64,000 bases of DNA from assembly GCA_965219415.1 (NCBI GenBank), contig CBDCNP010000002.1:3488001-3552000 (forward strand), in the 5' to 3' direction. This document shows positions 1 through 64,000 of this stretch, piece after piece. Below the pieces are notes generated by a model. That model saw only the letters and a list, made by a program, of their open reading frames with translations, did not search any database and had not been told where the DNA came from. The DNA comes from Candidatus Marinacidobacterales bacterium. Lineage in GTDB: Bacteria; Acidobacteriota; Vicinamibacteria; Marinacidobacterales; DATDRI01. The position numbers and the translations under genes were made by a program. Position 1 is the stretch's first letter; each line of letters opens with the position of its first letter.

Positions 1-2
1 CG

Positions 3-1028
3 GTCAAGGCCAGCGTCCAGTTCATATCGGATTCGGGCAAAGCGTCCAAGCCCTTCTATTTCTTCGACCGAAAATCCGGCAAGAGCTCCTATACATGGCA
101 AGTTGAACGCTCCTGGTTCGATCAGATGTTGCTGGACAATGCGGCCGAGAAGGGTGTCGATGTGCGATCGGGCGTGACCGCCAAGGAAATCCTGTTCGAG
201 GGAGATCAGGTCGTGGGAGTAAAAGCCTCGACCTCAGGCGGCTCGGACGTCACGATCCGCTCCCATGTCTTGGTAGACGCCACCGGTCTCAATTCACTCG
301 TCTCGAGGAAGCTCGGCCTCAGAAAGAAGGACGCGCGCCTGGCAAAAGCCTCGGTCTTTTCTCACTACCAGAACGGCCTGCGGGACACCGGCATCGACGA
401 AGGAGCGACCCTGATTATTCATACCGCCGGCAATCGAGGATGGTTCTGGTACATTCCGCTTTCCGAGAACCGGGCTAGCGTCGGCGTGGTTGCGTCGCCG
501 GACGAGCTTTTTACCAACGGGGATTCCATGGACGTCATCCTCGATAGAGAGATCCGTGCCTGCCCGGCCATCGCCGGTAGATTGGAGAAGGCTCGGCGGC
601 TCCTCCCCGCCCAAGCGGTCACCGATTACTCCTATCGGGCAACTCGATGCGCGGGAGATGGGTGGGTCCTGGTTGGCGACGCTTTTGGTTTCATCGATCC
701 TATCTATTCCTCGGGCGTCTTCCTGGCATTGAAGTCGGGCGAGATGGCCGCCGAGAGTATCGGCCAGTGTTTGCGGCGTAGCGACTACTCGCAAGAAATG
801 CTGGGCTCTTTCGCTACAGCGCTCGAGGCGGGTATCGATGCGCTGCGTAAGCTGGTCTATGCGTTCTACACCCCCGGATTCAGCTTCGCCCGATTCGTGC
901 AGGAGCACCCCGAGCACCGCGAGCGCCTTATCGATTTACTCGTAGGTGACGTTTTCAAAGAGGGCGTCACCGACATCTTCGAAGATCTCAAAGCATTCTG
1001 CGATCTGCCGAACGATTCCGATGGCTAG
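3..1028 (+). CDS. Flavin-dependent halogenase-like / NAD(P)/FAD-dependent oxidoreductase (5' end outside window)
   Basis: WFWYIPL (WxWxIP halogenase motif), VDATG, GDAFGFIDPIYSSGV; frame open from the window start. Confidence 0.8.
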   Translation, partial: VKASVQFISDSGKASKPFYFFDRKSGKSSYTWQVERSWFDQMLLDNAAEKGVDVRSGVTAKEILFEGDQVVGVKASTSGGSDVTIRSHVLVDATGLNSLVSRKLGLRKKDARLAKASVFSHYQNGLRDTGIDEGATLIIHTAGNRGWFWYIPLSENRASVGVVASPDELFTNGDSMDVILDREIRACPAIAGRLEKARRLLPAQAVTDYSYRATRCAGDGWVLVGDAFGFIDPIYSSGVFLALKSGEMAAESIGQCLRRSDYSQEMLGSFATALEAGIDALRKLVYAFYTPGFSFARFVQEHPEHRERLIDLLVGDVFKEGVTDIFEDLKAFCDLPNDSDG

Positions 1029-1083
1029 GCCGGATCGGAATATGAACTCTTGTTCCGAATCGCGCTCATCAACTCGCGAGACC

Positions 1084-1476
1084 TGTGCATCGTCAAAACT
1101 GCTCCGCCCACGAAATCAAGGACTTACGCTCCGCTTGAATTCCGGGCCGAAGACGGCGAAACTCCGCCGCTATGCTCAACGTTGTTGTCTTCCTCGTCTC
1201 ACTTGGCGTCCGTGCCATTCGGGCGATGTGTCGGCGCCGCGCCGACCTGGTGTTGGAGAACGTCGCTTTGCGGCAGCAAGTGACGGCGCTGAAGAAAGAG
1301 CGCCCACGCCCACCGCTTGAAGACACGGAACGGGCTTTCTGGGTTGCTCTTCGAGGTTCGTGGCCCGTGTGGGCGAGCCGCCTGCTCATCGTCCACGCGG
1401 ACACCGTAGCCCGTTGGCATCGCGACCGATTCCGACGGTACTGGGCAAATATCTCGCAGCGCCGCCATCCCGGTCG
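1084..1476 (+). mobile_element. Truncated left part of rve/IS481-like element A (349-aa transposase type)
   Basis: Starts TGTGCATCGTCAAAACT, near-identical to the copy starting at 60327; cut at 1477 by element B. Confidence 0.85.
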
Positions 1477-1556
1477 CGTTTGGTCAAGAAATTCGTCCGT
1501 CACTTCGATCGCGTGGCACGACCCGAATACGGGTTGACACGGCCGTGTTACACGAA

Positions 1557-2018
1557 TTACTCCGGCTCAACAAGGCTACGTGTGATCGCCGACCAATACA
1601 GGAATAGGCCGACGATACTGAGACTGCCGAAAATGAACACCGCTTCAAGGCGCCCAGACAGACCCCAAAACCAGAATGAGTCCTCGGTGCCTTCCAGGTA
1701 TCGGACCAGATTATCGGCAAACGCCGCGAAGAAGAGCATCGAGCTCCAGTAGAGCGGGCCGTGATGCTGACCGAGTGGGTTGACTTCGTCCCGGGAGGGT
1801 CTTTCCCTGGCCTCAGCAAAGGACAGATAGCCAAAGCCCGTGACTATGTAAGCGATATTGAAGCCGACAAAGATCAAGATGGGTAGTGATACTCGCCACC
1901 ACGACCAGTCGCTGAAAACGGCCAGCTTAAGGAGTGCCACGATCAAAGTGAGGGCGCCGAAGACAAAGAACCCGGTGGTCTGAATTTCCTTCTCGCCGGC
2001 CGTGGCTCCAGTTTTCAT
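1557..2018 (-). CDS. Multi-TM membrane protein, passenger of element B
   Basis: ATG overlaps the transposase stop (ATGA); several hydrophobic segments; identical copy at 52777-53238. Confidence 0.7.
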   Translation of the reverse strand: MKTGATAGEKEIQTTGFFVFGALTLIVALLKLAVFSDWSWWRVSLPILIFVGFNIAYIVTGFGYLSFAEARERPSRDEVNPLGQHHGPLYWSSMLFFAAFADNLVRYLEGTEDSFWFWGLSGRLEAVFIFGSLSIVGLFLYWSAITRSLVEPE

Positions 2019-3082
2019 GCCGCCTCTCGGTGGTAGTATCTCAGCAGCCCACCGAGCCTTTCCCGACAAAGGATTGGCCCTTCGCGGGGGCCGCTGCTTT
2101 CTACAGACGGAAAGAGAATGACGTTTTCCTTGCCTTGATGGTTCCTCTCTCCATGATAATGAGCGAGATAGGAAGCCAGACACCGTCTGAATGCTGGCTC
2201 GCCGAACAAGATCAGCTTCGATAGACATTCTTCCTTCACAGACTTCACCCAGCGCTCCGCGAAGGAGTTCAAATTCGGGCTTCTCGCAGGCAGTTTGACG
2301 GTCTTGATACCCACCTCTTCGAGTGTCCGCTGAAACGACGCGCAGAATTTCGAGTCGCGATCGTGGATCAAGTAGCGGGTCGAGCAAAGAAAGCCGACAT
2401 CCGCCATGGTCACATTCCGGACCACTTGGGTCATCCACCTTTCGTCTGGATAGGGTGTGATATCGGCAATATGAACGCGTCGCGTAGCCAGGTGTATGAA
2501 GAATAAAACGTAGTAGGTGACCAGCCCGGACTTCGTCCACACCTCCGCGGTGAAGAAATCCGTTGCCGCAAGGACGTCCATGTGCGAGCGGATGAACTCG
2601 TTCCACGTCGTTGTCTTTTCTCGCTCCGGCGCGGGCGGTATACTGTGGCGCTTCAGTATGTTGCCGACGGTTTGGTCGCTCGCTCGATACCCGAGGTTCG
2701 CCATGGCCCCGGCAATGCGATCATAGCCCCACGATCGGTTCTCTCTCGCGAAGCGAATAATCAGCTGTTCGATCTTTTCGTCGATTCGTGGTCGCCCCGG
2801 ATACGTCCGGTTCTTGGAACCGTCGAACTTCCTGGCGATGAGCTTGCGGTGCCACCCGAGAATCGTATCGGGCCTGACGATACTCGCTACCTCTTCGAGC
2901 GCGCGCTTGCCGAGCTGTTTTCCGATCTCCGCCAAGGTTCTCCGCTCACCATCGGTCAGGCGCAAACGGCCTTGCAGCTGATCTCGAAGAATACGATTCT
3001 CGGTAACGAGGTACTCGTTGCGCAGGAGCAGTTCTCGGTCGACCGATCCCGTGATGTACGCCAGCATTGTCTTCCAGTCCAT
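2015..3082 (-). CDS. rve integrase-core (DDE) transposase, element B
   Basis: [38 protein letters not shown] motifs. Confidence 0.9.
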   Translation of the reverse strand: MDWKTMLAYITGSVDRELLLRNEYLVTENRILRDQLQGRLRLTDGERRTLAEIGKQLGKRALEEVASIVRPDTILGWHRKLIARKFDGSKNRTYPGRPRIDEKIEQLIIRFARENRSWGYDRIAGAMANLGYRASDQTVGNILKRHSIPPAPEREKTTTWNEFIRSHMDVLAATDFFTAEVWTKSGLVTYYVLFFIHLATRRVHIADITPYPDERWMTQVVRNVTMADVGFLCSTRYLIHDRDSKFCASFQRTLEEVGIKTVKLPARSPNLNSFAERWVKSVKEECLSKLILFGEPAFRRCLASYLAHYHGERNHQGKENVILFPSVESSGPREGPILCRERLGGLLRYYHREAA

Positions 3083-3207
3083 TGTGTCTCCCCGGAGAAC
3101 TAGAGTAAGTACCTGACCACGACCTGTGATTCAACCGGTCTAACAGACCGAGGCCAAGCCCTCTCAAACTGGCCTACGGGAGCGCGTTTGAGTTTATTGA
3201 CCAGACG

Positions 3208-3542
3208 GCCAACGGGCCACGGTGTCCGCGTGGACGATGAGCAGGCGGCTCGCCCACACGGGCCACGAACCTCGAAGAGCAACCCAGAAAGCCCGTTCCG
3301 TGTCGTCGAGCGGTGGGCGTGGGCGCTCTTTCTTCAGCGCCGTCACTTGCTGCCGCAAAGCGACGTTCTCCAACACCAGATCGGCGCGGCGCCGACACAT
3401 CGCCCGAATGGCACGGACGCCAAGTGAGACGAGGAAGACAACAACGTCGAGCATAGCGGCGGAGTTTCGCCGTCTTCGGCCCGGAATTCAAGCGGAGCGT
3501 AAGTCCTTGATTTCGTGGGCGGAGCAGTTTTGACGATGCACA
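3208..3542 (-). mobile_element. Inverted truncated left part of element A
   Basis: Reverse-complement match to 1084-1417, ending GATGCACA. Confidence 0.85.
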
Positions 3543-3586
3543 ACATACATAATCCTTGAAGATGGCTCCCTTTGGCAGATCGACCC

Positions 3587-3762
3587 CGTCCTGTGCCAAA
3601 ACTCGGCCCAGCCGGCATCGACGAAAGAACTGCGTCTATCGAAATCAGGCAAAACTCTAGCACGCGAACAGGTTACGCGGCGGCCGCCAACACTTGACTG
3701 CGGAAGCACCGACCGGAGACTAATCAAGTTCGGTGCGCGCGGATGAATAAATAGAAGGCACA
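3587..3762 (+). mobile_element. Stacked ends: CGTCC-MITE left end, IS1-derived left-end piece (to 3710), MITE right end
   Basis: CGTCCTGTGCCAAAACTCGGC at 3587; GCGGAAGCACC ending 3710; GGATGAATAAATAGAAGGCACA ending 3762. Confidence 0.75.
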
Positions 3763-3764
3763 GG

Positions 3765-3876
3765 TGACCTGTCCCCCGAAAACTGGTTCAAATCTGAGTT
3801 AGAATCGGAACCGAGATAATGACCGTGAAGAGGAGCGGTCATGAAACGAACCCGTTTCACGGAGGAGCAGATCTCG
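3765..3876 (+). mobile_element. IS3-family left-end remnant with OrfA start
   Basis: TGACCTGTCCCCCGAAAACTGG terminus; MKRTRFTEEQI from 3841. Confidence 0.7.
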
Positions 3877-3880
3877 CACC

Positions 3881-4369
3881 GTGAGCTTGATAGCGGCCGT
3901 ACTCGTTGCTTTTGGTTTAGGTTTTGACGCCCCGGCGGAGTGGGTGTCGAAGCCGTCGTCTTCTTCGATGCGCGTCGCCGTTTGGGAGCTCACCGGCGAC
4001 GACGCTCCTGCCGAAGTCGTGATCTTTTATTTCGGTGAGGGGTCTGGAGGCGGTGTCGAAGCCAACCTCGCGCGTTGGTTCGGCCAGTTCGAGCAACCGG
4101 ACGGCTCGAGCACGCGCGACAGAGCGACCATCACCGAGCGCACCGTGAACGGACTCAAGCTCACTGTCGCAGACATGCGCGGGACGTTCGTTGCTTCGGT
4201 AAGGCCGGGAGCGCCGCAGCGCAACAACCGTCCTGGATACCGGATGATCGCTGCCATTGCTGAAGGAGGCGCGGGCCCGTGGTACATCCGCGTGCTCGGC
4301 CCCGAAGCGACGGTGGCGAAATGGGAAGCGAGCGTCGAGGATTTTCTCTCGTCGCTCCGCCTCGAATAG
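3881..4369 (+). CDS. Conserved hypothetical exported protein (5' end probably clipped)
   Basis: Hydrophobic N-terminus; protein-like composition (GGGVEANLARWFGQF). Confidence 0.6.
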   Translation: MSLIAAVLVAFGLGFDAPAEWVSKPSSSSMRVAVWELTGDDAPAEVVIFYFGEGSGGGVEANLARWFGQFEQPDGSSTRDRATITERTVNGLKLTVADMRGTFVASVRPGAPQRNNRPGYRMIAAIAEGGAGPWYIRVLGPEATVAKWEASVEDFLSSLRLE

Positions 4370-4452
4370 ACGTTAAGGCGACTGGAATTTGAACCGAACG
4401 ACAACTGATGCGTTCAACGACAACGCAGCCAGGCTGAGTGTGCCACGAACAT

Positions 4453-4690
4453 ATGACCGCTAACAGTGAGAACTTGAAGCGCGCCATTCGCGGCAGCCAC
4501 GCCTATCTTAACGCCAGCCCTCGAGTCGGCATAGACTACATCAGGCAGGTCATTAGACCTGCCCTTCGTGATGCCATGAAGGAAGTCAAAGGCACTCTCT
4601 TGTCGCAGCACAATGTCGACCCCAAGGATACTAACGATGTCGTTCACTACACGAGTCTTCAGGCGCTGTTCGCCATGTTGCTCGGCAGAG
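4453..4690 (+). pseudogene. Possible DUF2971-like N-terminal fragment
   Basis: VVHYTSLQAL motif, then the frame degenerates. Confidence 0.3.
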
Positions 4691-4947
4691 CTGAGCCGAG
4701 CGGTCTTTCTGACAGATGCGGAAGTTTAAATCTCTGGGACAAGCGCAACGATTCTTGACCGTGCATGGACTCGTTCAAAACCGCTTTCGCGTCGGACGGC
4801 ATTTGTTGCAAGCCCGTCATCATCGGGAGCTAAGAGGCCGCGCTTTCATTGCTTGGCGCGAGGTAACGTGTGCCTGACGAAATCGCGAAGCGCAACAGTC
4901 AACAGGGACCAGTCTGGCTACAATGACACCAACTTGACAGTACCGTT

Positions 4948-6645
4948 ATGAACGTTGATTTGATACTGGATATGGGTTTTCACGTAGTCGGCGGCCTGGG
5001 CATTTTCTTGCTCGGCATGAAGTTCATGCAGCAGGGCCTTCAAGTCATCGCCGGCTCCCGAATCAGACGCTTGATCAGACTGGTCACGTCCAACCGATTC
5101 CTGGCGGTGGGCATCGGGCTTTTCATCACGACCCTCGTTCAATCGAGCTCCGTCACCTCGGTCATGGTGATCGGTCTCGTCAATAGTGAATTGATGGTGC
5201 TCACCGAAGCCATCGGCGTCATCATCGGCGCCAATATCGGCACGACCATCACCGGATGGATATTGGCGCTTAAGATCGGGCAATACGGCCTTCCGCTGCT
5301 CGGACTGGCTGCCTTCGGGTGGCTTTTCCTCAAGGCCGAAAAGCCGCGTTACTCGGCGCTTTCGATACTCGGGATCGGGATGGTCTTTTTTGGTCTCGAA
5401 CTCATGAAGGACGGTTTCGCGCCCGTTCGAGACCTTCCCGATTTCGCCGCCTTGTTCCATCTGTTCGAGGCGGTCGACTACTTCGGTGTCCTGAAATCTG
5501 CCCTCGTGGGCTGCGTCGTGACGCTCATCGTTCAGTCTTCATCCGCCACTTTGGGGATAACGATAGCCCTCGCCAATACGGGCGTGATCGATTTTCAAAC
5601 TGCCGGGGCCTTGGTGCTGGGCGAAAATATCGGCACGACGATTACGGCCTATTTGGCGTCGCTCGGGGCGGACGACATCAACGCGAAACGTACCGCCTAT
5701 TTCCACGTTCTCTTCAACGTTTCAGGCGTAGCCGTGAGCACGGCCCTGTTTCTTCCTGTATACCTGCCTTTCATCCAGAACGTTATCCTGGGCGGTGTGG
5801 ATCCGAATATCCAGGACGTGGAGGGAAGCTTTCCTTACATGACGGCGGGGATCGCCACGGTACACACCACGTTCAATGTGCTCGCCACGCTCCTGTTCCT
5901 TCCTTTCGTGACGCCCATCGCGAGCGTGCTAAAGAGACTCGTCAAAGACAAGCCCAAACCTCCAAGAGCGAATTTGACCCATCTGAATTCCAATCTGGTC
6001 AGCTCGCCGTTGACCGCGATCGAGCAATCGCGCCATGAGATTCAGCGGACGGATCAACATGTGAGGGACATGCTGAACGATTTGCGTCAAGTGATTTCTG
6101 ACGATAGCAGCGACCGAAGCCTGGCCGACAAGATATTCGAGGAAGAGAATACGATTGACGTCGTTCAGATCGAGGTCACGACCTTTTTGACCGACCTGCT
6201 TTCTGAAGAGCTGAGCCATGACATTGCCGAGAGGGCGCGGGCTCAATTGAGGTTGGCGGACGAGTTTGAATCGGTGAGCGACTACGTTTCGAACGTCCTC
6301 AAACTCTATCTGCGATTGCGAGAGGCCGACGTGCGGTTCACGGGCCCACAGCAAGACGAGCTACTGGGGTTACATGACCTGATTGCCGGCTATTACGACG
6401 GCGTCCATGTGGGTCTCGAGAATCCATCCGCTGACTACTTGTCCGAGATTCGTCGAAGAAGCCGCGACATCACCAATGAAATAAGAGAGCTCAGAGATCG
6501 TCACTGGAATCGATTGTCCGAGGAAACGGTGGATCCATTGATCAGCACCTCCTATATGGATATCGCGAATTCTTATCGCAGAATAAAGGATCACCTCCTG
6601 AACATCGGTGAAGCCGCCGTCGGCGGCAAAACCGTCAGGCGATGA
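4948..6645 (+). CDS. Na/Pi cotransporter family protein with C-terminal PhoU-like domain
   Basis: Two QSSS / G(A/E)NIGTT repeats; helical C-terminal domain. Confidence 0.92.
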   Translation: MNVDLILDMGFHVVGGLGIFLLGMKFMQQGLQVIAGSRIRRLIRLVTSNRFLAVGIGLFITTLVQSSSVTSVMVIGLVNSELMVLTEAIGVIIGANIGTTITGWILALKIGQYGLPLLGLAAFGWLFLKAEKPRYSALSILGIGMVFFGLELMKDGFAPVRDLPDFAALFHLFEAVDYFGVLKSALVGCVVTLIVQSSSATLGITIALANTGVIDFQTAGALVLGENIGTTITAYLASLGADDINAKRTAYFHVLFNVSGVAVSTALFLPVYLPFIQNVILGGVDPNIQDVEGSFPYMTAGIATVHTTFNVLATLLFLPFVTPIASVLKRLVKDKPKPPRANLTHLNSNLVSSPLTAIEQSRHEIQRTDQHVRDMLNDLRQVISDDSSDRSLADKIFEEENTIDVVQIEVTTFLTDLLSEELSHDIAERARAQLRLADEFESVSDYVSNVLKLYLRLREADVRFTGPQQDELLGLHDLIAGYYDGVHVGLENPSADYLSEIRRRSRDITNEIRELRDRHWNRLSEETVDPLISTSYMDIANSYRRIKDHLLNIGEAAVGGKTVRR

Positions 6646-6767
6646 AGGTCTAGTGGCTGTCCCTTCCATTTAATCGATCCGAATGGATTTAGAGCCCGAC
6701 CTCGGTAGGGTCTAGGGCTGGCGCGGTGCAAGGATGCGAATCGATGGCTGAAAGCGGCACACCATCC

Positions 6768-7145
6768 CGTCCTGTGCCAAAACTCGGCCCTTTTGAAATA
6801 GACCATAAATCAGCAGCTTAGCGACTGGGCCAAGGGCCCTGTGCCTTCTATTTATTCATCCGCGCGCATCGAACTGGATTAGTCTCCCGTCCTGTGCCAA
6901 AACTCGGCCCTTTAGAAATAGACCACAAATCAGCAGCTTGCAGTTTGGAGTAGAACCAGTTCCCGAGTTCCCGCCAATTGGGGAAGTAGAAAAGTGGTCG
7001 CGGCCGGAGATTCGCCCCGAGGTAATCCTTCGGTTGCGATCAATTGGAGATGTCGGTACGTGAAAAGCCTGTGCCTTCTATTTATTCATCCGCGCGCCCC
7101 GACCTTGATTAGTCCCCGGTCTGCCGGCACCATGCCTGCATGATT
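6768..7145. mobile_element. Cluster of CGTCC-MITE ends
   Basis: Left ends at 6768 and 6888; inverted right ends (TGTGCCTTCTATTTATTCATCC) at about 6840 and 7070. Confidence 0.75.
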
Positions 7146-7528
7146 TCGTCGCTGGTTCCCGCTCTCATCTCTGCCTTCAAGGTCGGTGGCCTGGCGGCGA
7201 CAGCGTGCAGGATTTCCACCGCGTCGAAGACGAGTTCGCAGGATGTCACTCTCATAGCTGTCTGCCCATCGATACGCGATCTTCTTTTTGCGGATCACAG
7301 GGGCCGGATCGATCCGTCTCAAGATCGGGCCACCCGGGCATCGAGGCATGAGCTAGCGACCACCGCAAAGGATGAGCCGTCGTGCCTTGGCAAGGTTCTA
7401 CCGGGGCGATCTGTGAATCGACTTCCCCATAGGCGTTCACATTCCGTACAGGGATGACGAGCCGACGGTACGAGCCTGGCCCGAGATCAGGTCTGTCCGT
7501 CGATGACCTTCGGACTGAGCACTAAGCG

Positions 7529-8179
7529 TCAGCGGTCTCCGGACTTGTCAACGCCGATCTTGCCTTCGGCATCCCGCAGCATACCGTAGATGTAGCCGTG
7601 TCCAAGACCCGCGCGCCATGCGATCTGCGCAATCGGAGCACCATGGCCCCGAAGCGCGACTACAACTGAGCACGCGTCCCAGTACCGATCCATCACAGCG
7701 TTGACACCGGACGCAGCAAGATTCCCCGCCTCCTCTTCGTGCGCGGCCCCATTCATGTGCTCGACCCCGATAGCCGCGCGAGATAGTCGCTCCAAGTGAT
7801 CCGGATTGAAGCGGGCATCGCGCCGCGCTCCCGCGTACTCACCGCCCAACGACTCGTTGTAGCCGTGAGGCGTCATGGTCCGGCGCGCTATGATCTCGCG
7901 GCGTTCGACTGCGCAGGCGGTGTACAGGTCGAGGCCGGAATGTAAGACTTCAACCACAGGATTACCGAACTGCGCAAACGGCAGTCGCCGTGCCTTTCGG
8001 TGCTCGTTGACTCGGCGGTCAACGTCCTGCGATAGGCCAATGTATTGCAACCCGCCATGCCGGCTCCAGCACAGCAGGTAGACTACAAACTCGCTGCCCA
8101 AGGCCGTCATAGAGCGTGGTGCAACCGCAAGGTAGCCAGCGACATACGGAAGCCCGCGAGCGCAAACGACATCCTCCAC
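7529..8179 (-). CDS. GIY-YIG nuclease domain protein
   Basis: VVYLL...YIGLS...RRVNEH...E...GYNESLGG. Confidence 0.65.
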   Translation of the reverse strand: MEDVVCARGLPYVAGYLAVAPRSMTALGSEFVVYLLCWSRHGGLQYIGLSQDVDRRVNEHRKARRLPFAQFGNPVVEVLHSGLDLYTACAVERREIIARRTMTPHGYNESLGGEYAGARRDARFNPDHLERLSRAAIGVEHMNGAAHEEEAGNLAASGVNAVMDRYWDACSVVVALRGHGAPIAQIAWRAGLGHGYIYGMLRDAEGKIGVDKSGDR

Positions 8180-8239
8180 TCGGGAATGGGGATGAAGTAC
8201 CCAGTCTCCTGGCTATGCAGTAGCAGAAGCAGTTCTTCG

Positions 8240-8405
8240 GGTGCTTCCGCCATTAAGTGTTGGTGAGATGATGCTAAGACGTTACGGTGCATTTAACTAC
8301 AGCCAAAATAGCGCTCGTGACCTTCGCTGCGCATTAAATGGAGCGTAAACGCCTCTTTTGCAACGGGATGCGTGCACATCACCAACAGTAAACAGCGCAA
8401 GCACC
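8240..8405 (+). mobile_element. IS1-derived MITE type 1 (about 166 bp)
   Basis: GGTGCTTCCGCC...GCGCAAGCACC ends match the IS1 at 21941-23140; five complete copies in the window. Confidence 0.85.
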
Positions 8406-11311
8406 CATCAGCGGGACAGCAGGGGCCCAACCTCTTCGTCAATGACCTGGTTCAACCGGGTCCGCTGGACCTCGAAGCGTTGCGAAAGATCATCGAATAC
8501 CGCGTACATCGATTCCGTGGGCTTGGTATCGGCCGCGCCGACGGCCCTTGAGAGCGAGCTTAGCTTTTCGGTCAACCCCGGAGGGCTCCACATCATAGGG
8601 TGGGCCTCGGACCCCATCCATATGGTTAGAATGCCCTCGATCTGCCTGAACTGCTCTAGGATCCCGTCGGCCTTGACCCTGGAATCCTCTGGCAGCTCAG
8701 CCCGAAGCCCGTCAAGCTGGGCTCGGACTTCTCTGATTCTGAGCACGGCGTCGGCCACTTCCGAAAACCGATCCCGGATGTCAACCATGAGGTCGAACTG
8801 AGCCTTGAGATCGGCATCGCTGGCTTTTACTCTCGGATCTTTCCGGATCTCGAAAGGCTGCTCGTAAGCCTGTCCGTCCACGGAGAGTCGGACGAAGTAT
8901 CGTCCGGGAGGCGCAATCGGCGATGCGGGCGGTGAGTAATCGACGCTCATAAAACCGTTCAATGCTCCAGGGGACGGGGGCATCTGGGTACCCGGATATC
9001 GCATGTCCCAGAGGAATCGGTTCATTCCTGCCCTGGTGGAGGGGCTACCGCGTTCCTTCGACCTGCTGGGGAATTGCTCGATGATCTCGCCGCCCGCATC
9101 CGTGATGGTGAACATCACATCACCGGCGGGTTCTTGGGCCAGGTAATATTCGATCATCACCCCGCGCGGCGGGTTCCTCCCGACGTCCGAGGTCTTCATC
9201 TCCGTCCATCCTCTCCCTCCCCGAAGTTGACGGAGAGCGGGAACTACTTCAAACAGATACACCGGGGCCGATGCGACTTCTGGGGTGATGGCGCGCAGGG
9301 ACGAGATGTTATCCATAATCCAGAAGCCCCGCCCATGAGTTGCCACCACTAGGTCATCGTCCTTCACGAGCATCTGCATGACCATCGCCGGCGGCAGGTT
9401 GCGTTGTAGGGACTGCCAGGAGTTCCCGGCATCGAAGGAAACGTACGCGCCAGTTTCTGTTCCCGCGTAGAGGAGACCCGGGCGGACCGGATCCTCGCGG
9501 ATGACCCACGAGTAGTCATTTTCCCGAATCCCTTTGGTGATTCGCTTCCAGGTGTTGCCGTAGTCGGTGGTCTTATAGAGATACGGTGTGCGATCGCTTA
9601 CCCTGTGCCGTCCACCGGAGATATAAACCGTCCCCCGCTGGTGGGGAGATACGTCTATGGCGGTGATGGTGGTCCATTCGGGGAGATCCGGCGGCGAGAC
9701 GTCCAGCCAACTGCCGCCACCATCTCGCGATAGCTGAACGGTACTGTCGTCGGTGCCCACCCAGAGCTCACCCTCTTTGAGGGGAGACTCGGCAATGGTC
9801 CGGATGAGACTCACGTGAAAAAGCGAGGACGCATTGGAACTAATGGGCCCTCCGGATATTTCACCCATCACGTCCTGGCGGTTCCGCGTGAGGTCGGAAC
9901 TAATCTGGTCCCAAGATTGGCCTTCGTCCGTGGACCGGAAGACGTACTGGGCGGCGGTGTAGAGCACGCCAGGATTGTGCGCCGAGAGGAGTACCGGGAA
10001 CGAGTAGTAGAAACGGTACTTGATGTCTTTGGCCGGCGTTCCGAACACCCATTCGGGCCAAACGCTGATGTGCGAAGCCTGCCCGGTTTGCCGGTCGAAA
10101 CGGACCGTCCTGGACCGATCATTTGCATAGACCACGCTGCCGTCGGGCTTCACCGCCGTCTGTCCGCCCTCGCCGGCTGGAATGGGAAGGTAGTGCATCC
10201 ATCCGATGGACCGATCGTCGGTCCGACTTGGAATCGCAATATGGCTATTGTCATTCTGAGCGCCGTAGATCCAGTAGGGCTCCTGGTCGTCCACCGCTAG
10301 ACTGAGTAGGTCGGCCGTAGGCTGGTTCTCCAGGCTCGACCAGGACTCACCTCCGTTCAACGTCACCGAGGCCCCTCCGTCCCCTCCTTCGATCATCCGG
10401 CGAGAGTCGTTTGGATCGATCCATAGCGCATGAGGGTCCCAGTTCTCCATTCTTACAGGTTTGAAGGTCCGGCCCGCGTCCGTGGACTTCAGCAGACCGG
10501 TGATGGGCTGGATATAGACGACGTCGGGATCCTTGGAGTCGGCGGTGATGTGGTTGTAGGAGTTAGGGATCTCCATCTTGCCAGGGTCTTGATGGATCAT
10601 CTGCCAGATGGACCCGCCGTCGTCGGAACGGTAGATCCCGCCTTCGTCCGCGGCAGCCTCGATGAACGCATACACCCGGCTGGAGCGCGCCGGTGAGATG
10701 GCGATGCAGATTTTCCCGACGAGGCCTTTTGGCATGCCGGGGTTGCGGGTGATGTCCGTCCAGGTGTCTCCGCCATCCGTGGTCTTGAAGAGGCCGGTGG
10801 TGGGTCCGCCGCTTTCCTCGTCCCACGGGTACGTCACATGGTGGTTCAGGGCCGCGATGATCACCTGTGGGTTTGTAGAATCAATCGTTAGATCTACGGC
10901 GCCGGAAGTCTCGCCTCTATACAGGATCTGCTCCCACGTCTGTCCTCCATCCGTGGTTCGATAGATGCCGCGATCCGGGTTGGGGCCGAACATGTCCCCC
11001 ATTGCCGCCACGTACACGATATCGGGATTAGTTGGATGAATGCGGAGCCTGGCGATGTGCCGGGTCTCTTGAAGGCCCACGTTGGTCCACGTCTCTCCAC
11101 CGTCGGTGGATTTGTATACCCCGTCTCCGGGCGAGATGAATTGCCGTTGAAGCCCCTCGCCCGTCCCCGCGAAGATCACCTTGGGATCCGATAGCGATAC
11201 GTCCAGGCCACCCACCGCAGGGAATCTGAAAAAGCCGTCCGACACGTTCCGCCAATGGCTCCCGGCGTCGGTGGTCTTCCACACTCCGCCGTGGGCGGCC
11301 CCGAAATAGAA

Positions 11312-12712
11312 GGTGATGTCTTAAGATTCCTGTCAAAGAAAAACGATGTATGGTTCCCCAAGCTCAAACCCGTCCCCGTCATGGGGACAGAAAAGGAGAA
11401 CCATACATCATGGGAAAGGTACTACCGAGTCAGCGATTGCTCAAGCAGTTCGAGGAACAACTGGTATTTGGGGAGATGAATCTCTCGGAGATCGTCCGGT
11501 CGGGAGCTCAGATGATGCTTCAATATGCGTTGGAGCGCGAGGTGACGGAGGCGTTGGGTCGAAACTACTATGAGAACGCTCCGGCAACGACGAAGGAGAA
11601 GGGACGACGCAACGGGTATGAGTCGCATCGGGTCCTCACGGGCGAGGGAGCGGTGACGGTGCAAGTGCCGCGGGTACGAGAAACAGAGAAGGTGTTTCAG
11701 TCAAAGATTCTCGACGCCTACGTGAGCCGGACCGAGAAACTCGATGAACTGATCGCGCGGATGTACGTCCACGGGATGTCGACGCGTGACATTGAGGCGA
11801 CGTTCGCGGACGTGCTGAGCGGCACGGGTGTCTCGAAGTCGGTGGTGAGCCGGGTCACACGGTGTCTGTCGGAGGATTTCGAGGCGTTTCGAAAAACGGG
11901 ATCTCTCGAACGAGAAGCTGTTGTATCTCGAGCTCGACGGCACGTACCTGCGCTACCACCAAGGAGCGGAGAGGAAAGAGCCCATCCTCGTTGCGACCGG
12001 CTATCGCGCTGATGGGACGCGAGTTCTTCTTCATATCGGTGTCGGCAACCGAGAATCCTACGAGAACTGGAAGGGGTTCTTGCAGGAGATAGTGGCCCGA
12101 GGAATGAGGGAGCCGTTGCTCATCGTGACGGACGGGAATCCTGGAGTGCTCAAAGCGATCGCAGAGGTCTTCCCTCGAAGCCTCAAGCAACGTTGCCAGA
12201 AGCACCGCCTCGAGAACATCCTGGGCAAGGCTCCGAAGGAAGTGCGCGACGAACTCAAGGCGGCCATCCTTGAGTCGTTCCATGCGAACAGCTACGAGCA
12301 AGGGCTGAAGAAGGGTCGGGAGGTGATCGCTCGGTACCGTCAACGATTCCCGAGCGCGATGAAGTGCATGGAAGAGACCCTCGAAGCATGTCTTCAGGCG
12401 CTACGCCTTCCTGCGGCGCATCACAAAAGGCTTCGCACGTCGAATCTACTTGAGCGCACGTTCGGAGAGCACAAACGTCGCACAAAGGTCATTCCTCACT
12501 TCTTCACCGAGGAGGCCGCGATGAAACTCTCGTTCGCTGTGCTCTTGGCCGCCGCAAACAAATGGCGCGGCGTGAGGATGGATGTCTTCGCCGCTAGGAA
12601 AGTCGAGGAGCTTCGCAACGAGCTTCTCCCGCAAGGCACGTCGGAGGAATCAGCAGCTTAACCGAGCGCGGGGAACCGTACGGAGATTTGACAGGAAAAT
12701 TAAGACTTGACC
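11312..12712 (+). mobile_element. IS256-family element, copy 1
   Basis: IRs GGTGATGTCTTAAGATTCCTGTCAAA / GGTCAAGTCTTAATTTTCCTGTCAAA; 8-bp TSD AAATAGAA. Confidence 0.95.
11410..12661 (+). pseudogene. IS256 transposase with +1 frameshift
   Basis: GAAAAAC at about 11891 versus GAAAAC in copy 2; split into 220-aa and 246-aa ORFs. Confidence 0.85.
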
Positions 12713-13000
12713 AAATAGAAGACGAGGGGGTCGTTGGCATCTCCCGCCACCGCAACGACACGTCCCCCGCGGTACGGTCCCACGAACCGCCACTCGAGGG
12801 CCGAAAGAAAGCTGGTATCCGCGCTCGGATACTCAGTGGGGACGACTAGGCCCATTCCCTCGCCAGCACTAGAGTCATCGGGGAATCCAAACAAGACAAG
12901 GAGGGCAACAACCGTAGTGGAGAACATCCTTAAGCCGACTCGGGTGACACGGTAAATCGCATTCATCGCCATCTCCATTCGCCAGTGTATAGAAGCCAGG

Positions 13001-13166
13001 GGTGCTTCCGCCATTAAGTGTTGGTGAGATGACGCTAATACCTTACGCTGCATTAACTTACAGTCAAAATAGCGCTCGCAACCTTCGCTGCGCGCTAAAT
13101 GGAGCGTAAGCGCCTCTTTTGCAAAGGGATGCGCACACATCACCAACAGTAAATAGCGCAAGCACC
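13001..13166 (+). mobile_element. IS1-derived MITE type 1
   Basis: Same ends and interior as 8240-8405. Confidence 0.85.
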
Positions 13167-13203
13167 CACGACGGTGCCGAGTCGTCGCTGTCTCGGTGCA
13201 GTG

Positions 13204-13704
13204 TCAGCTGATTGCCTCCGCGGCAAGAACAAAGGCTTCCTGAATGGCTTTACCGGCGGCACCGTGGTCCTCCATCACTACGTCGAGGAACTCGCTAAAG
13301 CCGTCAGGATCTAAATCCAGTCCATTGTGCAAGGCCAGAAAGCCCAGCGTGAGGCGACTATTAACGTGCTTGGGACCTTGCCCCTCTGCCAGCGTCACAT
13401 CATCTCTGTCTTCGGCCAGTTCGTTCAACCCTCTCTCGATCACTTCTTCATCAACGTGGAAGGCTACTTGGTTCCTCATTCGTCGATACTCTTTGTTCTC
13501 CAATCGTCGTTCTAGGTCGCACAGTGTGATCCACGGACCGCTCTCGGGGTCGAGTCGGTTACACCTTTCGAGCGCGCTACGAAGATGCTGAATCGCATGA
13601 GCCAACTCACGGAGCGTCCCAACCGTGAACCACAGTAGGGTGTTGAGATCCCGTGTGTAAACCACAGAGTTGGGTCCGTGGTGCTGCTCGCTCGTGTTGT
13701 ACAT
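13204..13704 (-). CDS. Hypothetical protein, HEPN-like (AbiU2-like)
   Basis: Helical; RNQVAFH resembles the Rx4-6H motif; start uncertain. Confidence 0.45.
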   Translation of the reverse strand: MYNTSEQHHGPNSVVYTRDLNTLLWFTVGTLRELAHAIQHLRSALERCNRLDPESGPWITLCDLERRLENKEYRRMRNQVAFHVDEEVIERGLNELAEDRDDVTLAEGQGPKHVNSRLTLGFLALHNGLDLDPDGFSEFLDVVMEDHGAAGKAIQEAFVLAAEAIS

Positions 13705-14008
13705 TGTCAGAATCGTCGTGCTCGTAAAGCGCTCGCCGACGAAGCCGCCGCGTGCTCCGATTCCAGGGATGCCGCAACTAATTTTGTGGAGAAAGAACGG
13801 CGCACCCCTCCGTCACTGTGACGGTATCAGATCAAGCGGTGACCTCGCTTGAACTGAGAACGGCGAGGTTTCGATAGCCGTCGATATGGCGCAGTCGGAC
13901 CTCAACTGCGCGTCCGCTTCCGTGGGCACGTTTGGCGTTCGTGGACCGCTGAAGACAGCAGTGGGCTTACTTTAGCAAATGCCCCGCAGGATCCTGGCAG
14001 GATTCCCA

Positions 14009-14174
14009 GGTGCTTCCGCTGTTTACTGTTGGTGATGTGTACGCATCCCTTTGCAAAAGGGGCACTTACGCTCCATTTAGCGCGCGGCGAAGGTCACAAG
14101 CGCTATTTTGACTGTAACTTAATGCACCGTAAAGTCTTAGCGTCATCTCACCAACACTTGATGGCGGAAGCACC
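14009..14174 (-). mobile_element. IS1-derived MITE type 1 (inverted)
   Basis: Reverse complement of 8240-8405. Confidence 0.85.
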
Positions 14175-14426
14175 GCACAGGACGGGGTTCTTGAGCAGAA
14201 TATCGAGTCGCCCACCAGAGCTTACGGCGCACTCCTTCGTCTATCGCCTCTGGCCAGATTCAACTACGGCGCATCGACGGCTACCAAGGTCTGAGCGAGG
14301 TTCTCGCACACGCGGAGGTTGCCGCCTGATCTGATACCCTGATGACGGAGTGGAGGGCACCGTTCTTTTTCCACGAACATCGGGACACATCCTGGTCCAC
14401 TTGACGGGGAAGCTTATAATAGCGGC

Positions 14427-15446
14427 ATGGCCACCGCAGAGCAACGCTCCGAGCAACTAGAGGCCGTTGGCCAGAAGCTCATGGAACTCGTCGCGCTGGA
14501 CCCAAGAGCACTCGCCAGGACAACCGACCTCTCTCCTGACATCAACTTCAAGGCGGCAGTGCCGCACTTCGAGGAGATGCTCGACGTTTGCAAGCAGTTG
14601 AGCGAAAGAGACCTGTCACGGCTGACTCACGAGCGGCTCAGCGCGATTTTCAGTGCCTGCGACCAATTGTCGAATCTGATCAAGCAAGTCCAGGAGTTCA
14701 CGCTCAACCAAAACACTCCTGGGGATGTGTGCAAGAACATCGTGGCGTCGGTAGCTGATTCGTACGACGCAGTCATGGATCCCCTGTTGCTCCCCTTGGC
14801 CTTTACGGCTACCCAGGCGACGGACTACGCCAAGATTGAGCGCGAAGCGAAGGGCTATCACGCAACCATGCAGAAGGAGGCGGAAGCACTATCGAGTTTC
14901 ATTGGCAACGCACGGACAGAGGCCGAACGAGCGCTGGCAGCAGTCAAGGAGCAGGCAGCGGAGGCGGGTGTGTCTACCAACGCTCAGATCTTTGTGGGTG
15001 TTGCCAAACAGCATCAAGCCGCGTCGGGCATATGGCTGAGGGCCACCATCATCATGGCTGTCGCCACCTTCCTCGCCGCCGTGGCAGCCCTGATCACTGC
15101 GTTCCTCTACCAGCCACCAGACACGGCTGCCACGATTCAATATGTTGTCGCCAAGTTGCTAGTGATCTCGACGCTGTCGTTCGGAGTGCTGTGGTGCGCT
15201 AGAAACTACCGCGCGGAAAGACACAATGAAACGTTGAATAAGCATCGGGCCAATGCCCTGATGACGTTCAGGGCCTTCGTCGAAGGGACGGCGGACAATC
15301 GCGTCAAGGACGCCATCTTGCTGCAGGCAGCACAGGCGGCGTTCTCAGGGCGCCCCACGGGGTTTGATTCACCTGAGAAGGATTCGCCGACCATCAATCC
15401 GGTCGTCGAGATCCTCGGCAAGTCGTTGTCGAAGTCCGGCGAGTAG
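14427..15446 (+). CDS. Hypothetical coiled-coil protein with two C-terminal TM helices
   Basis: Long helical N-terminal half; hydrophobic segments at about aa 202-257. Confidence 0.75.
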   Translation: MATAEQRSEQLEAVGQKLMELVALDPRALARTTDLSPDINFKAAVPHFEEMLDVCKQLSERDLSRLTHERLSAIFSACDQLSNLIKQVQEFTLNQNTPGDVCKNIVASVADSYDAVMDPLLLPLAFTATQATDYAKIEREAKGYHATMQKEAEALSSFIGNARTEAERALAAVKEQAAEAGVSTNAQIFVGVAKQHQAASGIWLRATIIMAVATFLAAVAALITAFLYQPPDTAATIQYVVAKLLVISTLSFGVLWCARNYRAERHNETLNKHRANALMTFRAFVEGTADNRVKDAILLQAAQAAFSGRPTGFDSPEKDSPTINPVVEILGKSLSKSGE

Positions 15447-15848
15447 GCGGAAACCTGACGGTGCTTCTCGTTCAGACGCGAACAGATCGTGCGACTCTAG
15501 GTAAAGCCATGGCCCGACACCGTACCTATCTCGAGACGATCAGGGGCTGGAGAGCCCGGATCAGCCGCGAGCCGACCATTTCCAATGAACTCGCTGCGGA
15601 GGAAGGCAGCAACGGCGGGCAGGACTAGATCGGCGTAAGCCTTGGCTTTTTGTGGCGCTCTTCTTATTCCACTACAACAGGCCGATTCTTGGATTGCCCA
15701 AAGACTTTCCGATAATTCGGGAGGCAGGTACACTCTCTTGCCCGCTCGCTGCCGAGGAAATCAATAATGTATTCGGTGCTTTCGACGGGGACGCGCATCC
15801 TCCCATCGCGAAGCGCTAGATACAGAGCGCCGATCGCAGAAGTGTCCC

Positions 15849-16016
15849 CGTCCTGTGCCAAAACTCGGCCCTTTTGAAATAAACCACAAATCAGCAGCTT
15901 AGACGCCCTTGGAATCCGCGCAGAATCCAGGGTATTTCGCGCCGCAGGGCTGACTTCCGACCCATGGGCTGGCGGATGAATAAATAGAAGGCACAGCCGA
16001 GTTTTGGCACAGGACG
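15849..16016. mobile_element. CGTCC-MITE short form (15849-15995) abutting an inverted left end
   Basis: CGTCCTGTGCC...GAAGGCACA followed by GCCGAGTTTTGGCACAGGACG. Confidence 0.8.
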
Positions 16017-17212
16017 GGATGCCCCGCCGCCGAGAGCGTCTTCTGAATTCTCCGCAGAAAATCGGGTGATTTCAGCATTTCGCTACTAAAGTGAGGATCG
16101 GAGGGGAGCACCAAGTCGCATACACGTCCATTTTTATCCAGTTTGTAGAGTATGACAGTGGCTTGTCTATCGGGAGCCTTTCCTTCGTGAGCTTCTCCTT
16201 TTGCTTGTGCCCCCCACCTCTCGGGGAACCGCCGCGCGAGCAGCCACATCGAAGCCTCCGCCTTCGGCGGGCTAAACTTCGACACGATCGTAGCGTACTT
16301 GACCTTCCCGTCTTTCAACTGGCCGTTTAGAATTTCGCCGCCCTTGTATTTCACCGTCTGCTGGATAATCTTGCTCTCCCCGAGGGCGCTCCGCTCGATG
16401 TTATCGAGGTGAACCAATTCGAAGTGTACCAGGGCCTTTCGGACGGACTCGTAAAATTCACGAAATAGGCTGCTCTCTACCTTCCCACGTGCGAGCCACC
16501 TGCAAAGTGTCTCTGGGGTTATGCCAGCGGACTGCGCTGCATCCTTATAGCTCATCCCTGCTCGAACGCACCCGAGGATCTTCTCTTGGCGCTCGGGGGT
16601 GAGTTTAGTTTTCCGCCCAGCCATGCTTGGGGGAATCTTAAAATTCACGGAATTGTCCGCTCTTGGCCTCTTTCCTGGCAATTGCGCAGTTTTATTCTCC
16701 CCCATTCGGCGCACACGTCCATTATCCGGTAGGAGCCAAATGACGGTGGGTTGTCTATCGCGAGCCTCTCCTTCGTGAGCTTCTCCTCTTGCTCGTGGCC
16801 CCCACCTATCGGGGAACCGCCGCGCGAGCAGCCACGCCGACCTCTTCCAGTTCCGCGGGCGAGACTTCGTCGCGGTCGTAGCGTACTTGACCTTCCCGTC
16901 TTTCAACTGGCCGTTTAGGATTTCGCCGACCTCGTATCTCAGCGTCTGCCGGGTGATCTTGCTCTCCCCGAGGGCGCTCCGCTCGATGTTCTTGAGGTGA
17001 ACCCATTCGAAGTCTGCCAGGGCCTCCTGGACGGACTCGTAAAATTCATGAAATAGGCCGCTCTCTACCTTCCCACGTGCGATCCACCTGCAAAGTGTCT
17101 CTAGGGCTATGCCAGCAGACTCCGCTGCCGCCTTATAGGTCATCCCTGCTCGAACGCACTTGAGGATCTTCTCTTGGCGCTCGGGGGTGAGTTTGGTTTT
17201 CCGCCCAGCCAT
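15899..17212 (-). CDS. Tandem-duplicated HTH protein resembling phage terminase small subunits; reads into the MITE at its 3' end
   Basis: Two repeats MAGRKTKLTPERQEKIL...AGI..ETLCRW...WLLARRFP.RWG; a degenerate third repeat lies at about 17230-17410. Confidence 0.6.
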   Translation of the reverse strand: MAGRKTKLTPERQEKILKCVRAGMTYKAAAESAGIALETLCRWIARGKVESGLFHEFYESVQEALADFEWVHLKNIERSALGESKITRQTLRYEVGEILNGQLKDGKVKYATTATKSRPRNWKRSAWLLARRFPDRWGPRARGEAHEGEARDRQPTVIWLLPDNGRVRRMGENKTAQLPGKRPRADNSVNFKIPPSMAGRKTKLTPERQEKILGCVRAGMSYKDAAQSAGITPETLCRWLARGKVESSLFREFYESVRKALVHFELVHLDNIERSALGESKIIQQTVKYKGGEILNGQLKDGKVKYATIVSKFSPPKAEASMWLLARRFPERWGAQAKGEAHEGKAPDRQATVILYKLDKNGRVCDLVLPSDPHFSSEMLKSPDFLRRIQKTLSAAGHPVLCQNSAVPSIYSSASPWVGSQPCGAKYPGFCADSKGV

Positions 17213-17446
17213 TATTGGAATTCTACCATTAGGTTTCGCTCTTGATAAAATGACGATATAGGCCACTCTTGGCCTGCTCCCCACGCGCGAAACAGGCGTA
17301 GAACTTGGCCTTATTGACGCCTGCGACGTCTGCGACCTACCCCCGGCATCCTTAGCCAGAACGCACTCCCGGATGGTTTTTTGGCGCTCGGGGGTCACTT
17401 TGTGTCCATTATTCTCTGTGAACTCCCTGTTTTTCACGGTTACCAG

Positions 17447-17820
17447 CCGAGACCGGATAGCTCCAAACTGCACTATCCGCCAACTAGTCTGGCCAATTGT
17501 GGCACTGCAGAGACGGGTGAGATTTTCCGCGCGGTTGGCGGGGTTTTGCAGGGGTAGGTGTCACTAGAGACGCGCTAGAAGGGCTGAACTGGCCTCATTT
17601 TCGGGATTCGTCTCTAATCTTGATTTTCGAGTGCCACGTTTGCGCCCAATAGGAGAACCGGCGCTGACCGGGCCGTGCGGCGGCGGAAGAGAGGCCGCCC
17701 GAAAGGCCCAGAATCGAGACCTGGGCTACCGCAGCGTAGCGGGCTAGCACGTTCTGGTCCAGGTGGGCCTGGACCTCCTTAGTGTCCTTACTTGCCTCGG
17801 ATTCGGCCTCAATCAGGGTC
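17447..17820. repeat. About 370-bp dispersed repeat, copy 1
   Basis: Aligns by eye with 46873-47247 (CCGAGACCGGATAGCTCC...GGCCTCAA). Confidence 0.8.
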
Positions 17821-17892
17821 CGGCAATGCTTGAGAGGGTACTCGCGCACCCTCCATCGTCAGCCAGCTCGGGAGCCCGAGCCCCCGCACCTC

Positions 17893-18577
17893 CTACGCGG
17901 CCTTGTAGGTGATCGCGAAGATCGTGTCCGTCAGCCACCGCCGGAACGACTCGTTGTCGCTGAACTGCTTGAACAACTCCGTGTCGTCCTGCAGCAGCGC
18001 CGTCATCACCCGCCGGAGCGCCTTGTCGTGCTCGATCCGCGCGTTCTGCTTGTCGGAGTTCTGCTTGGCGTTCTGGTAGGCGCGGTCGGCCGCCACGCGG
18101 TTCGGAATTTCTTCCGTGATGAGTCGGTGGATGCGGTCGCCGTCGGTCCAGGGGATGTTCCCGAACTGGTCGTTGAAGCTCTTGAGGATGTTCGAGAGGC
18201 GGTCGAGTTCGGGGTCCGGTCTGTGGCCGCCGCCGTTAGTCGGAAACGGCTGGATCTCAGCATCCTCGTCCGCCAGTTGGACGTGTATCACCGCCTTCTT
18301 CTCTACCCGGTAGCTGTCCATGTCGATGGACTCAAGGATGCCTTTAGACAGATCCTCTTCCACGGGCGCGGGGAGCTTCTGCACGAGGAAGTTCAGGAAG
18401 ATAGAGAGCTTCTCCCACTCGGCGTGCGTGTACGGCAGGATTGAAGCGAGGAAGCCGTACGCGCGCTCGAACGCCTTGGCCTTGCCCTTGAAGTCCACCT
18501 GCCCGTCCTCGTCGAGCCGCTCCTTGTAGACCGTGACGCAGGCGTCGAGGATTGGGTCGAGCTGGTCGCGGTCGGCC
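17893..18577 (-). pseudogene. hsdR: Type I restriction endonuclease R subunit, C-terminal fragment
   Basis: QVDFKGKAKAF, WEKLSIFLNFL, NARIEHDKAL, ELFKQFSDNESFRRWL; cut by the element A end at 18578. Confidence 0.8.
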
Positions 18578-19854
18578 TGTCCATCATCATTATTAATCCG
18601 AGACTGGACTCTAGGGCCCAGACCGCCCTCGAGCACATGCTGGTCAGCGCGCGAGGGAAGGTGCTGAGGACGAACTTCTCGGCGACCAGCCGAGTAACGC
18701 GAGCGACCAAGCTGACTCAGGCTGCCTCTCGCCACTCGTATCGATGGTGCAGTCCACCGACTCGCGGCAGTGCGACTACTTTCGCCGTAGGAGACGGTCG
18801 GTGCGTGACCGTTCTCAAGCTCGGTGTGTCCTTGTTCAGCCCCAAGTGGCAACGGTCCTCATGATAGTAGCTGATGTAAGCTCGCACGAGCCGGATGAGA
18901 TGACATGCACCGAGAACCACGACGCGCTCAAGGAGCTCGCGACGGCAGCTGCCGACCCACCGCTCCGCGGTTCCGTTTTGCCATGGGCTGCGAAACGAAG
19001 TGCGAACGGGTTTTGTGCCCGTTGCCTTGATGAACTCGATGACCGCAGCGTTAAAGATGAAGTCGCGATCGAAGATGAGATATTTCGGAGCGGTGTCGTA
19101 GGGAAACGCCTCGCGTAGTTGCTGAATAACCCAAGCAGACGTCGGGTGGAACGTGGCGTTGAAGTGAACGATGTGCCGGCGACCGTGCTCGATGACGAAG
19201 AAGCCGTACAGCAGCCGGAGCGAAGCGGTGGGCACGGTGAACAGATCCATGGCGGCGATATCGTCTTTATGGTTGCGCAAGAAAGCCATCCATCGTTTCA
19301 GCTGGTCGGGCTCCGCGGGACGCCGCGGCAGGTATCGCGACACCGTGCTCTCGGAGATGATGAAACCGAGCTTGGTGAGCTCAGCATGGATGCGTGGCGC
19401 CCCCCAGCCGTCTTGCGCCATCGTGCGGACGAGGCGACGAATCTCGGCATCAATCCGAGGCCGACCGGGATGGCAGCGCTGCGAGATCTTTGCCCAGTAC
19501 CGTCGGAATCGGTCGCGATGCCAACGGGCTACGGTGTCCGCGTGGACGATGAGCAGGCGGCTCGCCCACACGGGCCACGAACCTCGAAGGGCAACCCAGA
19601 AAGCCCGTTCCGTGTCGTCGAGCGGTGGGCGTGGGCGCTCTTTCTTCAGCGCCGTCACTTGCTGCCGCAAAGCGACGTTCTCCAACACCAGGTCGGCGCG
19701 GCGCCGACACATCGCCCGAATGGCACGGACGCCAAGTGAGACGAGGAAGACAACAACGTTGAGCATAGCGGCGGAGTTTCGCCGTCTTCGGCCCGGAATT
19801 CAAGCGGAGCGTAAGTCCTTGATTTCGTGGGCGGAGCAGTTTTGACGATGCACA
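18578..19854 (-). mobile_element. rve/IS481-like element A, full copy
   Basis: Ends TGTGCATCGTCAAAACT / TGTCCATCATCATTATT; no TSD. Confidence 0.9.
18717..19766 (-). CDS. rve integrase-core DDE transposase (349 aa)
   Basis: AMDLF, LIFDRD, WQNGTAERWV motifs. Confidence 0.9.
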   Translation of the reverse strand: MLNVVVFLVSLGVRAIRAMCRRRADLVLENVALRQQVTALKKERPRPPLDDTERAFWVALRGSWPVWASRLLIVHADTVARWHRDRFRRYWAKISQRCHPGRPRIDAEIRRLVRTMAQDGWGAPRIHAELTKLGFIISESTVSRYLPRRPAEPDQLKRWMAFLRNHKDDIAAMDLFTVPTASLRLLYGFFVIEHGRRHIVHFNATFHPTSAWVIQQLREAFPYDTAPKYLIFDRDFIFNAAVIEFIKATGTKPVRTSFRSPWQNGTAERWVGSCRRELLERVVVLGACHLIRLVRAYISYYHEDRCHLGLNKDTPSLRTVTHRPSPTAKVVALPRVGGLHHRYEWREAA

Positions 19855-20010
19855 GCCGAGTTTTGGCACAGGACGGGGACCGCAACCCGCTGACCCGGGT
19901 CTCGTGCTGGGCGCGCCGGCAGAGGTCGCGGCGCTCGTGTGCAGAAGCGCCTGCTTACAAGCTATTGGAATGGCGGGTCTTGAGTTCGTTCTTATTTTTG
20001 GACATGACGA

Positions 20011-20183
20011 GGCCGGTCTGACCACGCGACGGCTCCACCTTTCGAGACATCTTCTTGACGACAATGATTCCTTTGTGATCGCAGATCGAGGTTTTTCCTG
20101 CTCACTGGGGCCCGCAACCCGGTCTCTTCCGCACCTGTACCACTGCCCGCAGCCGCGTAGCAACATTTGATGACGGAAGCACC
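20011..20183 (+). mobile_element. IS1-family right-end fragment
   Basis: Matches 22970-23140. Confidence 0.8.
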
Positions 20184-20401
20184 AGTCCGGGCAGCAGTCC
20201 GACCCGCGCGGTCTATCGGGCCTTGCGCGGCGTCCAGCACGGGCAGGCTCATTTCGTCCGGCTCGTCGATCCGGAGGCGCTGCGGGTGGGGCCGTTGACA
20301 ACCGCGGGCACCGTTAGATATGATAAGGTTGCGGTTGGGAGGGCTGCCTCGGCGGTCCGTTGGACTTCTGGTTCACCCGGCTGCTTTTTTTTATTCGACT
20401 G

Positions 20402-21169
20402 ATGCATCTCCTCTACCTCGACGACGCCGGCTCCGTTGGCAACGCTAAAGAACAGTATCTGGTCCTTGGCGGAGTATCCGTGTTCGAGGCGCAATCACAC
20501 TGGATCACTCAGGAACTGGATAAACTGGTAGAAAACATCAATCCTGGGGATCCGCACAGTGTCGAACTTCACGCTTCCGAAACCTACGCCCGCCGAAGTG
20601 CGCCGTGGAAAGGCATGACCCAGAGTGAAGCACGCGGCACGATCAAAGCTGTCCTTCAGGTGCTCCTAAAGTCATATGTCACATCCCGCGCGTTTGCCTG
20701 CGTCGTCCATAAGGCCTCGTTTCCGAATCAGGACCCAATGGAGATCGCGTTCGAGGATCTCTGCCAAAGATTCGACTTCTTCTTAAAGCGTCTACGCGCA
20801 GGAGGCGACACACAGCGGGGTCTTGTGATACTTGATAAAAGCACCTATGAGACCACACTTCAGCAGATGGCGGTTAAGTTTCGAACTCTGGGCACCCAGT
20901 GGAACATCATTCAAAACCTAGCTGATACGCCACTCTTCGTTAATTCTAAGGCATCTCGTATGATCCAGCTCGCCGACCATGTCGCCTACGCCGTATTTCG
21001 ACGATACGAGTCCGGCGACACACAATACCTTGACATCATCGCCAGTAAGTTCGATGCGGAAGACGGAAGAGTTCACGGTTTAGTCCACAAAGAGCGCGAC
21101 AATTCAAACTGCATGTGTTTCGCTTGCTTCAGCCGGCGACACCCTAGTGTTGGAAACCAAGGGATGTGA
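20402..21169 (+). CDS. DUF3800 family protein
   Basis: LLYLDDAGS N-terminus, ELHAS, SRMIQLADHVAYA. Confidence 0.8.
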   Translation: MHLLYLDDAGSVGNAKEQYLVLGGVSVFEAQSHWITQELDKLVENINPGDPHSVELHASETYARRSAPWKGMTQSEARGTIKAVLQVLLKSYVTSRAFACVVHKASFPNQDPMEIAFEDLCQRFDFFLKRLRAGGDTQRGLVILDKSTYETTLQQMAVKFRTLGTQWNIIQNLADTPLFVNSKASRMIQLADHVAYAVFRRYESGDTQYLDIIASKFDAEDGRVHGLVHKERDNSNCMCFACFSRRHPSVGNQGM

Positions 21170-21940
21170 CCTTGTCCAGGAAAAGTGGGCAGGTTGATTA
21201 TCTCGCATGAGTAGTTTTGAGATCATGAATCCGTTCGAACACCATTGGGTTGTTGTAATCGAGTGAGGAGTGGAATCGATACGGATTGTAGAACCCATCG
21301 TGTCCAAAAATACGAACGGAGCCCGAAAGCTCGAATCCTAGAGGCGTTCTCGAAATTCGCAGAGACCAGCCGACGCGGCACTCTAGCTCTCATTGCCAAC
21401 CAAGCCTAGGCACCTGTGCCTTCCATTTATTCATCCGCGCACCCGTCGTGTCCAATAATACAAACGAACCCAAGACCGGTGCGCCGGGACGTTTCGGATT
21501 AGAGGTGTCTAGACTTGGTTGGCAATGGGGGCTAAAATCCGCGGTCATGAACACGCCGACCCGGCTATGCTCCGCAAAAAATCGATCCAGCGGTACGCAA
21601 TCTTCTGTCTTGCGGGTCACAAGTCTCCATCATTTATTAGTGACACTCGACGCGCTGCTTGAGTCCGATCTGCCCGGAACCGCTGCGGGACTTCGCACCA
21701 AGTTACACCTCTACCACTGAGTAGAGCCGACGCCGGCCCTCAGAACGTCCTTCATAAAGACGACCAAAGCATCCTGGTTGCAGGCAGTTGCCAATCTCAT
21801 GCAGCTCGAGTTTATGGAAGGGGCCACCCTTCCAAATCAAAGGGCTAGAGATCCCGGTGCCCGCTTTGAACCATATGCATCCAACAAGTCTACGCCGTTT
21901 CCCCGTCCTGTGCCAAAACTCGGCCCTTTAGAAATAGACC

Positions 21941-23140
21941 GGTGCTTCCGCAATTAAGTGTTGGCGGCCAGCCCCTAACCGGTCTGCGTGCTAGAGTTTG
22001 AACCAGAATTCCGAAGACACAGTTCTCTCATCGTCAGGGCCGAGCCAAAGTGAAGAATCGCAGATGTCTCAATCTCGCATGTCCGTTGCGGGGCAAAGTC
22101 AGTTCCGGAAACATCGTTCGCCACGGATTCTACCGAACCAGGTCCGGGAAACGCCGTCGATACCGGTGCGGCGAGTGCGGAAAGACGTTCTCCTCGACGA
22201 AAGGCACGCCCTACTACCGTCTCCAACATCGAAGAGCTACTTTCGATGGGGTCATCGCTCTCAGAGTCGAGGGTGTCAGCATTTCCTCGATTTCCCGGAT
22301 CAAAGGGATTGCCTGGAACACCATCGCCCGCTGGCTCGAGAAGGCAGCCCAAGTGTGTCGTCGATTCAATCACAGGAGGATCGCTAGCTTCGCTGCCGAA
22401 GAGCTTCAAGCCGACGAGATTCGCACGTTCGCGGGCAACAAGAAGACACCGAGTTGGGTCTTCGTTACAATCGAAGTCTGGTCTCGGCTCTGGCCATCGA
22501 CGGTGACGGGAAGGCGAAGCTACCGGAACACTCACGCTCTGTTTCGCGACCTTTCGAGACGGATGAATTTCGAGCGTCTTCCCTTGATCGTCACGGATGG
22601 ATTCGAATTCTACCAGAAGGTCATCCGTCGCTTCTTCGGTCCAGCGTGTCTCTACGGCCAGGTCCTAAAAACGCGCAGGAACGATCGCATCATCAAGGTC
22701 GAACGCAGAGCGCTGCACGGAGCCGCGTGGCGATTCGAAGACGCGCTCAATAACTCCGAGGACTCTTCGACATTGAACACGTCGTTCATCGAGCGGTTGA
22801 ATCTGACCATCCGGCAAAGCTCGGCATACCTTTCGAGACGAACGCTTTCCCACGCTCGCTCGACGGAGAGGCTCGATGAGCACCTGGAGTTGCTCCGTTG
22901 CTATTACAACTTCGTCCGACCGCACGGAGCTCTGAAGTTCGGACGTGAGATCCGAACTCCGGCTATGCAAGCCGGTCTCACCACGCGACGGCTCACCTTT
23001 CGAGACATCTTCTTGGCGACGACGATTCCTTTGTGGTCGCGGATCGAGGTTTTCCTGCTCACTGGGGCGCGCAACCCGGTCTCTTCCGCACCTGTACCAC
23101 TGCCCGCAGCCGCGTAGCAACACTTGATGGCGGAAGCACC
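21941..23140 (+). mobile_element. IS1-family element (single-ORF type), full copy
   Basis: IRs GGTGCTTCCGC.AT.AAGTGTTG; no TSD. Confidence 0.9.
22050..23117 (+). CDS. IS1-family transposase
   Basis: Zn ribbon CLNLAC...YRCGECGKTF, HTH, ELQADE, LIVTDG, NTSFIERLNLTIR. Confidence 0.9.
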   Translation: MKNRRCLNLACPLRGKVSSGNIVRHGFYRTRSGKRRRYRCGECGKTFSSTKGTPYYRLQHRRATFDGVIALRVEGVSISSISRIKGIAWNTIARWLEKAAQVCRRFNHRRIASFAAEELQADEIRTFAGNKKTPSWVFVTIEVWSRLWPSTVTGRRSYRNTHALFRDLSRRMNFERLPLIVTDGFEFYQKVIRRFFGPACLYGQVLKTRRNDRIIKVERRALHGAAWRFEDALNNSEDSSTLNTSFIERLNLTIRQSSAYLSRRTLSHARSTERLDEHLELLRCYYNFVRPHGALKFGREIRTPAMQAGLTTRRLTFRDIFLATTIPLWSRIEVFLLTGARNPVSSAPVPLPAAA

Positions 23141-23711
23141 CTCGGCGGCGCGGCATGTATCGCGACACCGTCATCTCGCTGACAACGAATCCGAGCTTCG
23201 TCAGCTCAGCGTGGATACGAGGTGCACCCCAGCCGTCTTGGGCCATCGTGCGGACGAGACGACGAATCTCGGCATCAATCCGAGGTCGACCTGGATAGCG
23301 CGGACGGGAGATCCGAGCCCAGTATCGGCGGAACCGATCTCGATTCCACCGGGCGACCGTGTCGGCGTTCACGATAACGAGCCGGCTCGCCCACGCTGGC
23401 CACGAGCTTCGGAGCGCAACCCAGAATGCTCGGTCCCGTGTCCTCGAGCGGTGGCCGGGGGCGCTCCTTCTTCAACGCCGTAACTTGCAGCCGCAGGGCC
23501 AGGTTTTCAATCACGAGGTCGGCTCGGCACCGACACATCGCCCGGGTCGCACGGGCGCCGAGTGAGACGAGGAAGATGAGGACACGGAGCATGGCGGCAG
23601 AGTTTGCCGTCTCAAGACTGGGATCTCAAGCGGGAGATGCGCTCGTTGGCCGAGGCGTGAACGGTGCGTAAGTCCTTGATTTCAGGAGCCGACGGATATT
23701 GATGATGCACA
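23141..23711 (-). mobile_element. Divergent, frameshifted relative of element A (left part)
   Basis: TGTGCATCATCAATAT end; MLRVLIFLVSLGARATRAM homologous to the 349-aa transposase. Confidence 0.75.
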
Positions 23712-23755
23712 GGTGTGATTGAGGTGTGAGCCTGGCCAACATCGGGAATGCATGG

Positions 23756-25489
23756 TTAGCCGGCAAGCGTCTGTCGGCGTTTTGCTGTGGCTTCCATGTC
23801 AATCTGGAGATCATCTCCCTTGAGGATAACCGCATAAACTTCCTCCGCAGCTTCTCGGCTGACGTATCCGTCGAATACATCTTTACGTACGAGATGCGGG
23901 TCCCGTTCGAGGGGACTACCATATCCGCCTCCGCCCCCGGTTCGTGCAACAATCCGCGATCCCTTTTTCAGTAAGATGCCACTGGTTTTCAACACCTCAT
24001 AGGGTGTCTCGTCACCTGGCGGATGAATGGTGACTTGCGGTATCGATCCGGCATGTCCACCAAACAATCCCCACTGCGGCGTCTTCGTCCGCTCGAAATG
24101 GGCCTGAAATGTAACGTCTATTAACGCTTCATACTCCTTGATAGTGTTCAAGCCGCCTCGCCATTTGCCAGCACCACCTGTATCTACTCCCATCTGGAGG
24201 CGTCTAATCAGTATCGGACTACGACTTTCCTGGGTTTCAACAGGGCTGTTGCGAAAATCTCCCGCCACAGAATGCGTAATTGCGCTCACTCCGTCCACAC
24301 CCGAACTGGCACCCCAACCGCCGTTCATCGACTCACCACCCATCCAGAATTCTCCCGTATCCGGGTCTCTGCCATAGACCTCAAGATTCCAGGAATCCCC
24401 CGGCAACCCCGCGACTACCCGATCCGGGATCGCCGGAGCGAGGGCCTTAAAAATCAAATCAAGCAGCATCATAACTGGCATGGGTCGCATGCCTCCGACG
24501 GGCTCTTGTGCCCAGAAAATGGATGCCCGTTCAGCGATCAGATGAACAGGAATGAAACTCCCATGATTTACTTCAGGAACAGGACTCGGATAAAGAAAGG
24601 CAAGCGCCAGTTTCGCCATTGCCTTCGTCGATGGAAGACCAGTGTTGATGTTGCCGGCGTGTTGTTTGTCTGAGCCTCTGGTGTCAACCGTTATTTCATC
24701 ACCGTTTATTGTTACCTTTACCCTTACAAGCACGGGATCATCGGTAACCCCATCGTTGTCTATATAGCCTTCTTCTTCATATACACCGTCCGGAATGCTT
24801 GATATGAATTCCCGGTAGTTGGCCTCGGTCACATCAAATATGTCCTGCGTGGCCTGTCTGATGACATCCAGCCCAAAGCGAACAATCAGCTGCAAATACC
24901 TTTTTTCGCCCATTCTGGCAGCGGCAACCATCGCGTTCATATCGCCCATGAGGGTCCTGGGTAGTCTGGAGTTCAGGACTAGCAAATCGACGACATCCGA
25001 AATGAATTCGCCCCCTTGCATGATCCTGATGGGTGGTATGCGGATACCTTCCTGGTAGATTTCGGTCGTCCCCGCCGGATGTCCGGGAGTCGCCGCACCC
25101 ACGTCGCTCCAATGTGCTCTTATGGCACCGAAACCGACAGGCCCCCCTTCATAGGCATACACGCTGACGATATCCACGTCATTCAAGTGAGCCCCGACGG
25201 TATAGGTATCATTGACAACAAAAACATCTCCTTCTCTCATGTTGTCCAAGCCATATTTGTCAACGATGGCCCCTACCGCCGCCTCCAGCCCTCCGGTGAA
25301 GTAGGGTGTACCTGGTGCTTGTGCCAGCAATTGCACCTTTTCGTTATAGATGGAGATACCGTAATCGTGGCTTTCGTAAATGACTGGAGAATATGAACTG
25401 CGATTCAACACCGCACTCACGTCATCCGCGATCGCATAAAATGCGTTCCGGATTACTTCTGTCGTAATGGGATCTATTGTCGAGCTCAT
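23756..25489 (-). CDS. Hydantoinase B/oxoprolinase family protein
   Basis: DPITTEVIRN, HLNDV, RAHWSDVG, EIYQEG, TGGGGGYG. Confidence 0.92.
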   Translation of the reverse strand: MSSTIDPITTEVIRNAFYAIADDVSAVLNRSSYSPVIYESHDYGISIYNEKVQLLAQAPGTPYFTGGLEAAVGAIVDKYGLDNMREGDVFVVNDTYTVGAHLNDVDIVSVYAYEGGPVGFGAIRAHWSDVGAATPGHPAGTTEIYQEGIRIPPIRIMQGGEFISDVVDLLVLNSRLPRTLMGDMNAMVAAARMGEKRYLQLIVRFGLDVIRQATQDIFDVTEANYREFISSIPDGVYEEEGYIDNDGVTDDPVLVRVKVTINGDEITVDTRGSDKQHAGNINTGLPSTKAMAKLALAFLYPSPVPEVNHGSFIPVHLIAERASIFWAQEPVGGMRPMPVMMLLDLIFKALAPAIPDRVVAGLPGDSWNLEVYGRDPDTGEFWMGGESMNGGWGASSGVDGVSAITHSVAGDFRNSPVETQESRSPILIRRLQMGVDTGGAGKWRGGLNTIKEYEALIDVTFQAHFERTKTPQWGLFGGHAGSIPQVTIHPPGDETPYEVLKTSGILLKKGSRIVARTGGGGGYGSPLERDPHLVRKDVFDGYVSREAAEEVYAVILKGDDLQIDMEATAKRRQTLAG

Positions 25490-27540
25490 CGTTTTGTCCC
25501 GTGTCTTTGTATTACGAGATTTCCCACCGAATCCAGTTCCACTCTGTAGTCAGGTGGCACAACCGTGGTACAGGACAACTCATTGATAACCAGGGGACCT
25601 TCCAGGGATTCTCCCTCTTTCAGCATCGATCGATCAAGAAACTGCGTACTCATCCGTTTCCCGGAAAAAACCACGGGCCTGGTTTTTTCTGCCGCGGCAT
25701 CAGCCTCAGATATCAACGCCCTGGGGTCACCATCGGTCGATGAATTCAGGCCACGCGCTTCAACTCTGATATTTGCCAACTCACCCTGCTCCTCCGGATT
25801 GGAGTGACCGTATTTTTTCATGTACAGGTCATCGAATAGTTTTTTGAATCGCGTGGTCTGTGATGCATCTAGAGGCGCGTCTGCGCGTATCGGTACGCTT
25901 ACAAAGTACTCCTGACTGATATAGCGTATATCCAGGTATCTTAGAAAACGCATCCTCTCAGTGGGAACCCCTTCGCCTTGCATCAACGCCGCTAGTTCTG
26001 CTTCGATGCCGGAGAAGCCATCTTGCACTTCGTTCCAGTCCAGATTGTTCAAACGTGTACTGAATGATTTTGACACGTCGTGACGTATATCTGCATTCAG
26101 CATGCCCCACGCTGAAAACTCGCCTGCCACATCGGGAACAATCACTTTGTGAATTTCGAGTTCTTCCGCAATCAGCGCGGCATGCATCGGACCGGCGCCG
26201 CCAAAGGCTATCAACGAGAGTTCTCTCGGATCGATCCCCTTGCTTATGGTCATGGTGCGAATGGCGTTTGCCATTTTCGAATTGATGACATCGAGGATCC
26301 CCGCCGCCATCTTGTCGACCGTCAAGCCAAACTCTTTTCCCAGTTCACTCACTACCGAATGAGAGGCATCCGCATCCAGTTGCATGCGGCCACCCAGAAA
26401 GGAATCCGGGTCAATGCGGCCGAGGACCACATTTGCATCAGTTACGGTAGGTTCGGTCCCACCTCTTGAATAGCAGGCAGGTCCTGGTTGAGCGCCTGCA
26501 CTCCGAGGGCCAACACGAAGCGCTCCGCCCTCGCTCCATGCAATACTACCGCCTCCTGCGCCGATGGAATGGATGTCCACCATAGGCGCCAGAATTGGAA
26601 AGCCCTCAAAGCTTGTCTCTGAAACAACTGACTCCTTGCCCTCAACGACCAAGCTCACGTCAAAACTCGTCCCTCCCATATCGATGCATATCAAATTGGG
26701 TTCTCCAAGCTGCTTGCTTAGCACACTCGATCCTACGCTTGCGCCTACCGGACCAGACATCAAGGTCAGCAGACCTCTCGATTCGCTCTCGTTCGAATCC
26801 ATAAGCCCGCCGTTCGACTGCATCATGAAGACTTTTTTGTCGAATCCCTTTTCTTCCAGTGCGCCCACCAGTTGCACCAGATATTTTTTTAATATCGGTG
26901 ATACATAGGCATTGATGACAGTAGTACTCGTGCGTTCATATTCCCGCCACTCTCGGCAAACCTCGTAGGACGGCGTTACAAAAATGTCCGGCGCTACACG
27001 GCGAAAAAATTCTGCCGCGGCCTTTTCGTGAGCGGGATTAACATAGCTGTGAACGAAACAGATTGCGACAGATTCAATCCCGGCGTCACGTAACCGGGGC
27101 ACAATAGCCGCCAGATCATCTTCATTCAGCGGAGTAACGACATCGCCCTTTACATTCAGTCGTTCCTCCACCTCAAACGTAAGCGCACGGGGCACAAGAG
27201 GTTCTGGATGACAATAATGCAGGTCGTACATCCGGACACGATTGCTTCTACGGATAATATAGACGTCACCAAAGCCCTTGGTTGTGACAAGCGCAGTCCG
27301 TGCACCTTTTCTTTCAAGAAATGCGTTTAGCGGGGCGGTAGTACCATTGATAAGGAGTTCAATCCGGCTGTAATCGTCGATAATTTCGTTGAGCGCAGTA
27401 ATGACGCCGGCCGAATAGTTGTCAGACACAGACGGTGTCTTGGCGATCAACATACCGTGTTGTTCATCATCGAATACCACTAGATCGGTGAACGTACCGC
27501 CTATATCTATCCCGACTTTTAGTGAGCTTTGTTTTCTCAT
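25486..27540 (-). CDS. Hydantoinase A/oxoprolinase family protein
   Basis: GIDIGGTFTD, REYERTSTT, DMGGTSFD, GAGGGS, FGGAGPMH; overlaps the B gene by 4 nt. Confidence 0.92.
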   Translation of the reverse strand: MRKQSSLKVGIDIGGTFTDLVVFDDEQHGMLIAKTPSVSDNYSAGVITALNEIIDDYSRIELLINGTTAPLNAFLERKGARTALVTTKGFGDVYIIRRSNRVRMYDLHYCHPEPLVPRALTFEVEERLNVKGDVVTPLNEDDLAAIVPRLRDAGIESVAICFVHSYVNPAHEKAAAEFFRRVAPDIFVTPSYEVCREWREYERTSTTVINAYVSPILKKYLVQLVGALEEKGFDKKVFMMQSNGGLMDSNESESRGLLTLMSGPVGASVGSSVLSKQLGEPNLICIDMGGTSFDVSLVVEGKESVVSETSFEGFPILAPMVDIHSIGAGGGSIAWSEGGALRVGPRSAGAQPGPACYSRGGTEPTVTDANVVLGRIDPDSFLGGRMQLDADASHSVVSELGKEFGLTVDKMAAGILDVINSKMANAIRTMTISKGIDPRELSLIAFGGAGPMHAALIAEELEIHKVIVPDVAGEFSAWGMLNADIRHDVSKSFSTRLNNLDWNEVQDGFSGIEAELAALMQGEGVPTERMRFLRYLDIRYISQEYFVSVPIRADAPLDASQTTRFKKLFDDLYMKKYGHSNPEEQGELANIRVEARGLNSSTDGDPRALISEADAAAEKTRPVVFSGKRMSTQFLDRSMLKEGESLEGPLVINELSCTTVVPPDYRVELDSVGNLVIQRHGTKR

Positions 27541-27649
27541 CGCTACAGTATTCTCCTGGTTTTCGAAAATATGTCGCCTGGTCCTTGGGTGCAACCGACC
27601 GGCTCTCCAAGAACGAAGACAACGCAAGCCATTTGGGCCGGCACTCGAG

Positions 27650-28950
27650 CTACCGTTTACGAAGGTACTGAAAACGCACGACCTGGTCGTTGAAGTGGAC
27701 GTAGCCATCGATGCCCTGTTTGGTCGCGAGGCGGAAATCCGGCTGAGTGATCCACACCTGCGCTGCGTCCTCGATGATCATCCGCTGCGCTTCCCGGAGC
27801 AGTGTCCGTCGCCTCTCCGGTTCTAGCTCAATCACCGCACGATTGACCATCTCGTCCACCGCCGAGTTGGAGTAGCTTCCGTGATTGAGAAAGGCTCCGC
27901 TCACATATCCAAACCACAGCGGATAGATTGGGTCGTCTACCCACCATAGGTTTTGATCCAAGAAAAAGCGTAGGGTGTGGGAGGCGCGCTGTTCCGCATA
28001 GACCGCCGGGGTGTGCTTGACGATGGCGACCTCCACGCCAACCTCTTTGAGCGCCGATTGGAGGAGTATCGCAATCGACTCGTGCTCCGGTACACCGCTA
28101 TCGATCTCTAGGTCAACCGAGAAGCCATCAGGATAACCGGCCGCAACCAACAACGCCTTGGCTTTGTCCGGGTCTCGCTGCCCGTATGGGTAGTCGCCGG
28201 GCTCGTGTACTGGAAAGCCGACCGGAACGGGTCCGGCCGTGGCCTGGGCCCGACCGAAATAGACATCCCTCATTACCGCCTGGTACGGCATCGCATACGA
28301 CATCGCCCTCCGAACCCGAACGTCATCGAACGGCGGCATCTGGCAGTGCATGACCAGACTGACGGCTTGCGTGCTCGGTAGCGAGAGCACCCTGACTCCC
28401 GGCACGCGCGCCACCGCATCATTCTCTTCTGCGGAGAGACGCTCCACCACATCCAAGTAGCCGGACACGAGTAACATCATACGATCCGCGGCGGACGGAA
28501 TGATCTTCATGACTACTTTGTCGATCGCGGGCTCACCTCTCCAATAGTTCTTGTTAGCTCGGAGCACGATCTCTACGCCGCGGGTCCAGCTCTCGACGAA
28601 GTAAGCTCCCGCACCCGCCGTGTTCTGGCGCAGCCACGTCTCCGCCCATCTCTCCCCCGGCTCGCTTTTCTCCTCGACCAGCCGCGGATCTAGAATCCCT
28701 CCATTCGATAGGATGAGAAGACGGGGCAGCAACGGGTTGGGTCGGTCGGTGGTGATTCGAACGGTATCTTCATCAATCGCTTCGACCGCGTCCGGTCCCG
28801 GGATGCGCCCTAGATTTCGATAGAGAAATGCGCCGCCCGAACCCTTGACTCCGAAATTTCGATCGAAGACGGCTTTGACCGCTTCCGCGGTCACCGCATC
28901 ACCGCTTGGAAACCGAACGCCTTCTCGCACCTCGAGCGTCCAGGTGACCC
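27650..28950 (-). pseudogene. ABC peptide/nickel-type solute-binding protein (family 5), N-terminally truncated
   Basis: DGVTWTLEVREGVRF, PPFDDVRVRRA; 5' end replaced by the MITE at 28951. Confidence 0.85.
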
Positions 28951-29195
28951 CGTCCTGTGCCAAAACTCGGCCCTTTTTAAAAGGCTATAAATCAGTAACT
29001 TAGTGTCTATGTTTGCGACTGGGCCAAGGGCCGTAGGCTTTACAATCGTCTTGGGCGGACGGGTCGTCACCATGCAGATGACCACCTAGTCGAGAACGAA
29101 TATCGCAGCGTGTTCCTGGAAGCTGTTTCCGCGCTACTGTGGTCCGCGAAAAAGAAGACCGTGTACCGCTGGATCGACTTTTTGCGGAGCACAAC
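28951..29195 (+). mobile_element. CGTCC-MITE long form
   Basis: Shares its interior with the copies at 34295 and 34675. Confidence 0.75.
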
Positions 29196-29220
29196 CCACG
29201 GAGACGGGGGACGAGACATC

Positions 29221-29370
29221 TTGAGCGAGTCCTCGAAGCGCAAGAAAGCCATGGCCGCGCTCTTCACGGGCGTAGGCCTTTCGGCAACGGGCTTTCTCGC
29301 CATAGTCACGGTCATCCCCCTCGTCGCCGAGGATCTGCTGGGGAGCGCGAAATGGAGCGGACTACCTTCC
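29221..29370 (+). pseudogene. MFS transporter N-terminal fragment
   Basis: AMAALFTGVGLSATGFLAIVTVIPLVAEDLLGSAKWSGLP; cut by the element A end. Confidence 0.5.
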
Positions 29371-29533
29371 TGTCCATCATCATTATTAATCCGGGACTGG
29401 ATCTAGGCCCGGACCGCCCTCGAGCCCATGCTGGAGAGCGTGGTCAGCGCGCGAGGGAAGGTGCTGAGGACGAACTTCTCGGCGACCAGCCGAGTAACGC
29501 GAGCGACCAAGCTGACTCAGGCTGCCTCTCGCC
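29371..29533 (-). mobile_element. Element A right-end fragment
   Basis: TGTCCATCATCATTATT end plus the last codons (WREAA). Confidence 0.85.
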
Positions 29534-29744
29534 AATCCTTAAACTTCTCCTGGCATAGCTGCAGATCCTCGATAATACTGTTTCGCGCGCGAAGCTCTCG
29601 CTCACTAAAGACGCTCTTCTCTCTATTTGGCCGACCTGCGGCGAACCACGCTCGCAGCTCATCAACGGCAGTTTCCAAGAGCGGCGTGTGCGCCAGGACC
29701 ATTACGGTGTTCGGCCATCTTCTAAGGACAGCGTCAAAGGGCGT

Positions 29745-30227
29745 CTATTCCTGAGTGTCCCAGGCCGTGGGATGAATACCAAAAAACACGGTAGGTGGGC
29801 GAGATGCCTCTATGTCCTTGTAGCGAAGCGGATGCTCAAGGACGCGGTACCGCGCATTTGTCTTTGACGCATCAATCGTAGAACTGCCGCCAGAATCGTT
29901 TCTCCAGAGATCCATCAGCAACGCGGCCTCGGGCAGAACGGAGCGCAACCGGACACGCGAGGTGGACCCGTCTTGCTTCAATCGCCGCATCGTCCTAGGA
30001 GCCCAAACGAGAGCCCACGCTCCCTCCCCCTCATCTTGGTCAAGAAGCACGTCAGCTAACGTGCGCACTGATTCCCACCAACGCTCCGAATACGCCATCG
30101 CGGATCGGAGGACACAGTCCCACTTGTCGCCAGCGAGACGCTGCCGTGAGTCAATTCGCTCTCCCGAGTCGAGCGTGGTCATGCCCCCAATCAAGACAAT
30201 CGTGGGCCCCTCGGCGGGAGCAGTCAT
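29745..30227 (-). CDS. Hypothetical protein
   Basis: 160-aa ORF with upstream GGAG; no recognised motif. Confidence 0.45.
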   Translation of the reverse strand: MTAPAEGPTIVLIGGMTTLDSGERIDSRQRLAGDKWDCVLRSAMAYSERWWESVRTLADVLLDQDEGEGAWALVWAPRTMRRLKQDGSTSRVRLRSVLPEAALLMDLWRNDSGGSSTIDASKTNARYRVLEHPLRYKDIEASRPPTVFFGIHPTAWDTQE

Positions 30228-30568
30228 AGCTTTGCTCCAACAACCAGGCTCATTGTTGCAGTCGTTAGATACGGAGCTCGATCATCCATCGGTACGTTGC
30301 AGAGTTTGGAGAAGCTTTTCGTTTTCGGATGCTGCAAGTGCCAGACTCACCGGGTCGGTTCCGGTCAGCCGTTGTTGTCTGATATAGGCTCGTGCAAGTT
30401 GGACCAAACGCTCGTCCGCTTGTCGTCCCCCCGTATCTGTTGCACCGCCTCTTAGCCCAACAGAGCCGAGCGATTCGAACTCAGTGCGCTCCCTCGTGCC
30501 GTCATCCCGGATGACAACGCGCCTCGTCCCCGTCCTAGCTCGAGTTTATGGAAGGGACAACTAAACCA

Positions 30569-30781
30569 TTACTTCTTTTTGGTCTTCTTCGCGGCGTTCA
30601 GCTGTCGCATGATCTTGGTGACTCGATTCATGTCGCCGCCGACGATCGCCCGTATTGCGCGGTTCGGTACCCCCGCGAGGCCGAGTTTGGTAATGAGGAG
30701 GGTCTCCAGGATCTTCGCCTCGTCGGATTGGCGCTTGGCCCTCTTCTTTTTCACTGCCTTCTTTCTCGTCTTCTTTGCCAC
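30569..30781 (-). CDS. Small basic HTH-like protein (paralog of 31932-32045)
   Basis: Lys-rich termini; ILETLLITKLGLAGVPNRAIRAIVGGDMNRVTKIM; GGGAG upstream of the GTG start. Confidence 0.65.
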   Translation of the reverse strand: MAKKTRKKAVKKKRAKRQSDEAKILETLLITKLGLAGVPNRAIRAIVGGDMNRVTKIMRQLNAAKKTKKK

Positions 30782-30965
30782 TGAGTTCTCCCGTATTATT
30801 GTTGATTCCCACTACATCGTGTGCGCCGCCCAGCAGCGAACCCTAATTGTTGGTATTTTCTCAAGTCTAGACGAGCGTTCTCCGTATTGTCAACCCGGAA
30901 TTGGTACGAAAATAGCTTGCGCTTGAGAAAGCACGCCGGCTGGGGCTCAACCAAGAACGGAGGCG

Positions 30966-31055
30966 AAGCTTCAACGACCGGTTCGGACACATCCCCTGGA
31001 CCGACAGCGACCGCGTCCACCGACTCATCACGGAGGACATCCCGAACCGCGTGGT
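30966..31055 (+). pseudogene. Second small hsdR fragment
   Basis: SFNDRFGHIPWTDSDRVHRLITEDIPNRV, homologous to 18095-18183. Confidence 0.6.
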
Positions 31056-31539
31056 GGCCGGCCAGGCCGGGACAGGAGTTCCTCACCTCGCCGGTCGGTA
31101 TCGCCTGCGGCTGGCCTTCGCTAACCGTACGGCCGTCTGAGCCCCTGTGGTAGCATGATTCCGTGTTCGACACCCACGTGCCCGCCCGCCGGTTGACGGG
31201 CGCCAGCCTCTCCGTCGAGCAGGTGACACCGGAGGCATTACGCGCCGAGCTTGCCAGCTTGGAGGTTGGAGGAACATCTCCGCCGACTCTTGACCGAATG
31301 ACGTGACTCCTACAATCGCGCGAGACTGCATTCATCGCTCGGGCCTGGCCTTCCCACCCCCTGTGTCGAGCTTCCGATGAAACCGGACCAGCACCGACAT
31401 CCATTACCCGACCAGCGCGCCGTCACCTGGAGGCTGGTCCTTGGTGGCTCCATCACGATTACCGGTTGTCACGCGTCGCCTGACCGACCTAGCTTCTCGC
31501 GGCGAACAACGCGTTCTTTCTCGAGCACGTTATTGCGTC

Positions 31540-31775
31540 GGTGGCTTGGCGGCGACAGCGTCCAGAATTTCCACCGAGGCGAAGACGAGTTCGCAGGACG
31601 TCGCTCTCATGGCTGTCTGCCCATCGATACGCGATCTTCTTTTTTGCGGATCACAGGTTGGGTTGAGACGCTCGACGAACGACGCGTTCAGAGTCCCGGA
31701 ATCCTCCGACTCCAACAGCAGCTTCCTTCAAGCGCCTCGCCGTGCCGATCTTCAGACGCCGCTCGACTCCGACGA
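31540..31775 (-). mobile_element. IS1-family transposase remnants
   Basis: EDSGTLNASFVERLN; 31540-31650 also repeated at about 7180-7300. Confidence 0.6.
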
Positions 31776-31931
31776 CATGCCTGATTCCGGATGATTTTCG
31801 TCATTCCAGTGTAGCGGCGCTGAAAAATAGGCTGTTTCACTCATGATTTCATGTGCTTGCAGTCGATCGATCAACAGAGAACAGGCAAGCACGCCCTTAA
31901 GGGCTGTCGGAAGGAATGGAAAAAAAGAAGG

Positions 31932-32045
31932 TCAGGTCACTCCAAGTTGTGCAATCAAGAGGTCCTTCAGTAGATCTACAACTTTACTATTCGCGACGGT
32001 CATTGCCTTCGGACTCGCGGCTTGATTCTTCTTTCGCGCCATCAT
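31932..32045 (-). pseudogene. Truncated small basic HTH-like gene
   Basis: Translated by hand: MMARKKNQAASPKAMTVANSKVVDLLKDLLIAQLGVT*; GGAG RBS; aligns with 30569-30781. Confidence 0.6.
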
Positions 32046-32086
32046 CAGCTCCAATATTTCCTGGGTAGGTCTCCTCCGTCCTACGT

Positions 32087-32869
32087 TCACGGAATTACAT
32101 TTTTTTTAGCTTCCAGAAGCTTTGTCCAATCGTCGAAATACAGCTCCACGCGCTTCCGATCGTTCTTCGATACTGGATTGTGATGGGCCATCACGTTCCG
32201 CGGGTGCTCCAACTGTTCTAGCATGTTCGTGATCCACGGACGGTCCGGGGAGATGACGGAGAAGCTCGACCAGTTTTTTTCGATGATCTGTCGCAAATCT
32301 CTGAAATCTGAATAGTAGATATTGTGCGCGTTGCGTTTGCCGTGCCACGGCTTCTGCGATTCTTTCTGCTTCCTGTCAGAGACGTTCTTTTGCACGTGCC
32401 CAGGAACGCACTCCATCCACCACGCCTTTCCAGAAGATTTCTCCAGTACCCTCGTTATGACGACGCGCATGGAATTTTCGAGAGCGTAGTAGACTGTATA
32501 GAGCTTCGCCATCTCCTGAGCGTCTCGCGCGAGCGTCGTCGAGAGCACAACATCGACCTTAGGTATTTCACGAGGGAGAGTAATTGTCGCACTAGCGCTC
32601 TTCGTTTTTTCCTTTGATTTCCGTCCGTGGGATCCTTGCGTCGCATTATTGCTACCACTGCGTATCAGACTACGCACATGGCTTACCTCAGCAGCGTCAA
32701 GGTATTTGGTAAGATCTAGCCCTTCCTGATGTGCGATCACATAAGTCGCGTCGGCCGTTGTCATCGGACCATTTTGCGTCTTTACCTTTTTCACGCGTTG
32801 TGACAGCCGTTGCTTCGTCACACCGAGGTAGGAGAGCAGCGCCTTTCGTAGATCGCTATTGGTTCTCAT
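32087..32869 (-). CDS. Swt1-like HEPN domain protein
   Basis: YALENSMR, WW..CVP, YYSDFRDL..II..NW, RNVMAH (Rx4H). Confidence 0.8.
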   Translation of the reverse strand: MRTNSDLRKALLSYLGVTKQRLSQRVKKVKTQNGPMTTADATYVIAHQEGLDLTKYLDAAEVSHVRSLIRSGSNNATQGSHGRKSKEKTKSASATITLPREIPKVDVVLSTTLARDAQEMAKLYTVYYALENSMRVVITRVLEKSSGKAWWMECVPGHVQKNVSDRKQKESQKPWHGKRNAHNIYYSDFRDLRQIIEKNWSSFSVISPDRPWITNMLEQLEHPRNVMAHHNPVSKNDRKRVELYFDDWTKLLEAKKNVIP

Positions 32870-32905
32870 GATTTGGCGCAAATACTTCGTAACTCACCTA
32901 GCCAC

Positions 32906-33160
32906 CTAACCAACCGACCCGGCACCCGATTTAGGAGACCGCTTCCTTTTTTCGGCCTTGCGGATTCGAGAGACCGCTACCTGCACGGCGTTGGACGTCG
33001 TGCCCAACAGCTCGGCGATAAGCTTCGGCTTTAGCCCGACGGAGTGGAGCAGAGAAATTTTCTCGCGTTGCGTTTTGTCGCCGCACAACCCGTTGGCTAC
33101 CAATCGAATAAGGACGTCCAACTTCGCGTTGGTCTCGGCCGCAAGATCGCTCATCGTCAT
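32906..33160 (-). CDS. Small basic HTH protein
   Basis: KLDVLIRL...GLKPKLIAELLGTTSNAVQVAVSRIRK. Confidence 0.75.
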   Translation of the reverse strand: MTMSDLAAETNAKLDVLIRLVANGLCGDKTQREKISLLHSVGLKPKLIAELLGTTSNAVQVAVSRIRKAEKRKRSPKSGAGSVG

Positions 33161-33376
33161 CTACCTTTCTTCTTGGGACGACGTTTTCTCGTGGTAACCG
33201 CCGTCACGTACTCCGTCTCTTTTTCAATCACTCGGTCGACTTCGGCCCGTGAAAACCCCATCTCAAAGAGTCTCTCTATTTTTTCGTCACGGTGTTGGCC
33301 CTTCACAATCCAGCATCAACAGGATGATTGCGTCCAGGCGGCGAGTAATGCCGTTCCATTTCGCATTCTCACTCAT
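33157..33376 (-). pseudogene. Small basic HTH-like gene with one frameshift
   Basis: MSENAKWNGITRRLDAIILLMLD, then shifted frame EKIERLFEMGFSRAEVDRVIEKETEYVTAVTTRKRRPKKKGR*; stop overlaps the next ATG. Confidence 0.6.
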
Positions 33377-33728
33377 GCTCGACCTCGCATTGTCTAGATA
33401 ATTCTCGTACGGATTTAAATGCTAGTCAAATCAACAATTATGGATTTGCCATTACACTACAGAGATGAGGCCCTTTCAGAGGTCGGAGGAAGGTATTGTC
33501 AAGTTTTCCACGGCCTGACGGCCACCCCGAATGAATGAAACGCGGTAGTCTCTGGAGGTGGCACCGGCTCAACACGACGCCTGAGGGAGCTCGGTTTTGA
33601 CGTCACTGCCCCAAAACGCTACACCCTGAGTTTCTTATTAGTTGAGGTGGTGACTGACAGAATGGTCCAATGAAGACCGATGCGCCAAGCTACCACGGCT
33701 ATCGATTTCCACCGGAAATCATCAGCCA

Positions 33729-33893
33729 GGTGCTTCCGCCATTAAGTGTTGGTGAGATGACGCTAAGACCCTACGGTGCATTAAATTACAGCCAAAATAG
33801 CGCTCACGACCTTCGCTGCACGCTAAATGGGGCGTAAGTCTTTTTTTTCAAATGGATGCGTACACATCACCAACAGTAAACAGCGCAAGCACC
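33729..33893 (+). mobile_element. IS1-derived MITE type 1
   Basis: Same ends and interior as 8240-8405. Confidence 0.85.
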
Positions 33894-34294
33894 CGGTCGC
33901 CCAGCCGAGCACCAGTCCTGCGGCGCCACCGACCAGAGGAAACAGCCGTGAGGTCAAAATACTCATGCGGCTTCCCGATGGTAGAAACGGAGCAACCCGC
34001 CAAGCCGTTCACGCGAGCGCACCTTGCGCTCGGACTGAGGTAACTGGTCACTGGCTGGGAACAGCAGCAGATTCTCCTTGCCTTTATGATTCCTCTCGGG
34101 TTGACCCAGCCAGCCAGAACGAGCAGTAGGAACTGCACGTAGTACGTCATCATAGATCTGACGACAACACCATCGAGACAGACGATTGTAAAGCCTACAG
34201 CCCTTTCGACTTTCTCATTGATTCGAGACAGGTCCGCCGCAGACACGACGATCTCGTGCGGCACGTCCGCCACTTTCGCCCTCACGACCGAGCC

Positions 34295-34545
34295 CGTCCT
34301 GTGCCAAAACTCGGCCCTTTTAAAATAGGCCATAAATCAGCAACTTAGTGTCTGTGTTTGCGACCGGGCCAAGGGCCGTGGGCTTTACAATCGTCTTGGG
34401 CGGGCGGGTCGTCACCATGCAGATGACCACCTAGTCGAGAGCGAATATCGAAGCGCGAACAAACGACGAAATCATGTAGGCATGGTCCCGGCAGACCGGA
34501 GACCGATCAAGTTCGGGGCGCGCGGATGAAGAAATAGAAGGCACA
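34295..34545 (+). mobile_element. CGTCC-MITE, complete ~250-bp form
   Basis: CGTCCTGTGCC...GAAATAGAAGGCACA. Confidence 0.8.
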
Positions 34546-34593
34546 GGGATCTCAACCTGACTCGAATGCCCCCCCATGTGTTGCTCGTGACTT

Positions 34594-34661
34594 TTCCCTG
34601 TTCTTCCAGAGCAATTCCCTGTTCAGTGATCTTAAATTCCCTGTTCTTTGGGAACAGGGAA
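34594..34661. repeat. TTCCCTGTTC x3 direct plus x1 inverted
   Basis: Copies at 34594, 34615, 34637; inverted copy at 34652. Confidence 0.8.
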
Positions 34662-34674
34662 TGTCCACCTAACC

Positions 34675-34860
34675 CGTCCTGTGCCAAAACTCGGCCCTTT
34701 TGAAATAGGCCATAAATCAGCAACTTAGTGTCTGTGTTTGCGACCGGGCCAAGGGCCGTGAGCTTTACAATCGTCTTGGGCGGGCGGGTCGTCACCATGC
34801 AGATGACCACCTAGTCGAGAGCGAATATCGAAGCGTGTGCCTGAAGCTGTTTCCACGCTA
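34675..34860 (+). mobile_element. CGTCC-MITE left part
   Basis: First ~160 bp near-identical to 34295-34455. Confidence 0.8.
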
Positions 34861-34904
34861 CGCCGGCAGAGCGCACCGAGGGACTACCGTCGCCAGCAAA
34901 CCAT

Positions 34905-35235
34905 CTACGCGGCACGGCAGTAGTAGTTGAGAATGCCTCCAAGTCGCTCTCGCGACACGATGGGGCCAGTGTCATTCGCGCTTGCCGGCAGAGGTGTGAG
35001 GAACTCGTTGCCGAGACCTTGGTGGTTCCGTTCTGTGTGATAGTGCACTACGTATTCGGTTATCGCTGTCCGCAGGTGTCGCTCGCTGAGAGGTACGAGG
35101 CGGTCGAGACACTCTCGACGTATGGAGAGAACGAATCTTTCCGCGTATGCGTTCAGATTCGGACTATTGGCGGGAAGGCGGAGGGACTTCACGCCTGAAT
35201 CTCTCAACAGCCCACGTACTGCCTCGGTGAATAGC
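34905..35235 (-). pseudogene. rve transposase C-terminal fragment (another element)
   Basis: [30 protein letters not shown]. Confidence 0.8.
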
Positions 35236-35396
35236 TGTCCATCATCATTATTTATCCGGGACTGGACTCTAGGCTCGGACCGCCCTCAAGCACATGCTGG
35301 AGAGCGTGGTCAGCGCGCGAGGGAAGGTGCTGAGGACGAACTTCTCGGCGACCAGCCGAGTAACGCGAGCGAAGCCGTACAGCAGCCGGAGCGAAG

Positions 35397-36796
35397 GGTG
35401 ATGTCTTAAGATTCCTGTCAAAGAAAAACGATGTATGGTTCCCCAAGCTCAAACCCGTCCCCGTCATGGGGACAGAAAAGGAGAACCATACATCATGGGA
35501 AAGGTACTACCGAGTCAGCGATTGCTCAAGCAGTTCGAGGAACAACTGGTATTTGGGGAGATGAATCTCTCGGAGATCGTCCGGTCGGGAGCTCAGATGA
35601 TGCTTCAATATGCGTTGGAGCGCGAGGTGACGGAGGCGTTGGGTCGAAACTACTATGAGAACGCTCCGGCAACGACGAAGGAGAAGGGACGACGCAACGG
35701 GTATGAGTCGCATCGGGTCCTCACGGGCGAGGGAGCGGTGACGGTGCAAGTGCCGCGGGTACGAGAAACAGAGAAGGTGTTTCAGTCAAAGATTCTCGAC
35801 GCCTACGTGAGCCGGACCGAGAAACTCGATGAACTGATCGCGCGGATGTACGTCCACGGGATGTCGACGCGTGACATTGAGGCGACGTTCGCGGACGTGC
35901 TGAGCGGCACGGGTGTCTCGAAGTCGGTGGTGAGCCGGGTCACACGGTGTCTGTCGGAGGATTTCGAGGCGTTTCGAAAACGGGATCTCTCGAACGAGAA
36001 GCTGTTGTATCTCGAGCTCGACGGCACGTACCTGCGCTACCACCAAGGAGCGGAGAGGAAAGAGCCCATCCTCGTTGCGACCGGCTATCGCGCTGATGGG
36101 ACGCGAGTTCTTCTTCATATCGGTGTCGGCAACCGAGAATCCTACGAGAACTGGAAGGGGTTCTTGCAGGAGATAGTGGCCCGAGGAATGAGGGAGCCGT
36201 TGCTCATCGTGACGGACGGGAATCCTGGAGTGCTCAAAGCGATCGCAGAGGTCTTCCCTCGAAGCCTCAAGCAACGTTGCCAGAAGCACCGCCTCGAGAA
36301 CATCCTGGGCAAGGCTCCGAAGGAAGTGCGCGACGAACTCAAGGCGGCCATCCTTGAGTCGTTCCATGCGAACAGCTACGAGCAAGGGCTGAAGAAGGGT
36401 CGGGAGGTGATCGCTCGGTACCGTCAACGATTCCCGAGCGCGATGAAGTGCATGGAAGAGACCCTCGAAGCATGTCTTCAGGCGCTACGCCTTCCTGCGG
36501 CGCATCACAAAAGGCTTCGCACGTCGAATCTACTTGAGCGCACGTTCGGAGAGCACAAACGTCGCACAAAGGTCATTCCTCACTTCTTCACCGAGGAGGC
36601 CGCGATGAAACTCTCGTTCGCTGTGCTCTTGGCCGCCGCAAACAAATGGCGCGGCGTGAGGATGGATGTCTTCGCCGCTAGGAAAGTCGAGGAGCTTCGC
36701 AACGAGCTTCTCCCGCAAGGCACGTCGGAGGAATCAGCAGCTTAACCGAGCGCGGGGAACCGTACGGAGATTTGACAGGAAAATTAAGACTTGACC
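35397..36796 (+). mobile_element. IS256-family element, copy 2 (intact)
   Basis: Same IRs as copy 1; 8-bp TSD GAGCGAAG. Confidence 0.95.
35495..36745 (+). CDS. IS256-family transposase
   Basis: RRNGY, LELDGTY, LIVTDG, QRCQKH, RTSNLLER. Confidence 0.93.
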   Translation: MGKVLPSQRLLKQFEEQLVFGEMNLSEIVRSGAQMMLQYALEREVTEALGRNYYENAPATTKEKGRRNGYESHRVLTGEGAVTVQVPRVRETEKVFQSKILDAYVSRTEKLDELIARMYVHGMSTRDIEATFADVLSGTGVSKSVVSRVTRCLSEDFEAFRKRDLSNEKLLYLELDGTYLRYHQGAERKEPILVATGYRADGTRVLLHIGVGNRESYENWKGFLQEIVARGMREPLLIVTDGNPGVLKAIAEVFPRSLKQRCQKHRLENILGKAPKEVRDELKAAILESFHANSYEQGLKKGREVIARYRQRFPSAMKCMEETLEACLQALRLPAAHHKRLRTSNLLERTFGEHKRRTKVIPHFFTEEAAMKLSFAVLLAAANKWRGVRMDVFAARKVEELRNELLPQGTSEESAA

Positions 36797-37077
36797 GAGC
36801 GAAGCGGTGGGCACGGTGAACAGATCCATGGCGGCGATATCGTCTTTATGGTTGCGCAAGAAAGCCATCCATCGCTTCAGCTGATCGGGCTCCGCGGGAT
36901 GCCGCGGCAGGTATCGCGACACCGTAATCTCGGAGATGATGAAACCGAGCTTGGTGAGTTCAGCATGGATGCGTGGCGCCCCCCAGCCGTCTTGCGCCAT
37001 CGTGCGGACGAGGCGGCGAATCTCGGCATCAATCCGAGGCCGACCGGGATGGCAGCGCTGCGACATCTTTGCCCAGT

Positions 37078-38362
37078 TGTCCATCATCATTATTCGTCCG
37101 GGACTGGACTCTAGGCCCGGACCGCCCTTGAGCACATGCTGGAGAGCGTGGTCAGCGCGCGAGGGAAAGTGCTGAGGACGAACTTCTCGGCGACCAGCCG
37201 AGTAACGCGAGCGACCAAGCTGACTCAGGCTGCCTCTCGCCACTCGTATCGATGGTGCAATCCACCGACTCGCGGCAGTGCGACGACTTTCGCCGTAGGA
37301 GACGGTCGGTGCGTGACCGCTCTCAAGCTCGGTGTGTCCTTGTTCAGCCCCAAGTGGCAACGGTCCTCGTGATAGTAGCTGATGTAAGCTCGCACGAGCC
37401 GGATGAGATGACATGCGCCGAGAACCACGACGTGCTCAAGGAGCTCGCGACGGCAGCTGCCGACCCACCGCTCCGCGGTTCCGTTTTGCCATGGGCTGCG
37501 AAACGAAGTGCGAACGGGTTTTGTGCCCGTTGCTTTGATGAACTCGATGACCGCAGCGCTAAAGATGAAGTCGCGATCGAAGATGAGATATTTCGGAGCG
37601 GTGTCGTAGGGAAACGCCTCACGCAGTTGCTGAATAACCCAAGCAGACGTCGGGTGGAACGTGGCGTTGAAGTGAACGATGTGCCGACGGCCGTGCTCGA
37701 TGACGAAGAAGCCGTACAGCAGCCGGAGCGAAGCGGTGGGCACGGTGAACAGATCCATAGCGGCGATATCGTCTTTATGGTTGCGCAGGAAAGCCATCCA
37801 TCGCTTCAGCTGGTCGGGCTCCGCGGGACGCCGCGGCAGGTATCGCGACACCGTAATCTCGGAGATGATGAAACCGAGCTTGGTGAGCTCAGCATGGATG
37901 CGTGGCGCCCCCCAGCCGTCTTGCGCCATCGTGCGGACGAGGCGACGAATCTCGGCATCAATCCGAGGTCGACCGGGATGGCGGCGCTGCGAGATCTTTG
38001 CCCAGTACCGTCGGAATCGGTCGCGATGCCAACGGGCCACGGTGTCCGCGTGGACGATGAGCAGGCGGCTCGTCCACACGGGCCACGAACCTCGAAGGGC
38101 AACCCAGAAAGCCCGTTCCGTGTCGTCGAGCGGTGGGCGTGGGCGCTCTTTCTTCAGCGCCGTCACTTGCTGCCGCAAAGCGACGTTCTCCAACACCAGG
38201 TCGGCGCGGCGCCGACACATCGCCCGAATGACACGGACGCCAAGTGAGACGAAGAAGACAACAACGTTGAGCATAGCGGCGGAGTTTCGCCGTCTTCGGC
38301 CCGGAATTCAAGCGGAGCGTAAGTCCTTGATTTCGTGGGCGGAGCAGTATTGACGATGCACA
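37078..38362 (-). mobile_element. Element A, full copy
   Basis: Both ends present; no TSD. Confidence 0.9.
37225..38274 (-). CDS. rve DDE transposase (349 aa)
   Basis: Near-identical to 18717-19766. Confidence 0.9.
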   Translation of the reverse strand: MLNVVVFFVSLGVRVIRAMCRRRADLVLENVALRQQVTALKKERPRPPLDDTERAFWVALRGSWPVWTSRLLIVHADTVARWHRDRFRRYWAKISQRRHPGRPRIDAEIRRLVRTMAQDGWGAPRIHAELTKLGFIISEITVSRYLPRRPAEPDQLKRWMAFLRNHKDDIAAMDLFTVPTASLRLLYGFFVIEHGRRHIVHFNATFHPTSAWVIQQLREAFPYDTAPKYLIFDRDFIFSAAVIEFIKATGTKPVRTSFRSPWQNGTAERWVGSCRRELLEHVVVLGACHLIRLVRAYISYYHEDRCHLGLNKDTPSLRAVTHRPSPTAKVVALPRVGGLHHRYEWREAA

Positions 38363-38715
38363 GCCGAATTTTGGCACAGGATGGGATCGAGGCGAGGGTT
38401 GCCGGGAGGCCGACCACGCCAGATCCGTAGCTAGACGACGGCCGCGTCGATGCTGACAGGGCCGGGACTGCCGATCAGGATGAGCTTCGAGAGACATTCC
38501 TCTTTGACGGACTTCACCCAGCGCTCCGCGAACGAGGTCCAATCCGGGCTCCGTGCTGGCAGCTTGACGGGCACGACGCTAACTGCTTGTGCCTTCTATT
38601 TATTCATCCGCGCGCAGCATCTTGCTGACATAGTGGCGGGATCTAGCGGGTAACGCGCTGCCTCTCTCGTGTCCAACTTCCCTGCTTCCCGAAAAAATTT
38701 AGGAGAAATGATCTC

Positions 38716-40230
38716 GTGGGTCACTCAAATGAGAATACGCAATTTTGGCTCGCGTTGCTGACTTACCCGGGCGACGCCCAACAAAGAACACGATACTGGA
38801 ACGGTTACCTTGCGTGGAAATTGCCGAGTGACTTCCGGTACAAAGTCCGTAACGTTGGTAATCCTCCTTTCAATCGGTTCTTTCCGGCCGCACCTTTGCA
38901 GTTAGCGGAAGACGAGAAGTCCGCACTCGATGCACTTGCCAATAAGTTCGGCGGACATCCTCCATTTCCGAACAGGTCCAACGGAGTACCGGCCCGATAC
39001 ATGGATTTCTCCGACCACACGTTCGACGACGACGTATGTTTTGCTGGCCGGATTTTGATCAAAGCTAGCTTTAAGGACGCCACGTTCGACTGTCTCTCCA
39101 ACTTCCGCAATGTAACATTTGTAGATACAGCAGACTTTGAGCGAGCAACGTTTAGGCATTGCACTCGTTTCGATAGCGTCACATTCGAAAAGTCCGTCTA
39201 TTTCAATGCTGCGACATTCAAGGAAACCACCGTGTTCGACGGATCCGTATTCAGGGATGCAGCGTATTTTGCTGGATCGTATTTCCTACCCATCCCCGGC
39301 ATACAAAGACACCGGGCCGGTGCGGTGGGTTTTCGGAATACTGTTTTCACACGCGATGCAAGTTTTGAGGGAACCCAATTTGACGTGCCAAGCAATTTCG
39401 AAGGTGCAAAATTCCAAGGAAATGCCAACTTCAAGACTTGTCTATTCCGAAAGAGCGCAGATTTTCAGAGAGCAGTATTCGAACGTCCTTCCGACTTCTC
39501 TGCCGCACGGTTCGAGCAGATTGCAAATTTCAATAACGCTAGGTTCAAAACTACTACATATTTCTGCGATTCATTATTTCTGCAGCCACCAAAATTTTTC
39601 GAGACTAATCTCCATGAAGATACAGATTTTAGCGGCGTAGACTGGCGCAAGGCGGAATCATGTTATGCAGTGTCATGGTGGTCGAAGAATATTTTTCGCC
39701 GCACTAAAGAAGGAACTATATCGGATGTCGTCGATGCTAGCAAAGCGATGCAAGCCTGGGATCGATTGGCACTAATCATGAGCAAGGTCGAAAAACCGCC
39801 AGAAAAACATGATTTCTACAGACTTCGAATGCGCGCGCAGAGAAAACGGGATGGGTGGAGTGTTTTGTCTCTAGCCAACTGGTTGTTTGATGTTTCGTGC
39901 GACTACGGTTGGAACATGCGAGGCGCATTGATTGGGTGGGCAGGGCACTACATCATTATTGGGCTATTACTTTTTAGTCAGGCTGGCCCCGGGTACGAAA
40001 CGTGCGGAGCGGTGTTGTGGGATTGTCTACTAATCAGTTTTTCGAACGCCCACGCGTTTTTCGGCCTAACCTCGGCCGGCGGATATTTGTACAATTCGCG
40101 GGAGTGCGTAGTCGCTGCGCTTCACAATAGTGCCCTTCTGAATACATGGGGTGCAATTCAGACTATCACGGGCCCCATTTTCCTTTTTCTGCTCTTGTTG
40201 ACCATACGTAATCGTTTTCGTCTGCGTTAA
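38716..40230 (+). CDS. Pentapeptide-repeat protein with C-terminal membrane domain
   Basis: Repeating AxFxxAxF pattern; DYGWN followed by hydrophobic helices; AT-richer than its surroundings. Confidence 0.8.
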   Translation: MGHSNENTQFWLALLTYPGDAQQRTRYWNGYLAWKLPSDFRYKVRNVGNPPFNRFFPAAPLQLAEDEKSALDALANKFGGHPPFPNRSNGVPARYMDFSDHTFDDDVCFAGRILIKASFKDATFDCLSNFRNVTFVDTADFERATFRHCTRFDSVTFEKSVYFNAATFKETTVFDGSVFRDAAYFAGSYFLPIPGIQRHRAGAVGFRNTVFTRDASFEGTQFDVPSNFEGAKFQGNANFKTCLFRKSADFQRAVFERPSDFSAARFEQIANFNNARFKTTTYFCDSLFLQPPKFFETNLHEDTDFSGVDWRKAESCYAVSWWSKNIFRRTKEGTISDVVDASKAMQAWDRLALIMSKVEKPPEKHDFYRLRMRAQRKRDGWSVLSLANWLFDVSCDYGWNMRGALIGWAGHYIIIGLLLFSQAGPGYETCGAVLWDCLLISFSNAHAFFGLTSAGGYLYNSRECVVAALHNSALLNTWGAIQTITGPIFLFLLLLTIRNRFRLR

Positions 40231-40416
40231 CTAGCTTGTCTAGATCTATTAATGGTGCTTGCGCTATTTGCTGTTGGTGATGTGTACGCATTCCCTTTGC
40301 AGATACCGGTGGGCTCGTCGGGTCGACCGGCATGAAGCAGCCGCGTCGTGTGCGAAAATTCGAACTGAGCCGAAAGCCCACATTCTGGAGGCGTTCTTTG
40401 AAATCCGCGGGGACCC

Positions 40417-40596
40417 CGTCCTGTGCCAAAACTCGGCCCTTTTGAAATAGACTATAAATCAGCAGCTTAGTATCTGTGTTTGCGACCGGACCAAGGAGGG
40501 TAGCTCTGCTCAATGGTTGTTGCAGGTCCCACCGTCCACGCCGCGTCAACTGCTCGCTTGTAACGTTACCAGTGGATCAAGTTTTGGCACAGGACG
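40417..40596. mobile_element. Segment bounded by two inverted CGTCC-MITE left ends
   Basis: CGTCCTGTGCC at 40417; GTTTTGGCACAGGACG ending 40596. Confidence 0.7.
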
Positions 40597-40799
40597 GGGT
40601 ATAGCCGCGCTCCATCTTTGGATCCAGCCGCAGCCCGTTACGGGTGAGGAGTAGGGTTGGAGTCGTTCGACCCAAGAGGCTGAGAAATTTGTAAGTCACT
40701 AGCCAGTGTGGTAGCGATCATCAGACGGGCCCGAGCTAGCTCCCTGGGGTAATAGTCCTTGTGCGGCTCCATACTTAGAAGGTGATACCACTCGTGGGG

Positions 40800-40919
40800 G
40801 GTGCGGAGACAGGAGCAGGGATGGACCTCGGTGAACGCGTCAAGGTGACTGGAATGAATGGGCTCGTCCTCCGAGTGAAGCCCTTTTCGGGGGACTCGAC
40901 GGAATCAGAAAAGGAGTGA
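40800..40919 (+). pseudogene. NfeD C-terminal remnant
   Basis: GERVKVTGMNGLVLRVKP immediately upstream of an SPFH gene, the usual nfeD-slipin order. Confidence 0.5.
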
Positions 40920-40922
40920 GCG

Positions 40923-41693
40923 ATGTTTGGGCTACCGTTGGGTTGGTTTATTGGTCTTATTCTTCTCGCAATCTTTTTCCTCAATTGGATCAAGGTTCTC
41001 AACGAGTACGAGCGAGGAGTCATCTTTCGCTTCGGGAAGCTCCTGCCCTATCCCAAGGGGCCGGGACTCATCTTCGTCTTCAGCCCGATCGATCGCATGG
41101 TGAAGATGAGTCTCCGACTGGTGGCTCTCGACGTGCCGCCCCAGGATGTGATCACTCGCGACAACGTTTCGGTGAAGGTAAACGCGGTGGTTTTCTTCCG
41201 TGTCGTTCATCCGATCAAGGCGGTGGTCGAGGTGGAGAACTTTCTCCATGCAACTTCTCAGCTTGCGCAAACGACGCTCCGCAGCGTCCTCGGTCAAGTG
41301 GAGCTCGATGATCTTCTATCCGAACGTGAGCGGCTCAACATGCAGCTCCAGGATCTCCTGGACAAACACACCGACCCGTGGGGCATCAAAGTCACCTCCG
41401 TCGAGGTCAAGCACGTCGACCTACCGGCCGAAATGACGCGTGCGCTGGCCAAGCAGGCGGAGGCGGAACGGGAGAAGCGAGCCAAGATCATCCACGCCGA
41501 CGGTGAGTTCGAAGCCTCGGATAAGTTGGCGGCGGCGGCGAAGGTCGTCGGCCAACACCCGATGGGGATCCAGCTACGCTATCTACAGATTCTTACCGAG
41601 ATCGCAACCGAAAAGAACTCGACGCTCGTATTCCCACTTCCGATCGAGCTGATGCAGGAGTTCTTGAATCCGGTCAAGGGCGGCTCTTCGTAA
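40923..41693 (+). CDS. SPFH/stomatin-like (slipin) protein
   Basis: [43 protein letters not shown]. Confidence 0.93.
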
Positions 41694-42244
41694 GAGGGAC
41701 TTGGACACGACGGGGTCAACCGCCAGGGTGCCAACACTTGATTGCAGGAGCACCCGAACAGGGCGAATCCGACGAGCATCCACAGTTGGTTGGCGTGAGG
41801 CCGTCGCCCCTCGCTGCCTCCTGCACTCAGGTGCCCCAGCCCTTTCTTCGGCAGGCGCCCGACGTGCTCTCCATGCGACCACAGACATCGCGTGGACTCT
41901 TTACAATCTGCCTATCATATAATGTAGACCATCCATGGCAGCCAGTGAGACTGCGAGACAACGAACCATAGGTCTACGGCCTGAAGACCACTACCTAGCC
42001 CGAATCAAGCGTCTCCGAGCCCGCCTTGGCCTTACGCAGGCCGCCCTTGGCCGAGACGGTTAGTGATGGGTCCCACTGAGCGAATCACAAAGCGAGCAGA
42101 CGGCGGCTGGAAATAACTGATGCTCTACCTCGACTCCGCGGTCTACCTGGACGTGCGGACAGAAGCCCGGGGCGCGGGGTGTCCCCACCAAGATTGCCGG
42201 CGTGGCCTCTCTCTGAAAGAGGCTCGGCAGATGAGGCGTGCTAA

Positions 42245-43012
42245 GTGAGCGAAAAGTCCGCAATCGAATGGACCGACTCAACGTGGAATCCAGTGACGGG
42301 CTGCACGAAGATCAGTCCCGGCTGCAAGCACTGCTACGCTGAGACCTTTGCCGAACGCTGGCGCGGGATTCCGGGCCATCCCTACAAGCAGGGATTCGAC
42401 CTGCGGCTGTGGCCAGATCGCATAGACATGCCTCTCATGTGGAAGAGGCCTCGCACGATCTTCGTGAACAGCATGAGCGACCTCTTCCACGAAAAGGTGC
42501 CTCTCCCGTTTATTCAGAGGGTGTTCGAAACGATGGAGAAGGCCTCCTGGCACACGTTTCAGATCCTAACAAAGCGCTCGAAAAGGCTGGCAGATCTCGC
42601 TCCCGATCTGAACTGGCCTCCCAACGTATGGATGGGCGTGTCGATTGAGACAGCCAAGTACCTGTGGCGAGCAGATCATCTTCGCCAGGTTGCGGCTACC
42701 GTGAAATTCCTGTCCTTGGAGCCTCTCTTGGGTCCGCTGGATACCATCGACCTATCCGGCATCCACTGGGTTATCGTAGGTGGAGAGAGCGGCCCTGGTG
42801 CTCGACCTATTGAAGCCATGTGGGTGAGGAAGATTCGGAAGCAATGCTGCGCAAACGGAGTGCCGTTCTTTTTCAAGCAGTGGGGCGGCGTGCGGAAGAA
42901 GCAAAATGGTCGGGTCCTAGGCGGGCGGACCTGGGATGAAATGCCGGCCCCACGCGAGACTCTTCCCGATAGCAGAAGGCCCTCTGTGTCTTTGGGCGGA
43001 GCTAAAAGGTAA
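42245..43012 (+). CDS. DUF5131 (phage Gp37/Gp68-like) protein
   Basis: IEWTDSTWNPVTGCTKISPGCKHCYA, FVNSMSDLFH, WVIVGGESG, FFFKQWGG. Confidence 0.92.
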   Translation: MSEKSAIEWTDSTWNPVTGCTKISPGCKHCYAETFAERWRGIPGHPYKQGFDLRLWPDRIDMPLMWKRPRTIFVNSMSDLFHEKVPLPFIQRVFETMEKASWHTFQILTKRSKRLADLAPDLNWPPNVWMGVSIETAKYLWRADHLRQVAATVKFLSLEPLLGPLDTIDLSGIHWVIVGGESGPGARPIEAMWVRKIRKQCCANGVPFFFKQWGGVRKKQNGRVLGGRTWDEMPAPRETLPDSRRPSVSLGGAKR

Positions 43013-43836
43013 TGGACAGGGATGACACGATCGGCGGTTGGTCTGTAGACAAGCTCAACCTCCTCCGAAAGTACCTCGAAGCCTATGTGACAGTTCTCAG
43101 GAACCAGAGCTGGTGCAAGGGCTACGAGTACATTGACGGCTTCGCTGGAACTGGAAAACCACAAACTCGGGATGAGCAGCAATACATCAACGGCTCCCCG
43201 CGCGTGGCCCTGGAGCTTCCTAATCCATTCACGAAATATCACTTCATCGAGAGTTCGAATTGGAGAATCAAGAAGCTGGAAAAGCTGCGGAAGGAGTTTC
43301 CGAGTCAACAGGTCGAGATCTACCCTGGTGACTGCAACGACGTGCTGCGGAGAAAGATTGTGCCTGACTTTCCGATGAAGAGTTTTAAGCGGGCACTCGC
43401 CTTCCTTGATCCTTTTGGAATGGAGCTAGAGTGGAGCACCCTCGAGGAAGTTGCCCGGGTTGAGACTATCGAGGTGTTCCTCAATTTCTCGGTCATGGCC
43501 ATCAACCGGAACGTGCGGCTGCGCCGGAAGGAGGACATCTCGCCCGCGGTGCGTGAGCAGATGGATCGCTTCTGGGGCACGGAATGGGAAGCAGAACTTT
43601 ACGAGGAAAAGCAGACGCTGTTTGGACCAGAGACCGTTAGAATAAAGCAGTCGGGCAAAGAGCTGGGAGAGCGATTCCAGAATCGTCTCCAGGAGATCTT
43701 TCCACACAGCACCGTGCCGGTGCTGATGACGAATAGCAAGAACGCCCCGCTGTACTGCCTCATTTTCGCTGGTCATAATCCGACGGGGGTGAAGATCGCC
43801 AACGACATCTTCGGCAAGTTCCTCAAGATGGGTTAG
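43012..43836 (+). CDS. tcmP: Three-Cys-motif partner protein (TcmP-like methyltransferase fold)
   Basis: WSVDKLNLLRKY, YIDGFAGTG, AFLDPFG, PLYCLIFA; coupled to DUF5131 by TAATG. Confidence 0.85.
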   Translation: MDRDDTIGGWSVDKLNLLRKYLEAYVTVLRNQSWCKGYEYIDGFAGTGKPQTRDEQQYINGSPRVALELPNPFTKYHFIESSNWRIKKLEKLRKEFPSQQVEIYPGDCNDVLRRKIVPDFPMKSFKRALAFLDPFGMELEWSTLEEVARVETIEVFLNFSVMAINRNVRLRRKEDISPAVREQMDRFWGTEWEAELYEEKQTLFGPETVRIKQSGKELGERFQNRLQEIFPHSTVPVLMTNSKNAPLYCLIFAGHNPTGVKIANDIFGKFLKMG

Positions 43837-43848
43837 AAAGAGCGTTGT

Positions 43849-43963
43849 CGTCCTGTGCCAAAACTCGGCCCTTTTGAAATAGACCACAAATCAGCAGCTT
43901 AGACGCCCTTGGAATCCGCGCAGAATCCAGGGCATTTCGCGCCGCAGGGCTGGCTTCCGACCC
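43849..43963 (+). mobile_element. CGTCC-MITE short form, truncated
   Basis: Matches 15849-15963. Confidence 0.8.
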
Positions 43964-44113
43964 CTAGGCTGCGGGTGACGGGCGACAGGCCCACTGGGGT
44001 ACGCACGGCTGGCTGGCTCAAATCGGCTGCAGGACGAGCTGCAGGCCGCGAACTGCGCACCCGCGGAAGCGCCCATTGGACTGGACTTTACGGCGCAAAA
44101 GAGCGAACGTCCG

Positions 44114-44548
44114 GTGATGCCGCAGGATACAAGAGTTGGCCGGAGGGTCGTTCTGGACGGTTTGGACCTCGCCAGCCTGCGGCGGGCCTGGGAGCAGACC
44201 TTTGGGTCCGCTCCGCCAAGCTCGCTCTCACGCGCTCTCCAGCGCCGCGTTCTTGCGTACGAACGCCAATGCCGGACCCATGGGGGGCATTCGGCCGCAA
44301 CCCGACGCGCTCTGGCCGCCATGGCGAACGGCACACCAAAACACTCTGCTCCCGCAGGGTCCGTTTCTGCCGGCACCCATCTCGTCCGCGAGTGGAATGG
44401 CCGCACCTACCAGGTCGAGGTACTCGACAACGGCTATCGGTTCGACGGCAAAACCTACCCGTCCCTCACCACCATCACAAAGCGAATCACCGGCACACAC
44501 TGGTCAGGATCACGCTTTTTCGGTCTGACGCCCAAGCGCAAGGCCTGA
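44114..44548 (+). CDS. DUF2924 family protein
   Basis: LAYERQ, GTHLVREWNG, SLTTITKRITGTHWSGSRFFGL; start uncertain. Confidence 0.8.
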   Translation: MMPQDTRVGRRVVLDGLDLASLRRAWEQTFGSAPPSSLSRALQRRVLAYERQCRTHGGHSAATRRALAAMANGTPKHSAPAGSVSAGTHLVREWNGRTYQVEVLDNGYRFDGKTYPSLTTITKRITGTHWSGSRFFGLTPKRKA

Positions 44549-44549
44549 C

Positions 44550-46211
44550 ATGACGAAAATCCGCTGCGCCATCTATACCCGAAAGAGCGCTGAAGAGGGT
44601 CTCGAACAGGATTTCAACTCCCTCGATGCACAGCGGGAGGCCTGCACCGCATATGTCGCGAGCCACAAGGCGGAGGGCTGGGTGCTGCTGCCAACTGTCT
44701 ACGAGGACGCGGGGATCTCGGGAGGAACCCTGGAGCGTCCGGGCCTCCAGCGCTTGCTCGACGACATCGATGCCGATCTCGTCGAGCAGGTGGTGGTCTA
44801 CAAGGTCGACCGGCTGACCCGTTCCCTCTCCGACTTTGCAAAGCTCGTCGAGCGACTCGAGGCGGCCGGCGCGGTTTTCGTCTCGGTGACTCAGTCCTTC
44901 AACACCGCGACCAGCATGGGACGACTGACGCTGCATATGCTGCTGTCCTTCGCACAATTCGAGCGAGAAGTCACGGCCGAGCGGATCCGCGATAAGGTCG
45001 CTGCCTCCAAGCGCAAGGGACTATGGATGGGCGGCCGCGTACCGCTCGGCTATGAGAAGGACGAGCGCACGCTGCGCATCAACGAGGCTGAGGCCGAAAC
45101 GGTCCGGACGCTCTATGCGCTGTACCGGCAGCACGGAACGCTCCGGCAGGTGAAGGCCGACGCGGACCGTCTGGGACTGCGCACCAAACGACGCTTCGCC
45201 GCGGATGGAACCCTAACGGGCGGGCTGCCGTTTCGTCGCGGACACCTCCACTGCCTGCTGACCAATCCTCTCTACGCCGGCCGCATCCGGCACCAGAGGC
45301 GTGTCTACGAGGGCCAGCATCCATCGATCATTGCTCCGGAGCTCTGGGACGCGGTCCAAACGCAGCTGCAGGCAGGGGCTGCCAAACCAAGGAGACGCAC
45401 GACGAAGGGCCGTGCAACCCGTTCCCCACTGGCAGGCAAGCTCTTCGATGAGACCGGGGACCGGCTGACGCCGAGCCACACCAAAAAGAAAAACGGGCAA
45501 CGGCTCCGCTACTACGTCTCCCGGCGCCTCATCCAGCACAGTGGCCAAAAGGACTTCTCCGGCTGGCGACTGCCCGCCCCGATGCTCGAACAGACCGTCG
45601 TGCATCTCATCCGACAGCATGTGGATGCCACGACCTTCTCGGCCTCGTTGATCCACACTCCGACGATGCAAGAGCTCGCCTCGGTGCGTCGCTTTTTAGA
45701 CGGGCTGTGTTCCGGTAGTAATGATGATAGTACCTCGGCAGCCTGCCTGCTCCGTTTCATCCGGCGGGTCGATATCAGCCCAGGCTCTGTGTCCATCCTG
45801 CTCGACCGCAATACGTTCGCTGATTGCCTGTCTATGGGACCCGACCGCATTCGCGAGGACGCACTCCGCATCCACGCACCGTTCCGCTTGCGTCGACGCG
45901 GCGTCGAGACCAAGCTCGTTCTGGGCAACCCCACGAAATCCGTCGACCGCACACTCCTGCGCAATATCGCCAACGCCCTCTCCTGGCTCGACCGAATCAA
46001 AGCAGGCAAAACCTATGAGCAGATTGCCACCGAAGACGCCATCCCAACGGACCGCGTGCGCAAGGCAATCCGTTATGCATTCCTGGCTCCCGACATCGTC
46101 CGTGCCATTGTCGAAGGCCGTCAGCCCGTTGGGCTGACCTCGAGCTACCTCTTGCATCATCCACTCCCCGACGATTGGGAGAAACAGCGCGCCCTCATCG
46201 CAACGCTTTAA
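44550..46211 (+). CDS. Large serine recombinase
   Basis: CAIYTRKS, SLDAQ, YKVDRLTRS, FAQFERE, recombinase domain LTNPLYAG. Confidence 0.92.
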   Translation: MTKIRCAIYTRKSAEEGLEQDFNSLDAQREACTAYVASHKAEGWVLLPTVYEDAGISGGTLERPGLQRLLDDIDADLVEQVVVYKVDRLTRSLSDFAKLVERLEAAGAVFVSVTQSFNTATSMGRLTLHMLLSFAQFEREVTAERIRDKVAASKRKGLWMGGRVPLGYEKDERTLRINEAEAETVRTLYALYRQHGTLRQVKADADRLGLRTKRRFAADGTLTGGLPFRRGHLHCLLTNPLYAGRIRHQRRVYEGQHPSIIAPELWDAVQTQLQAGAAKPRRRTTKGRATRSPLAGKLFDETGDRLTPSHTKKKNGQRLRYYVSRRLIQHSGQKDFSGWRLPAPMLEQTVVHLIRQHVDATTFSASLIHTPTMQELASVRRFLDGLCSGSNDDSTSAACLLRFIRRVDISPGSVSILLDRNTFADCLSMGPDRIREDALRIHAPFRLRRRGVETKLVLGNPTKSVDRTLLRNIANALSWLDRIKAGKTYEQIATEDAIPTDRVRKAIRYAFLAPDIVRAIVEGRQPVGLTSSYLLHHPLPDDWEKQRALIATL

Positions 46212-46872
46212 GGTAGACCACGCTGTAAGCGAACCCGCGGCGGCTGCCACGCTCGCTCTTGGTCTCCATCAGTCGGCGAACGGCATCGCCCCTTACTGAT
46301 GATGACATCGGCGGCGTGCGGGTCTTGAGTTCGTTTGTGTTTTTGGACACGACGGCGTCTTCTCACTAGCTGAGCGATTAGCGCTCGATTCGGCCCCGAA
46401 ATGCCCTCCAATTGCATTTTTATGACCTGTTTTGCACCGTTACTGCTTGTTTGCTGCCAAGAGCTGAATAGCTCCACTTGCTCCCACTTGAGCCTTACGA
46501 CTGCGATAGTCGGAAAGGTGTTCCCGTCAACGACGCGTCCATCGATAAGGCGTAAGAGCTTTTCACTACAATGATTTACGAGCGGAGTCTCCGTCGGAGG
46601 GTTTACAACACGGTCCTCTTACAGGCGTCAAGGAGGTTGAGATTGCCGTCTAGAAAATCGAATTTAATGTCAATTCGCAAATAAGCTCGAACGACCATCC
46701 GTCGATGAGGCGTGCGGGGACCAGCACGTGACGGATGGCTTTAAATCACTGTAGTACAAGAGGATAGAACGACGTAGGCACCAGGGCTTCTCTGAGTTTT
46801 CGCTACATTGGCCCACCACACGCGCGGCGAAAGGGCCATATTAGACTTGCAAAACTCGCAATACACCTTTTA

Positions 46873-47247
46873 CCGAGACCGGATAGCTCCGAACTGCACC
46901 ATCCGCCACCCAGTCTGGCCAATTGTGGCACTGCAGAGACGGGTGAGATTTTCCGCGCGGTTGGCGGGGTTTTGCAGGGGTAGGTGTCACCAGAGACGCG
47001 CTAGAAGGGCTGAACTGGCCTCATTTTCGGTATTCGTCTCTAATCTCGATTTTCGAGTGCCAAGTTTGCGCCAAATAGGGGTGGAGGCGCTGACCGGGCC
47101 GTGCGGCCGCCAAAAAGAGGCCACCCGAGGGGTCCAGAATCGAGGCCGGGGCTACCGGGGCGTAGCGGACTAGCACGTTCTGGTCCAGGTGCGCCTGAAC
47201 CTCCTTCATGTCCTTTGTTGTCTCGAATTGGGCCTCAACCAAGGTTC
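46873..47247. repeat. About 370-bp dispersed repeat, copy 2
   Basis: Aligns with 17447-17820. Confidence 0.8.
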
Positions 47248-47452
47248 TGCACCTCCTGTGGTTCTTCCCCGGCGCACCGCCCGTGTACCCAGGTCACTAC
47301 TTGGCGTCTCGGTCTCGAATCCTGGTTTCCGAGGGGAGCGTTTGCACCGACGGAAGAGGTGGCGGCAAGAAACAGCCGAACATGGCAGGTCTAAACCGCG
47401 CAATCAACGCTGGATCGACTTTTTGCAGAGCACAGGCCAAGCGGCAGTGTCT

Positions 47453-49420
47453 TTAAACGCGGGTAAGCGCCATCGTCGAAATCCGCCGACCGGTGTCAGC
47501 AAAATGCTGGATTTCCTCGGGTTTGAGCGGGCGGTTGAGAATAGAGCGCTCACGGTAGGAGAGCCATTTCTTGAGAACCTGGTAGCCGCCCAGTTTGTAG
47601 CGCCAGACGGAAGCAGGGATGTTACGCCAGAAGGCGCGGGCATTGAGATACACGTCGAACGTCGTCTCACCAAGGGTGGCAACTGTCTCGCCCAAAGCGA
47701 CCAGCTCCTCCGGCGTGTAGGGACGCTCGACAACCCGGCCTTGGCCAGGCATCACGGCGTCGCCAATTCCGAAGTGTCCCCATCCTGCCGTCACCGAAAA
47801 ATCGTCGCCGGTCATGTTGTGTCCGTCCGTCGTTGTGGGTACGGCGATTGCGACAATCTCCGGCCGCAATGCGCCTTGCGTGACACCCGGGACGGGCGTC
47901 TCCGGATCGAGCAGCCGGGCGAGGTCCCGACCCTGCACCGCTGACGCGGCGAGCACCTCCGCCGCGCCCTCTGCCGCACCGTCCGGCCAACCTGGTAGCG
48001 GAATGCGCGGCCATTCCATGCGCAGTGCCCCGGCGTTCGCCTTGCGGTATGCAGGATCGTGCAGCACGGCCAGGACGTGATGGAACAGGTCTTCCACACC
48101 CATGCCGAGACGGTCGAGATAGCGCTGAACAGTTGCTGATATGTTGGGGCGGCGCACGCCATCGCCATCATTCCCTATACCGTCTTCACGGAGCCTCACC
48201 GGAATGCAAGTCGCGCCCCTGTCCATGAGATCGAGACAACCGATATGCGAAATCACCTGTGGAGGCGACCATTCCCTACGCGGTTTCTGCTGCGCGACCA
48301 GCCACCAATTTCCCTTGAACACATGGGGCCAGTAGTCTGCGCGCTTCTCGTCGAGCAGCTTCGTTTCCGACTCCCAATAGAGCCAGCGATTGTCGAAAGG
48401 CCGGTAGGTGAAACTGACAAAACCGTCTTCGGTCGGGCCGCCGCGCGCGAGCAGCGCATCGCGGATTGCTCGGGCATCAAACCGCGCCGTGGTCTTCATC
48501 ACGCTCGGATAGCGGCGCGCGATCTCTTCATGACTCACATCTGTATTGAAGTAATCGGCGATCCGCGCCTTGAGCCGGTCCAGATCGACGTCGACGAGAA
48601 ATCCGTCGCGGCTCGTCTTGACGCCAGGAAACGAGACCGGGAACAGATCGGGCAGCGCCGGCCAGTCGAACCAGTTCTTGCTCACGGCCATTGGCTTGAA
48701 CGGCAAGCCGAGTCGAAGATTGGGCTCTAATGCCGAATAGCCCGTATCGATCCCCAGGGTGTCGAGGCTGTCTAACATTGCTTGCCGTCTCTCGTCGCCT
48801 CTTGCCTGATGGAAATCGCGATATAGGATGCGTCCGCCTGTCGGTGTATCGGTGACAGTCCCCGACCTGGAAAGCAGCACCGCACGATGCGACAATACCC
48901 GACTAAGGTACTCGCCCAGACCCGCGCCCACGTCGTGAGCGAAGGCCCGCGGCTTTTCAAGACGGCGGTCGAACGCCTCGGCACTGTCAGCCAGCCGGAA
49001 CGTTTCCAGCTTCGAAGGACGGCCCGCCGCATCTATGCCCACTAGCACGAAGTCGCGCGTATTCGTCACCAGCACCAGCTGGTAGCGGCTCCAGTAGCGG
49101 CTTACCTGCTCGCCGTCTGCGGTCAGCCACGCATCATCTCCGACGCCCTTCACCTCGACCACGCCGCAGGCCGGTATCTGTCCCTCGCGCAGCCGGCCCT
49201 TCTGCACTTGCTTCGCCGCGTAGAGGCCGAAGTCGGGATGCCCCGCGCCCTGCTCCGCAAGCTCGCCGACGCAAAACACCTTTGGCCTGAGCGTCGCACC
49301 GATGGCATTGAGCAGGTTCGCGAGTGGCCCATAGCTCGACCGCTCCCCGGTCGAGCCGCCCGAAGCGCGCACCCGCCGGAGATCGGCGAAGTAGGTCTCG
49401 ACCGCCGCTGTCAGTTGCAA
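47453..49420 (-). pseudogene. Type IIG/ISP-like restriction-modification protein with in-frame internal deletion
   Basis: N-terminal PDFG...VEVK nuclease; C-terminal GVKTSRD, YRPFD, PRIPLP, YKLGGYQVLKKWL; no methyltransferase motifs between them. Confidence 0.7.
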
Positions 49421-49489
49421 TTGTGCAAACGCCTCAAATTTCCTATTCTCTTTTTCGATGGCTTACGCCGAAAATGGACGCGATTTTCG

Positions 49490-49720
49490 GGTGCTTCTGC
49501 CATCAAGTGTTGCTACGCCTCCAAAAGCATTTGAATACTAGTGTCAGTTAGCATGCGTGTGTCGGCGAACGCCATCGCGTCTAATTAAGGATGTCGGTGT
49601 GCCCACGAAGATGTCCTTGAACGTCAGGCACCGCGTGGTCAGCCCAGCCGGCATCGCCGAAATAACTGCGTCTCTCGAAATCAGGCTCAAACTCTAGCAC
49701 GCGAGCAGGTTGCGCGGCAG
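49490..49720. mobile_element. IS1-derived MITE type 2 (related pieces at 3610-3710 and 54750-54885)
   Basis: GGTGCTTCTGCCATCAAGTGTTGCTAC end; CAAACTCTAGCACG segment from the IS1 left end. Confidence 0.7.
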
Positions 49721-50099
49721 CCCGTCGTGTCCGAAATTCGAACTGAGTCGAAAGACCGAATCCTGGAGGCGTTCTCGAAATTCGCGGAGACCAGCCGACG
49801 CGGCACTAGGTCTTCGATAGGCGTTCCCGAGCAGAGCTCTCCTCTAGACCATTCGTTCCGTCCAGCTGGCGCGCCCGAACTCCTATGCCGCCGCGCGATG
49901 ATAATAGCGGAGCAAGCCGCCCAATCGCTTACGACATCGCACCTTCCCGTAGAGACTTCCGACGCGTTCTTCCGCTTCAAGCAACGCGTTCCCCAGCCGG
50001 TGCTTCCGCCATCAAGTGATGGAATGGACTCCTCCACTGACATAGACGGCATCGATGTGCCAAAGTCAGTCGAATACGCATCGAAAAGGAGGAGTCCGA

Positions 50100-51131
50100 A
50101 TGAAAGATACGACAATCGCTGTGGATCTTGCAAAGAACGTCTTCGAGATTGCCATCTCGGGAGAAGCGGGGAAGGTGTCCAAGCAACTCCGTGTGAGTCG
50201 ACCCAAATTGGTGTCGTTCTTTGCCAAACAGAGCGCTGCCACCGTGCTTCTCGAAGCCTGCGGCTCGGCTCACTTCTGGGCAAGGACGTTCCGAAGGTTG
50301 GGACACGACGTCGTCCTGCTCCCACCTCACCTCGTGAGGCCGTATCGACGCGGGAGCAAGAACGACCGCGCCGACACGAAGGCGTTGCTCGAGGCCTACA
50401 GGAACGAGGAGCTTCTTCCCGTACCCATCAAGTCCGTGCACCAGCACACCCTCGCTGCGCTCCATCGCCTGCGCTCAGGATGGCTCTCCACACGGACCGC
50501 ACGCATCAATGCCGTACGCGGGCTCCTGCGCGAACTCGGATTCATCATCCCAAAGGGCGCTCACTTCGTCGTGCCCGCCCTCTTCGAACTCGTCGAAGAC
50601 GCTGATTCTGATTTGCCCGACGTGCTCCGTTCGCATCTCCGTGATGCCTGCTCCGAGATTCGAGAACTCAAGGACAAGTGCGCTAGCATCGAGCACGAGC
50701 TCAAGGCGCTCACCAAGCAGCTTCCTGAAGTCCAACGACTTCTCGCCATTCCCGGCATCGGACTTCTGGCCGCGACCGCCATCGTGGGCTTCGTCGGCGA
50801 TCTTCGCCGCTTCCCATCGGGGCGCCGCTTCTCGAGCTACCTCGGCCTAGTTCCCAAGGAAAACTCCAGTGGCGACATTCGCCGCCTCGGACGCATCACC
50901 AAGCGTGGCGACTCCTACCTCCGTATGCTCCTCACCCAGGGCGGGCGCGCCGTGCTCCGCGCGGCGAACGTCAGCAAGAGCCCGCCCGACAAGCTCCGCG
51001 CCTGGGCTCGGAAGGTCCACCGCTCGCGGGGACACAACAAGGCCGTGATTGCTGTCGCCAACAAACTCGCCCGGATCGTCTGGGCCGTCTCCACCCGCGA
51101 GAGTGAATTCCAGTCGCCGGTGGCCGCTTAG
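50100..51131 (+). CDS. IS110-family DEDD recombinase
   Basis: AVDLAK, LLEAC, KNDRAD, IPGIG, GLVPKENSSG, AVANKLARI; AGGAGGAG RBS. Confidence 0.95.
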   Translation: MKDTTIAVDLAKNVFEIAISGEAGKVSKQLRVSRPKLVSFFAKQSAATVLLEACGSAHFWARTFRRLGHDVVLLPPHLVRPYRRGSKNDRADTKALLEAYRNEELLPVPIKSVHQHTLAALHRLRSGWLSTRTARINAVRGLLRELGFIIPKGAHFVVPALFELVEDADSDLPDVLRSHLRDACSEIRELKDKCASIEHELKALTKQLPEVQRLLAIPGIGLLAATAIVGFVGDLRRFPSGRRFSSYLGLVPKENSSGDIRRLGRITKRGDSYLRMLLTQGGRAVLRAANVSKSPPDKLRAWARKVHRSRGHNKAVIAVANKLARIVWAVSTRESEFQSPVAA

Positions 51132-51199
51132 ATTTAGAGGCTCCACTTTCGTGTTTTCCTTTTTCCCTTCCAAAAGAGGCTGCGACGATACCCATCCAA

Positions 51200-51360
51200 C
51201 TGATGGCGTACCGGTCGGACCGGCGCGGGGTCAAGCCAATAGCAACACTGGCCCTAAGAGGTCGTTCAAAGTGATTGGCTCCTCGCGCGCGGATTTTCCA
51301 TCATGGCCCGGAGCACCCAAGACGCTCCTCACTGAGGCCGAAGATACGTTTGCAGTCTGA
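51200..51360 (+). ncRNA. Predicted bridge/seek RNA of the IS1111 element
   Basis: Stem AGCCAAT/ATTGGCT enclosing target-matching segments; second region matches the donor junction; boundaries approximate. Confidence 0.75.
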
Positions 51361-51589
51361 CCCACTCGTCACGACGCGATGGATGCGCAGCTTCGATGGA
51401 AGATTTATTAAGAAAGGGGCGTGACTAGAAAGAAAGGGGCTTGACTAGAGGAGTCCAGATATGTTGCTACACGGCTGCGGGCAGTGGTTCAGGTGCGGAA
51501 GAGACCGGGTTGCGCGCCCTACTGAGCAGGAAAACCTCGATCCGCGACCACAAAGGAATCGTCGTCGCCAAGAAGATGTCTCGAAGTGA

Positions 51590-52110
51590 AGCGGCCTATC
51601 GTAATAATGTAAGACCAAGCTCTTGGAAAGATTGATTTTCCTGAAACCAGTAACGTCGTTGAATTGAATAATGCCAATACTGTCAAGGTGACTTAGTTTC
51701 TCGAAATTAATCCCGTTTCTACTATAGATTTCTGCTTCAGAATCGAACACTAACGCCACCAAATCTCCATGTGTCCAGACGAATCCGCAGAACTTGGTGA
51801 ACAGCACGGCTTCGGTTTTATCGAGATCCGAAAGGAAATTGACAGTCCTCTTCGAGTAGGTCCCGGGAGAGTTCGCCTCGCCGGACAGAACACGCGACCA
51901 CAGCTCCTGCATCTCATTGTCAGACACGATCCGGGATTTTTCGAAGAAGTTGACGATCCAATCGTCTTCGATAAAATCGGGCTTCGCGTTTTCGTCCAAC
52001 TGAAGGCAGGGCTTTAGCGGCAATGTCTTCCATGTTCTTCTGGCGTTGCGCTTCCTCCTCGATCCATCGTCGCGCGGCTCGTCGATGCAGGTCAGTTATC
52101 TCAATTTCAG
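51590..52110 (-). pseudogene. DUF2806-like protein fragment (frameshifted, truncated)
   Basis: EITDLHRRAARRWIEEEAQRQKNMEDI; EDDWIVNFF, EMQELWSRVLSGEANSPG. Confidence 0.65.
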
Positions 52111-52159
52111 CATGATATTTCCGTTATCGGCAGTCAACAACGCGCAAAAGCCGTGACCC

Positions 52160-52307
52160 CGTCCTGTGCCAAAACTCGGCCCTTTTGAAATAGACCACAA
52201 ATCAGCAGCTTAGACGCCCTTGGAATCCGCGCAGAATCCAGGGTATTTCGCGCCGCAGGGCTGACTTCCGACCCATGGGGCTGGCGGATGAATAAATAGA
52301 AGGCACA
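52160..52307 (+). mobile_element. CGTCC-MITE short form, complete
   Basis: Near-identical to 15849-15995. Confidence 0.85.
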
Positions 52308-52453
52308 ACCTCGCCACGGCTTTTAGGTTTGACATTTTTCGGGGTTGTGCGGTAGGCTCCAATTCGTTGGCTCCTTGTTAGGCTTGGCTTCCTTGGCTAG
52401 GGGTTGACATGCTCAGCACACACACTCGATTCGCCACCGTCGACGAATTGATT

Positions 52454-52497
52454 GAGAGCCGCGAAAAGCCCGGCCCCTGCTGGGCTTTTCGTGTCTC
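52454..52497. terminator. Possible bidirectional intrinsic terminator
   Basis: CGAAAAGCCCGG-loop-CTGGGCTTTTCG hairpin. Confidence 0.5.
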
Positions 52498-52538
52498 TGC
52501 GTCACTTTCATAGTCGGAGCAATCCTGCCACCCGACCG

Positions 52539-52716
52539 CGTCCTGTGCCAAAACTCAGCCCTTTTGAAATAGCCCATAAATCAGCAACTTAGAGTCTGTG
52601 TTTGCGGCCGTGCCCAGGGCCGAGCGCGAACAGACGACGAAATCATGCCTGCATGGTGCTTGCAGATCGCAGACCAATCCAGTTCGGTGCCTGCGGATGA
52701 ATAAATAGAAGGCACA
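52539..52716 (+). mobile_element. CGTCC-MITE, deletion variant of the 250-bp form
   Basis: Both ends present; interior related to 34295-34545. Confidence 0.8.
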
Positions 52717-53318
52717 GCCAATCCTTTGTCGGGAAAGGCTCGGTGGGCTGCTGAGATACTACCACCGAGAGGCGGCATGAAAACTGGAGCCACGGCCGGC
52801 GAGAAGGAAATTCAGACCACCGGGTTCTTTGTCTTCGGCGCCCTCACTTTGATCGTGGCACTCCTTAAGCTGGCCGTTTTCAGCGACTGGTCGTGGTGGC
52901 GAGTATCACTACCCATCTTGATCTTTGTCGGCTTCAATATCGCTTACATAGTCACGGGCTTTGGCTATCTGTCCTTTGCTGAGGCCAGGGAAAGACCCTC
53001 CCGGGACGAAGTCAACCCACTCGGTCAGCATCACGGCCCGCTCTACTGGAGCTCGATGCTCTTCTTCGCGGCGTTTGCCGATAATCTGGTCCGATACCTG
53101 GAAGGCACCGAGGACTCATTCTGGTTTTGGGGTCTGTCTGGGCGCCTTGAAGCGGTGTTCATTTTCGGCAGTCTCAGTATCGTCGGCCTATTCCTGTATT
53201 GGTCGGCGATCACACGTAGCCTTGTTGAGCCGGAGTAATTCGTGTAACACGGCCGTGTCAACCCGTATTCGGGTCGTGCCACGCGATCGAAGTGACGGAC
53301 GAATTTCTTGACCAAACG
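52717..53318 (+). mobile_element. Element B downstream part with passenger gene
   Basis: Reverse complement of 1477-2078. Confidence 0.9.
52777..53238 (+). CDS. Membrane passenger protein, copy 2
   Basis: Identical translation to 1557-2018. Confidence 0.7.
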   Translation: MKTGATAGEKEIQTTGFFVFGALTLIVALLKLAVFSDWSWWRVSLPILIFVGFNIAYIVTGFGYLSFAEARERPSRDEVNPLGQHHGPLYWSSMLFFAAFADNLVRYLEGTEDSFWFWGLSGRLEAVFIFGSLSIVGLFLYWSAITRSLVEPE

Positions 53319-53394
53319 GCCACACTCGGCCGGGTAGCCAGGGAAGATGCTAGAGGCCGTCCTGTGCCAAAACTCGGCCCTTTTGAAGTAGACC

Positions 53395-53560
53395 GGTGCT
53401 TCCGCCATTAAGTGTTGGTGAGATGACGCTAAGACTTTACGCTGCATTAAATTACAGCCAAAATATCGCTCGCGACCTTCGCCGCGCGCCAAATGGAGCG
53501 TAAGCGCTTTTTTTGCAAAGGGATGCGTACACATTACCAACAGCAAACAGCGCAAGCACC
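53395..53560 (+). mobile_element. IS1-derived MITE type 1, nested in a CGTCC-MITE end (53358)
   Basis: Same ends as 8240-8405. Confidence 0.85.
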
Positions 53561-53930
53561 AGATTCTCAACACCATGACGGCGCTCGGGATGCCTGATAG
53601 CGAGATGATCGGATGATGGGAGTCGGGGCCAAGCGAGCTCTCGGCCTCTATCGGAGTTGTGCACCAAGGCAGATTCAAGCAGCCTTTGGAAAGGTGCAAA
53701 CTGCTGATCCGCTGGGCGTTCGAGTATTTTGACCAGACGCGTTTCCGGACGCGTGTTTCCCCGCGCGTACGGGGAACCCGAATCGCCGGCCGCAAGGTCA
53801 CCCTCCCAGGACATTGGTATCACCTCGTTCGAATAGGCGAGGATCTCCACGACCGCCTAGGGGCAGCCCTGACGTCCAGAACAATAGACCGGATATTCGA
53901 ATACAGTCGCAAGAGCGCGCCTCTCCACGT

Positions 53931-54656
53931 TCATAAGACACCGGAGGCATCGTCGGGTGGACCGGTACGGAGCAGCCGATGCGGTTTCAACGCTCCTGAC
54001 GCCTCCCACGCATCGACATCCGACAAGACTCTGCGAAGAAACGCCTCTACCTCGTTCGTGAAGTGTCGGCACAGATCCATGGATATCTTCACCTCGTTCC
54101 ACCAGTCCATCGGCGTCTTCTCGACCTCCAAACGTCCCGGATACCTCCCAATAAGTCTGGCCACGGTCTTCCGGTGCTTGTCGATGCGGCCTCTGGTGCC
54201 TGCCCGATGCACGATGAGATCCCTGAGGTTTTGCAAGTCGATCAACGTGGACCAAACCTGGTCGTGTTTCACGTTCACGTCACACACGCCGGATTCCGTC
54301 AAGTACTTAACGGCCAGCCGAATACCTCCCCTTTTGTTGTCGAACCGCGACTTCGTCCGGCTCCCGACTCGTCTTGCACACTCGTAGAGCTGATGTTCCA
54401 GAACTGCGTAGATCAGAGTGACGACGGAGTAGGCGGCGAACCGCGGCAACCAGAACCCGAACCGCCTGTCGAGGATCTGTCGCTTAACGTCGTATTCACC
54501 GAAATCAAGACCCTGTCTTTCCGCGAGTTCGCGAAGCGCTGTCTGTTCTCGCTTCTCGTAATCCGGGACGGCTTCCTCCAATAGGCACAGCAGAGCACTA
54601 ACAGCGGCCAACTGCTCGTCCGTCTTTATCCAGAGAGGATCGAAACGTATCTTCAT
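53931..54656 (-). CDS. Hypothetical protein, HEPN-like
   Basis: SVVTLIYAVLEHQL and LRDLIVH (Rx4H); AGGAGG RBS. Confidence 0.6.
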   Translation of the reverse strand: MKIRFDPLWIKTDEQLAAVSALLCLLEEAVPDYEKREQTALRELAERQGLDFGEYDVKRQILDRRFGFWLPRFAAYSVVTLIYAVLEHQLYECARRVGSRTKSRFDNKRGGIRLAVKYLTESGVCDVNVKHDQVWSTLIDLQNLRDLIVHRAGTRGRIDKHRKTVARLIGRYPGRLEVEKTPMDWWNEVKISMDLCRHFTNEVEAFLRRVLSDVDAWEASGALKPHRLLRTGPPDDASGVL

Positions 54657-55041
54657 GGCCCGGTCCTCCTTTCATCCCTCAGCGGAACCGGTGGTCGTTG
54701 TGTCCAGCACAATTTTTGGACACGACGGGACGTCGCGTGCACACGAAGCCGTTCCTGAACGTCAAATACCGCGTGGTCAGCCCATCCGGCATTGCCGAAA
54801 GGATTGCGTCTCTTGAAGTCCGACTCAAACTCTAGCACGTCAGCGGGTTAAGCGGCGGCTGCCAACACTTGATAGCGGAAGCACCCTGACCATGGGGAAG
54901 GCTCAGCCCGAGCCCCTCCCCCTTCGCCACGGGGAGCGTGGCGAGGACGAGAAGAGACGCCACCAGCAGAGGGCGGTGGGCCATCAGTTTCTACACCGTT
55001 TCAATTGTCCGCGTGAGCCAGACCTTCTCCTTCCCCTGTTC

Positions 55042-58000
55042 TTACGGCTCGGATGTGGGGGTTTGTTCTTCGATACCTTTCTTACCTGGCCGCGGCGGCC
55101 TCGGCCTAATCGTCGCGAAGCGGACCGATTCCCCTCGTCGCTCCTGCGTCTTTTTCACTTCATATTCCGAATCGTAGAGGTACTTCAGATTGGCCAGGTC
55201 GAACTGAAACCCGGCGGCGGCAACGATCTTCATCCAATCCCCGTGCGCGGTCTCGTCGGGAGCCTCCGTGCCCCAGGACTTGACCGTGACGTTCGGATAG
55301 CGCGTGCCGAAATCGCGAGAGTTCGGATCCGGCTTCACCCCTTTGAGCGCTTCATAGATACGGACACGCTCATAGTAGTCGCGTTTGAAGTTCGCGGGAT
55401 CGAACCGCCCGCCGTACCGATCGTAGCGGGAGTACATGCGCTCGTTCATTGCCATCACATCCGGCTCGCTCAAAATACCGTCGACGACGTAGTTTCTGAG
55501 GGCAAACGCGACCTCTTTGTGGTGTGGGTACTTGGGGTCGTCTAGATAGCGCACGCTGGTATACCAACCGCGGGGACCGGCCCACGCGTGGTTCGTGGGG
55601 AAGCGGGCCCGCACCCAAGCCGCATAACCGGCGAAGTACTGTACCCACTCGTGTTTGGGATAGCCGTGGGGATTGAGAAAGATGTCCGGAAGCCAAGTCT
55701 TCCACAGCTCGGTGCGGACCTTCGCCTCCGGGTAGATGGGATCCTTCTCCCACATCTGGACGGTCATGTCGATTCCAAGCGAACCGAGATAACCCGCATG
55801 AAGTATGAAATCGGGAGTGATCTTGTAGAACTCGTAGGCCAGCGCCGCTCCGTCCGGGTTGGTAATCGGGTGGATGACCACGTTGACCCGCTCGAGGTAA
55901 CGCTTGTACTCCTCCTCGGTAGCAATGAGCTCCGCGAGGCGCAGGATGTGGCTGGTGCTCGAAACCTCGTTGGCGTGCTGGCGGCCCGAGATAATCAGGA
56001 CCGGCTTCACGGTGCTGGCCTTGGCCTGGGACCAGTGGCTAGCTTCCACCGGCAATTGCACGTCCATCGCCCAGATGTCCTGTCCGAGGAACGAGCGGCC
56101 GGCGTGGTAGGCGGTGAACTCGGGGAATGTGTTCAACTTGGCCACCATTTGCTCGGCTTCCGGGGGACTAATCGGAGCGTCCCAATGAACGATACGCTCC
56201 CCTTTGTGTTCATAGCTTTTCGCTACAGCCAGGATGTCCTTTTGTGGTTTCTTCCCCGTGGCCTTCAGTGGGGCAGCGGCCTCGCCGTCTCCTACCTGAA
56301 AGACGAAGTCCAATTCCCCGAGCGCGGGATACCCGAAGGCCTCGGTGTAGAGTCCATTCCTTTGGAGCTCGGCTAGAGCCTCCACCATGGCAAGTGCCTG
56401 CTCCTGAGAGAGAATCTGCCGATCCACTTGCTCTTCCCGCGCGCGGAGCAAAAGCGCCTCCCTCTCGTCCTGCTCGGTGTTCACCTTGCACTCCAGGAAC
56501 ATTTTCTCCAGACGATTCGAGCCCTCGCGGACCGTCACCGCCGCCGCCTTCGGGGTCTCGACTTCCACCGGTGCGATCTCGAGCTTCCGTTCCACCGGTT
56601 CTCCTCCCGGCTCTTGGAATCGAACCACCACTTGGGGGTAGCCCGCCGGCTTGCCGGTGAAGCGGATGACTGCCTTTCCGGGCCCACCCTTATCGGAAGG
56701 GCGCATGTACGGGAGAATTCGGCCCGGATGCCATAGCTTCTCCTCGGACATCCGCATGCCCATGACATCGAAAAAAGCGATGGTCTCGAAGTAGATGTCT
56801 TCGTGAACGGCGTCTAGCGAAGAAATGATCTCCTCGTCGATACCGATGCGATAGTTGGGCTCGCTCATCGACAGGTCAACCCGCAGCTCCCCGAAGTAAG
56901 GCGCGTAGCGGGCACGGGGCTTGCCCTCGTACAGATCCATGACGTGGCTATAGGCTCGAGGAAGGGTCGATTGCTGGTAGTGATCCCAGAACTTCTCGAT
57001 GTCGGTCAGGATTCTCTCATCCACCACTGCCTCGCCGTCCACCTTCGCCGTCACCCAACCGGTCGTCACGTGCACCTTGTCGTAGTCCGGGAATTGGTCG
57101 AACATCGGACGAATCACGTACTTGGCGTCGAAGCTCCCTCGATAGAGCTCCCCTCCTCGCTTGTCGGTCACAACAACCTCGTAGGTCGGAGACCCCGCCC
57201 CTTTCTGCTCGAACTCCACCGACTCCAGAGGGATGCTCAGGTCCCGCGCCAGAACCTCATCCACAGGATAAAGCTCCAGCAACCAACGGATCTTCGAGTA
57301 CACCTCCTGCCACTTCTCCGGCTCGAGCTCGGCGAAGCGAATTTCGATTTTCCCGATGTCCTTTCCCTGAACCGCGGGAGCCACCACTTCGGTCAGCCAG
57401 CTATAGCCCGCCTTGTATGCCGACAGCACCTGAACCTCGACCGTGCCTCCTCCCACTTTGCCTGAAAGCTCCGAGCGGATCTCCCCCTCCAACTGTTGTC
57501 GGATCTCCGGTGACTCGCTCAGTCGGACTGACAGCTCGACTTCGGAATCGGCCTTCACCTTAGGGAGTACCTTCTCCCGGAAAATCTTTCGAAAATCATC
57601 CACTTCCCAGTCGAACTCCACCGTCTCTTCGTGCAGCGTGACCGAGTCGTGGATGTTGAGGCTACCCACCTTGACGTCCACGGACGCGGCATTCAGTTTC
57701 GCGCCCAGACGCTGCTCCAGCAGACTCTCGAGCTCCGCGCTCCCTTTGTGGATGTACACTTCCGCCTCGACCCGCTCCAGGTCCTTCCCGCCGAGATCCG
57801 ACACCAGCTGGTCCAGCTTGTAGATAGCGGTCGCAGCTTGCCCGGATGCGTTCCGGGCACCAAGAAACCTCCTCGCTTCTTCAGCAACGTCCCCGAGCGT
57901 CGGACGATCTTTCCCCCGCTCATCCAAGTGCGGGAGACGCTGGCTCAAGTAATCCAACGCCGCGTCCAAACCCGCCTCGTCTCCACCCGTCACCACCACC

Positions 58001-59250
58001 GCCGCGGAGTCTTCGATCGCCTTCGGAACAACTTGCACCAGTCCCTCACCGGGTTCTAAGTCCCCGCCGCGGAGCCTTCCCTCGTCGCGCAGAGGTGCGA
58101 TCAGGTCTCCTTCGGTCTCGACCAAGATCGGGTGTCCTTCTTTCGGTACCTCTTCCAGCTTCGACACTTTCTGCGTGAAAGGCAGACGGATTCCTGCCGA
58201 TTCCAAGCCCAATCGCGTCGCCAACCAACCCACTCCAGGTCGTGCGCTTCCCTCTCCCAAGATGACCGCCATCGCGCTCGCGTCCGGGATCATGTCCTTG
58301 TTCGTGTCGTCGAAGAGTCCTTCGATGCTATAGAGGTTCGATAGATCCAGTTGTTTGCTGCCCGGCTTACCCGGAGGAGAAGCCATCGCCGTCTCGGCTC
58401 TCCCGGCACTTGGCTCGGCACTCGGTATGACGATGGTCTCCCGAGCCCCCTCCGCGGAAAGCTCTACTTCAAGGCTCGAAAGCCCCGTATAGCTCAAAAC
58501 CTCCCCGCTCTCACCCCGACCGTGCGCACTGGCCAGCGAGCGAAGCGACTCTTGAGCCGCTTGCAATTGCTGGGAGCTGGAAAGTCCCACCTCCACCGAG
58601 ACCTTCACCGTCGTTGCGCTCCCATCTGCGACCACACGAATCGATCGCGGAGCAGAAGCCGGTGAAGTCCCCGCCTCGGAAAGAAACTTCGCGACGTCGC
58701 TCTCGACCGTCTGGAAACTCGCCCCACCGATCTTCCCCACAAACGGAACGCGGCTGGCCACCGCTCGTGCCGCTGCCAAGCTCCCCGCATCATCCGCTCC
58801 GTACAGCACGAGCGCATCGTTCGAACCGAAAGCCGACTGAACCAAGACCGCCGCTCCTTGACCCGGCCCGAGTTGCGGTGCGTCCGGAAGAGACGAAGCC
58901 CACTTATTGTCCTCGCCGATGACAATGATCGAATGCCCAGCCGAAGCGGGCTCGATTTTCGTGTCCGCCACAACCAGCGGTATGTCCGTGGCCGTGGTCT
59001 CGTACCCTAGCCGGGCCGCAATCTCCGCTGCTCCAGATATGTCCGATGCGGACGCGGACTCCGGGACCACGATACGGGCATTGACGAAATCGGCAATGCC
59101 ATCCCCATTTCGATCCTCCAGGATGGCGCCACGACTGAAAAGCGAATCGAAAGCCAGCCGAGTCGTCTTTTCTTGCAGGCCTTCGAGACCCGGCACTTGA
59201 AAGACCAACACCACCGCGGCGACAACGAGACTCAACTTACGTGCGCTCAT
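55042..59250 (-). CDS. Large secreted M14-family zinc carboxypeptidase
   Basis: Signal peptide; GRQHANE, NPDG, LNPHG motifs in the C-terminal domain; GAGGAGGAG RBS. Confidence 0.88.
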   Translation of the reverse strand: MSARKLSLVVAAVVLVFQVPGLEGLQEKTTRLAFDSLFSRGAILEDRNGDGIADFVNARIVVPESASASDISGAAEIAARLGYETTATDIPLVVADTKIEPASAGHSIIVIGEDNKWASSLPDAPQLGPGQGAAVLVQSAFGSNDALVLYGADDAGSLAAARAVASRVPFVGKIGGASFQTVESDVAKFLSEAGTSPASAPRSIRVVADGSATTVKVSVEVGLSSSQQLQAAQESLRSLASAHGRGESGEVLSYTGLSSLEVELSAEGARETIVIPSAEPSAGRAETAMASPPGKPGSKQLDLSNLYSIEGLFDDTNKDMIPDASAMAVILGEGSARPGVGWLATRLGLESAGIRLPFTQKVSKLEEVPKEGHPILVETEGDLIAPLRDEGRLRGGDLEPGEGLVQVVPKAIEDSAAVVVTGGDEAGLDAALDYLSQRLPHLDERGKDRPTLGDVAEEARRFLGARNASGQAATAIYKLDQLVSDLGGKDLERVEAEVYIHKGSAELESLLEQRLGAKLNAASVDVKVGSLNIHDSVTLHEETVEFDWEVDDFRKIFREKVLPKVKADSEVELSVRLSESPEIRQQLEGEIRSELSGKVGGGTVEVQVLSAYKAGYSWLTEVVAPAVQGKDIGKIEIRFAELEPEKWQEVYSKIRWLLELYPVDEVLARDLSIPLESVEFEQKGAGSPTYEVVVTDKRGGELYRGSFDAKYVIRPMFDQFPDYDKVHVTTGWVTAKVDGEAVVDERILTDIEKFWDHYQQSTLPRAYSHVMDLYEGKPRARYAPYFGELRVDLSMSEPNYRIGIDEEIISSLDAVHEDIYFETIAFFDVMGMRMSEEKLWHPGRILPYMRPSDKGGPGKAVIRFTGKPAGYPQVVVRFQEPGGEPVERKLEIAPVEVETPKAAAVTVREGSNRLEKMFLECKVNTEQDEREALLLRAREEQVDRQILSQEQALAMVEALAELQRNGLYTEAFGYPALGELDFVFQVGDGEAAAPLKATGKKPQKDILAVAKSYEHKGERIVHWDAPISPPEAEQMVAKLNTFPEFTAYHAGRSFLGQDIWAMDVQLPVEASHWSQAKASTVKPVLIISGRQHANEVSSTSHILRLAELIATEEEYKRYLERVNVVIHPITNPDGAALAYEFYKITPDFILHAGYLGSLGIDMTVQMWEKDPIYPEAKVRTELWKTWLPDIFLNPHGYPKHEWVQYFAGYAAWVRARFPTNHAWAGPRGWYTSVRYLDDPKYPHHKEVAFALRNYVVDGILSEPDVMAMNERMYSRYDRYGGRFDPANFKRDYYERVRIYEALKGVKPDPNSRDFGTRYPNVTVKSWGTEAPDETAHGDWMKIVAAAGFQFDLANLKYLYDSEYEVKKTQERRGESVRFATIRPRPPRPGKKGIEEQTPTSEP

Positions 59251-59534
59251 GATCGTTCTCCTCCTCACGACTGGGCGTTTGGCCCTGTGAGTCGTGACCT
59301 CATAGGGCGACTGGCGAGGCAAACCCGTTCAAGGATGACCACAGCGAAGCGAGCCGTCGCGAGAGTGGGAGTGAGTTCCAGCAGCTTAGGGGTAGGCCCC
59401 CAGAGGATGCGTCACGCCGTGTACTGTGTACATCTACGCGACGGAAAACGCAAGGACAACTCCAGATATGGCTAAACGCGCCTTTCGAGTCCCGAGAGCG
59501 ATGCTGTCGCCCCCGACGCACGGGGGGCTCAGTC

Positions 59535-60326
59535 CTAGGAGGCGCCGAACCCGCCTCCACCCGGCGTTTCGATGACGAAGATGTCTCCCGAATTCATCTC
59601 GGTCTTATCGGTGCCTTCGAGCTCTTCGACGGTTCCGTCCTTACGCTCGACCCGGTTGCGGCCCAAGGCTCCGGTCTCACCCCCATCGACACCAAAGGGC
59701 GCTACCCTCCTGTGGCTGGAAAGGATGGCCGCGGTCATCGCCTCGCGGAAGACGATCCGCCGGCAGGTTCCATCGCCTCCCCGCTGCCGACCGGGATCCC
59801 CGGAGCCCCGACGGATCTCGAAGCGTTCTAAGAGTACCGGGAATCGCCACTCGAGCACCTCCGGATCCGTCAGACGAGAGTTCGTCATATGAGTGTGGAT
59901 GGCATCGGTGCCATCGAAGTCGGGGCCGGCGCCGGAGCCGCCGGCAACGGTCTCATAATATTGATGTCGATCGTTGCCGAAGGTGAAATTGTTCATATTG
60001 CCTTGGGAAGCAGCAAGGACACCCAACGCGCCATAGAGAGTGTCAGTAATGATTTGGCTAGTTTCGACGTTGCCGGCGACCACCGCAGCCGGATAGCGAG
60101 GGCTCAGCATCGAGCCTTCGGGGATAGTGATTTCGAGCGGATTGAGGCACCCTTCGTTCATCGGGATCTCGTCATCGACCAACGTACGAAACACGTAGAG
60201 CACCGCGGCACGGCACACCGCACTGGGCGCGTTGAAGTTCGTCGGCTGCTGGGGGCTGGTCTCGGAGAAATCGATGATCGCGCTCCGTCGTTCTTTGTCG
60301 ATGCGGATCTGCACCGCCACTTCGGC
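59535..60326 (-). pseudogene. 5-oxoprolinase/hydantoinase B C-terminal fragment
   Basis: AVVAGNVETSQ, HTHMTNSRLTDPEVLE, ETPGGGGFG; cut by element A at 60327. Confidence 0.85.
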
Positions 60327-61611
60327 TGTGCATCGTCAAAACTGCTCCGCCCACGAAATCAAGGACTTACGCTCCGCTTGAATTCCGGGCCGAAGACGGC
60401 GAAACTCCGCCGCTATGCTCAACGTTGTTGTCTTCCTCGTCTCACTTGGCGTCCGTGCCATTCGGGCGATGTGTCGGCGCCGCGCCGACCTGGTGTTGGA
60501 GAACGTCGCTTTGCGGCAGCAAGTGACGGCGCTGAAGAAAGAGCGCCCACGCCCACCGCTCGACGACACGGAACGGGCTTTCTGGGTTGCCCTTCGAGGT
60601 TCGTGGCCCGTGTGGGCGAGCCGCCTGCTCATCGTCCACGCGGACACCGTAGCCCGTTGGCATCGCGACCGATTCCGACGGTACTGGGCAAAGATCTCGC
60701 AGCGCCGCCATCCCGGTCGGCCTCGGATTGATGCCGAGATTCGTCGCCTCGTCCGCACGATGGCGCAAGACGGCTGGGGGGCGCCACGCATCCATGCTGA
60801 GCTCACCAAGCTCGGTTTCATCATCTCCGAGAGCACGGTGTCGCGATACCTGCCGCGGCGTCCCGCGGAGCCCGACCAGCTGAAACGATGGATGGCTTTC
60901 TTGCGCAACCATAAAGACGATATCGCCGCCATGGATCTGTTCACCGTGCCCACCGCGTCGCTCCGGCTGCTGTACGGCTTCTTCGTCATCGAGCACGGTC
61001 GCCGGCACATCGTTCACTTCAACGCCACGTTCCACCCGACGTCTGCTTGGGTTATTCAGCAACTACGCGAGGCGTTTCCCTACGACACCGCTCCGAGATA
61101 TCTCATCTTCGATCGCGACTTCATCTTTAACGCTGCGGTCATCGAGTTCATCAAGGCAACGGGCACAAAACCCGTTCGCACTTCGTTTCGCAGCCCATGG
61201 CAAAACGGAACCGCGGAGCGGTGGGTCGGCAGCTGCCGTCGCGAGCTCCTTGAGCACGTCGTGGTTCTCGGTGCATGTCATCTCATCCGGCTCGTGCGAG
61301 CTTACATCAGCTACTATCATGAGGACCGTTGCCACTTGGGGCTGAACAAGGACACACCGAACTTGAGAACGGTCACGCACCGACCGTCTCCTACGGCGAA
61401 AGTCGTCGCACTGCCGCGAGTCGGTGGACTGCACCATCGATACGAGTGGCGAGAGGCAGCCTGAGTCAGCTTGGTCGCTCGCGTTACTCGGCTGGTCGCC
61501 GAGAAGTTCGTCCTCAGCACCTTCCCTCGCGCGCTGACCACGCTCTCCAGCATGTGCTCGATGGCAGTCCGGGCCTAGAGTCCAGTCCCGGACAAATAAT
61601 GATGATGGACA
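60327..61611 (+). mobile_element. Element A, full copy
   Basis: TGTGCATCGTCAAAACT...ATGATGATGGACA; no TSD. Confidence 0.9.
60415..61464 (+). CDS. rve DDE transposase (349 aa)
   Basis: Near-identical to the other two full copies. Confidence 0.9.
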   Translation: MLNVVVFLVSLGVRAIRAMCRRRADLVLENVALRQQVTALKKERPRPPLDDTERAFWVALRGSWPVWASRLLIVHADTVARWHRDRFRRYWAKISQRRHPGRPRIDAEIRRLVRTMAQDGWGAPRIHAELTKLGFIISESTVSRYLPRRPAEPDQLKRWMAFLRNHKDDIAAMDLFTVPTASLRLLYGFFVIEHGRRHIVHFNATFHPTSAWVIQQLREAFPYDTAPRYLIFDRDFIFNAAVIEFIKATGTKPVRTSFRSPWQNGTAERWVGSCRRELLEHVVVLGACHLIRLVRAYISYYHEDRCHLGLNKDTPNLRTVTHRPSPTAKVVALPRVGGLHHRYEWREAA

Positions 61612-61733
61612 GCTGACTGACAAACCTCGCCAAAAGGCCATCGAGCAAGTCGAACAGGCTACGGCCCGACTCCTACCACTGTTAAGTACCTCGTTGAATT
61701 CCGACAGCCCCCAGACATAGGATAGGGGCCCCC

Positions 61734-62213
61734 ATGGGGAATGAAAGGAGCTTCCACATCGAGCGCAGCACCAAGATCGCACGGCCAATCGGCGAGGTCT
61801 TCGCGTTCTACGACACTCCGGAAAACCTTCGGCTCATCACCTCCAGCACATCGGGCGTCGAGCTGGAACGGCTCCCGAAAGATCTTCGACCCGGGGCAAT
61901 CTTCGGATACCGTCTTCGCGGTTGGCCACTGGAGTTCCGCTGGGAAGCACTGGTGTCGGAATACCAACCACCCGCGCGCTTCGTCAACGTTCAGCGCCGT
62001 GGTCGATTCACACAATGGAGCCATGAGCGTCATTTCAAGCCGGAAGGGACGTCGACGTGGGTCCGCGAGCTGTTGAAGTATCAGATGCCTCATGGACTTC
62101 TCAGTTCGCTCGCCCACAAACTCTATGTACGAGAGAAACTTGAAGAGCTAGTCAGCACCGGACTGGAAAACGTGAGGGTAGCACTGGAACGAGGGAAGAC
62201 CGACCAGTCATGA
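61734..62213 (+). CDS. SRPBCC family protein
   Basis: VFAFYDTPENL, F..VQRRGRFTQWSHERHF. Confidence 0.8.
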   Translation: MGNERSFHIERSTKIARPIGEVFAFYDTPENLRLITSSTSGVELERLPKDLRPGAIFGYRLRGWPLEFRWEALVSEYQPPARFVNVQRRGRFTQWSHERHFKPEGTSTWVRELLKYQMPHGLLSSLAHKLYVREKLEELVSTGLENVRVALERGKTDQS

Positions 62214-62674
62214 GTCGAGTCGAGCGAACTACCCTAATCGATAGCCGGACAGAGCTGGTCTTTCAATTCCACGACGATCCACGTAACCTCCCAAAGATCC
62301 TTCCTGCTTATCTTCGAGTCGACATCGTCGAGGTGCCCAAGAGCCTGAAGCGAGGGTCCGTCTTGAAGTACGCGATGTACGTCGGTCCCTTACGGTTCGA
62401 CTGGACCGGTGAGATCGTCGAGTACGCAGCCCCTTCACAGTTCGTGGACGTTCAGGCAGCCGGGCCTTTTCAGAGCTACCGCCACACTCACGTGTTCACC
62501 CCCGAAGGGCCCGGAACGCGCATGACCGACATCATCGAGTATGAGCTCCCGCTCGGGCCGCTAGCGGAGCTGGCCAACCGCATCCACTTTCAAAGTCGTC
62601 TGGAGGAAGTGCTTGAGCATGGGCAGCAAATCACGCGCACCTTGCTGGAAGAAACTCCCAAGTCAAAAGGGTAG
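62210..62674 (+). CDS. SRPBCC family protein
   Basis: VFQFHDDPRNL, FVDVQAAGPFQSYRHTHVF, YELPLGPL; ATGA overlap. Confidence 0.85.
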   Translation: MSRVERTTLIDSRTELVFQFHDDPRNLPKILPAYLRVDIVEVPKSLKRGSVLKYAMYVGPLRFDWTGEIVEYAAPSQFVDVQAAGPFQSYRHTHVFTPEGPGTRMTDIIEYELPLGPLAELANRIHFQSRLEEVLEHGQQITRTLLEETPKSKG

Positions 62675-62936
62675 TGCTTGGCCTACTCCACGCTCGCGTC
62701 CTAACTCAAGAACCCGGCGAGCGACCGCGACGTCCTCGATCGAGATTCCTTGCGATTCGAAAAGCGTAATGTCTTCCTCCGTCCGGCGACCCGACGCTTT
62801 CCCACACGCCAGCTGACCGAGCTCCGAGACCTCGTCCCACGCGAGCTCACCCTCTGATATCGGAGCAATTAGATCGCCGCACTCTAGGAGTGCCTGCTCC
62901 TCGGAGTCGACGACGATGCACGACGAGCGGCGTACC

Positions 62937-63215
62937 TGTCCCTTCCATAAACTCGAGCTGTATGAGATTGGCGAACTTCCTGCAACCAGGATGCTTTGGT
63001 CGTCTTCATGTGGGACGTTTTAAGAGTCGGCGTCGGCTCTACTCAGGGGTAGAGGTGTAAGCTGGTGCGAAGTCCGGCAGCCGTTCCGAGCGGATCGGCT
63101 CAAGCAGCGCGTCGAGTGTAATGATGATGGAGACCACCGACCTTTGGAATGGCACTGACTTTGCCCATCGCCGGTGACTCTACCCGGCGAGGCTCGGGCG
63201 CGTCCTTCTCAAGCG
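62937..63215 (-). mobile_element. Right end of another rve element
   Basis: TGTCCCTTCCATAAACTC end (also inverted at 30559); VGGLHHHYTRRAA C-terminus. Confidence 0.65.
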
Positions 63216-63430
63216 GGTGCTTGCGCTGTTTGCTGTTGGTGATGGGTGATGTCTTAAGATTCCTGTCAAAGAAAAACGATGTATGGTTCCCCAAGCTCAA
63301 ACCCGTCCCCGTCCTGTGCCAAAACTCGGCCCTTTTGAAATAGACCATAAATCAACAGCTTAGTGTCTGCGTATTCCCCTCTCACGGCAGATCTAAACCG
63401 CGCAATCGACGCTGGATCGACTTTTTGCGG
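63216..63430 (+). mobile_element. Stack of truncated ends: IS1-MITE (63216), IS256 left end (63245), CGTCC-MITE (63310)
   Basis: Each segment matches full copies elsewhere in the window. Confidence 0.85.
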
Positions 63431-63617
63431 AACACGGGTCTGCCAGACGATCTTCGTCTCCTCGGTGGAGTTCCGCTGGATGAGTTCGAGGTTGGCCAAT
63501 TCGAAGTCCGCTCGGCCCACTTGAGAGACTCATGAAATTCACGAAATAGGCCGCTCTTTGCCTTCTCCCCACGCGCGATCCAGGCGTAGAACGTGGCTTC
63601 ATTGATGCCTGCGACCT
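63430..63617 (-). pseudogene. Fragment of the terminase-small-like HTH repeat family
   Basis: AGINEATFYAWIARGEKAKSGLFREFHES / ADFELANLELI, homologous to 15899-17410. Confidence 0.55.
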
Positions 63618-64000
63618 CGTCGTGTCCAAAAATACAAACGAACTCTAAGACCCACGCGCCGGGCCGGCGCCGAGTTCATCTATCATCATTATGAAGAGCT
63701 CAACCATCAAGGGCTTGGCGACGCGTTTCTGTTTTTGGACACAACGGGTGGCCCGGCATTCGACTCGCGATTATGCCCGATTTGCATCCGCGCCGCCTTT
63801 CCTCTAGCATCACACCTTGTTGTAAACGGCATAAAGGGCCGGACGCACATCCCACACTGAATCATTAAACGACGAGGACGAGATTCCGAAATGAGGAAAT
63901 ACCCCCGCACCGATAATCTTTTGGGCTTTGCTGCAGTTTTGTTCTGCCTGATGGTGCTCGCTCTTGCCATCGCGTGCGGCGGAGGCGGCGACTCGGGTGA

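Follow-up and report, generated by a model that had tools for sequence, protein, structure and literature searches.

The window, i.e. the whole 64,000-nt stretch of DNA that was analysed, carries an insertion element with boundaries at 50019-51461 and TG flanking each side. It is made up of a transposase gene and a long downstream non-coding region, in which a guide RNA is predicted, and it separates two parts of a terminal repeat that belongs to another mobile element. Every coordinate and string given by the first-pass annotation was found in the sequence, and the features of the locus are the following.

49999-50016, + strand: left target half GGTGCTTCCGCCATCAAG, the outer 18 bases of an IS1-family right-end terminal repeat
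50017-50018, + strand: TG core at the left junction; a single TG lies between the halves at uninterrupted sites, e.g. 49490-49516
50019-50024, + strand: left terminal extension ATGGAA, the donor part that would pair with the predicted 5' donor guide
50025-50034, + strand: left subterminal inverted repeat TGGACTCCTC, a perfect 10-bp inverted repeat with 51448-51457; the motif recurs in homologues
50100-51131, + strand: transposase/recombinase gene, 343 aa, preceded by AGGAGG
51211-51362, + strand: predicted bridge/seekRNA gene, ~150 nt, delimited by the covariance model match
51213-20/51355-62, + strand: closing stem, enclosing the target arm and the donor multiloop
51223-51288, + strand: predicted target-binding arm with helices H1 (51223-30/51281-88) and H2 (51235-40/51274-79) and an internal loop that contains H3
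51240-51249, + strand: predicted 5' target guide TAGCAACACT, 10/10 reverse complement of the target AGTGTTGCTA
51250-53/51260-63, + strand: hairpin H3 (GGCC/GGTC)
51264-51273, + strand: predicted 3' target guide GTTCAAAGTG, same sense as the left target plus core
51296-51304, + strand: predicted 5' donor guide TTCCATCAT, complementing the right end's last base, TG and the left extension
51305-51339, + strand: stem H4 (GGCC/GGCC, 51305-08/51336-39) enclosing hairpin H5 (51310-14/51324-28)
51340-51348, + strand: predicted 3' donor guide GAAGATACG, same sense as the right-end AGATA plus core
51411-51450, + strand: two tandem 20-bp units, each with a -35-like hexamer, GTGACT and then TTGACT (51441-46)
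51448-51457, + strand: right subterminal inverted repeat GAGGAGTCCA
51458-51461, + strand: right terminal extension GATA
51462-51463, + strand: TG core at the right junction
51464-51585, + strand: right target half and the rest of a 142-bp IS1-like right-end remnant; TTGCTA (51464-69) is the guide-matched part

The 343-aa transposase matches the NCBIfam model NF033542 (IS110 family RNA-guided transposase) with 302.9 bits at a cut-off of 140, and the Pfam models DEDD_Tnp_IS110 (PF01548) and Transposase_20 (PF02371) with 45.9 and 85.5 bits (cut-offs 29 and 21.3, respectively). According to PMC11187229, the IS1111 group is recognised by a longer non-coding region downstream of the transposase gene, by transposases of 330-350 aa and by a GL-P----S(T)G motif; here 330 nt lie downstream (51132-51461) versus 81 nt upstream (50019-50099), and the size of the protein and its motif, GLVPKENSSG, fit the group. 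The subterminal repeats of 10 bp fall inside the range of 7-17 bp given in PMC11208160 and one base below that of 11-13 bp given in PMC11187229. Together with the profile matches, these features bear out the assignment to the IS110 family, IS1111 type, made in the first-pass annotation, and the nearest named relative is an ISPa25-family transposase (45.9% identity over 99% of the length). The terminal extensions, with 6 bases on the left and 4 on the right plus one TG, differ from the typical 7/3 or 6/3 (PMC11187229); it should be added that these lengths were set by the boundaries at uninterrupted sites, and that the difference concerns a secondary feature only. Furthermore, the order of the predicted guides agrees with the group, as 51240-49 complements the top strand, 51269-73 has the same sense, and both overlap on AGTG, while in IS1111 seekRNAs the top-strand complement is described as lying 5' of the bottom-strand complement, with an overlap in the target (PMC11187229). 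A linear scan of 49900-51600, to which a promoter formed from abutted ends would be invisible, gave no promoter-like sites, and the two terminator-like sites in the same interval were within the shuffle expectation. The 20-bp unit duplicated at 51411-51450 is present only once in relatives and in 3 G000 copies.

The genome harbours 30 complete copies of the element, the window copy included, which are 99.4-100% identical, and the transposase was identical across the 10 G000 copies scored. Three right-truncated fragments, one right-end-only unit and one additional 26-bp right-end scrap were also present. The mapping of all copies and their flanks, suggested in the first-pass annotation, placed the same 18-mer in front of 33/33 left junctions (30 exact and 3 with one change), always in a single orientation relative to the repeat and with nothing duplicated beyond the TG core, and the flanks upstream of the 18-mer (in the window, upstream of 49999) are unrelated among copies. 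On the right, where the flank of the window copy starts with TTGCTAC at 51464, TG and TTGCTA follow 29 of 32 junctions; the deviating three have TG and TTGGCG, internal element sequence and, in the copy at C3:4789523, TG and TTGCTA reached only after one extra 20-bp right-end unit. Past TTGCTAC, the sequences on the right belong to at least three families without relation to one another.

When as many as 3 mismatches were allowed, the 18-mer gave 499 matches, and at 466 unoccupied sites the halves are contiguous, joined through a single TG. The full word, TCAAG-TG-TTGCTA, was occupied at 28/107 sites versus 1/303 for the sister variants (Fisher p = 5.7e-17), the latter comprising TTGGTG, TTGGCG, TTGGTA and TTGGCA on the right and TTAAG and others on the left. 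The opposite end of the IS1-like element was occupied in no case.

The interrupted sequence itself belongs to a 1200-bp IS1-like element, positions 19-142 of which align to 51462-51585 with 97.6% identity (blastn). This element is bounded by imperfect terminal repeats of ~25 bp, and plus/minus repeat pairs 1100-1320 bp apart numbered 36. The 355-aa protein encoded between the repeats (L031:224-1291) has IS1 family transposase as its top NCBIfam model (E 2.6e-23, 83 bits, under the cut-off of 100) and scores 22.4 bits with Pfam DDE_Tnp_IS1, under the cut-off of 24.1; among the 120 matches listed, its homologues carry PF03400 in 67 cases and the JGI name 'IS1 family transposase' in 7. The stop codon of the IS1-like gene lies 3 nt from TG, and since the split end is downstream of this gene, the term 'right end' is correct. 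The first-pass annotation had proposed that an IS1 right end was split, and this was supported by the 1200-bp element, its transposase and the PF03400 matches of the homologues. As to the IS1 end being the target, the right-end repeat indeed serves as such, but the recognised target comprises only ~12-13 nt and occurs in MITEs too, the same halves also bounding a 244-bp MITE. Full-length IS1-like ends made up 4/16 of the occupied and 30/58 of the uninterrupted ones, which was not significant (Fisher p = 0.088).

The structure of the putative RNA was described with a covariance model, R1 (146 positions), in which the window scores 125.4 bits, and the single-sequence MFE fold yields the same helices; the stem AGCCAAT (51234-40)/ATTGGCT (51274-80) is present. 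RNAalifold on a MAFFT alignment returned 11 pairs only, corresponding to the outer target stem and the GGCC stem, and the fuller structure was then specified by hand and tested for pairing and compensation across 20 homologues. Overall, 81.9% of cells were paired versus 32.8-46.0% with partners slid, and compensatory change was seen in 23/35 pairs versus 10-18 with partners slid, values that none of 500 shuffles attained. Compensatory changes occurred in 7/8 pairs of H1 (92.9% of cells paired) and in 5/5 pairs of H5, while H4 was paired in 100% of cells, yet almost invariant. An extra 4-bp donor-closing stem of the single-sequence fold (51289-92/51350-53) was rejected, as its two G-C pairs are invariant and the other two pairs often fail in homologues. 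All 31 matches of R1 in the genome lie inside element copies, and the model also matches the region downstream of the ISPa25-family gene, a sequence outside its building set, with 95.7 bits and all helices. Against Rfam, 49000-52500 yielded no bridge RNA family at E values of 1 or below, only two chance microRNA matches. Ten public sequencing runs were considered, three of them recorded as RNA, a fourth presumed to be so and the others unlabelled; contigs of the runs X1-X4 compared with 49900-51600 covered scattered parts of the transposase gene, with nothing decisive over 51211-51362. In one contig of X1 and one of X2, positions 50018 and 51495 are separated by 31 other letters, a pattern that we read as an unoccupied repeat end in a related organism.

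The complement of the 5' target guide on the top strand starts with the final 2 bases of the left target and runs through the TG core to the end of TTGCTA, and the 3' target guide is predicted to pair with the bottom strand, either through contiguous AAGTG (51269-73) or through TCAAGTG with one A bulged. The 3' donor guide contains AGATACG (51342-48), with C where the junction has T, i.e. CG versus TG. In bridge RNA pairing, rG:dT pairs are tolerated according to PMC11208160. The donor guide strings pointed out previously are present, but are located in a multiloop and not in a simple internal loop; for IS1111 bridge RNAs, which sit in the right end, such a location of the donor bases is described as frequent (PMC11208160). 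To assess chance matching, the non-coding region was subjected to 2000 dinucleotide shuffles, among which a target complement of at least 10 nt arose in 9, a complement to the abutted ends of at least 9 nt in 33 and a same-strand match of 6 nt to the left target in 1404, the last being not unusual alone. Each of the two 5' loop halves, taken singly, would rarely arise by chance, which does not hold for the 3' halves.

The main support for guidance rests on the repeated insertion sites and on family-wide covariation, neither of them visible to the first-pass annotation. At the right junction, 16 homologues matched their own guides at 8.06/10 positions versus 4.75 for foreign ones, and at the left junction, 15 homologues did so at 5.4/8 versus 3.85; none of 20000 permutations was as high on either side, although the resulting p of ~5e-5 on each side for the tracking of guide and flank overstates independence, because the homologues are related to one another. 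The poorer right-side fits were L110 and L121 (6/10) and L133, L129 and L131 (7/10). Moreover, homologues whose right end has CCAGATA carry AGATA in the 3' donor guide segment, and those with CCATATA carry ATATA. The covariation of loop bases with insertion sites, for which the first-pass annotation had advised a covariance model from homologues, was borne out in both sets. Its statement that both guide loops are readable is supported by which sites are occupied, by covariation and by relatives inserted outside the repeat, where they have only the guide-covered bases in common, with the reservation that the 3' halves are weak alone.

A natural guide variant, L050, provides a case of ~90% DNA identity in which TAACAATCGT and TTTGCAGCG replace both target guides of the window copy; its left flank ends with CTCCAG and its right flank begins with ATTGTTA, so that both differ along with the guides. 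Five related genomes searched contained no more copies of this variant. Conversely, L052 and L053, which carry the window-type guide, are inserted outside the repeat, where only TCAAG, TG and TTGCT are common. Five related genomes, with 92-98% protein identity, retain both the guide of the window copy and its repeat target.

Anatomy, site specificity and covariation are established, and we consider it highly probable that this is an IS110-family element of IS1111 type which is active, or was so recently, and whose site is specified by an RNA guide. Transcription and processing of this RNA, dependence on it, a circular intermediate and a promoter at the junction are what we infer. The non-coding region downstream of the transposase would encode a bridge/seekRNA of ~150 nt, whose two guides in the internal loop of the first arm would jointly specify TCAAG-TG-TTGCTA; ~100 copies of this target exist in the genome because the right-end repeat shared by an IS1-family element and by MITEs contains the site, 18 bp inward from its outer tip. 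The second guide set, placed in the multiloop around the GGCC stem, would match the element's own abutted ends, namely the right extension joined through TG to the left one. If the element behaves like IS621, ISEc11 and ISKpn4, a recombinase-RNA complex would then join the circular element copy to the target, with strand exchange at TG, so that insertion would always take one orientation, produce a duplication no larger than the core and leave the IS1-type repeat split into its outer 20 bp and the remainder. By analogy, the system may be complete and reprogrammable, as the first pass had suggested.

It is possible, if on the unlikely side, that RNA guidance is true and the IS1 link incidental, i.e. 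that the element owes its abundance here solely to a burst of IS1-type ends that happen to carry the 12-13-nt word specified by the guide, without any dedicated parasitism. The same-guide relatives L052 and L053 sit at word-containing sites outside the repeat, and the word is carried by one of the two ends and by some MITE families only; by simple arithmetic, a 13-mer is expected ~0.2 times by chance in an 8-Mb genome, and therefore the repeat is effectively the sole available target. Against this, the guide and the repeat target are retained together in the five related genomes, suggesting a stable association, and published IS1111 members are likewise described as keeping repeated targets, such as REP, attC and transposon ends (PMC11187229). 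Recognition of the IS1-type repeat by the transposase alone or by a host factor, with complementarity as a by-product, e.g. a remnant of an earlier site, appears very improbable. It would accommodate the statistical weakness of the 3' halves of both loops and the fact that the RNA over 51211-51362 is a prediction from sequence; however, guide positions change along with flanks in 16 and 15 homologues, L050 differs in both flanks as well as in both loop halves, insertions outside the repeat retain the guide-covered bases only, the helices around the loops are maintained by compensatory changes, and related IS1111 elements require the RNA experimentally, as reported in PMC11187229. That both flanks, found on every copy, are part of the element itself, with true ends further out and no IS1-type target, has a negligible probability and is already refuted by the 466 contiguous sites devoid of the element, by the fact that the same halves bound a 244-bp MITE and a 1200-bp element that has a transposase gene of its own, and by the unrelated right flanks past TTGCTAC.

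An RNA-guided insertion of IS1111 type, as favoured here, may be set beside several known systems. IS4321 and IS5075, also of the IS1111 group, target the terminal inverted repeats of Tn21-family transposons. Like them, the present element has a specific, orientation-fixed target inside the terminal repeat of another transposable element; the host here is an IS1-family insertion sequence together with MITEs, in an acidobacterial genome with ~100 target copies. A defined target is stated for IS4321/IS5075 in PMC11187229. ISPa25, ISKpn4 and ISPst6 share the guide order of the element, with the top-strand complement first (PMC11187229), but target integron attC and not an IS1-type end, and the RNAs of ISKpn4 and ISPst6 are experimentally proven, whereas that of the element is predicted. 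IS621 and ISCro4 of the IS110 group have the same two-domain recombinase and likewise two pairs of guides whose overlap is a 2-nt core (PMC11208160), with similarity to the element detectable in the C-terminal domain only (E 2.4e-8 and 9.1e-8). In contrast to the downstream location predicted here, their RNA is upstream, in the left end, it is the bottom strand to which the 5' side of the loop pairs, and the donor loop has the form of a simple internal loop, unlike the multiloop of the element. Finally, ISPa11, ISPpu9 and ISPpu10 (IS110/IS1111) insert into REP, which is also a highly repeated short genomic target but, unlike the target here, not the end of a transposable element.

The literature searched contained no IS110/IS1111 element targeting IS1 ends or MITEs, though published target tables covering hundreds of elements (PMC11187229, PMC11208160) might contain one; the first-pass annotation likewise knew of no description of this target class. 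As the mechanism is already known, the value of the finding lies in documentation and comparison and not in a new concept. The genome offers natural, internally controlled specificity data for an IS1111-type guide, with ~100 perfect targets, several hundred near-targets that differ at 1-4 guide positions and an almost all-or-none contrast in occupancy between these two classes. L050 adds a natural guide variant, and the 146-position covariance model ties the acidobacterial elements to the ISPa25/ISKpn4 group.

A further reading, which we put forward as doubtful, has two parts. In relatives, the left junction is always TG and the dinucleotide at the right junction tracks the guide (CG, CC, GC, GG), which, judged from these sequences, would imply that donor and target cores need not be identical in IS1111-type recombination. 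Furthermore, the element may have specialised as a hyperparasite of an IS1/MITE burst, spreading only via ends made by another transposon. If so, each insertion would sever the outer 20 bp of the IS1-type right repeat from its body, and the element would therefore be both dependent on the IS1-type elements and disabling to them, which would represent an RNA-guided antagonism between transposons.

The insertion sequence at window positions 50019-51461 lies between two TG cores, and its parts, listed below, agree exactly with the layout that the first-pass annotation had read from the window:

49999-50016, left target string of 18 bases, followed by TG
after this TG, left end ATGGAA and then the 10-bp repeat TGGACTCCTC at 50025-34
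50100-51131, transposase ORF (343 aa), with AGGAGG in front
3' of the ORF, non-coding region of 330 nt
51448-57, inverted copy of the 10-bp repeat, followed by GATA, TG (51462-63) and TTGCTAC

The 343-aa product contains the Pfam domains DEDD_Tnp_IS110 and Transposase_20 and scored 302.9 bits against the NCBIfam model 'IS110 family RNA-guided transposase' (cut-off 140). The element shares the subterminal repeats, the downstream non-coding region and the transposase features (330-350 aa with GL-P----S(T)G) of the IS1111 type as described in an excerpt of Siddiquee et al. (PMC11187229). Its subterminal repeats are 10 bp long, and its terminal extensions measure 6 and 4 bases plus TG, whereas that description has 7/3 or 6/3. 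Two frames on the reverse strand lie nearby: 47453-49420 encodes a protein with a Type ISP restriction-enzyme C-terminal specificity domain, and 51445-52023 a DUF2806 protein, the latter frame overlapping both the IS1-like remnant and the element's right tip.

The genome (8.05 Mb, three contigs, C1 to C3) contains 30 complete copies at 99.4-100% identity, three right-truncated fragments, one right-end-only unit and one more 26-bp right-end scrap. Mapping of the copies and their flanks revealed one target: the same 18 bases precede all 33 left junctions (30 exactly, three with one change), and TG with TTGCTA follows 29 of the 32 right junctions. Of the remaining three, one reads TG and TTGGCG, one continues into internal element sequence and one, in copy C3:4789523, reaches TG and TTGCTA only past one extra 20-bp right-end unit. 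The upstream flanks beyond the 18 bases are unrelated between copies, and those downstream of TTGCTAC fall into at least three families. The window element is an intact, recently expanded IS1111-type element. It should also be added that a 20-bp unit with a -35-like hexamer is tandemly duplicated in window-type copies (51411-51450), and single in three copies of this genome and in all relatives seen.

A search of the genome with the 18-mer, allowing up to 3 mismatches, returned 499 places (299 with at most 1 mismatch); 466 of these are without the element, and there a single TG joins the two target halves. Inverted pairs of these repeat ends cluster at spacings near 1200 and 244 bp, with 36 pairs being 1100-1320 bp apart. 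The 1200-bp unit encodes a 355-aa protein with 'IS1 family transposase' as its best NCBIfam model (E 2.6e-23; 83 bits, below the cut-off of 100) and a sub-threshold match to Pfam DDE_Tnp_IS1. This protein has 2939 homologues in the database; among the 120 matches listed, 67 carry PF03400 and 7 the JGI name 'IS1 family transposase'. Because of the best model and these homologue annotations, the 1200-bp element was accepted as a member of the IS1 family, with the reservation that its own protein scores below both curated thresholds. Its gene reads towards the split end, which is therefore the right end, and the stop codon is 3 nt from the TG, in concordance with the IS1 right end named in the first-pass annotation. 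The window itself holds only a 142-bp remnant of this end (49999-50018 and 51462-51585).

Besides the 1200-bp IS1-like element and the 244-bp MITE, two or more additional MITE-like families contribute to the roughly 500 IS1-type ends of the genome. These ends concentrate on C2 and in the 1.5-5.7 Mb interval of C3; C1 and C3 up to 1.5 Mb have almost none, despite the same GC (0.59). Inside the window they are found at 3710, 8240, 13001, 14174, 20183, 21941-23140, 33729, 41754, 49490, 53395 and 54885. The unoccupied MITE-like element at 49490-49722, with contiguous halves at 49490-49516, has a perfect target (CATCAAG TG TTGCTAC) 510 bp upstream of the occupied site.

The site TCAAG-TG-TTGCTA was occupied in 28 of 107 instances, and the listed sister variants (right half TTGGTG, TTGGCG, TTGGTA or TTGGCA; left half TTAAG, and others) in 1 of 303 (Fisher p = 5.7e-17, for the listed variants only, with rarer variants omitted and three truncated occupied sites unclassified). 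The site of the sole sister-variant insertion (C3:5105454-5106900) matches the target fully in its left half and has TTGGCGG at the start of its right half. The left end of the same IS1-like element, which differs at one left and three right positions, is never occupied in this genome. Full-length IS1-like elements accounted there for 4 of 16 occupied versus 30 of 58 uninterrupted right ends, which is not a significant difference (Fisher p = 0.088). Two elements from related genomes (L052 and L053) have a window-type guide, yet are located outside any IS1-type repeat, and their sites have only TCAAG, TG and TTGCT in common with the usual target. A predicted guide RNA specifying a 12-13-nt word in the right-end repeat of the IS1-family element and MITEs is supported.

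Within the predicted RNA, all ten bases of the 5' target guide (51240-49) are complementary to the stretch that runs from the final two left-target bases through TG to TTGCTA. On the 3' side, 51269-73 repeats AAGTG and, with one A bulged, 51265-73 repeats TCAAGTG. As expected if loop bases covary with insertion sites, the guides of homologous elements tracked their own flanks on both sides. The reverse complement of the 10-nt 5' guide matched the own right junction at a mean of 8.06 of 10 positions and foreign ones at 4.75 (16 elements with different guides), and the 3' guide the own left junction at 5.4 of 8 and foreign ones at 3.85 (15 elements). In either comparison, none of 20000 permutations was as high, the p values being optimistic because the homologues are kin. 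The 5' comparison left out L051, which has the guide of the window, and L113, L122 and L124, which are without right flank; the 3' comparison left out L051, L129 and L131 (left ends unreliably located), and L127 and L130 (without left end). Some 5' guides fit poorly, e.g. those of L110 and L121 at 6/10. The covariation extends to L050, a single-copy element with about 90% DNA identity to the window element and both loop halves changed: its left flank ends CTCCAG and its right flank starts ATTGTTA, the bases predicted by its own guides with G:T and U:G pairs allowed at the core.

In more distant homologues (L109, L111, L112, L127, L133, L119, L120, L128 and L072) TG invariably precedes ATG at the left junction. 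The dinucleotide following the right end is CG, CC, GC or GG and agrees with the 5' guide, and most 3' guides end in CG. Judged from these junctions, either TG would be part of the left end, with no need for identical donor and target cores, or each junction would retain a different strand of a mismatched core.

The single-sequence fold of 51211-51364 consists of a closing stem, a long arm and a GGCC/GGCC stem with hairpin; the arm includes the previously proposed inner stem AGCCAAT/ATTGGCT around an internal loop, which holds a small hairpin. Homologous transposase genes (36-61% identical) were detected in 41 of 201 genomes of the same class, and one more homologue in the genome collection scan. 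Regions downstream of 20 such genes were aligned by sequence only and compared with a hand-specified structure of 35 pairs. In this alignment 81.9% of cells were paired, against 32.8-46.0% with the 3' partners slid, and both sides had changed in 23 of the 35 pairs, against 10-18 when slid; 0 of 500 column shuffles were as good. Refitting to the model gave 87.1% paired and 26 pairs changed, in an alignment that leans towards the structure. Compensatory changes across the 20 regions thus uphold the helices. The resulting covariance model (R1, window 51211-51362) found 31 copies in the genome, all within element copies, and four homologues outside its training set. A full-length match (95.7 bits) was obtained at L164:2320-2461 (+), downstream of an ISPa25-family transposase gene. 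This gene sits between qacEdelta1/sul1 and blaOXA-17 cassettes in a Pseudomonas aeruginosa plasmid integron. In the MFE fold, pyrimidine-rich 51140-51180, just past the stop codon, pairs with purine-rich 51395-51440; this modelled helix surrounds the complete RNA and may represent a stem in a longer precursor.

As for the donor guides, the complement of 51296-304 comprises the final right-end base, TG and the left extension, as had been noted. The reported likeness of AGATACG (51342-48) to the right donor end holds for AGATA, but CG stands where the junction has TG. In a 92%-identity variant the 3' donor segment is AGATATG, an exact match, and the 5' donor guide differs from the left end only at G:U-absorbable positions; homologues with the right end CCATATA, not CCAGATA, have the donor segment ATATA, not AGATA. 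The donor bases sit in the multiloop between target arm, GGCC stem and closing stem, and an excerpt of Durrant et al. (PMC11208160) places donor bases in a multiloop for many IS1111 elements.

Directly before the right subterminal repeat there is TTGACT (51441-46), and 11 homologues whose right ends were read have a TTGAC- or TTGC-type hexamer at the equivalent place. If the ends were abutted, the left end would place TG, a further base and TGGAAT 18 nt downstream, in an extended -10-like arrangement. Such an arrangement would fit the promoter that circular forms of the family reportedly have at their junction (PMC11187229, excerpt), and could explain the TGATG start of the left end in nearly all homologues.

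Partial tandem copies, in which the right end of a copy abuts an interior position of a second copy, are present at C3:3315125-3316855 and in L034, L042, L043, L047, L048 and L059. These interior positions, such as the one directly ahead of 51176 in the window copy or others within the transposase gene, read xAG or xCG and then TG, and so resemble half of the target. By their sequence, the tandem copies appear to result from off-target self-recombination of the element at half-matched sites. Half-match recombination is named in the title of a 2026 preprint.

The target of IS4321 is the terminal repeat of Tn21-family transposons. The excerpt of PMC11187229 mentions the IS4321 target and names REP sequences, attC sites and a short linear site as IS1111 targets. 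In IS621 the guide order is opposite to that of the window element and the RNA is in the left end (PMC11208160, excerpt); the solved IS621 and ISCro4 proteins resemble the window transposase in the C-terminal domain only. No IS110/IS1111 element targeting IS1 ends or MITEs was found in the literature searched, supplementary target tables of two 2024 papers aside. Overall, the observation made in the first-pass annotation was confirmed and its interpretation supported. The type of system and the habit of targeting the end of another transposon are already known; new with respect to the literature searched are the target class and the lineage, Candidatus Marinacidobacterales.
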